From positions 1 through 24,433 of the IMG/VR virus record IMGVR_UViG_3300037424_000176: DNA of 24,433 nt. One strand, written 5' to 3'. Below are positions 1 to 24,433 of this stretch, piece by piece (position 1 is the stretch's first letter; every line of letters starts with the position of its first letter). Under the pieces are notes generated by a model, which was not told the DNA's origin, searched no databases, and was given only the letters and a program-made list of their open reading frames with translations. Both the position numbers and the translations under genes were made by a program. The stretch comes from a virus (lineage: Duplodnaviria > Caudoviricetes).

Positions 1-2
1 CT

Positions 3-392
3 GGCAGGCACCGCGAGCAGGCTGAGGCTATCGAGTTTGTGCGCCTGCTGATGGATGCGCCTATCGAACGGATTGCGATTGAGAACCCGATAGGCAGGCT
101 GTCCAGCGTTATCCGCAAGCCTGACCAGATTATCCAGCCCTGGATGTTTGGGCATGGCGAGACGAAGGCGACCTGCCTGTGGCTCAAGAACCTGCCGCCA
201 CTTGTGCCGACTGACGTTGTGGATGGGCGCAAGCCTGCCGTCCACTGGGAGACGGGCTGGCAAGCAGCGGAGGAGCGGCGTAAGAACCGCAGCCGGACCT
301 ATGCCGGGATAGCAGCAGCGATGGCGGAGCAGTGGGGCCGCATCCTGGCAGCAGACGGGGGCGGGGGCGGTTACACGGCGAAGGAGAAATGA
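3..392 (+). CDS. Phage DNA cytosine methyltransferase-like protein, C-terminal part (5' truncated by window)
   Basis: Frame is open from position 3. Motifs IENPIG, QIIQPWMFGH, KATCLWLKNLPPL and RSRTYAGIAAAMAEQWG match the widespread short phage C5-MTase-like family. Confidence 0.75.
   Translation, partial: GRHREQAEAIEFVRLLMDAPIERIAIENPIGRLSSVIRKPDQIIQPWMFGHGETKATCLWLKNLPPLVPTDVVDGRKPAVHWETGWQAAEERRKNRSRTYAGIAAAMAEQWGRILAADGGGGGYTAKEK
367..380 (+). repeat. 14-bp direct repeat GCGGTTACACGGCG, copy 1
   Basis: Exact copy at 1683-1696. Confidence 0.8.
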
Positions 393-393
393 C

Positions 394-633
394 ATGGCAA
401 GTTCAACGATAAACGTAAAACTGGACGCCAAACAAATGGAGTACATACGCACCGAGTGCATGGACGCCATAGCCCGCCTGCAAGCTGAACGCGACGAACT
501 GCGGGAGGCGGTGGATGCCGTGGAGTGGGTAATGGGCTATGACGGAGACTTATTTTGCCCGTGGTGTGATAAATGGATCGAAGACGGCCACGCCGGTAAC
601 TGCCAGCGTCAGCGTGCGCTGGCGAAGGAGTGA
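394..633 (+). CDS. Small coiled-coil + CPWC/H/C Zn-binding protein (paralog 1)
   Basis: AAGGAG SD; ends VEW..CPWC..GHAGNCQRQRAL, a motif shared with 630..893 and 6366..6560. Confidence 0.8.
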   Translation: MASSTINVKLDAKQMEYIRTECMDAIARLQAERDELREAVDAVEWVMGYDGDLFCPWCDKWIEDGHAGNCQRQRALAKE

Positions 634-893
634 GGATGATGGATGAACAAGAACTTGTAAAGATTGACGCATGGGCAAGACGAGCCGCCGGACGGACAAC
701 GGTCGCTAAACTTGTTGCTGAATACCGCAAGCTACGCAACGAGCGAGATGCTCTGAGGGCGGCGCTAATGGCGGTTGAACATGTATCACAAGAGGACGCT
801 GCTTATTGCCCCTGGTGTGATAGGTGGGAAGGCGACCCACACGCCGCCGGCTGCCAGCGACAGCGGGCACTCGGGATGGACAAGACGGGATGA
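630..893 (+). CDS. Small coiled-coil + CPWC/H/C Zn-binding protein (paralog 2)
   Basis: GTGA overlap with the previous gene; CPWC..PHAAGCQRQRALG. Confidence 0.8.
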   Translation: MRMMDEQELVKIDAWARRAAGRTTVAKLVAEYRKLRNERDALRAALMAVEHVSQEDAAYCPWCDRWEGDPHAAGCQRQRALGMDKTG

Positions 894-1675
894 GCGAAGT
901 CAAGTTGTACCTGGGCGATTGCGCCAAAGTGATGAGCCAGTTTGACGATGGCTGTATTGACCTGACTGTGACCAGCCCGCCATACGATAACCTGCGCACG
1001 TATAACGGGTATGTGTTTGACTTCGAGGCGATAGCGCAGCAGCTTTGCCGGGTGACGAAGCCTGGCGGCGTGGTTGTGTGGGTGGTGGGCGATGCGACTA
1101 TCAACGGGAGCGAGACGGGTACGAGTTTCAGGCAGGCGTTGTATTTTATGGAATTAGGGTTCAGTCTACACGATACGATGATTTACCAAAAAGCGGCGTT
1201 GTCTTTTCCATCTCCTGGTCGTTACTATGATGGTTTTGAGTTTATGTTTGTTTTCTCTAAAGGCAAGCCAAACGCCATAAATCTGTTAGCTGATAGAAAG
1301 AATCTCACGGCAGGCGGAAAGGTACACGGGACAGAAAGAAAAAAAGATGGTACTACATCTTCCGATCGTGCGTGTACTGGAAACATAACAAAACAAATCG
1401 GTATACGGTTCAATGTGTGGAGAATACCAAACCCTGGGCAGGCTGGAATGATACATCCTGCTGTATTCCCCGAAGCCCTCGCCCGCGATCACATCCTATC
1501 ATGGAGCAACCCAGGCGACACGGTACTCGACCCGATGATGGGCAGCGGCACGACCGGCAAGATGGCCGTCAACTATCAGCGCAACTTTATCGGCATTGAC
1601 ATCAGCGAGGAATATTACCAGATCGCAGAGAAGCGCATCGCCCAGGCGCAGCTACAGATACGGATGCCGCTGTGA
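890..1675 (+). CDS. Beta-class N4/N6 DNA methyltransferase 1
   Basis: Start reassigned to ATG 890 (ATGA overlap; MSEVKLYLGDC as in the paralog at 6567). Motif IV TSPPY precedes HPAVFP and motif I DPMMGSGTT. Confidence 0.93.
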   Translation: MSEVKLYLGDCAKVMSQFDDGCIDLTVTSPPYDNLRTYNGYVFDFEAIAQQLCRVTKPGGVVVWVVGDATINGSETGTSFRQALYFMELGFSLHDTMIYQKAALSFPSPGRYYDGFEFMFVFSKGKPNAINLLADRKNLTAGGKVHGTERKKDGTTSSDRACTGNITKQIGIRFNVWRIPNPGQAGMIHPAVFPEALARDHILSWSNPGDTVLDPMMGSGTTGKMAVNYQRNFIGIDISEEYYQIAEKRIAQAQLQIRMPL

Positions 1676-1682
1676 CAGGGCA

Positions 1683-1696
1683 GCGGTTACACGGCG
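1683..1696 (+). repeat. 14-bp direct repeat GCGGTTACACGGCG, copy 2
   Basis: Exact copy at 367-380. Confidence 0.8.
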
Positions 1697-1714
1697 TGAA
1701 TATAATTACACATG

Positions 1715-1743
1715 TTGACTTTTACTACACTGTGTGATATGAT
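1715..1743 (+). promoter_or_regulatory. Sigma70-type promoter
   Basis: TTGACT (1715-1720), 17-nt spacer, TATGAT (1738-1743) with an extended -10 TG. Confidence 0.75.
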
Positions 1744-1751
1744 TGAGTTGT

Positions 1752-1899
1752 CAGTGGTGTCACTGTCCGAGTGCCAGCTCGAAAACAAGGATAGGACCGG
1801 CTGCCCTCATGGGTTTTTCAGTCGGTTGGTAGGTTAGCCCTGGCAGGCACTCCCCTATCCGCCGAACCAACCGACTGAAAAGTTCGTGAGGGTTTTGTT
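1752..1899 (+). ncRNA. Putative c4/CI-like antisense or attenuator RNA with kissing loops
   Basis: 27-bp stem 1804-1830/1866-1892 whose four non-WC pairs are all G-U, followed by a U-tract. Loop CUGGCA (1840-1845) is the reverse complement of upstream loop UGCCAG (1772-1777). CCUAUCC (1854-1860) complements GGAUAGG (1789-1795). Confidence 0.65.
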
Positions 1900-1916
1900 A
1901 TCAAAAGGGGTAAGCG

Positions 1917-2684
1917 ATGGCTAGAAAGACGATCACCAAAAAACTACGATTTGAGATATTCAAGCGAGATAGTTTCACGTGTCAATATTGTGGGCGGGCG
2001 GCTCCTGATGTAATCCTGCAGGCCGATCACATTCAGCCGGTCGCGAAAGACGGGGATACTGACATCACCAATCTGATAACGGCCTGCGTTGATTGCAACC
2101 AGGGCAAGAGCGACCGGGAACTGTCAGACGATACGGTTATTAGGAAGCGCAAGGCTCAACTAGATGAGCTGCAGGAAAGGCGCGAGCAGCTAGCAATGAT
2201 GCTGGCTTGGCAGAAGTCATTGGCTAACCTAGACGACGAACAGGCTGAGGCCGTCAATGAACTATTCAAAGAATTGGTTCCAGGATACAGCCTAAACGAT
2301 GTTGGTATCCAGAACATAAAGAAGCTAATCAAGCGCCACGGTGTAGCTGAAATCCTAGAGTGTGTGAGGATATCAGCGTCCCAATACCTAAAGTACGATG
2401 ACGGCAAGCTAGACGATGGATCTGTTCGGAAGGCTTTTGATTACATTGGAAAGATAGCCAACAACAGGCGGCGGCTATCAGAAAAGCCATACCTAAACGA
2501 CCTTTATTACATCCGGGGGATTATCCGCAATCGAATGTACTGCAACGAATGGGTTTGTATCGACCTATTAGAGAGGGCATACAAGGACGGCTACGAAATA
2601 GACGACCTGAAAGATATGGCGTGCAAGGCCCGCAACTGGACCCAGTGGCGAGATACCATGGAAGGAATGTTGACAGATGGGTAA
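1917..2684 (+). CDS. HNH endonuclease with C-terminal helical extension
   Basis: RFEIFKRDSFTCQYCG..ADHIQPVAKDG..NLITACVDCNQGK. Confidence 0.9.
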   Translation: MARKTITKKLRFEIFKRDSFTCQYCGRAAPDVILQADHIQPVAKDGDTDITNLITACVDCNQGKSDRELSDDTVIRKRKAQLDELQERREQLAMMLAWQKSLANLDDEQAEAVNELFKELVPGYSLNDVGIQNIKKLIKRHGVAEILECVRISASQYLKYDDGKLDDGSVRKAFDYIGKIANNRRRLSEKPYLNDLYYIRGIIRNRMYCNEWVCIDLLERAYKDGYEIDDLKDMACKARNWTQWRDTMEGMLTDG

Positions 2685-3525
2685 AAAGCGATCAATCGAC
2701 AGCAAGATAAGGGCCTCACAATCTTTTGCGAAATTGACCTACTGCCAGCGCGATCTGTGGCAGGGGATCATCGCAACAGCCGACGACCAGGGCCGTATGC
2801 CTGGGGTAGCAACTTATGTTAGGTCTGAGGTATGGCCGTTCGATGACATAAACCTATCCCAGGTGGAAGAAGCCTTACAAGCAATCGAGCAAGCTGGCTA
2901 CATAGTGCGCTACATAGTTGACGATATGGTTTATCTACAAATCGTCAATTGGTGGAAGTATCAGCCGATGCAATGGGCTGGGCCGTCTGATTATCCAGCC
3001 TCGCCGGGATGGATGGATCGCCTGCGCTACCACGGCAAGGGAAACGAAATCATTGTTGAGAATTGGGATACTCCAGGCGGATACCTATTAGATGTAGGTA
3101 GCCAACTACCTAGAGAGCAACCTAGCAAACTATCTCGCCGCGATGTTAATGGTGAAGGTGAGGGTGATGTTAATGATGATGGTGAGGGTGATGGCGACGG
3201 CGAAGCCTCCAACGACAACCAGCCTTCACTGTTTCGAATTTTATTCGATGCCTTTATCGAAGCCTCTGGAATACAAGAATCAACAATGAACGTACACACC
3301 GCCGTTGATGAAATCAATAAGAAGTGGATACCTGCCGGTGTAACCGTTGAAGAGGTGAAAGCTGCCGTTGAAGAAATGCAGGCTAAAGAGTTTTCTATGG
3401 TCGGCCCGAAGTCCATCACGAACAGCATCAACATTGTGCGTTCCAAAAATAACGGCAAAGTGAAGAAGCTGCGCAACACCAAAGAGGCCCGCCGCAAGTA
3501 TGCCGAATGGGATAGCCAATCATGA
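2677..3525 (+). CDS. Phage replication initiator / replisome-organizer-like protein
   Basis: N-terminal ADDQGR..IVNWWKYQ domain, low-complexity GE/GD linker with DNA repeats, small C-terminal domain; position in the early region. Confidence 0.7.
   Translation: MGKKRSIDSKIRASQSFAKLTYCQRDLWQGIIATADDQGRMPGVATYVRSEVWPFDDINLSQVEEALQAIEQAGYIVRYIVDDMVYLQIVNWWKYQPMQWAGPSDYPASPGWMDRLRYHGKGNEIIVENWDTPGGYLLDVGSQLPREQPSKLSRRDVNGEGEGDVNDDGEGDGDGEASNDNQPSLFRILFDAFIEASGIQESTMNVHTAVDEINKKWIPAGVTVEEVKAAVEEMQAKEFSMVGPKSITNSINIVRSKNNGKVKKLRNTKEARRKYAEWDSQS
3095..3193. repeat. Iteron-like repeats (putative origin) inside the initiator gene
   Basis: TAGCCAACTACCT / TAGCAAACTATCT (3099, 3123); 24-nt tandem 3142-3165/3166-3189 with 2 mismatches; inverted repeat TAGGTAG-N4-CTACCTA. 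Confidence 0.5.
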
Positions 3526-3944
3526 GCTGCGACCGCCTCACCGAATACGCGCACCTGTGGCTGGCGTTCCCAGGCGAGCCGCAACTGCTGCGTGAGATAT
3601 GGCAGCACAAGATAACGTGTGCCGATTGCGAGAACGATAAACGGAGGTTCGATGAATGGCGCGAGCAAAGAGCTATCGACCATGATGAGCAGAGCGAGGG
3701 AAGAAATCAGGCAGCAGTCGCTACGGGGGAACCAGTGGGCGCTGATATTCCTGAGCCTGGACCCGCCGCTAAGAGAGACGTTGCTACAGCAGATAGCGAT
3801 GCTGAAAGTTTGTTGCGCGAGTATTGGAGTAACGTCAGCGATAGAGCTCCTTTACCGCCTCGGACGCTGGGAAAGAAACCAATCGCGGGTGGACCGCCGC
3901 CGCTTCGAGCGCGTGATGGGCTCGACGCAAGCTGGTATGACTAA
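3522..3944 (+). CDS. Hypothetical protein with N-terminal C..HxxxCxxC (ZAS/zf-HC2-like) motif
   Basis: ATGA overlap with the initiator; MSCDR..WQHKITCADC. The C-terminal two-thirds overlap the next gene and may be a non-functional extension. Confidence 0.5.
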   Translation: MSCDRLTEYAHLWLAFPGEPQLLREIWQHKITCADCENDKRRFDEWREQRAIDHDEQSEGRNQAAVATGEPVGADIPEPGPAAKRDVATADSDAESLLREYWSNVSDRAPLPPRTLGKKPIAGGPPPLRARDGLDASWYD

Positions 3945-3954
3945 GAGGAGATAA
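3652..3954 (+). CDS. Hypothetical protein
   Basis: GGAGG at 3643-3647 before ATG 3652; ends just before the next gene, and its 3' end supplies that gene's AGGAG SD. Confidence 0.65.
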   Translation: MNGASKELSTMMSRAREEIRQQSLRGNQWALIFLSLDPPLRETLLQQIAMLKVCCASIGVTSAIELLYRLGRWERNQSRVDRRRFERVMGSTQAGMTKRR

Positions 3955-3956
3955 CC

Positions 3957-4316
3957 ATGACTAACGATGAAATTCTAAACATGGAAGCCGGACTAGAGAT
4001 GGACGAGCTTGTCACAGAGAGTGTTATGGGATGGGAGAGGCGAACGTTCAAACATGATGGTGTTGATTTTTGGCATCTTCCTGGAACGGCAAGGTGCGAA
4101 CTAGATGTTCCGCCCTACAGCACCGACATTGCCGCCGCCTGGCAGGTGGTGGAGAAGGCCAGTTTGTTTAAACTTGACTGTCTGCAAATTCACGACTCAA
4201 GCGATTGGTGGTGTGAGATAGCTCTCGAGGGCCGTCCTTACGAGGCCACGGCAGACACCGCCCCGCTTGTCATCTGCCGCGCTGCGCTTTTGGCTGCATT
4301 GGGGCGTGTCACATGA
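3957..4316 (+). CDS. Phage ABA-sandwich domain protein (BC1872-like)
   Basis: PPYSTDIAAAWQVVEK..TAPLVICRAALLA signature; AGGAG SD. Confidence 0.8.
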   Translation: MTNDEILNMEAGLEMDELVTESVMGWERRTFKHDGVDFWHLPGTARCELDVPPYSTDIAAAWQVVEKASLFKLDCLQIHDSSDWWCEIALEGRPYEATADTAPLVICRAALLAALGRVT

Positions 4317-4534
4317 CCGATAAAGGCTGTGTAAATAACGATAGAACATTGCTTGATCTATGGTTTGTTTGCATAGAGGCTGAAATTAGTGGAGAGACTG
4401 AGATTTCGTTGAAGTCATCAGAGTTGATGACTTTATTGAATCGAATCAAACTTGCAGAGGTGGAAGTTAACGAACTCAGAACTATCAACGGACAATCTAT
4501 TGAGCGAGCCGAAAAAGCAGAGGCGCAACCATGA
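4313..4534 (+). CDS. Hypothetical coiled-coil protein (AT-rich)
   Basis: ATGA overlap; coiled-coil C-terminus ERAEKAEA. Confidence 0.6.
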   Translation: MTDKGCVNNDRTLLDLWFVCIEAEISGETEISLKSSELMTLLNRIKLAEVEVNELRTINGQSIERAEKAEAQP

Positions 4535-4549
4535 CCGAGAGGAGATAAC

Positions 4550-5101
4550 ATGACAATCTGGTTTACGTCCGACAATCACTTCGGACACGAGAATATTATC
4601 AAGTTTACTAACAGGCCATTTAACAGCGTCGAGGAGATGGACGCCGCAATGGTCAACCATTGGAACGCTGTTGTAGAGCCAAGCGATACAGTTTACCACC
4701 TGGGTGACTTCTGCCTGGGCGATGCAAATATGGCGCGGCGCTACTTTGCCATACTGAACGGACATGTAAAGATACTCGGTAACCCGTGGCACCACGACCG
4801 GCGCTGGCTGAATTGGGATATGTATACTGGTCCTGATGCGGAAGACATAGTCGAGGTATTACCGCCGATGGTAGTGCTTGAGTTCCCGGAATACGGCGAC
4901 GATAGGTATCCGCAAGTGCTGGTGCTGTGCCATTATCCGCTGGCAGAGTGGGATCGCAAACATTACGGCGCGTGGCACTTGCACGGCCACAGCCACGGCC
5001 ACAGCCACGGCAAGGCATTTGACATCGGCGTGGACTGCAACCATTTTAGGCCCATCAGCCTGAGTGGTGTTGCAAGACATATGGCGGCTTACACACCATG
5101 A
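4550..5101 (+). CDS. Calcineurin-like metallophosphoesterase
   Basis: FTSDNHFGH, YHLGD, GNPWHHD, HYP, HGHSH, DIGVD; GAGGAG SD. Confidence 0.92.
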   Translation: MTIWFTSDNHFGHENIIKFTNRPFNSVEEMDAAMVNHWNAVVEPSDTVYHLGDFCLGDANMARRYFAILNGHVKILGNPWHHDRRWLNWDMYTGPDAEDIVEVLPPMVVLEFPEYGDDRYPQVLVLCHYPLAEWDRKHYGAWHLHGHSHGHSHGKAFDIGVDCNHFRPISLSGVARHMAAYTP

Positions 5102-5292
5102 CCCCCATGCCCACGAACGACTGCCGCGAGCGCCGCCGCCTGCTGGCTGCCCGCATCAAGCAAGACGACGCCCACAACCGGGCCGCGTACGACTGGCACC
5201 TGCAAATGTGCGACATCTGCCAGCGCTACCTGGCCGAGATGGCCGCCTACGCGAGCGAGGCCGTGATGCCGGAGATGGAGGATGCGAGATGA
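5098..5292 (+). CDS. Small protein with C..HxxxCxxC (ZAS/zf-HC2-like) motif
   Basis: ATGA overlap; NDC..WHLQMCDIC. Confidence 0.65.
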   Translation: MTPMPTNDCRERRRLLAARIKQDDAHNRAAYDWHLQMCDICQRYLAEMAAYASEAVMPEMEDAR

Positions 5293-5369
5293 GTGCAACA
5301 CCTAAGCATATTGCGAAGGAAGTGCAAACAAAGACGATGGTAATTGACACATTGGAGGCGAGCGCATGA
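5289..5369 (+). CDS. 26-aa ORF (MSATPKHIAKEVQTKTMVIDTLEASA)
   Basis: ATGA overlaps at both ends; GGAGG SD upstream. Confidence 0.45.
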   Translation: MSATPKHIAKEVQTKTMVIDTLEASA

Positions 5370-5686
5370 CCTCCGACGCCGAAGCCGCGATGCTGTTCCA
5401 CCTGCGAATTGCTGGCCTGCCCGAGCCGTTGGCTGAGTTCGTGTTCGCCCCGCCGCGCAAGTTCCGGGCGGACTTCGCCTACCCTGAGCAGCGATTGCTG
5501 ATTGAAGTGGAGGGCGGAGTGTATCAGATTGGCAGGCATCAGCGACCGGCCGGATTCGAGAAGGACTGTGAGAAGTACAACCTAGCCGCACTGCTGGGCT
5601 ACCGGGTACTGCGCTTCACCCCCGCCATGATTGAGCGAGGTGAGGCGATAGAGACGATTACAAAAGCGATGGACTACGAAAGTTAG
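5366..5686 (+). CDS. DUF559/Vsr-like PD-(D/E)xK endonuclease
   Basis: RKFRADFA..LLIEVEGG..H..DCEKYNLAALLGYRVLRFT. Confidence 0.85.
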   Translation: MTSDAEAAMLFHLRIAGLPEPLAEFVFAPPRKFRADFAYPEQRLLIEVEGGVYQIGRHQRPAGFEKDCEKYNLAALLGYRVLRFTPAMIERGEAIETITKAMDYES

Positions 5687-5768
5687 AAAGTCGGAAAGTT
5701 GGATAAGTGTGCAGAACGTTAGCTTAAACCTAACAACCGTAGCACAGATGTAAGGATTAGGAGCGTGG

Positions 5769-6026
5769 ATGATGGCTAAGTTTAGAAAGAAACCTATTGT
5801 GATTGAGGCTGAACGGTTCACCAACGAGACCAAAGACCGCGTGTTTAATTGGGTAAGTTGCAACCGCTATGCCGACTTTATTGATGGCGATCCCGTTTTG
5901 ATTATCCAAACACTAGAGGGTGATATGACAGTACGCCCTGGTGATTGGGTTATCAGGGGTGTTCAGGGCGAGTTTTACCCCTGCAAGTCAGATATTTTCG
6001 AGCAGACATACGAGAGTGTCCCATGA
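5769..6026 (+). CDS. Conserved small phage protein (KKPxxIEA..TLEG..GDW..GEFYPCK.DIFE family, PGDYG-like)
   Basis: Recognisable family motifs; AGGAG SD. Confidence 0.85.
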   Translation: MMAKFRKKPIVIEAERFTNETKDRVFNWVSCNRYADFIDGDPVLIIQTLEGDMTVRPGDWVIRGVQGEFYPCKSDIFEQTYESVP

Positions 6027-6133
6027 CCGGCCCATACTGGCTATACTCGCAAGCGCTCGCGCACTGGACGCCGCGCTACTGGCTGCCCGTGTACCGCGGG
6101 CGTGACTGGTGGCTGGTGGAGCGTGTCGCATGA
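6023..6133 (+). CDS. 36-aa Trp/Tyr-rich ORF
   Basis: ATGA overlaps at both ends. Confidence 0.5.
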   Translation: MTGPYWLYSQALAHWTPRYWLPVYRGRDWWLVERVA

Positions 6134-6369
6134 CGGAGAAGCAGGCCCTCTACGCCGCGGCCACCGACCCGCTGCCGTGGACGTGCCCGCATTGCGGCCA
6201 GGTGCTTGGCAGCGTGCAGAACAAGCGCGAGGCGATTGTGGAACTTGCGAGCGGGATGTTTGGCTCCGTGCGCTGGGCGGATTGCGCCGGGTGCGGGGAG
6301 CGGGTGTGGTTCGGGATCGCCGTCGCCGACTGGGCAGAAAAATATTATTTGGATGAGGAGAGTGAGTGA
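6130..6369 (+). CDS. Zn-ribbon protein (CPHC..CAGC)
   Basis: Start at ATG 6130 by ATGA overlap; two CxxC pairs. Confidence 0.7.
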   Translation: MTEKQALYAAATDPLPWTCPHCGQVLGSVQNKREAIVELASGMFGSVRWADCAGCGERVWFGIAVADWAEKYYLDEESE

Positions 6370-6560
6370 TGGACAAAAATGATTTACAAGTTGAGAATGC
6401 AAGACTGCGGGCAGCGCTGGAGGCTGTGGAATGGCTAGAAATATTCATCGACAATGGTGGCTATGACGATCATTGGGAACATCGGTGTGTGTGGTGCCGG
6501 AACGAGAAGGACGACGGCCACGCCGACAACTGCCAGCGGCAGCGGGCGCTGGGTAGGTGA
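6366..6560 (+). CDS. Small coiled-coil + CxWC/H/C Zn-binding protein (paralog 3)
   Basis: LEAVEW..CVWC..GHADNCQRQRALG. Confidence 0.8.
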   Translation: MMDKNDLQVENARLRAALEAVEWLEIFIDNGGYDDHWEHRCVWCRNEKDDGHADNCQRQRALGR

Positions 6561-6566
6561 GACGGA

Positions 6567-7268
6567 ATGAGCGAAGTCAAGCTATACCTGGGCGATTGTC
6601 TGGATGTTATGCGCGGGATGCCTAGCGGGAGTGCGGACGCGGTGATTACCTCACCGCCTTTTAACTTAGGCAATGGACACCATACAGGCAATATCAGGCA
6701 CAACCCATACCATGATGATTTACCTGAGCCGATATATCAAGAGACGCAGATAAAAATTCTGGCAGAAATATATAGGGTTTTAAGAGACGATGGCAGCTTG
6801 TTTTATCAGCACAAAAACCGGATAAAAGACGGTCGCCAGATAACGCCCTATGAATGGTTGCTGAAAACGGACTTTGTAATAAAACAAGAGCTGGTGTGGC
6901 GTAATAGGTCACAGAACTTTGACAAAATAAGATTCTATCCACAAACAGAAAGAGTTTATTGGATGGCAAAACACCCGAGCGTTACGATTTACAACGTTAT
7001 CAACGCCCCTGATATTTTCGACTGGCAGGCTGTTGGAACTAACGGAAGTCACACCAGAGCATTTCCGGTTGAGTTCCCTTCACAAATGCTTGCGTGCTTA
7101 CCAGACGCTAAAAATGTTCTTGACCCCTTTATGGGCAGCGGGACAACGGGAATAGCGTGTTTGAATATGGGCCGCAACTTCATCGGCATTGAGATCGACC
7201 AGACTTATTTTGAGATAGCCGAGAAGCGGATAGCTCAGGCAAAACTACAAATCAGGATGCCAATATGA
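6567..7268 (+). CDS. Beta-class N4/N6 DNA methyltransferase 2
   Basis: MSEVKLYLGDC, motif IV TSPPF, motif I DPFMGSGTT. Confidence 0.92.
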   Translation: MSEVKLYLGDCLDVMRGMPSGSADAVITSPPFNLGNGHHTGNIRHNPYHDDLPEPIYQETQIKILAEIYRVLRDDGSLFYQHKNRIKDGRQITPYEWLLKTDFVIKQELVWRNRSQNFDKIRFYPQTERVYWMAKHPSVTIYNVINAPDIFDWQAVGTNGSHTRAFPVEFPSQMLACLPDAKNVLDPFMGSGTTGIACLNMGRNFIGIEIDQTYFEIAEKRIAQAKLQIRMPI

Positions 7269-7269
7269 T

Positions 7270-7314
7270 TTTTACGCCGAACCAGTTGACCGAACAAATA
7301 ATCTATGGTATTGT
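7270..7314 (+). promoter_or_regulatory. Putative late promoter (lysis operon) with upstream TTTTACGCC box
   Basis: TTGACC (7286-7291), 17-nt spacer, TG-extended TATTGT (7309-7314); TTTTACGCC 7 nt upstream of the -35. Confidence 0.6.
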
Positions 7315-7461
7315 ATATCAACGCTGTGTAGATTGTTACACTCGTTGTAATCATATACAAAGTGGACGGATGTACGCGGAGTACATCACGTGGACCGGAT
7401 GACCGGGAGCATGGAGGGGCGGGGCCTGCTGACGGACGACAACTGCAAACAAGGAGAAACT

Positions 7462-7731
7462 ATGAACAATCCATTCAAGGCTTTATTGCTGAGCCGCAAG
7501 TTCTGGCTGCTGATACTGGATACTGTGGTGTCGGTAGCCACATTTTTTATTCAGAAGTATCTGGGTGGCGACGGCACTGATTACCTGTTCGTGATTGCTT
7601 CTATCCAGCCCGTATTCGTAATGATGATTGGCGCAATTGCTTACGAGGACGGCAAAAAGAAGGGCGCAACCGTTATTCACCAATATGCACCGATGGAACT
7701 TACCAACGACAACGCTCCCGACTGTGACTAG
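7462..7731 (+). CDS. Holin-like membrane protein
   Basis: AAGGAG SD; SRKFW motif, two hydrophobic helices, AYEDGKKK charged tail. Confidence 0.75.
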   Translation: MNNPFKALLLSRKFWLLILDTVVSVATFFIQKYLGGDGTDYLFVIASIQPVFVMMIGAIAYEDGKKKGATVIHQYAPMELTNDNAPDCD

Positions 7732-7744
7732 AAAGGATACTGCC

Positions 7745-7870
7745 ATGATTGACACCATCCTACTGATTGCCGCCGCCGTGTGCTTTGGTATTGCCGCGTT
7801 CGGTGTGCCCGTGAAAGTAAACGCTGTGGCGCTGGGTCTGCTGTTCTGGGTACTCACCGCGCTAATCTAA
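7745..7870 (+). CDS. 41-aa two-TM membrane protein
   Basis: AAGGA SD; almost entirely hydrophobic. Confidence 0.7.
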   Translation: MIDTILLIAAAVCFGIAAFGVPVKVNAVALGLLFWVLTALI

Positions 7871-7890
7871 AAACAAAGGGGCCTCATCGC

Positions 7891-8220
7891 ATGGAAGCAA
7901 TCCTACTCAAGCTAGTCGACCAGATACCCGTCGCTGTTCTATTCCTGATTGCGGCGGGTTACGCTATTAACAACTTTCAGAAGTTCATCACCAAGCGCGA
8001 CGAACAGTGGCAGGCGTTCTTGATGCAGCAGGAAATCATCAACGACAAGCGCATCGCAGAGCGAGACAAGCAGAGGGAAGCAGACCGCCAGTCCACGGCC
8101 GCCGTGATTGCCGAGATTAGCAGGCTGACTGCCGGTGTCACTGAGTTCCGTAAGGACTTCGACCGGGCCGTAGTCAGGATGGAAGAACGGACCAGGCCGC
8201 GACCGCCAAGCAAGGAATAA
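7891..8220 (+). CDS. Single-TM coiled-coil protein (BhlA-like holin architecture)
   Basis: N-terminal TM then coiled coil; lies in the lysis block. Confidence 0.65.
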   Translation: MEAILLKLVDQIPVAVLFLIAAGYAINNFQKFITKRDEQWQAFLMQQEIINDKRIAERDKQREADRQSTAAVIAEISRLTAGVTEFRKDFDRAVVRMEERTRPRPPSKE

Positions 8221-8231
8221 CGCACCTTACC

Positions 8232-9134
8232 ATGCTAAATAAACTATTCAGGCGGGAGGAACAGCCAACCCATACCAGCGGGCGGGCTATCGTTCCACTT
8301 ATCTCGGATACCCACGGCGGCCACTCTGGGGCGCTGATGAACCCTGACACAGTGCTTGAGCTTGAGGACCAGGAAGGCGAGATTTACGAATACAAGCCCG
8401 AGATGACTGAGATCCAGAAATACCTTTGGAATGTTTACGTGATCGGCCTGGAAGGTATCTCCGCCCTGTCTCGCGGCGATCCGCTTTTTGGTATCCACGA
8501 TGGCGACAACATCGAAGGCGACAAACACCCATCCGAGCTAGTGCGCCCCGAGAAGCACGCTCAATTGCAGATAGCCGTTTACAACTTGCGCCCGTTTTGC
8601 AGTCTACCCGGCATGAGTTATCTCAGGCTAGTCAAGGGCACGGGCGCGCACGAGTTTGGGTTTTCGTCTGCGACTATGGAGATCCTGCGAACCATGCGGC
8701 TGCTGTATCCGGCCATTGACATGAAGGCCATAATGTTGGGGCTGCTGACCATCAACGGGGTAGAGATTGATTACTCCCATCACGGAGCATCGGCAGGCAG
8801 GCGCAAGTGGCTGGAAGGCAACGAGGCCCGCTACTATCTACGTGACCGCATGGTGCGCGACATATCCATGCGCGGCAGGCCCGCCGATATTTACATCCGC
8901 GGCCACTACCACACACCCCTGATTGAGCACCTGCGAGTGGACGGCTTCTGGTCGATCCTGCTGCTCATGCCCAGCATGAAGATTGGCGGGGAGTTTGCGG
9001 CCCAGGCAACCCGCAGCGTACCGAGTATCACCAACGGGCTGGCTGCTCTGGAAATCGAAGGCGGCAAGATCAGGGACGTTCACGAGTTCTATTCATCCGT
9101 GGATATGAGGACCAAGGAGGAGATACTTGTTTAG
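8232..9134 (+). CDS. Metallophosphoesterase-superfamily protein
   Basis: ISDTHGGH, HDGDNIEG, GTGAH, HH, RGHYH. Confidence 0.8.
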   Translation: MLNKLFRREEQPTHTSGRAIVPLISDTHGGHSGALMNPDTVLELEDQEGEIYEYKPEMTEIQKYLWNVYVIGLEGISALSRGDPLFGIHDGDNIEGDKHPSELVRPEKHAQLQIAVYNLRPFCSLPGMSYLRLVKGTGAHEFGFSSATMEILRTMRLLYPAIDMKAIMLGLLTINGVEIDYSHHGASAGRRKWLEGNEARYYLRDRMVRDISMRGRPADIYIRGHYHTPLIEHLRVDGFWSILLLMPSMKIGGEFAAQATRSVPSITNGLAALEIEGGKIRDVHEFYSSVDMRTKEEILV

Positions 9135-9357
9135 CATTGACCAAAAGAAACTATTGGGCGAGGTGCTGGACTTCCTCAACTCCGAATACGAGCGCCCGCC
9201 AGGCTCATTCACGCTTGCGGAGCTGACCGAATACGCCAATGACAACGGGCAGGAGATCACACCCGAGGCCTTACGTGGCAGGCTGCGCAGGCAGGCGAAA
9301 GAGCGTAAGGTTGAGATACTCAAGGTAGGGGGCAGGACATTTTACAGGATAGTGTAA
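9127..9357 (+). CDS. Small winged-helix protein
   Basis: FTLAEL..ITPEALRGRLRR..GGRTFYRI pattern; AAGGAGG SD before TTG. Confidence 0.65.
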   Translation: MFSIDQKKLLGEVLDFLNSEYERPPGSFTLAELTEYANDNGQEITPEALRGRLRRQAKERKVEILKVGGRTFYRIV

Positions 9358-9384
9358 CATGTACAAATTTGTAAAGGATAACAG

Positions 9385-10605
9385 ATGAGCGACCAACTAC
9401 CGAGAGGCTACCTGCACGACTACCGGACTGAGAATATTGCAGACTTCGAGCTGCCCGTTCCGCTCAGTAACCGGATTACCGCATGGCTGACACCCGACCC
9501 GCCTATGGTTATGGGCGTGGATCTCAACCGCTTCCAGGCTGGCGAACTACTGGACGCTAAGGCCATGTACAACAGCGGCATCCGCTTTGCCATACTAGAG
9601 GCGACCTGGGGGTTATGGCAGCCGCCAACGTTCAAAGAGTTCTGGCCCAAGCTGGTGGACGCCGGGATCATCGTGCTTGGATATGGCTTCTTTCGCGGCG
9701 ACCAGGCAGGCAGCGCCCAGGCTGACCTGCTATTAGAGACCATCTACCCGGCCTACGAAGCGCAGGGCTTTTGGATGCCGTTATTCTCGGACGTTGAGAA
9801 GTTCGCCGGTGACACCGCCACCGTGCCCAACCGCCTGATTAACTGGCGGGCATGGATCAAAGAGATCGGGCTCGAAGTAACCCCCGGCTCCTACTCCAAC
9901 ATTCCAAGCTGGCAAACGTTGATGAACAACGAGCCGCTACCCTCTGACTGCCTGGGCTGGACGGCGCACTACACCAGCGTCACGCAGCCGCTCATCCCGG
10001 TTGGCTGGACGCGAGCGCAGACACCGTTCCACCAGTACGGCGTGGCTACCAAGTACAGCTGGTGCCCGCCCGTGCCCGGCATGGCCTCGGACGTGGACGT
10101 TGACCGCTTCTATGGCGACTTCAACTGGCTGATGGCGTTGAGTAAGGACATCGAACAGCCGCTGCCTCCACCCCCGCCGCCCGTCGACCTGCAACCGATA
10201 CTGGCCAGGCTGGACGCGCTGGAGGCTACGCAAGGCGACACGGTGCGCCTCATGTCCGACATGCAGGACGAGCTAGACGAACTGGATGCGCGGGTGGACA
10301 TCTTAGAGAACCCGCTACCACCCCCGCCGCCCGTCACCCCGCCCGCGCAGACCTGGGCGCAGGTGCGCGTGACGCGTGACCCTGGCGCTAATGCTTTCCA
10401 TGCGCTGACGAACAACGCCAATGGCTTCCCGATCATGGTGGCCTACACGCCGCAGATACAGTTCAAGCTGGGGCTGGTGCTGGACGTGTACCCAGACAAA
10501 GTTGACGCGGACGGATCGATTGACTTCTGGAAGCTGGCCCCGGCGCACGTGCCAGCCAATGCGCCCGCGCTGTACGTGAGAGCGGACAACGTGGTGAAGG
10601 TGTGA
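9385..10605 (+). CDS. GH25 muramidase endolysin with Pro linkers, coiled coil and C-terminal binding domain
   Basis: GVDLNRFQ, DVE (DxE), WTAHY, FHQY, DVDVDRFYG. Confidence 0.85.
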   Translation: MSDQLPRGYLHDYRTENIADFELPVPLSNRITAWLTPDPPMVMGVDLNRFQAGELLDAKAMYNSGIRFAILEATWGLWQPPTFKEFWPKLVDAGIIVLGYGFFRGDQAGSAQADLLLETIYPAYEAQGFWMPLFSDVEKFAGDTATVPNRLINWRAWIKEIGLEVTPGSYSNIPSWQTLMNNEPLPSDCLGWTAHYTSVTQPLIPVGWTRAQTPFHQYGVATKYSWCPPVPGMASDVDVDRFYGDFNWLMALSKDIEQPLPPPPPPVDLQPILARLDALEATQGDTVRLMSDMQDELDELDARVDILENPLPPPPPVTPPAQTWAQVRVTRDPGANAFHALTNNANGFPIMVAYTPQIQFKLGLVLDVYPDKVDADGSIDFWKLAPAHVPANAPALYVRADNVVKV

Positions 10606-10613
10606 GGTGAGAC

Positions 10614-10742
10614 ATGGATGACATAAATGCCATAATCTTTGTTTTGTGGCCGATATACGTTTGGCTAATATATCCCCCATATCCAACGATTATATTGTTC
10701 GAGAATGGAAAGTTTACATTTAGGATGGACGTGGGAGGGTGA
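10614..10742 (+). CDS. 42-aa AT-rich membrane peptide (MDDINAIIFVLWPIYVWLIYPPYPTIILFENGKFTFRMDVGG)
   Basis: GAGGTG SD; fills the gap before the next gene; below the ORF track cutoff. Confidence 0.45.
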   Translation: MDDINAIIFVLWPIYVWLIYPPYPTIILFENGKFTFRMDVGG

Positions 10743-10746
10743 GAGC

Positions 10747-11748
10747 ATGAGACGACAGCTAGATATACCGATGATGATGACGCAGATGGGGGGAGGGTTT
10801 CATCTGCCCTTTAGTGTGGATTTCACCGGCCTGACATCTGTTCCTGCCCCGTTCGCCGGGGCCAATCTATCTATAGCTGCCGGTAAGCTGATTGTTACGC
10901 CGACGTTGGGCGCTAACCTGCTTATCAATCCCACCTTTACAAGCTGGACAACCGACAATCCTAACAGCTGGTCAGCTACCGAATCGCCTCCCACCACAGA
11001 AATATCAGAGGTTGGGACTGGCGAGGGTCACGGCGGGGCGGGCACGGGGATGTGCAATGTCTACTCATCCGATGGCACGTTTGTGGTGATCTGGCAAACG
11101 GTGCTGACGGCAGGGCTATGGTACTGGGCAAACCTCGTAATCAATACCGTAGTTGCCGGTGGAATATCGCTGATCGAAAGCAATGCAAACGCCATAAAAG
11201 ACTACACCACAGCGGCAAGCCCAACGATAACCTTCCCGTCCCTTAGCGGCGCAAGCCCCGGTCGTTTCGATATTCGGCGACTTGCCGGAGGCGCAGCAGA
11301 CGTAACCATCGACAACACAGTTGTGAAAGCAATCACGACAACCACGCTTCTGGCTGCTGGTGTGCCGCAAACAAATACGCCAAACGTGATTGTAAAGGCT
11401 GGCTGGACGCTGACCGCGGACCTGCCTGCCGGAACGATTGCTCGCCTGGATAGTACCAGCAACCCACAGAACTTTCTATTGGCCTGTCACGACAGGACAA
11501 ACGCTCGACTATACAAGTGTGTCAGCGGCACGTACACCAAGTTAGTGGATGCGGCGGCAGCTTATTCCGCGGGCGCAGATGTCGAGATACGCTGCAATGG
11601 GGAAACCGTGCAGCTCTACTACAACGATGTTCAAATCGGGGCAGACCAGACCGTCTCCGATGCTGCGCTCCTCGATGGCGGATATAACCTACCCTGGTCC
11701 ACCAGCGCGGCCAATGCCTGCGGGAGTTTTTCAATCGCCCCTTTTTGA
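10747..11748 (+). CDS. Beta-rich CBM/lectin-like protein, possibly virion-associated
   Basis: GGAGG SD before ATG 10747; NLLINPTF..W CBM-like start; T/A/G/S-rich. Confidence 0.65.
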   Translation: MRRQLDIPMMMTQMGGGFHLPFSVDFTGLTSVPAPFAGANLSIAAGKLIVTPTLGANLLINPTFTSWTTDNPNSWSATESPPTTEISEVGTGEGHGGAGTGMCNVYSSDGTFVVIWQTVLTAGLWYWANLVINTVVAGGISLIESNANAIKDYTTAASPTITFPSLSGASPGRFDIRRLAGGAADVTIDNTVVKAITTTTLLAAGVPQTNTPNVIVKAGWTLTADLPAGTIARLDSTSNPQNFLLACHDRTNARLYKCVSGTYTKLVDAAAAYSAGADVEIRCNGETVQLYYNDVQIGADQTVSDAALLDGGYNLPWSTSAANACGSFSIAPF

Positions 11749-11787
11749 GCAGCCCTGGTACTGTCGCAACCTCCCCGTACCAGGGCT
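11722..11787 (+). promoter_or_regulatory. Putative -1 programmed ribosomal frameshift signal
   Basis: GGGAG (11722-11726); in-frame C_CCT_TTT heptamer (11739-11745) directly before TGA; 5-nt spacer; perfect 11-bp stem 11751-11761/11777-11787; next ORF is in the -1 frame. Confidence 0.6.
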
Positions 11788-12617
11788 ATACAGGAGCGGA
11801 AACGGCCTACAAAGGGTCTTTGCATTGCCACACGAACGAGAGCGATGGTGAGGGTACGCCGACCGAGTTAGCGACGGCATACGAGGCCGCTGATTACGAC
11901 TGGGTATGCGCTACCGATCACGATTTCTTGACTGCTGATACACCAACCGCCGATCCTGGGGTGCCTGGGATAGTATGGATATTAGGACTGGAGGAAACGG
12001 TAACCCTGAACGAGCACAGCGCCCACATTGCGGTAGGCAACATCGCAGCGGGCGATCCTGGGGCAGGCACTCCGCAAGACGCCATTGATAACGCTCCCTA
12101 TGCTCAGCTTGCCCACCCCTGGAGCGTAATCGGGCCACCAGCCGCACACTTTACGGATGCAGAAATGCTGGCGCTGACCGGATACGAGAGCATCGAGGTT
12201 ACCGATCCTATCGATCCAACGGGGTGGGACGTGGTGCTGACGGCGGGGATGCAGGTAGGTGGCGCTCCTACAGACGATGCCCATACGCTGACGGCTTACG
12301 GTACTCTCGCACGCTACTATGTTTACGCTGATGCGCTCACGGTGGGCGGGATCATTGCTGCGTTGCAGGCGCTTGCGTGGTACGCCACTCAAGGGCCGAC
12401 CCTGACCATCTCCGATGATGGCACTCGCTTACTGGTGACCACTCCAACCGCAGCGGACTTTACGTTCATTGGTTCGGGAGGCGCGACCCTAAAGACAGCG
12501 GTGAACGCAACCGCTGTCAGCTACCACTACCACAGCAGCGATGGTTACGTACGGTGTGTGGTAAAGCGATTGAGTGATAACAAATATGCCTGGACTAATG
12601 CGATATTTATCAACTAG
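11745..12617 (+). CDS. PHP-family phosphoesterase (CehA/McbA-like)
   Basis: YKGSLHCHT..SDG, ATDH, E..H, AHP, DDAH, GYVRC..AWTNAIF. Confidence 0.85.
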   Translation: MSSPGTVATSPYQGYTGAETAYKGSLHCHTNESDGEGTPTELATAYEAADYDWVCATDHDFLTADTPTADPGVPGIVWILGLEETVTLNEHSAHIAVGNIAAGDPGAGTPQDAIDNAPYAQLAHPWSVIGPPAAHFTDAEMLALTGYESIEVTDPIDPTGWDVVLTAGMQVGGAPTDDAHTLTAYGTLARYYVYADALTVGGIIAALQALAWYATQGPTLTISDDGTRLLVTTPTAADFTFIGSGGATLKTAVNATAVSYHYHSSDGYVRCVVKRLSDNKYAWTNAIFIN

Positions 12618-12725
12618 GGTGCTGGCCGTGGGGCTGTGGCAGGGGCGGCGTGAGTAAGCGGCGGCTGACGTTCATTGAGTGGATAAGGCGGAGGTATGTG
12701 AGACGTGATGGACGGAAGGTAGGAC

Positions 12726-13241
12726 GTGGCTCTAACAAACAAACAGCGCGTGTTCGTAAGTGAATACCTCAGGTGCTGGAACGCAACGGAGGCAGCTTTG
12801 CGCGCTGGTTACTCGGAGAGGACGGCATACTCACACGGTGCTCGATTGTTGAAAGATGTTGAAATTTCTGAGCTGATCCAGACCCGTCTCGAAGAAATAC
12901 ACATGGGCGCAGACGAAGCCCTGGCGCTGCTGGCAGACCAGGCACGCGGCGACATTGGCGAGTTTATGGACGTTTCACGGATGGGTTTCAACTTGCAGCT
13001 ACTTGACGAAAACGGCAACCGCAAGAATACCCGCGTCATTCGCAAGATCAAACAAAAGACGACTATGTTTATCGCTAAGAATGAAAGCGATGAAGATAGG
13101 GAAGTGCATGAGATCGAGATCGAGTTATACGATGCGCAGGCGGCTATCGACAAGGTGCTGAGGGTACAAGGCAAGTACAAGGATAGTATGGATTTGAACG
13201 TCCGATCTTACGAAGTCAAAATAACGGATGAAGAAGAATGA
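12726..13241 (+). CDS. terS: Terminase small subunit
   Basis: LTNKQRVFVSEYL..NATEAALRAGYSERTA..GARLL. Confidence 0.93.
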   Translation: MALTNKQRVFVSEYLRCWNATEAALRAGYSERTAYSHGARLLKDVEISELIQTRLEEIHMGADEALALLADQARGDIGEFMDVSRMGFNLQLLDENGNRKNTRVIRKIKQKTTMFIAKNESDEDREVHEIEIELYDAQAAIDKVLRVQGKYKDSMDLNVRSYEVKITDEEE

Positions 13242-14496
13242 CGTAGTTCCAGTAAGCATCCAGCGCAAGGCTTTCAACGATGCTTACTTTTCGCACCTTA
13301 CAAACTACGCTCGTATTCAGATACTTTACGGCGGGTCGTCATCTGGTAAAAGCGTATTCTTGGCACAACGAACCGTGTGGGACATCTTGAAGGGTGGGCG
13401 CAACTATCTCGTTTGTAGGGCTGTCGCCAAAACAATCAAGAAATCAACCTTTGAGGAAATCAAGAAGGTTATCGCCGCTTGGGGTATGTTGGCAGAGTTC
13501 AAAATCAACGAAACGGACTTCACAATAACCTGCCGTAATGGGTATCAAATAATATTTGCCGGCCTGGATGATATTGAAAAACTGAAATCCATAACGCCAG
13601 CGGTCGGTGTGATTACTGACGTTTGGGTGGAAGAAGCGACTGAAACCGAAAAGAACGACATCAAGCAATTGTTGAAGCGGCAGCGTGGAGGAAGCGCCCA
13701 GACACCCAAGCGGCTTACGATGTCCTTCAATCCGATCCTACAAAGTCATTGGATCTACGAGGAGTATTTCAGCGGCATTGCCTGGGCAGACGACCAGACT
13801 GAGTATAACGGCGAAAAGCTGACCATCCTAAAAACGACCTATAAGGACAACCGCTTTTTACCGCCCGATGATATTGATGACCTTGAAAGCGAAACCGATA
13901 AATACTATTACGAGGTTTACACAAGAGGCAACTGGGGGGTGTTGGGTAACGTCATCTTCACCAACTGGGAAGTGCGCGACTTGAGCGAGATGGTCGACCA
14001 GTTTACAAACAGGCGCAACGGGCTCGACTTCGGGTTTAGCAGCGATCCGGCGGCTATTAGCCGGTCGCATTATGACCGCAACCACAAGACCATTTATATC
14101 TTTGATGAACTTTACGAATTGGGTCTGACTAATGACGTTTTAGCGGTCGACATCAAGGAGATGATAGGGCAGGATTACATCACCTGTGACAGTGCTGAGC
14201 CTAAGTCAATAGCGGAGCTACAGCGCCACGGGGTGAACGCCCTCGCAGCTAAGAAGGGCAAAGACAGCGTAATCTTCGGTATTCAATGGCTACAGCAGCA
14301 GCGCATCGTTATTGATAAAAAGTGTGTCAAGGCCAAGAATGAATTTATGCAAGCCAAGTGGAAAGAAGACAAAGACGGTAATGCTATCCGGCAGCCGGTC
14401 GACAAAAACAATCACTATATAGATGCGACGCGCTACGCATACGAACAAGACAGCATGGCGTCTGTCGTCACTGTTGTTGCAAACCCGTTCTACTAG
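13228..14496 (+). CDS. terL: Terminase large subunit (PBSX/SPP1 type)
   Basis: Walker A YGGSSSGKS, Walker B WVEEATE, SFNP, GLDFGF..DP, CDSAEP, NHYIDATRY. Confidence 0.96.
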   Translation: MKKNDVVPVSIQRKAFNDAYFSHLTNYARIQILYGGSSSGKSVFLAQRTVWDILKGGRNYLVCRAVAKTIKKSTFEEIKKVIAAWGMLAEFKINETDFTITCRNGYQIIFAGLDDIEKLKSITPAVGVITDVWVEEATETEKNDIKQLLKRQRGGSAQTPKRLTMSFNPILQSHWIYEEYFSGIAWADDQTEYNGEKLTILKTTYKDNRFLPPDDIDDLESETDKYYYEVYTRGNWGVLGNVIFTNWEVRDLSEMVDQFTNRRNGLDFGFSSDPAAISRSHYDRNHKTIYIFDELYELGLTNDVLAVDIKEMIGQDYITCDSAEPKSIAELQRHGVNALAAKKGKDSVIFGIQWLQQQRIVIDKKCVKAKNEFMQAKWKEDKDGNAIRQPVDKNNHYIDATRYAYEQDSMASVVTVVANPFY

Positions 14497-14505
14497 AGGT
14501 AAAAC

Positions 14506-15936
14506 ATGGGAATTAGAGATAATTTATCACGGATAATGAATAACCTGATCCACCTTGACGAGTGGCTGTCCAATCCTGCCACACGCGAGCGGGTTGAGCA
14601 CATCGCCAAACAGCGCGACTACTACAACGGCGACCATGACCGCCAGGTGATCGTCAAGCCCAATCAGCGCAACTACAACATGACCGTCAATTATACCGGG
14701 CTGATTATCGAGCGCGGTGTATCCATGCTGCTGGGGGAGGGGATCGAGTTTGACCTCGAAGGTGAGGACGAAACACCTGAGCAGGCGCTCATCAACGAAA
14801 CCTGGGATGCCAATAAAAAAGACATCCTGCTGCACAAGCAAGCCCAGTTCGGAGGCATCTCCGGCACATGCTACGTCAAGCTGCAACCAGACGGCGTGGA
14901 AAGCCGCATGAGCGATAACAAGCTGCTGGTGCGCATCATCCCGCTTGACCCGCTGTACATGCGAATCGAGACTGACCCGGAGGACATTGACACCGTTATC
15001 CGCTACGTGATGGAGTTCACCATCCAGGACCCTGTGTCGGGCGACAAGATGCAGCGCCGCGAGACGACCGAGCGCAACAGGCTTCCGACTGAGCAAGACG
15101 GTGAGGTTGTTAGATTTGAGGATAACGGCTGGACAATCATAAACGAGAAAAAAGACAGTTCGACCCACTGGAAGTGGAAACCGATGGGGGCAGATGAGTT
15201 CTGGGAATACGAGTTCCCGCCCATCCTCCACTGGCAGAATTTACCATTGGCCGGCAGCGTGTACGGCAAGCCTGATGTGACGGACGACATGATCGAGCTG
15301 CAAGACGGCATCAACTTCAACACGGCCAACATCCAGAAGATCATCGACTTGCACGCGCATCCGAAGACCTGGGCGACCGGCTTCACGCTGCCTACGGTAA
15401 ACGCGTCCTGGGGTGTTGACGAAATGGTAACGACCCCGAGCGACATGGCGAAGTTCGGCAATCTTGAGATGCAATCCGACCTGACCAGCTCGCAGCAGTT
15501 CCTTCTCTCCCTGCGTCAATCCATGTTCGACATTGGCCGCACGGTAGACATCACCAGCCTGAGTGACAAACTTGGCGCGCTGACCAACTTCGGCTTGCGA
15601 GTGCTGTTCTTTGACGCTCTGGCTAAACTCGGAAGCAAGCGTGAACTATACAGCGAGGCGCTGGCAGAAATCAATCATAGAATACTTGTTCTAGCCGGGG
15701 CGAAAAACACGGACGGCGGTACTGTGGTATGGCCTGAGGCGCTGCCGGTGAGCGAGACGGAGGAGGCGCAGGCTGACCAGTTCGACTTACAGAACGGGAT
15801 CGCCAGCAAGCAGACGATAGCAGCCAAGCGCGGCTATGACTGGGAGCTTGAGCAAGAGCGCATGGGCGATGAACAGGCGCAAGGCGACAACATTGGAGCG
15901 CTGATATTAAAGAACTTCAACAACGGAGGCGTGTGA
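14506..15936 (+). CDS. Portal protein (SPP1 gp6-like)
   Basis: Follows terL; YYNGDH, NYTGLII, GIASKQT..ELEQERM; 476 aa. Confidence 0.9.
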   Translation: MGIRDNLSRIMNNLIHLDEWLSNPATRERVEHIAKQRDYYNGDHDRQVIVKPNQRNYNMTVNYTGLIIERGVSMLLGEGIEFDLEGEDETPEQALINETWDANKKDILLHKQAQFGGISGTCYVKLQPDGVESRMSDNKLLVRIIPLDPLYMRIETDPEDIDTVIRYVMEFTIQDPVSGDKMQRRETTERNRLPTEQDGEVVRFEDNGWTIINEKKDSSTHWKWKPMGADEFWEYEFPPILHWQNLPLAGSVYGKPDVTDDMIELQDGINFNTANIQKIIDLHAHPKTWATGFTLPTVNASWGVDEMVTTPSDMAKFGNLEMQSDLTSSQQFLLSLRQSMFDIGRTVDITSLSDKLGALTNFGLRVLFFDALAKLGSKRELYSEALAEINHRILVLAGAKNTDGGTVVWPEALPVSETEEAQADQFDLQNGIASKQTIAAKRGYDWELEQERMGDEQAQGDNIGALILKNFNNGGV

Positions 15937-16092
15937 TTTACGGTTGTGATAACAATGGAAAAAGAAAGCAAGAGGCTATTTTAGGCGTAAATTCATGCTT
16001 TCGATAATGATAGTTATCGAAACCATGAAATGAAAAGGGAACAAATGAGCGGCAAAACCGCTCCCCTACCAACTTACTAAGGAGATTTACAA

Positions 16093-16398
16093 ATGCCACA
16101 ACACTTTCCAGACGACGGTCCCTTGACCAACAAAAGCAGCTACCTGAGCGGCACCGCTTGCGCTTGCGGCACGGTCTCAACCCAGGTTCCTGTGCCTGCC
16201 GGCGCATCCTTCGCCATGATCCATGCCGAAGGCGGCAAAGGCTACTGGAACACCAACGGCACGGTAGCTGGCACCGCCTCCCCTGGCTACGTCGCGGCTG
16301 ACCAGACCGGGCTTATCCCGCCGGTCGACAACCTGAGCGCCCTGTATGTTTATGGCGAGGCTGCCACGATTATGCACGTTGAGTTCTACCAGGACTGA
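16093..16398 (+). CDS. Small beta-rich putative structural protein
   Basis: AAGGAG SD; lies between portal and minor head genes. Confidence 0.7.
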   Translation: MPQHFPDDGPLTNKSSYLSGTACACGTVSTQVPVPAGASFAMIHAEGGKGYWNTNGTVAGTASPGYVAADQTGLIPPVDNLSALYVYGEAATIMHVEFYQD

Positions 16399-17417
16399 TG
16401 CCCACCACTCCCCCTCCGGTCATCCAGGCCGCCGAAGCCTTCCGCGCCCAGCTCGCTACTAAAGACGCGCAGGCGCTCAATCGTTTGATCGACGCATACA
16501 AGCGCGCCTATTCGCGATTGGCTGGCAGCCTGGAAGCACTCACCCTCCGCATTGGCGAAGAAGCCCCCACCAGGGGCCAGCTTGTGCGCATGGAGCGTTA
16601 CAAGGCGCTCATGGCCCAGACCGCTGAGGAGCTATCTGGCTTCCAGTCGCTGACCAAGAACGAGATAGCGCGGGCGGCTGAATTGGGGATCGACCTGGGC
16701 AGCAAGCACGCAAGGGAGCTGCTATCATACACCGTCACGGGCACGCCAGGGGTAGCCGCACGGTTCAACGCCTTGCCGAAAGATGTTATCCAGCAACTGC
16801 TTGGCTTCCTCGATCCTGCCGGCCCGCTGTACGACCGCCTGACCACGCTTGCGCCATACACAGCCAGCCTGGTGAGTGATGCGATACTCAGCGGCGTTTC
16901 TATGGGCTACAACCCGCGCAAGATCGCCGCTATCGTGCGAGACGCCTTCGGGCAAGGCTTGACGGATGCGCTGCGGTTTGTGCGCACGGCCCAGTTATGG
17001 AGTTATCGGGAGGCCAACCGGGCCACCTACCTGGCGAATAGTGATGTGGTGGAAGGTTGGATTTGGCATGCCGAAATGGGGCCGCGCACCTGTGCAAGCT
17101 GTATCGCTATGCACGGCACGTTCCACGAATTGAGCGAGCGGCTAAACGATCATCACAACGGGAGATGCGCACCGATCCCAGCCGTCAAAGGCTTTGGGCG
17201 CGTGCTGGAAGAAGGAGCGGGCGAAGCGTGGTTCAACGAGCAGCCGGAAAGTGTGCAAAGACAGATACTGGGAAAGGGCAAATATGAAGCCTGGAAAAGT
17301 GGCGGCACTAGCTTTAGTAGCCTTGTTGCTGTGCGTGACGATCCGGTATATGGCCCAATGCGTGTCGAAGCGCCCTTGTGGCAGTTCGTGGGAGCGGAAC
17401 CGCCTGTGCGTCCGTGA
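16398..17417 (+). CDS. Minor head protein (SPP1 gp7 / Mu gpF family)
   Basis: VRTAQL..Y, WHA..RTCASCIAMHG, HHNGRC, QRQILGKGK. Confidence 0.9.
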   Translation: MPTTPPPVIQAAEAFRAQLATKDAQALNRLIDAYKRAYSRLAGSLEALTLRIGEEAPTRGQLVRMERYKALMAQTAEELSGFQSLTKNEIARAAELGIDLGSKHARELLSYTVTGTPGVAARFNALPKDVIQQLLGFLDPAGPLYDRLTTLAPYTASLVSDAILSGVSMGYNPRKIAAIVRDAFGQGLTDALRFVRTAQLWSYREANRATYLANSDVVEGWIWHAEMGPRTCASCIAMHGTFHELSERLNDHHNGRCAPIPAVKGFGRVLEEGAGEAWFNEQPESVQRQILGKGKYEAWKSGGTSFSSLVAVRDDPVYGPMRVEAPLWQFVGAEPPVRP

Positions 17418-17468
17418 GCGGCCTGTACTGTGGTCGTGGCGTAGGATGTTAGAGATGACGGAGGAAAC

Positions 17469-17690
17469 ATGGCCGAGATAAGACTTTTTAATAAATATAA
17501 GATTCGTTATTCACAAGAATGGCATATAAAATGCCCTACATGTGGATCTAGCGTCACCCTGCGACGCCCTCTCGATAACCCCGAAAAGGAGCCAGAAGAA
17601 ATCTGCGGCAATTGTGGTGGTGAACTTATTGGGTTTATATACCCCGATGGATTTGAGTTTAAGAGTTATGTGATTGATGTAAATATATGA
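17469..17690 (+). CDS. AT-rich Zn-ribbon protein (CPTC..CGNC)
   Basis: GGAGG SD; low GC relative to its neighbours. Confidence 0.7.
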   Translation: MAEIRLFNKYKIRYSQEWHIKCPTCGSSVTLRRPLDNPEKEPEEICGNCGGELIGFIYPDGFEFKSYVIDVNI

Positions 17691-17718
17691 CCGTTATCCC
17701 CTCCCCTGCCCCCGGCGA

Positions 17719-17784
17719 TTTTACGCCAACCCTATTGCAAACGCAAAGGGATTGTGCTACAATGGACGCAAGAACGCGTGTTCT
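17719..17784 (+). promoter_or_regulatory. Promoter with TTTTACGCC box and SOS-like operator
   Basis: TTGCAA (17735-17740), 17-nt spacer, TG-extended TACAAT (17758-17763); AGAAC-GCGT-GTTCT at 17771-17784. Confidence 0.6.
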
Positions 17785-17878
17785 GCTTATGGCAGTACGC
17801 CAGGCGCTCATTATCGCACTCGGGGCGCTGGAGGATTATCTGGAACTGGAGCGTTCGATACAAAGACGCGTTCGATAA
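17762..17878 (+). CDS. Small helical protein (MDARTRVLLMAVRQALIIALGALEDYLELERSIQRRVR); start uncertain
   Basis: Amphipathic helix; sits directly before the repeat-bearing hairpin; possible starts 17687, 17762 or 17789. Confidence 0.55.
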   Translation: MDARTRVLLMAVRQALIIALGALEDYLELERSIQRRVR

Positions 17879-17891
17879 TTAAATATTAGTC

Positions 17892-17972
17892 GCTAGGATT
17901 ACCACGCGGCGCATTTCTTTGCCCAAGCCAGGATTACCGAGCTAGGGCGCAGAGATGCGCCGCTTTTTGTTT
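17892..17972 (+). terminator. Terminator/attenuator hairpin with duplicated AGGATTACC
   Basis: Stem 17906-17918/17951-17963 plus upper stems, followed by TTTTTGTTT; repeat at 17895-17903 and in the loop at 17930-17938. Confidence 0.7.
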
Positions 17973-18019
17973 AATCCAAATTCACGTCTACTCGGACGGC
18001 AAAAGCGAGGGAGATAAAG

Positions 18020-18532
18020 ATGACCGAACCTGTACAACCTACTGTAACCCCACAAACTCCTGACCCAACGGTAACGCCACCGGAACCTAAAGGCGGGTCT
18101 GGTAAGACTTTTTCTCAAGAGGATGTGGACCGCATTGTGTCCGAACGATTGGCCCGCGAAAAGGCTAAGAGTGAGGAAGCAGAGAAACACGCACGCGAAA
18201 AGGCGGAAGCAGACGCACTGGCTAAAAACCAGGAGTGGCAGAAATTGGCTGAACAACGAGCAAAAGAAGTTGACGAATTGAAGGCCAAAACTGCCCAAAT
18301 GGAATACGAGAGTAAGCAGCGATCCATTGCTGAGGAAATCGGTCTGCCCGTTACTTTTGCCGACCGCATCCGGGGCGAGACGCCCGACGCGATGCTGGCC
18401 GACGCCAAATCTTTGCTTGAAGCAATGCCCAAGCAACCCGCTAAACCGAATGTCAGGCCGACCAACGTAGGCGGTAACGCCTCAGTTACCAGCGAGACAG
18501 ACGAACAGCGGAGGAAAAGACTATTAGGCTAA
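18020..18532 (+). CDS. Head scaffolding protein (DUF4355-like)
   Basis: KTFSQEDVDRIVSERLAREK, coiled coil, GLP..ADRIRGET..ADAKSL. Confidence 0.88.
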   Translation: MTEPVQPTVTPQTPDPTVTPPEPKGGSGKTFSQEDVDRIVSERLAREKAKSEEAEKHAREKAEADALAKNQEWQKLAEQRAKEVDELKAKTAQMEYESKQRSIAEEIGLPVTFADRIRGETPDAMLADAKSLLEAMPKQPAKPNVRPTNVGGNASVTSETDEQRRKRLLG

Positions 18533-18547
18533 TTGCCAGGAGTAATA

Positions 18548-19408
18548 ATGGCACAACTCAACACTTATAGCGATATTTCCAGTATCGCTCCCAACATCCA
18601 GGAAGATGCGATCTTCGTGATCCGCGAGCTGGGGCTGATGCAGTCCCTCGTGAAAACCTTCCGCGACGCCACCGGGGCCAATCCCCGCGTCGGCTATACC
18701 TATAACCAGGGCACCGTCACGTCCCTGGCAGAAACGGACGACCTGACCAGCTCAGCCTTCACGCCTTCCGCTGACCAAACCCTGACCCCCGCTGAAATCG
18801 GTCTGCAGTTCTTCGTGACCGACCTGCGGGCGGCCACCGATGCGCCGGAGGATGTCATCTCCGACGGCGGCCTGGAATTGGGCATGGCGGCTGCTGACAA
18901 AATCGAGACTGACCTGCTGGGCGATCTCGCCAGCCTGACCGGCGGCACCGTCGGCACAGCTGGCTCCACGATCACCTGGGGTTACCTGTCCGCTGCTATC
19001 GCTCGCGCCCGCAACGCTAACAAATCCAACACCATCCCGCTGAACGTCGTGCTTCACGGCTACCAGTGGGAAGTGCTGTCCAGCTCAGCAACCATCGCCG
19101 GCGCTACCGTGGCCGCAACCGCTCCGGGCTTCCAAGAGGAATTGACCCGCAGCGGGTTCGTTGCGACCTACAGCGGCGCTCGGATCTACCAGGTCTGGGG
19201 CGGGCTTGTCAGCACCAACTTCACGGGCGGCGTGTTCCCCCGTGATGCAATTGCTATCGACTGGCGGCGCGGCGTGCGGGTAGAGCCCGAGCGTGACGCT
19301 TCCCGACGTGGCACCGAGTTCAACATGTCCGCTGTATATGCTCATGGTATTTGGCGGCCCTCCCGCGGCGTCCAGTTCGTCTTCGACGCCAGCGCACCGA
19401 CCTCATAA
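18548..19408 (+). CDS. Major capsid protein
   Basis: AGGAG SD before ATG 18548; follows scaffold; strong codon bias; C-terminal VEPERDASRRGTEF..YAHG. Confidence 0.85.
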   Translation: MAQLNTYSDISSIAPNIQEDAIFVIRELGLMQSLVKTFRDATGANPRVGYTYNQGTVTSLAETDDLTSSAFTPSADQTLTPAEIGLQFFVTDLRAATDAPEDVISDGGLELGMAAADKIETDLLGDLASLTGGTVGTAGSTITWGYLSAAIARARNANKSNTIPLNVVLHGYQWEVLSSSATIAGATVAATAPGFQEELTRSGFVATYSGARIYQVWGGLVSTNFTGGVFPRDAIAIDWRRGVRVEPERDASRRGTEFNMSAVYAHGIWRPSRGVQFVFDASAPTS

Positions 19409-19420
19409 GGAGCATAAACC

Positions 19421-19804
19421 ATGGCTAACAGTTTTGATGTCCACATCCTGACCTTCCCGGTGGTTCTGACCGCCGGAACCCAGGTTCCTCTGGTCCACCT
19501 GCCCGAAGCTGGCGGCGGGGCCACTGTCCTGGAAGCAAAGATGATTAATGCCGGTACGAGCGTCGGCCCGCTGCTACTCACCATGACCAACGTTGGCACG
19601 CCCGCTATCAGCGGCACGGTCGGCTACTTTGCCGCAGCCGCCGCCGGCACGATCACCGAATCCGCAACCATCCCCGCGGCCATGACCCTCTCTGATGGGT
19701 ATGTGGCGGCTGGCGAATGGCTCGGCTTTGACCAGACCGGAGGCACCGTGCCCGCTGGCTCGTTCATCAGCGTCGCATACGTGAATGGCAGGGCTGGTTC
19801 CTAA
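19421..19804 (+). CDS. Putative capsid decoration/cement protein
   Basis: AAGGAG SD; A/G/T-rich beta protein right after the MCP with the same codon bias. Confidence 0.65.
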   Translation: MANSFDVHILTFPVVLTAGTQVPLVHLPEAGGGATVLEAKMINAGTSVGPLLLTMTNVGTPAISGTVGYFAAAAAGTITESATIPAAMTLSDGYVAAGEWLGFDQTGGTVPAGSFISVAYVNGRAGS

Positions 19805-19813
19805 TGTAATCAA

Positions 19814-19903
19814 GGGCCGGGATAGGGTTCTAGATCCGATAAGTGTGCCTCCTCCTCACACTTCCCGGCCCGCCTGGAGGATAAGCGCCAATGGAGGGGC
19901 GCT
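19814..19903 (+). ncRNA. Putative cis-regulatory three-way-junction RNA with anti-SD loop
   Basis: P1 19814-19822/19863-19871, P2 19825-19829/19833-19837, P3 19842-19847/19857-19862 with loop CCUCCUCCU; GGAGG at 19876 and 19893. Confidence 0.6.
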
Positions 19904-19908
19904 GAACG

Positions 19909-21789
19909 ATGAACATCCTTTGGCTTTCCAACGCTCCCTGGGCGGCTACCGGCTACGGTAACCAAACCCGGCTCTTTACCAAACGAATAAACGACCTGCC
20001 AGAATACAGCCTGTCTATCGCCGCTTTCTACGGCTTAGAGGGCGCACCGCTGACCTGGGACGGCATCAAGATATACCCGCGAGCCTACCACCCTTACGGG
20101 GTGGATATCGCGGCCGCACATGGCGACCAGATCAAGGCTGATGTGATTATCAGCCTGATTGACGCCTGGGTGATGGATGCCGACCTGCTGCAATCCAATG
20201 GAGCGCGCTGGATACCCTGGTTTCCGGTGGACAGCGAACCCTTGCCCGCGGCGGTACTAGGTAAGATCAAAGACGCCTACAAGCGCATCGTGTTCAGCCG
20301 CTTCGGGGAGAAGATGGTACACGACGCCGGGCTTGACTGCTACTACGTGCCGCACGGGATAGATACTAAGACGTTCAAACCAGGCGACCGCAAGGTGGCC
20401 CGCGAGCGGCTAAAGCTGCCGGAGGGTAAGTTCATCGTCGGGATGGTAGCGGCTAACAAGGGCTTTCCGTCTCGCAAGTCGTTCCCTGAGTGTATCTTTG
20501 CCTTTGCGAAGTTCCACGAGGAGCACCCGCACACCCTGCTGTACCTGCACACCACCAAATCAGAGCGGGGTGAAATGAACGGGATGAACCTGCCGGCCTA
20601 CATCGAAGGACTGGGGCTCAAGTTGGGCGAGGATGTCATCTTCTGCGACCAGTATCACGGGATTATAGGCTTCCCAGACAACTACATGGTTGACCTGTAC
20701 AACGCCTTTGACGTGCTGCTATCACCTTCGATGGGCGAGGGCTTCGGAATACCGATCCTTGAGGCGCAGGCTTGCGGATGCCCGGTGATCGTGGGCGATT
20801 GGACGGCCATGAGCGAGTTATGTTTCGCAGGCTGGAAGATCGCCAAAGAGCACTCTCACATGTTCTGGGATCAGGTAGGCGCTTACAAGTTTATGCCCAA
20901 TCCAGCCGCTATCTACCAGGCGCTTGCACAGGCTTACACACAGGCCGGCAAGCTGCGACACAAAGCCCGCAAGGGAGCCGAAGGCTACGACGTTGAGCGG
21001 GTGATGGCGAAATACTGGAAGCCGGTGCTAAAAGAGATTGCCGCCCTGGTTGATGAGTGGAAGCCGAAGCACGTCCACGAATGGATCAAGGTGGGCCTGT
21101 TCAACCCTGACGGCTCGCTATCGACGCCCTGCAAGGCTTGTGGGGCCGAAGCACTATCCGAGAGGGGCAAGCCGACCAGGATCATCGATGGTGGTTTCGA
21201 GAACCCGGACAATCTTGAGTTCGTCCACCCTGACGGCCTGGAATGGCTGCTGCTGAGAGAGACGCGCCGGGACTACGGCGCTGACAAACTGAACCTTAAC
21301 AAATCAAGCATAGTTGTAGACATCGGCGCTCATGTGGGGGTAGTAAGCATGAGCCTGGCGAAGCGCTACGGATGCAAGGTGATCGCCTTCGAGCCGAACC
21401 CGGATAACTTCGCCCGGCTGCTCGAGAACATCATAGCGAATAACTTAGGCAGCCTGATTACAGCGCTACCGTGTGCCGTGACTGGCGACGGGCGCAAGGT
21501 CAAGATCGGCACTGACACTGACAACAGCGGCGGCAATGATATATACGGGGATGGGGTAGAAGTCGAGAGTGTGACGCTAGCAGAAATCATGGATCGAGCG
21601 ATCGGTACGGTTGACCTGCTAAAGATCGACGCTGAGGGGGCCGAATACGAGATCCTGAAAGACGTAGACCTGAGCAACATCCGCGCTATCCGGGGAGAGT
21701 TCCACGGGCAAGACGGTAAGGCGCTGCTAGATGCAGTCACAGCGAAGGTACCCGACACCAGGGTAACGCTGCAAGGATGGACTGGATGA
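19909..21789 (+). CDS. GT4 (GT-B) glycosyltransferase fused to FkbM-family methyltransferase
   Basis: TGYGNQT, VPHGID, RK, PSMGEGFGIPILEAQACG; then VVDIGAHVG, FEP, LLKIDAEGAEYEIL. Confidence 0.92.
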   Translation: MNILWLSNAPWAATGYGNQTRLFTKRINDLPEYSLSIAAFYGLEGAPLTWDGIKIYPRAYHPYGVDIAAAHGDQIKADVIISLIDAWVMDADLLQSNGARWIPWFPVDSEPLPAAVLGKIKDAYKRIVFSRFGEKMVHDAGLDCYYVPHGIDTKTFKPGDRKVARERLKLPEGKFIVGMVAANKGFPSRKSFPECIFAFAKFHEEHPHTLLYLHTTKSERGEMNGMNLPAYIEGLGLKLGEDVIFCDQYHGIIGFPDNYMVDLYNAFDVLLSPSMGEGFGIPILEAQACGCPVIVGDWTAMSELCFAGWKIAKEHSHMFWDQVGAYKFMPNPAAIYQALAQAYTQAGKLRHKARKGAEGYDVERVMAKYWKPVLKEIAALVDEWKPKHVHEWIKVGLFNPDGSLSTPCKACGAEALSERGKPTRIIDGGFENPDNLEFVHPDGLEWLLLRETRRDYGADKLNLNKSSIVVDIGAHVGVVSMSLAKRYGCKVIAFEPNPDNFARLLENIIANNLGSLITALPCAVTGDGRKVKIGTDTDNSGGNDIYGDGVEVESVTLAEIMDRAIGTVDLLKIDAEGAEYEILKDVDLSNIRAIRGEFHGQDGKALLDAVTAKVPDTRVTLQGWTG

Positions 21790-22160
21790 ACGAACACCCA
21801 TTCCTTGAAATTACCGAACACGAATTACCTTTCGGCAAAAGCTATCGGACATATCACTGGCCAGCGAAGCCGTGGCAAGCGGTACTGATTGGCGACCGCG
21901 CCATTGAGTACAGGCACGAAATGCCGTGGAAATTAGTTGAAGTGGAAAGATACCCGGAGTGGCGTGGCAGTCTGTATGTAAGATCGGACGGCTTTCTTCT
22001 TGTCACACGATGCTTAATGGCAGTAAAGATAAAGGTCAAAAAACTACTTGAGTTAGTTTACTACCGCCTGATATTAACGGCTATGGTTTGGGGATTGGCT
22101 TATGTCCCAGACTTTGAAGCACCATCCTGGCGACATCTTGGGAAGCAGAGAAAATGGTAA
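21786..22160 (+). CDS. Hypothetical protein (lower GC, Trp-rich)
   Basis: ATGA overlap at 21786; overlaps the GT2 start. Confidence 0.65.
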   Translation: MNEHPFLEITEHELPFGKSYRTYHWPAKPWQAVLIGDRAIEYRHEMPWKLVEVERYPEWRGSLYVRSDGFLLVTRCLMAVKIKVKKLLELVYYRLILTAMVWGLAYVPDFEAPSWRHLGKQRKW

Positions 22161-22768
22161 GCATCGCAACGCCGTGGATGGGCCATCCTGAGCTGCTCGC
22201 CACCTACCTGCCGACCGTGCGCGGGGCCGAGGTTGTCATCGTGGATAACGCCAGCGACCCGGAGACTGCCCGCAAGCTACAGAACGCCGCCAGCATCTAC
22301 ATTCGCAACGAGGAAAACAACCGCTTTGCGAAGGCCAGCAACCAGGGCATACGGGTCGCTACGAATGACATTATCCTGTGCCTGAACAACGACACCGCCG
22401 CCCCTAGTGGATGGCTGAAAGATGTGGAGAGCACCGTAAAACCGGGCGCGTTCTACGGCCCGAGCGTGATGGTTCGCAAGGTGGACGGCAACCAGGTCAG
22501 GTACATCGAAGGCCACTGCATCGCCGCCACCCGCACAACCTGGGAGGCCGTTGGACTGTGGCCCGAAGATTTACCGGGCATGTACTGGGAGGATAACATC
22601 TTGTGCCTGCGGGCGCTTATAGCAGACATCCCGCTCATTAAGACTAACTGGCCCGTGCAGCACTATGGCAATTACACCGCCCGGCATGTGGTCGATTCGA
22701 TAGCGTTCAGCGAAGACAACCGCAAGACTTTTGAGGACATGTACCGTGCATATCATTACCAGCACTAA
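22154..22768 (+). CDS. GT2 (GT-A) glycosyltransferase
   Basis: VVIVDNAS, NNRFAKASNQG, LNND, YWEDNILCLRA, H. Confidence 0.9.
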   Translation: MVSIATPWMGHPELLATYLPTVRGAEVVIVDNASDPETARKLQNAASIYIRNEENNRFAKASNQGIRVATNDIILCLNNDTAAPSGWLKDVESTVKPGAFYGPSVMVRKVDGNQVRYIEGHCIAATRTTWEAVGLWPEDLPGMYWEDNILCLRALIADIPLIKTNWPVQHYGNYTARHVVDSIAFSEDNRKTFEDMYRAYHYQH

Positions 22769-22798
22769 TCAGGCTGAGTTCCTGCGGGGGCTAAAAGC

Positions 22799-23569
22799 GT
22801 GATCACATACACGTCATTCAAGGACCACCCGCTGACTTCTATCAGCTTCTACCGGAACACCACCCGCTTTGAGCCGACCAGCAACGGGCCGCTGCACCTG
22901 GGACACCTGTACATGATCCTGGTCAACTACCACGAGGCGAGATCCACCGGCGGCAAGTTTGTGTTCAGGATCGAGGACAACAGCCAGGAATGGAACTGGC
23001 GCTGCGGTAAAGAGACCACGCAAGACTATATCAACGGCTACCGGGCAGACCTGGAATGGCTGGGTATCGAGCCGGATGAATGGCTTCTTGAGAGTGAGTT
23101 GGAAGCGGAAGTCAACGAGATCCGCGAGATGCTAGCTCCCGATTGGGAAGCTGAGAAGAAGGTCATGTACTTCGTGCCGTGGGTGCCATTCGATGAAGCG
23201 GTGACATACTACCCATATGCGCCGCACCTGACGATTAGTCGGGTAATCCTTGACTGTTATGCGGGCGTGACCCTGCTCATTCGAGGCAACGACCTGTTGA
23301 CCGAACACTGCCTGTATATGCACTTATGCGACCGGCTGGGACTGCCTAAGCCTCGCTGCGTGTACCTGCCCCGCCTGCGGCTTCAAAGCAAAAAGGAGCT
23401 TCTGGGATCGATCAGCAAGACCAGCGGCGGTTTCTCTATTGCCAGATACCGTGACGAGGGCTGGAAGCCCAAGGACTTGCTCGCTGAATTGCGCCGGGCC
23501 TGCCTGAACGACCCAGAGGGCGATTGGACGATCAGGAACGTGAAGCGGGAGCCGCTATGGTCGATGTGA
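22799..23569 (+). CDS. Glutamyl-tRNA synthetase-like (class Ib catalytic domain only) paralog
   Basis: TRFEPTSNGPLHLGH (HIGH), GGKFVFRIED, DLEWLG, LLIRGNDLL, ISKT (KMSKS-like), SIARYRDEGW; no anticodon-binding domain. Confidence 0.88.
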   Translation: MITYTSFKDHPLTSISFYRNTTRFEPTSNGPLHLGHLYMILVNYHEARSTGGKFVFRIEDNSQEWNWRCGKETTQDYINGYRADLEWLGIEPDEWLLESELEAEVNEIREMLAPDWEAEKKVMYFVPWVPFDEAVTYYPYAPHLTISRVILDCYAGVTLLIRGNDLLTEHCLYMHLCDRLGLPKPRCVYLPRLRLQSKKELLGSISKTSGGFSIARYRDEGWKPKDLLAELRRACLNDPEGDWTIRNVKREPLWSM

Positions 23570-24324
23570 CCATCCACTTGGGCGACTGCTTAGAGATATT
23601 ACCTACCATCGAGGCGGGGAGTGTGGACGCTATCCTGACTGACATCCCCTACGGCACGACCGCCTGCGCATGGGATGAGGTTATCCCGTTCGAGCCGATG
23701 TGGGAGCAAGTCAAGCGGGTACTTAAGCCGCGGGGCGTGTTTGTGACTACGGCAAGTCAGCCGTTTACGTCAAGACTGGTTATGAGTAATGTTGGGTGGT
23801 TTCGCTATACATGGATTTGGGACAAAGGGGTAAGCGGCTCGTTTACCCTTGCGAAGTATCAACCACTTAGAACGCACGAAGATATTTTGGTATTTAGCCA
23901 CAATGGGCATACATACAATCCGCAAATGGTAAAGCGTGATAGGCCAGCGAGGATTGGCGGAGTAAAGGGCGGCAAAACAACATCGGGAGGCGCATCAATT
24001 CAATATAACCCCGATAAGTTATCAGACAAGAAGGTTTATACAGACGCTTTCCCAAAGACAGTATTTTACTACTCGCCAAGAAGCGACAGAGAGCGCGGCC
24101 TACACCCTACCCAGAAGCCCGTCGCCCTGTACAAGTACCTGACGCTGACCTACACCAACGAGGGCGACACGATACTGGACATCGCAGCGGGGAGCGGCAC
24201 AACCGGAGTGGCGGCGGTAGAGACTGGGCGCAACTTCATCGGGATTGAGAAGCGAGAGGACTACTTCGAGATTATGCAGAAGCGGATAGCAGAGGCGCAG
24301 ATGCAAATGAGGCTGCCAGTATGA
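23557..24324 (+). CDS. Beta-class N4/N6 DNA methyltransferase 3
   Basis: Start at ATG 23557 (MVDVTIHLGDC); TDIPY, HPTQKPV, DIAAGSGTT. Confidence 0.92.
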   Translation: MVDVTIHLGDCLEILPTIEAGSVDAILTDIPYGTTACAWDEVIPFEPMWEQVKRVLKPRGVFVTTASQPFTSRLVMSNVGWFRYTWIWDKGVSGSFTLAKYQPLRTHEDILVFSHNGHTYNPQMVKRDRPARIGGVKGGKTTSGGASIQYNPDKLSDKKVYTDAFPKTVFYYSPRSDRERGLHPTQKPVALYKYLTLTYTNEGDTILDIAAGSGTTGVAAVETGRNFIGIEKREDYFEIMQKRIAEAQMQMRLPV

Positions 24325-24433
24325 ACGCACTAAAGCAATCGGGGGCGGGTATCTTCCTGGTGCTGCTGGTGCTGCTGGCCTTCTTCCAGCTTGTCAACCC
24401 GGTGTTCCTGTCACCCGTCAACGTGGCGACCAT
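24321..24433 (+). CDS. Membrane protein N-terminus (3' truncated), resembling sugar ABC permeases
   Basis: ATGA overlap; MNALKQSGAGIFLVLLVLLAFFQLVNPVFLSPVNVAT. Confidence 0.45.
   Translation, partial: MNALKQSGAGIFLVLLVLLAFFQLVNPVFLSPVNVAT

Follow-up and report, generated by a model that had tools for sequence, protein, structure and literature searches.

What does a minimal glutamyl-tRNA synthetase (GluRS)-like protein do among glycosyltransferases (GTs), a few genes behind the major capsid protein (MCP) gene of a phage? The question is raised by a 24,433-nt stretch of Caudoviricetes DNA (IMGVR_UViG_3300037424_000176, positions 1-24,433; hereafter the window), in which the cluster of interest lies at 19909..23569.

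Gene layout of the locus

The following features were assigned in and around the cluster.

18548..19408, + strand: MCP, 286 aa (phrog_544, E 6e-6; phrog_267, E 5e-5)
19421..19804, + strand: conserved post-MCP protein, 127 aa, possible cement/decoration candidate (position in relatives)
19812..19886, + strand: int-alpA-like element, structured and conserved, in the gap before GT4 (covariation; Rfam matches in relatives)
19909..21789, + strand: GT4 glycosyltransferase fused to an FkbM-type methyltransferase, 626 aa (PF00534/PF13692; PF05050, E 3e-19; TIGR01444 above cut-off)
21777..22160, + strand: 127-aa ORF, low GC, probably an optional insertion (no family match)
22154..22768, + strand: GT2 glycosyltransferase, 204 aa (PF00535, E 4e-14)
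22799..23569, + strand: minimal GluRS-core protein, 256 aa (PF00749, E 2e-21)
23557..24324, + strand: N6/N4 DNA methyltransferase, likely an optional insertion (PF01555, E 5e-33)
24321..24433, + strand: CUT2-type sugar ABC permease, 5' end only, cut by the contig end (likeness to the permease of relative L005)

The cluster is embedded in a head operon (terminase-portal-MuF-scaffold, with the MCP gene within) recognized by Pfam/PHROG/NCBIfam-type profile matches, and the gene order around the MCP matches that of the annotated MCP of phage Mae-JY09. An initial annotation had placed a GT4-FkbM fusion, a GT2, and a GluRS-like protein in tight succession behind the capsid and decoration genes. Domain matches confirmed that the three genes are real, and the junctions from GT4-FkbM to the permease are indeed tight (-13, -7, +30, -13, and -4 nt); the gap between the post-MCP gene and GT4 is 104 nt. 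The MCP call also stands, through phrog_544, whereas the "decoration" label has no Pfam or PHROG match behind it. The gene list had missed the 127-aa ORF at 21777..22160 and the permease start at 24321, and the cluster does not end at 23569 but continues through the DNA methyltransferase into the sugar permease. Promoter and terminator scans gave counts at chance level only.

The post-MCP protein holds the same position in relatives. Its ESM Atlas neighbors are unnamed viral clusters at 0.95-0.96, and a match to a phage cement protein (0.79) offers no more than a lead. Thirteen copies of the intergenic element were aligned, with compensatory changes in 7 of 11 predicted pairs. The copies of L049 and L222 (2 of 5 loci) reach the gathering score of Rfam RF02996, and the window copy gave no Rfam match at E<=1; as relatives match Rfam int-alpA, the idea of a new RNA element was dropped.

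At the downstream end, the permease start is identical to the L005 permease (PF02653, E 4e-34) in 21 of 37 residues (57%, E 2e-11). The permease gene overlaps the synthetase-like gene directly in relatives, and in runs X1 and X3 position 23563 is followed directly by 24335, without the methyltransferase; this junction comes from one contig per run, and X1 is possibly the source sample of the window. The methyltransferase is likely an optional insertion between the two genes. No contig extending the window past its end was obtained, and the gene for the TIM barrel described below is predicted to lie beyond that point.

A probable post-capsid glycan slot

The GT4-FkbM protein carries the motifs EGFGxxxxE at 277, DIGAHVG at 471, and KIDAEG at 572, and an FkbM domain is present on all 17 long GT4 ORFs of the fetched loci. 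This protein is the core of a probable post-capsid glycan slot. All 28 GT4 clusters with 1.5 kb of flank have the MCP gene upstream, and the same order is found in phiPsal1 and Mae-JY09, the closest cultured matches of the window GT4. The 127-aa ORF at 21777..22160 (GC 47%) gave no family match in profile searches and has one homolog among the fetched loci (L281); relatives have other small genes, or none, at this position. In L004-L010, the synthetase-like gene is directly preceded by a GT2 44-49% identical to that of the window.

GT4, FkbM, GT2, and the synthetase had been viewed as one combination, but they are not a conserved unit, the GluRS-like gene being present in only 4 of 26 GT4 clusters and absent from 22. 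Even this figure is inflated because the GT4 counts include L004, L005, and L043, which were added from the synthetase search; L049, with a synthetase fragment at the contig end and too little flank, was left out of the 26. It is common for an MCP-linked GT4 to be accompanied by exchangeable glycan genes, and the locus is composed of two modules rather than one: the MCP-linked GT4 slot and a GluRS-like accessory module. The presumed glycan acceptor is the MCP, which has a Ser+Thr content of 18.5%, compared with 11-13% in scaffold, portal, and TerL.

A GluRS core with an altered pocket

The window protein contains HLGH at 33-36, ISKT at 205-208, and the triad R23/D152/R162, which aligns with Arg5/Asp195/Arg205 of Thermus thermophilus GluRS. 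Passages of PMC2978374 describe this triad as mainly responsible for glutamate binding in GluRS. In a redundant set of 185 family sequences, conservation reaches 96% for R23, 96% for H33, 99% for H36, 99% for D152, 91% for R162, and 97% for K207; HLGH and the SK of KMSKS are kept at 93-99%, and the position of GluRS Glu41 is D/E in 95%. The class I Rossmann core was confirmed by fold match. A structure model of the window protein (pLDDT 81.6) gave VIA Z 19.9 to GluRS 2ja2 (217 aligned, rmsd 3.2) and Z 17.2 to GluQ 4a91, and the best structural matches among the top 50 were GluRS, not cytidylyltransferases. The gene is under purifying selection, with dN/dS values of 0.03-0.10 (0.03-0.06 in 5 of 6 pairs, one saturated). 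The adenylation motifs and glutamate triad, together with this selection, are consistent with the adenylate-forming core that was proposed initially.

The family has lost Tyr187 (the position is Leu), has Lys/Arg in 85% of its members at the Asn191 position (148 in the window protein), and has gained the near-invariant E169 and Y173. According to the same passages of PMC2978374, Tyr187-to-Leu also occurs in archaeal GluRS and the Asn191 position is typically small. Because the pocket is not canonical (Lys/Arg at the Asn191 position, new E169/Y173), the activated acid may not be glutamate. An extra basic residue at 148, the missing Tyr187, and the new pair E169/Y173 would also suit a sugar-activating nucleotidyltransferase or a sugar-acid ligase that adenylates an imported sugar acid or phosphate as a GT donor, as would the sugar importer and glycosidase fold among the partners; some nucleotidyltransferases with a HIGH motif do synthesize nucleotide sugars. 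We consider such an activity improbable, given the retained Arg-Arg-Asp triad, the acid at the Glu41 position, and structural matches led by GluRS.

Loss of the tRNA-binding parts

The positions of GluRS Asp44 and Arg47, which presumably have a tRNA role, are not conserved in the family. The median span from E41 to R205 is 103 aa (116 of 185 sequences parsed), compared with 159 aa in GluRS (114 of 125) and 168-173 aa in true GluQs (3 of 3), the latter chosen by NCBIfam score. After KMSK, 52 residues follow in the family versus 225 in GluRS; the 256-aa window protein has ~50 and no anticodon domain. The family is without ~55-65 residues of the acceptor-binding domain and without the anticodon domain, indicating that it is neither GluRS nor GluQ.

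This loss bears on a GluQ-like role, glutamylation of queuosine or of some other modified base of tRNA or phage DNA, which is very improbable and largely refuted. The GluQ model is the best NCBIfam match, and the RGxDL leucine is common to both; however, the window protein scores 79 bits against a cut-off of 250 (61 against 277 in a further GluQ model), true GluQs score 317-360, and the acceptor-binding insert is deleted. TGT was not found in any of 5, nor QueC in any of 4, complete carrier genomes; a 340-kb record has one partial QueC-profile match. Two of 21 loci carry tRNA genes, none of which is for Asp or Glu. DNA methyltransferases adjoin the synthetase-like gene in the window and L145, but the adjoining methyltransferase is likely optional, and phage DNA, one of the targets initially suggested, found no support.

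An apparently viral family

The family comprises ~150 clusters at 50% identity, with a near-constant length of 230-265 aa, and forms a single clade of its own (SH-aLRT 100) with long branches. In this alignment and tree, the short control set is a length bin, mostly of a second short clade and not GluQ; L062, L146, and L202, full-length GluRS despite passing the score filter, were moved to the controls. A short protein on long branches could be a decaying fragment of host GluRS acquired by chance. Selection and conservation refute this, leaving it next to no probability: the clusters are numerous, of constant length and in one clade, dN/dS is low, and the family has invariant residues of its own and fixed partners.

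Databases label members glutamyl/glutaminyl-tRNA synthetase. Our searches found no published description of the family or its module, and it is apparently undescribed. It is also apparently viral. Scans of genomes and metagenomes, covering 3/64 and 8/64 parts and dominated by ordinary GluRS, gave family-level matches in 0 of 80 genome loci and 5 of 80 metagenome loci. A single-sequence scan of viral contigs found no relatives, so an alignment-based search was needed, and none of 50,697 phage records searched for cultured carriers covers 80% of the synthetase-like gene. Within the phylum to which an Anaerolineae MAG belongs, 0 of 401 genomes contained the family (a scan without positive control) and 0 of 301 the binding protein; MCP matches in 22 of 401, at 33-37% identity, do not pinpoint the host. 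No longer family form appeared at E<=1e-30 among 8000 candidates. One fusion (P0104) joins the GluRS-like core to a GT17, in one sequence on one 3-kb contig.

Conserved neighbors of the synthetase-like gene

We compared 18 lineages (clusters at 60% identity) other than that of the window. The steadiest partner of the synthetase is not the GT4-FkbM/GT2 pair of the initial annotation but a GH42/beta-amylase-like TIM barrel, often accompanied by a sugar importer. The barrel lies within 4.1 kb in 16 of 18 lineages, and in the two misses the contigs end within 609 nt of the synthetase-like gene; none of the 190 control loci (ordinary GluRS, or other short GluRS/GluQ) contains it. A downstream ORF of L015 first aligned as a barrel, was not matched by the later profile, and was counted as a miss. 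The reciprocal barrel scan, mostly of close kin, returned 9 loci, 3 of them without synthetase, where the barrel is <=1.3 kb from the contig start. The synthetase-barrel distance correlation without close kin is weak (rho 0.24, Mantel p 0.06, 14 loci), and a complex prediction for the L264 pair scored 0.00, which carries no weight either way.

The barrel is a bare protein of ~340 aa with 8-15% identity to GH42/GH14-type glycosidases. It has profile matches to GH42 structures (E 2e-7), and VIA Z scores of 22-25 to 5gsl, beta-amylases (GH14), and GH42 are effectively tied. The first catalytic Glu is present in 37 of 37 sequences and the second in 22 of 35.

GTs from the unrelated families GT2, GT4, and GT17 occur in the fetched flank of 11 of 18 lineages (12 with one sub-threshold match). 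GT17 is directly upstream in L044 and L143 and two genes upstream in L150; some loci add NDP-sugar dehydratases, a DegT aminotransferase, and CmcI methyltransferases. Together with the GT17 fusion, these counts bear out the expected co-occurrence: homologs are not mostly GT-free. Six of 18 lineages have no GT in the fetched flank, including L011 and L045, two copies in one 340-kb phage examined for 10 kb per side.

A CUT2 permease was found in 9 of 18 lineages and derives from two separate lineages 21-26% identical. Permease, binding protein, and ATPase are all present in L014, L018, L044, L247, and L264, whereas the L005 group, L019, L046, and L047 have permease and binding protein without an adjacent ATPase; the binding protein is lipoprotein-type. 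Three other lineages are placed directly behind this MCP type, five more near terminase/portal, and several neither.

The main rival to a virion-glycan role is a host-directed module, independent of virion glycans, that would import a sugar and produce or unmask a small conjugate of aminoacyl and sugar, serving as a solute, a signal, or a modification of the host surface; the slot behind the capsid gene would merely be permissive. A permease and a lipoprotein-type binding protein must work at the host membrane, the synthetase-barrel pair has no adjacent GTs in L011, L045, L013, and L016, copies in L011, L015, L045, and L046 are outside head operons, and most GT4 loci lack the module. Against this, GT neighbors recur from three families and in one fusion, and four GT2 matches occur elsewhere in the genome of the 340-kb phage. 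We regard the host-directed role as unlikely, though a serious competitor.

Proposed function of the accessory module

We tentatively favor the view, which could well be right, that the GluRS-like protein is a tRNA-independent ligase glutamylating a scavenged sugar for virion glycans and that the post-capsid slot (here GT4-FkbM and GT2) is a virion-glycosylation locus. From gene content, linkage, fold, ATP/glutamate-pocket residues, loss of the tRNA parts, and purifying selection, all observed directly, we infer the following steps. The accessory module of synthetase core, glycosidase-like barrel, and often importer would feed an amino-acylated sugar into the slot. During infection, the importer would supply the cell with a small glycoside or a monosaccharide, and the barrel would release the sugar or transfer it. 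Without any need for tRNA, the synthetase core would generate glutamyl-AMP or a similar acyl-AMP, from which the acyl group would move to the sugar or the nascent glycan, at a hydroxyl or an amine. Attachment of this glycan to capsid proteins and its capping would fall to GT4/GT2 and the methyltransferase.

The broadest form of this proposal is possible but on the doubtful side: a phage GluRS core turned into a tRNA-free amino-acid-to-sugar ligase, coupled to the phage's own importer and glycosidase and using sugars scavenged from outside to build aminoacylated, methylated virion glycan coats, would represent a widespread, undescribed pathway as well as a new class of synthetase paralogs. In any case, this is a large family of synthetase paralogs smaller than GluQ, and its members cannot be interpreted as translation genes. 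The family illustrates the extent to which a class I core can be reduced under continued selection, and it connects such a core with sugar import, which is rarely noted as a phage function. If the favored reading is true, the glycans of the virion bear amino-acyl groups and rely on scavenged sugars, a point that would matter for phage evasion of glycan-reading receptors, enzymes, or predators in sediments. All three proteins (enzyme, barrel, and binding protein) are small and lend themselves to direct assay.

Comparison with known systems

GluQ-RS/YadB resembles the family as a GluRS catalytic-domain paralog with the glutamate triad and no anticodon domain. Passages of PMC10690763 and PMC7373986 describe GluQ as esterifying a diol hydroxyl, not the tRNA 3' end. 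The gluQ product is labile (PMC10690763), and esters formed by the present family may be as well. The analogy with GluQ drawn in the initial annotation may hold for this chemistry only; GluQ keeps the acceptor-binding insert that the family lacks, and, unlike GluQ, the family is a clade of its own in viral contigs with glycan-enzyme neighbors. Bacterial GluRS (GltX, class Ib) shares the Rossmann fold, HIGH, the KMSKS lysine, and Arg5/Asp195/Arg205 (VIA Z 19-20). Unlike GltX, the family has no acceptor-binding or anticodon domains and a pocket altered at 187 and 191, and the window protein scores 58.5 bits on the GluRS model TIGR00464 (cut-off 290).

In mycobacteriophages (Che8, Corndog, and Myrna), phage GTs glycosylate capsid and tail tube, and passages of PMC12363180 on this virion glycosylation mention no synthetase paralog, glycosidase, or importer. 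Phage-encoded GTs are the shared element; here their genes are tied to the capsid gene. The partner barrel shares with GH42/GH14 the TIM barrel and the first Glu, the second Glu being variably present.

MshC is a tRNA-independent synthetase paralog that acylates an amino sugar. Like PoxA/EpmA, it uses a synthetase core to activate an amino acid and pass it to a non-tRNA acceptor. These enzymes derive from CysRS and LysRS, are cellular, and have known acceptors, whereas the present family is GluRS-derived and viral. MshC and PoxA/EpmA may serve as a model for the working mode of the family, not as its parent family.

Gene layout behind the capsid genes

The 24.4-kb virus record ends in a head operon with the order terminase, portal, MuF, scaffold, and MCP. 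The first gene 3' of MCP encodes a 127-aa protein, which is reasonably guessed to be the decoration protein. From the GT4 gene onward, the genes overlap or are separated by no more than 30 nt:

19909-21789, GT4-FkbM
21777-22160, second 127-aa ORF
22154-22768, GT2
22799-23569, GluRS-like (synthetase-like) gene
23557-24324, N6/N4 DNA methyltransferase
window end, sugar permease, first 37 codons only

The GT4-FkbM, GT2, and GluRS-like genes that the initial annotation placed behind the capsid genes are all present; it had overlooked the ORF at 21777-22160. The methyltransferase gene at 23557-24324 is optional among strain variants; two further genes for N6/N4 DNA methyltransferases lie at 824-1675 and 6567-7268, which makes three within 24 kb. 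The region 9385-12617, located 5' of terminase and not behind tail genes, encodes a GH25 endolysin, a 347-aa unknown protein that weakly matches a tail protein, and a PHP-type metallohydrolase.

A conserved multi-stem element (19812-19886) with compensatory changes separates the capsid genes from GT4. Copies occur in 11 related loci (L001, L005, L009, L043, L049, L222, L240, L247, L254, L261, and L283), two of them matching Rfam int-alpA (RF02996); L242, L259, and L268 carry a plain hairpin at its place. By eye, its CTCC loop could pair with a downstream GGAG.

The synthetase-like protein belongs to a family of its own

A profile search returned 167 clusters at E<=1e-30, and almost all of the 150 listed are 230-265 aa long or fragments. 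Family members in the fetched loci scored 223-367 bits, compared with at most 107 bits for ordinary GluRS and GluQ, fragments aside. A quick tree with 58 rows set the 18 rows from the family apart from all others at a branch supported by SH-aLRT 100; the long branches in this tree do not resolve the origin of the family. The synthetase-like protein thus represents a separate family. All 26 family loci are on viral or metagenomic contigs, and in the top Atlas clusters the few members with taxa are 86-100% viral. No cultured phage record among 50,697 covers the gene, and a search of 401 genomes from a single phylum did not find the family.

Other short GluRS-like proteins (~280-320 aa), mostly in large viral contigs, form a second clade. 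It has a partly shortened insert with a span of ~121 aa, and its tested members fall below the GluRS and GluQ cut-offs (L022, L023, L025, L029, L033, L035, L051, L060, L178, and L190; match at ~10001 in most).

The best match of the predicted model (pLDDT 81.6) was GluRS (Z 19.9, 217 residues aligned, rmsd 3.2); the match to GluQ was somewhat weaker (Z 17.2). Conservation is 91-99% for HLGH, for the KMSKS lysine, and for the positions aligned with Arg5, Asp195, and Arg205, the triad described as the main glutamate contact in GluRS (PMC2978374). The Tyr187 position is mostly Leu; many archaeal GluRS are described with Leu or Met there (PMC2978374). Lys or Arg at the Asn191 position (85%) and two new near-invariant residues, E169 and Y173, speak against a plain glutamate site. 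Activation of a sugar in place of glutamate appears improbable to us.

The stretch from Glu41 to Arg205 spans 103 aa in the family versus 159 in GluRS and 168-173 in GluQ (n=3, NCBIfam-confirmed): the family is without the acceptor-binding domain, and it is also without an anticodon domain. An intact adenylation site combined with missing tRNA-binding parts points to a putative tRNA-free ligase. A GluQ-like base modification is very unlikely, as the acceptor-binding insert is missing, scores are low, and complete carriers encode neither TGT (0/5) nor QueC (0/4). The dN/dS ratio was 0.03-0.10 in six measurable pairs, values that are rough because dS exceeds 1; we consider the chance of decay negligible.

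A sugar module accompanies the synthetase-like gene

At 60% identity, the family loci form 19 lineages including the window, and partners were counted over the other 18. A gene for a TIM barrel of ~340 aa lies within 4.1 kb of the synthetase-like gene in 16 of the 18, often overlapping it and sometimes doubled; in the remaining two (L143 and L015), the available sequence ends within 609 nt. The barrel was found in none of 190 control loci with ordinary or other short GluRS/GluQ. Its predicted fold is GH42/GH14-like (pLDDT 88.9, Z 22-25), with one catalytic Glu invariant and the second present in 22/35. The synthetase and barrel trees share the pairs L013/L016 and L011/L045 and the L264 group; other pairs differ, and the distance correlation is weak. 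A barrel homolog annotated as beta-galactosidase (P0025) is on a 16.9-kb contig binned to a Thorarchaeota MAG.

A CUT2 permease gene adjoins in 9/18 lineages, is absent despite sufficient room in 5/18, and is not assessable in 4/18 (control loci, 0/190). The importers are of two kinds with only 21-26% mutual identity, and the ATPase-bearing kind falls in one synthetase clade (SH-aLRT 96), suggesting that importers may have been recruited twice, separately. Structure matches were too weak for the ligand to be deduced. In variants of the window phage without the methyltransferase, the synthetase-like gene joins the permease gene directly, as in the L005 group, which predicts that a binding protein and a barrel follow shortly beyond the end of the contig.

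The initial annotation proposed scoring co-occurrence with glycosyltransferases, and the association recurs: GTs of three families flank the gene in 11/18 lineages, weakly in a twelfth, and six are without them. One protein (P0104) is a GT17-synthetase fusion. The GT-free copies in a 340-kb phage favor a sugar conjugate that acts on the host and has nothing to do with virions, a reading we consider rather unlikely. Our tentative preference, a little short of probable, is for virion modification. We infer all its chemistry: importer and barrel would supply a sugar, the synthetase core would activate glutamate or a similar acid that acylates this sugar or a glycan, and GTs would attach the product to the virion.

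The 340-kb jumbo phage record has two separate synthetase-barrel loci (L011:8972-11754 and L045:9998-11748) with three barrels; near L045 are an HldE-like kinase/nucleotidyltransferase and a PrkA-DUF444-SpoVR set.

The post-capsid slot and comparison with known systems

The window GT4 matches those of Mae-JY09 (47%) and phiPsal1 (36%). In both phages GT4 again lies behind MCP and is accompanied by other glycan genes, and their annotation lists no synthetase. Using the best 80 of 580 matches, we grouped 85 viral GT4 loci into 32 clusters (80% identity, single linkage). MCP was upstream in 28/28 clusters with 1.5 kb of upstream DNA, and a synthetase-like gene was present in only 4/26 with sufficient downstream DNA, a generous figure because three GT4 loci came from the synthetase search. 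The nearest GT4s (60%) among those best 80 of 580 matches are followed instead by a GT34-like gene, radical-SAM genes, and a GT2 (L223:3990-5276 and L228:7327-10183). Together, these data indicate that the slot between MCP and connector genes is, by gene order, a fixed GT4 with exchangeable glycan genes. Its position and the precedent described in mycobacteriophages (PMC12363180) make virion glycosylation its likely job.

Our literature search, which covered few subscription papers, found no description of this combination, and supplementary viral gene tables could still list such proteins as tRNA synthetases. The family fails the defining tests of both GluRS and GluQ. In the virion-modification reading, its mode of action would resemble that of GluQ, but in a virion-glycan setting; MshC offers a second possible likeness. 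The new part is a synthetase-paralog family within an undescribed sugar module, and the known part is the type of glycosylation locus to which this module attaches.

Follow-up and report, generated by a model that had tools for sequence, protein, structure and literature searches.

Only one paralog of glutamyl-tRNA synthetase (GluRS), GluQ, is given a known function in Table 1 of PMC9437257; ligation of an amino acid to an amino sugar by MshC, a class I synthetase paralog, is described in a passage of the same source. The main glutamate determinants of GluRS are Arg5, Arg205 and Asp195; Tyr187 is replaced by Met or Leu in many archaeal enzymes, and position 191 is usually occupied by a small residue (PMC2978374). 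Six contacts to glutamate are given for E. coli GluQ in PMC12736043: Arg9, the backbone of Ala11, Ser13, Glu45, Tyr172 and Arg190. On the phage side, glycosyltransferases (GTs) of mycobacteriophages are reported to glycosylate capsid and tail proteins (PMC12619734, PMC11256854), and in phage glycan clusters NDP-sugars are provided by nucleotidyltransferases of the HIGH fold (PMC7824862).

The stretch of DNA analyzed here (the window, 24,433 nucleotides) was classed as virus by genome classification, and carries at 22799..23569, on the + strand, a single open frame for a 256-aa protein identified by Pfam and by its predicted structure as a minimal GluRS-fold enzyme, made up by the catalytic core only. 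The N-terminus is common to close relatives. The Pfam tRNA-synt_1c domain (PF00749) is matched with 76.5 bits against a cut-off of 23.4 (E 2e-21), and the protein features the class Ib GluRS/GlnRS catalytic fold, a Rossmann core with HIGH and KMSKS motifs. The motifs listed in an earlier sequence-only reading of this DNA, those for ATP among them, are all in place: RFEPTSNG at residues 23-30, HLGH at 33-36, RIED at 57-60, IRGND at 161-165 and ISKT at 205-208. That reading had also claimed a gap of about 58 residues after WLGIEPDE, 58 being the exact distance from E94 to D152, and the loss of the Tyr of the Y(H/N)xAxVVDD segment, confirmed by profile-profile alignments placing L144 at the Tyr and D152 at the second Asp. 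Both losses that it reported, of the Zn motif and of the anticodon domain, hold true as well. Cys residues in a Zn-type pattern were found in 2 of 150 family members, vs. 25 of 94 full GluRS; about 50 residues follow the KMSKS-like motif, vs. about 225 in full GluRS, and the anticodon domain is therefore absent. PF19269 was not found in the enzyme by the Pfam search. Promoter and terminator signals were at chance level or below.

The structure prediction which had been suggested gave an AlphaFold model of high confidence (pLDDT 91.5), compared here with known structures by fold. Among 48,161 chains, the best match is a bacterial GluRS (Z 20.7, rmsd 2.4 Å, 208 residues aligned), matches 1-8 are all bacterial GluRS or GluQ (Z 18.7-20.7, GluQ itself scoring 18.7), and no cytidylyltransferase-type chain occurs in the best 50. 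The similarity to GluRS is far above chance level. The enzyme falls short of the NCBIfam models of GltX (TIGR00464, 58.5 vs. 289.95; TIGR00463, 55.5 vs. 401.75) and of GluQ (NF004315, 79.4 vs. 250; TIGR03838, 60.6 vs. 276.7).

Tailed-phage genes precede the enzyme gene, and encode terminase subunits, an SPP1-type portal, a head morphogenesis protein, a scaffold and the major capsid protein. The latter (18533..19408, +; PHROG 544 and 267) lies just upstream of a glycan island, an order repeated in loci L002 and L123. The small conserved gene found next (19421..19804, +) has no family match, belongs to a cluster common to the same two loci, and possibly encodes a head decoration protein. It is followed by a GT4 glycosyltransferase fused to an FkbM-type methyltransferase (19909..21789, +; Pfam and NCBIfam searches), a 127-aa ORF with no family match, singleton among the compared loci (21777..22160, +), a GT2 glycosyltransferase (22154..22768, +; PF00535, E 4e-14) directly upstream of the enzyme, the enzyme, an N6/N4 DNA methyltransferase (23524..24324, +; PF01555, E 5e-33), and the first 37 codons of a sugar ABC permease, truncated where the contig stops (24321..24433, +), 68% identical over 37 aa (E 1e-16) to the permease beside the L187 homolog. 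The methyltransferase is probably an insertion, because enzyme and permease are adjacent in relatives. Past the contig end a binding protein and a glycosidase-like barrel would be expected, by analogy with these relatives. No tRNA genes were found in the window.

Further observations were made on the window and on related loci. Three DNA methyltransferase-like genes, related to each other, reside at 824-1675, 6567-7268 and 23524-24324, the scan of such genes covering the third, and in L199 and L263 similar genes have been inserted beside the enzyme. Before the terminase (11745-12617) there is a CehA/McbA-like metallohydrolase scoring below cut-off, and close to the endolysin (8232-9134) a protein of 300 aa that matches no family. 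Ser is the last residue of the capsid proteins of the window, L002, L123, L139 and L128, whose genes all lie upstream of GT genes, and four of these proteins have PTS at the C-terminus; in four further proteins, from capsid genes or genes at the capsid position, the last residue is Ala (twice), Phe or Gly. The Ser/PTS ends are possibly a glycan attachment site, a weak pattern because four of the five capsid proteins are homologous.

A conserved glycan/ABC module around the enzyme gene was overlooked in the earlier reading. The neighbours of the enzyme gene were monitored in 116 usable loci retrieved by viral and metagenome scans, window included, forming 73 groups at 90% identity; 35 short metagenome matches without flanks were excluded. 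Counts within 6 kb refer to the 24 groups having at least 3.5 kb downstream. A GH42/GH14-like barrel of 310-400 aa is encoded on the same strand in 23 of these 24 loci, a monosaccharide-type ABC permease in 16, the sugar-binding protein of the importer in 16, and GT2, GT4, GT17 or NDP-sugar dehydratase genes in 18. The other six do not match any of the five GT/NDP-sugar profiles, and some carry other GT types; enzyme and barrel only are seen in L270 and L274. The GT2 and GT4 clusters of the window reside near the enzyme gene in 14 and 11 of the 73 dereplicated loci, respectively. GT17 is a separate neighbour in 6/73, and is fused to the enzyme in a single sequence from a 3-kb contig (P0187). 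Since an ABC ATPase was found in only 7 of the 73 groups, the host ATPase is probably used. Locus L128 has a different, unrelated sugar ABC type, plus a GH36 glycosidase. One jumbo phage carries two enzyme copies, each beside a barrel; the second (L274, 4636-16788) sits in a PrkA-DUF444-SpoVR cluster, near an HldE-like kinase-nucleotidyltransferase.

The neighbour profiles were built from these same neighbours, and the reverse test was therefore run. Scanning with the barrel, 11 of 13 viral loci hold the enzyme, the two misses starting mid-module (contig end or fragment); scanning with the permease, 11 of 15 do, three of the four misses being at a contig end or fragments, the fourth (L264) showing a weak permease match only. 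Four new contigs emerged (L259, L263, L270 and L273), all with the enzyme.

The barrel matches GH42 beta-galactosidases at the profile level (E 5e-11), and beta-amylases and GH35 by fold. Glu is found at the first catalytic position in 38/38 sequences, and at the second in 71%, with coverage below Pfam quality. In L123, L132, L139, L169 and L011, where two barrel paralogs occur, the second catalytic position of one of them is often Gln, which points to pairs made up by one active and one binding-only member. In L138 (7317-8372, -), as in L012, L160, L166 and L193, a protein of 250-350 aa is encoded directly downstream of the enzyme, in the place of the barrel. These five proteins gave no Pfam or NCBIfam match and no convincing alignment to the barrel (probability under 5%), their ESM Atlas matches to GH-like clusters being under 0.9. 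For the binding protein, the nearest matches are proteins that bind arabinose, glucose and xylose.

The glutamate triad corresponds to R23, R162 and D152 in the window enzyme. These residues are found in 146, 134 and 149 of the 150 family members, respectively, and the triad is complete in 130; D/E59 and T/S27 are each present in 147/150, all five positions together in 124. Of the six GluQ contacts, five are kept, conservatively changed or backbone-only, Tyr alone being lost. The Tyr position is occupied by Leu, Ile, Gln or Phe (Tyr in only 5/150), the first Asp of the DD pair is hydrophobic, position 148 (Asn191-equivalent) is basic, either Lys, Arg or His, in 133/150, and a new Tyr173 is found in 149/150. 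Tyr140 or Tyr173 may fill the place of the lost Tyr. Because the Asn191-equivalent is basic and the Tyr is gone, the bound side chain may not be glutamate. Judged from the conserved residues, an acidic alpha-amino acid still seems to be what the pocket is made for; it is the acceptor side that has changed.

The pocket had been read as remodelled, and so it is, in part: the Tyr is missing, and the remaining contacts and the triad are largely preserved. The step from the lost Tyr to another substrate is not supported, as Leu or Met reside at this position in many archaeal GluRS (PMC2978374), and the triad is retained in 130/150. RFEPTSNG in place of the canonical RFAPSPTG is real, its Glu being a subclade trait (7/150) and not a family-wide one; the norm at this position is Asn (115/150). 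The insert of about half the usual length, with no Zn site, was likewise observed, the W-to-IRG spacing ranging from 63 to 90 with a median of 76 (n=150), vs. a median of 133 in the references (112 of 137 parsed by pattern). It is not diagnostic: three GluRS-like references (P0014, P0105, P0113; 327-334 aa), extended at the C-terminus and with the Tyr pocket intact, have inserts of 61-62, and the zinc domain is missing in 7/212 bacterial GluRS (PMC4381286).

Further variation was observed at position 162. The 16 of 150 members without R162 all have Arg at 169 and a non-basic residue at 148, position 169 being Glu in 128 of the 134 sequences that keep R162. This suggests that two guanidiniums are required, and we read Lys/Arg148 and Glu169 as a pair, with the second Arg relocated in one subfamily. 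The swap is weak as independent evidence, because it corresponds to only two changes on the tree, about one event. The subfamily consists of P0012, P0026, P0030, P0032, P0034, P0036, P0041, P0047, P0051, P0054, P0055, P0124, P0144, P0178, P0193 and P0205. As the basic residue at 148 covaries with E169, it may form a structural salt bridge. Asp44 contacts the tRNA end. Its equivalent is Asp in 99-100% of the GluRS, GluQ-like and short phage GluRS proteins parsed (83/94 full GluRS, 12/17 and 13/15, respectively), and is Gln or Ser in 128/150 family members. By net charge the family cannot be told apart from GluRS or GluQ, and its low pI says little, since GluRS and GluQ are acidic too.

We tentatively regard the protein as a putative core-only GluRS paralog that would activate glutamate or a similar acidic amino acid, and, with no tRNA involved, pass it on to a sugar or glycan on which the adjacent glycosidase-like barrel, sugar importer and GTs act, a proposal whose probability falls slightly below even. 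Its more general part, namely that the predicted enzyme works on an acidic amino acid and not on tRNA, is somewhat more probable than its opposite. ATP and glutamate would yield glutamyl-AMP and PPi, an acidic amino acid being the moderately probable substrate of this step; the glutamyl group would then pass to a sugar hydroxyl or amine, as GluQ does with queuosine and MshC with glucosaminyl-inositol. The importer would bring in the sugar or a small glycoside, the barrel would trim it, and the GTs would place the tailored sugar on a phage-built glycan. The virion is the most likely site, because many copies reside in the head-tail operon, those of the window, L002, L123, L128 and L138 lying between capsid and head-tail genes. 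As a counterpoint, several copies (L016, L126, L150, L192) are found among replication, not structural, genes. A tRNA-independent enzyme for another substrate had been postulated. Both the loss of the Asp44-equivalent and the setting among sugar genes agree with an acceptor other than tRNA; the change of the pocket was overstated. In broader terms, the mobile, widespread module may make an amino-acid-sugar conjugate without known counterpart, either a glutamylated virion coat or a phage-private signal or nutrient, a view held more tentatively still.

The same genes could also serve sugar salvage, the barrel freeing a sugar, the ABC system importing it, and the enzyme, as a nucleotidyltransferase, adding AMP to a sugar phosphate or acid for the GTs. 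This alternative, which we deem unlikely, joins hydrolase, importer and GTs neatly, agrees with the extra basic residue and the larger cavity of the pocket, and has a parallel in the HIGH-fold nucleotidyltransferases of phage glycan clusters (PMC7824862). A sugar kinase is absent from the recurring neighbours, however, and the positions holding an alpha-amino acid are kept (D/E59 and T/S27, 147/150 each). The fold is that of GluRS, with 0 cytidylyltransferase-type chains in the best 50 structural matches, and the basic residue 148, covarying with E169, may be a structural salt bridge.

Rather more doubtful is that the same glutamyl chemistry yields a diffusible glutamyl-sugar or glutamyl-inosamine, released and re-imported as a signal or private nutrient in the manner of opines or rhizopines, and cleaved by the barrel. 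Enzyme and barrel are the most constant unit, the importer coming next, and the pair is found without GT matches in L270 and L274, all of which is in line with such a product. The binding protein points both ways, as it weakly matches rhizopine, allose and AI-2 binding-protein models, but the best of its relatives with a solved structure are monosaccharide binders. Regulators do not recur next to the module, a tyrosine integrase is found in only 1 of 5 carriers, and GT/NDP-sugar neighbours in 18/24 loci, plus the one GT17 fusion, also speak against such a product.

That the enzyme was repurposed for a carboxylate other than glutamate, such as a uronic or organic acid, and acylates a glycan or protein, is improbable to a similar or slightly greater degree. 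The second-shell changes of the pocket could be taken in this sense (Tyr to Leu, small residue to Lys/Arg, hydrophobic first Asp, Tyr173 in 149/150), but the acid binding the alpha-amino group and the Arg/Arg/Asp triad occur together in 124/150 members.

A role on tRNA, in which the enzyme would charge or repair tRNA-Glu to counter host defences, or would glutamylate queuosine or a deazaguanine base in the way of GluQ, is given the same low probability. HLGH, PxNG and RGxDL are common to many GluQ-like proteins, a sister position to GluQ is permitted by the AU test (p 0.454), and GluRS with a short insert can work (PMC4381286). Set against this are the loss of the Asp44-equivalent, and the 23/24 linkage to a glycosidase-like gene, which a tRNA role leaves unexplained. 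QueC and TGT were found in 0/4 near-complete carriers, though the host could supply both, and the single QueC match, which comes from the partial record of the jumbo phage, extends over just 56 of 210 positions. A role in DNA deazaguanine modification was rejected, neither QueC nor TGT being found in the four near-complete carriers.

The comparison with a different clade of short phage GluRS (L018-L035; 274-320 aa) is of help here. Proteins of this control clade have an intact Tyr/DD pocket and nest among bacterial GluRS in the tree; barrel, permease, binding protein and GT/NDP-sugar genes were found in 0/14 of its loci (about 10 distinct). tRNA genes are present in 7 of 10 control loci scanned vs. 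1 of 19 family loci, a contrast biased because the control clade resides mostly on large contigs; in two family carriers, 64 and 20 tRNA matches were counted in other parts of the genome. The countering of tRNA-targeting defences, entertained earlier as an alternative role, fits this clade better than the family, since it is there that a phage enzyme with an intact pocket adjoins tRNA-Glu genes. Three of these lie directly upstream in L025 (9756-10897) and L032 (8887-10531), and the two components are candidate synthetase-tRNA pairs against such defences.

A profile made from the 12 first matches was run against 1.84 billion representatives, and 167 family clusters at 50% identity were obtained with E 1e-30 or better. 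Full-length sequences are 180 of the 216 pooled matches (median 243.5 aa, range 224-296). With the 150-sequence profile, full-length members in the retrieved loci score 239-330 bits, and canonical GluRS, GluQ-like and other short GluRS only 54-107. The phylogeny against gltX and gluQ that had been called for (30 sampled members, 55 references) gives a single family clade with support 100/100 and a long stem, apart from the GluQ-like clade and with no nesting in it; no reliance can be placed on its position next to archaeal GluRS, and the AU test does not reject a tree in which it is forced together with 10 GluQ-like rows (p-AU 0.454). The assertion that the protein is neither GluRS nor GluQ is thus probably right, as shown by its own clade and by scores below all NCBIfam cut-offs, with the qualification that a sister position to GluQ is allowed. 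The family is under purifying selection, dN/dS being 0.05-0.12 (0.054-0.121) in the six pairs that are most informative (dS above 0.8); one near-identical pair gave 0.275, and two further pairs are saturated. Pseudogene decay, named earlier as a finding that would speak against a distinct enzyme, was thus not seen, and a decaying fragment of a host gltX or gluQ, to which the shortness and divergence of the enzyme might point, is refuted by these selection data and has a probability close to nil, given also the 167 clusters, the narrow lengths of the 180 full-length sequences and the near-invariant residues specific to the family.

All family members found come from viral records or from metagenome contigs that lack a classification, and in the three closest ESM Atlas clusters 86-100% of the members having a record are viral. 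A GTDB scan covering 3 of 64 parts was filled with canonical GluRS, and carries no weight on presence in cells. No match to the enzyme was detected in 401 genomes, nor to the barrel in 301, of the phylum of an Anaerolineae MAG, a guessed host phylum, with 6-7 candidates scored per genome; the enzyme alignment used recovered 5/5 viral carriers. A cultured-phage collection gave 19 weak matches, 0 reaching 80% coverage. The search for longer fused forms, which returned one unrelated synthetase only, was insensitive, because the P0187 fusion was missed.

This is apparently a conserved family inside a module with no description so far. None was found in searches of an open-access library; a supplementary table of some phage survey could list the family by its automatic name. 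The database label is now 'glutamyl/glutaminyl-tRNA synthetase', and members are likely counted among phage translation genes. By score, architecture and pocket the family belongs to neither GltX nor GluQ, yet would work like known synthetase paralogs, and would be a second, large family of GluRS paralogs besides GluQ. The fixed partners of the enzyme yield a short, testable list of substrates, and the module offers a small soluble ligase scaffold. If the glutamate-to-sugar reading is true, a translation enzyme would have been re-purposed by phages to tailor glycans by an undescribed viral route, with an own sugar importer, and no aminoacyl-tRNA synthetase paralog would have been shown to work in viral glycobiology before this one.

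Among known systems, GltX resembles the enzyme in structure (Z up to 20.7), HIGH and KMSKS-like motifs and the Arg5/Arg205/Asp195 triad; unlike GltX, the family lacks anticodon-binding domains, has the zinc region deleted, and reads NPTxNG for APSPTG. The short phage GluRS clade is phage-borne as well and much shorter than cellular GluRS, but features the intact Tyr/DD pocket, resides near tRNA genes and has no glycan module. Phage sugar clusters with NDP-sugar enzymes (PMC7824862) resemble the setting of the module; in the passages on these, and in the ones on mycobacteriophage virion-glycosylation sets, neither a synthetase paralog nor a glycosidase-like partner nor a sugar importer is mentioned. 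GluQ/YadB (PDB 4a91; Z 18.7, rmsd 2.4 Å, 203 residues) is a GluRS paralog restricted to the catalytic domain, as is the window enzyme with its 256 aa and the family with its median of 243.5 aa; HLGH and RGxDL are in common, and five of the six glutamate contacts are retained or equivalent. The window enzyme differs from GluQ in missing the Tyr172-equivalent, the Zn motif and the Asp44-equivalent, and in an insert about half as long, and the family in forming a separate clade in the free tree, phage-borne and residing in glycan islands. MshC, a CysRS paralog of mycothiol synthesis, is cellular, of CysRS descent and a member of another family (16% identity, Z 13.8 to the enzyme); it is nevertheless the best precedent for the possible mode of action.
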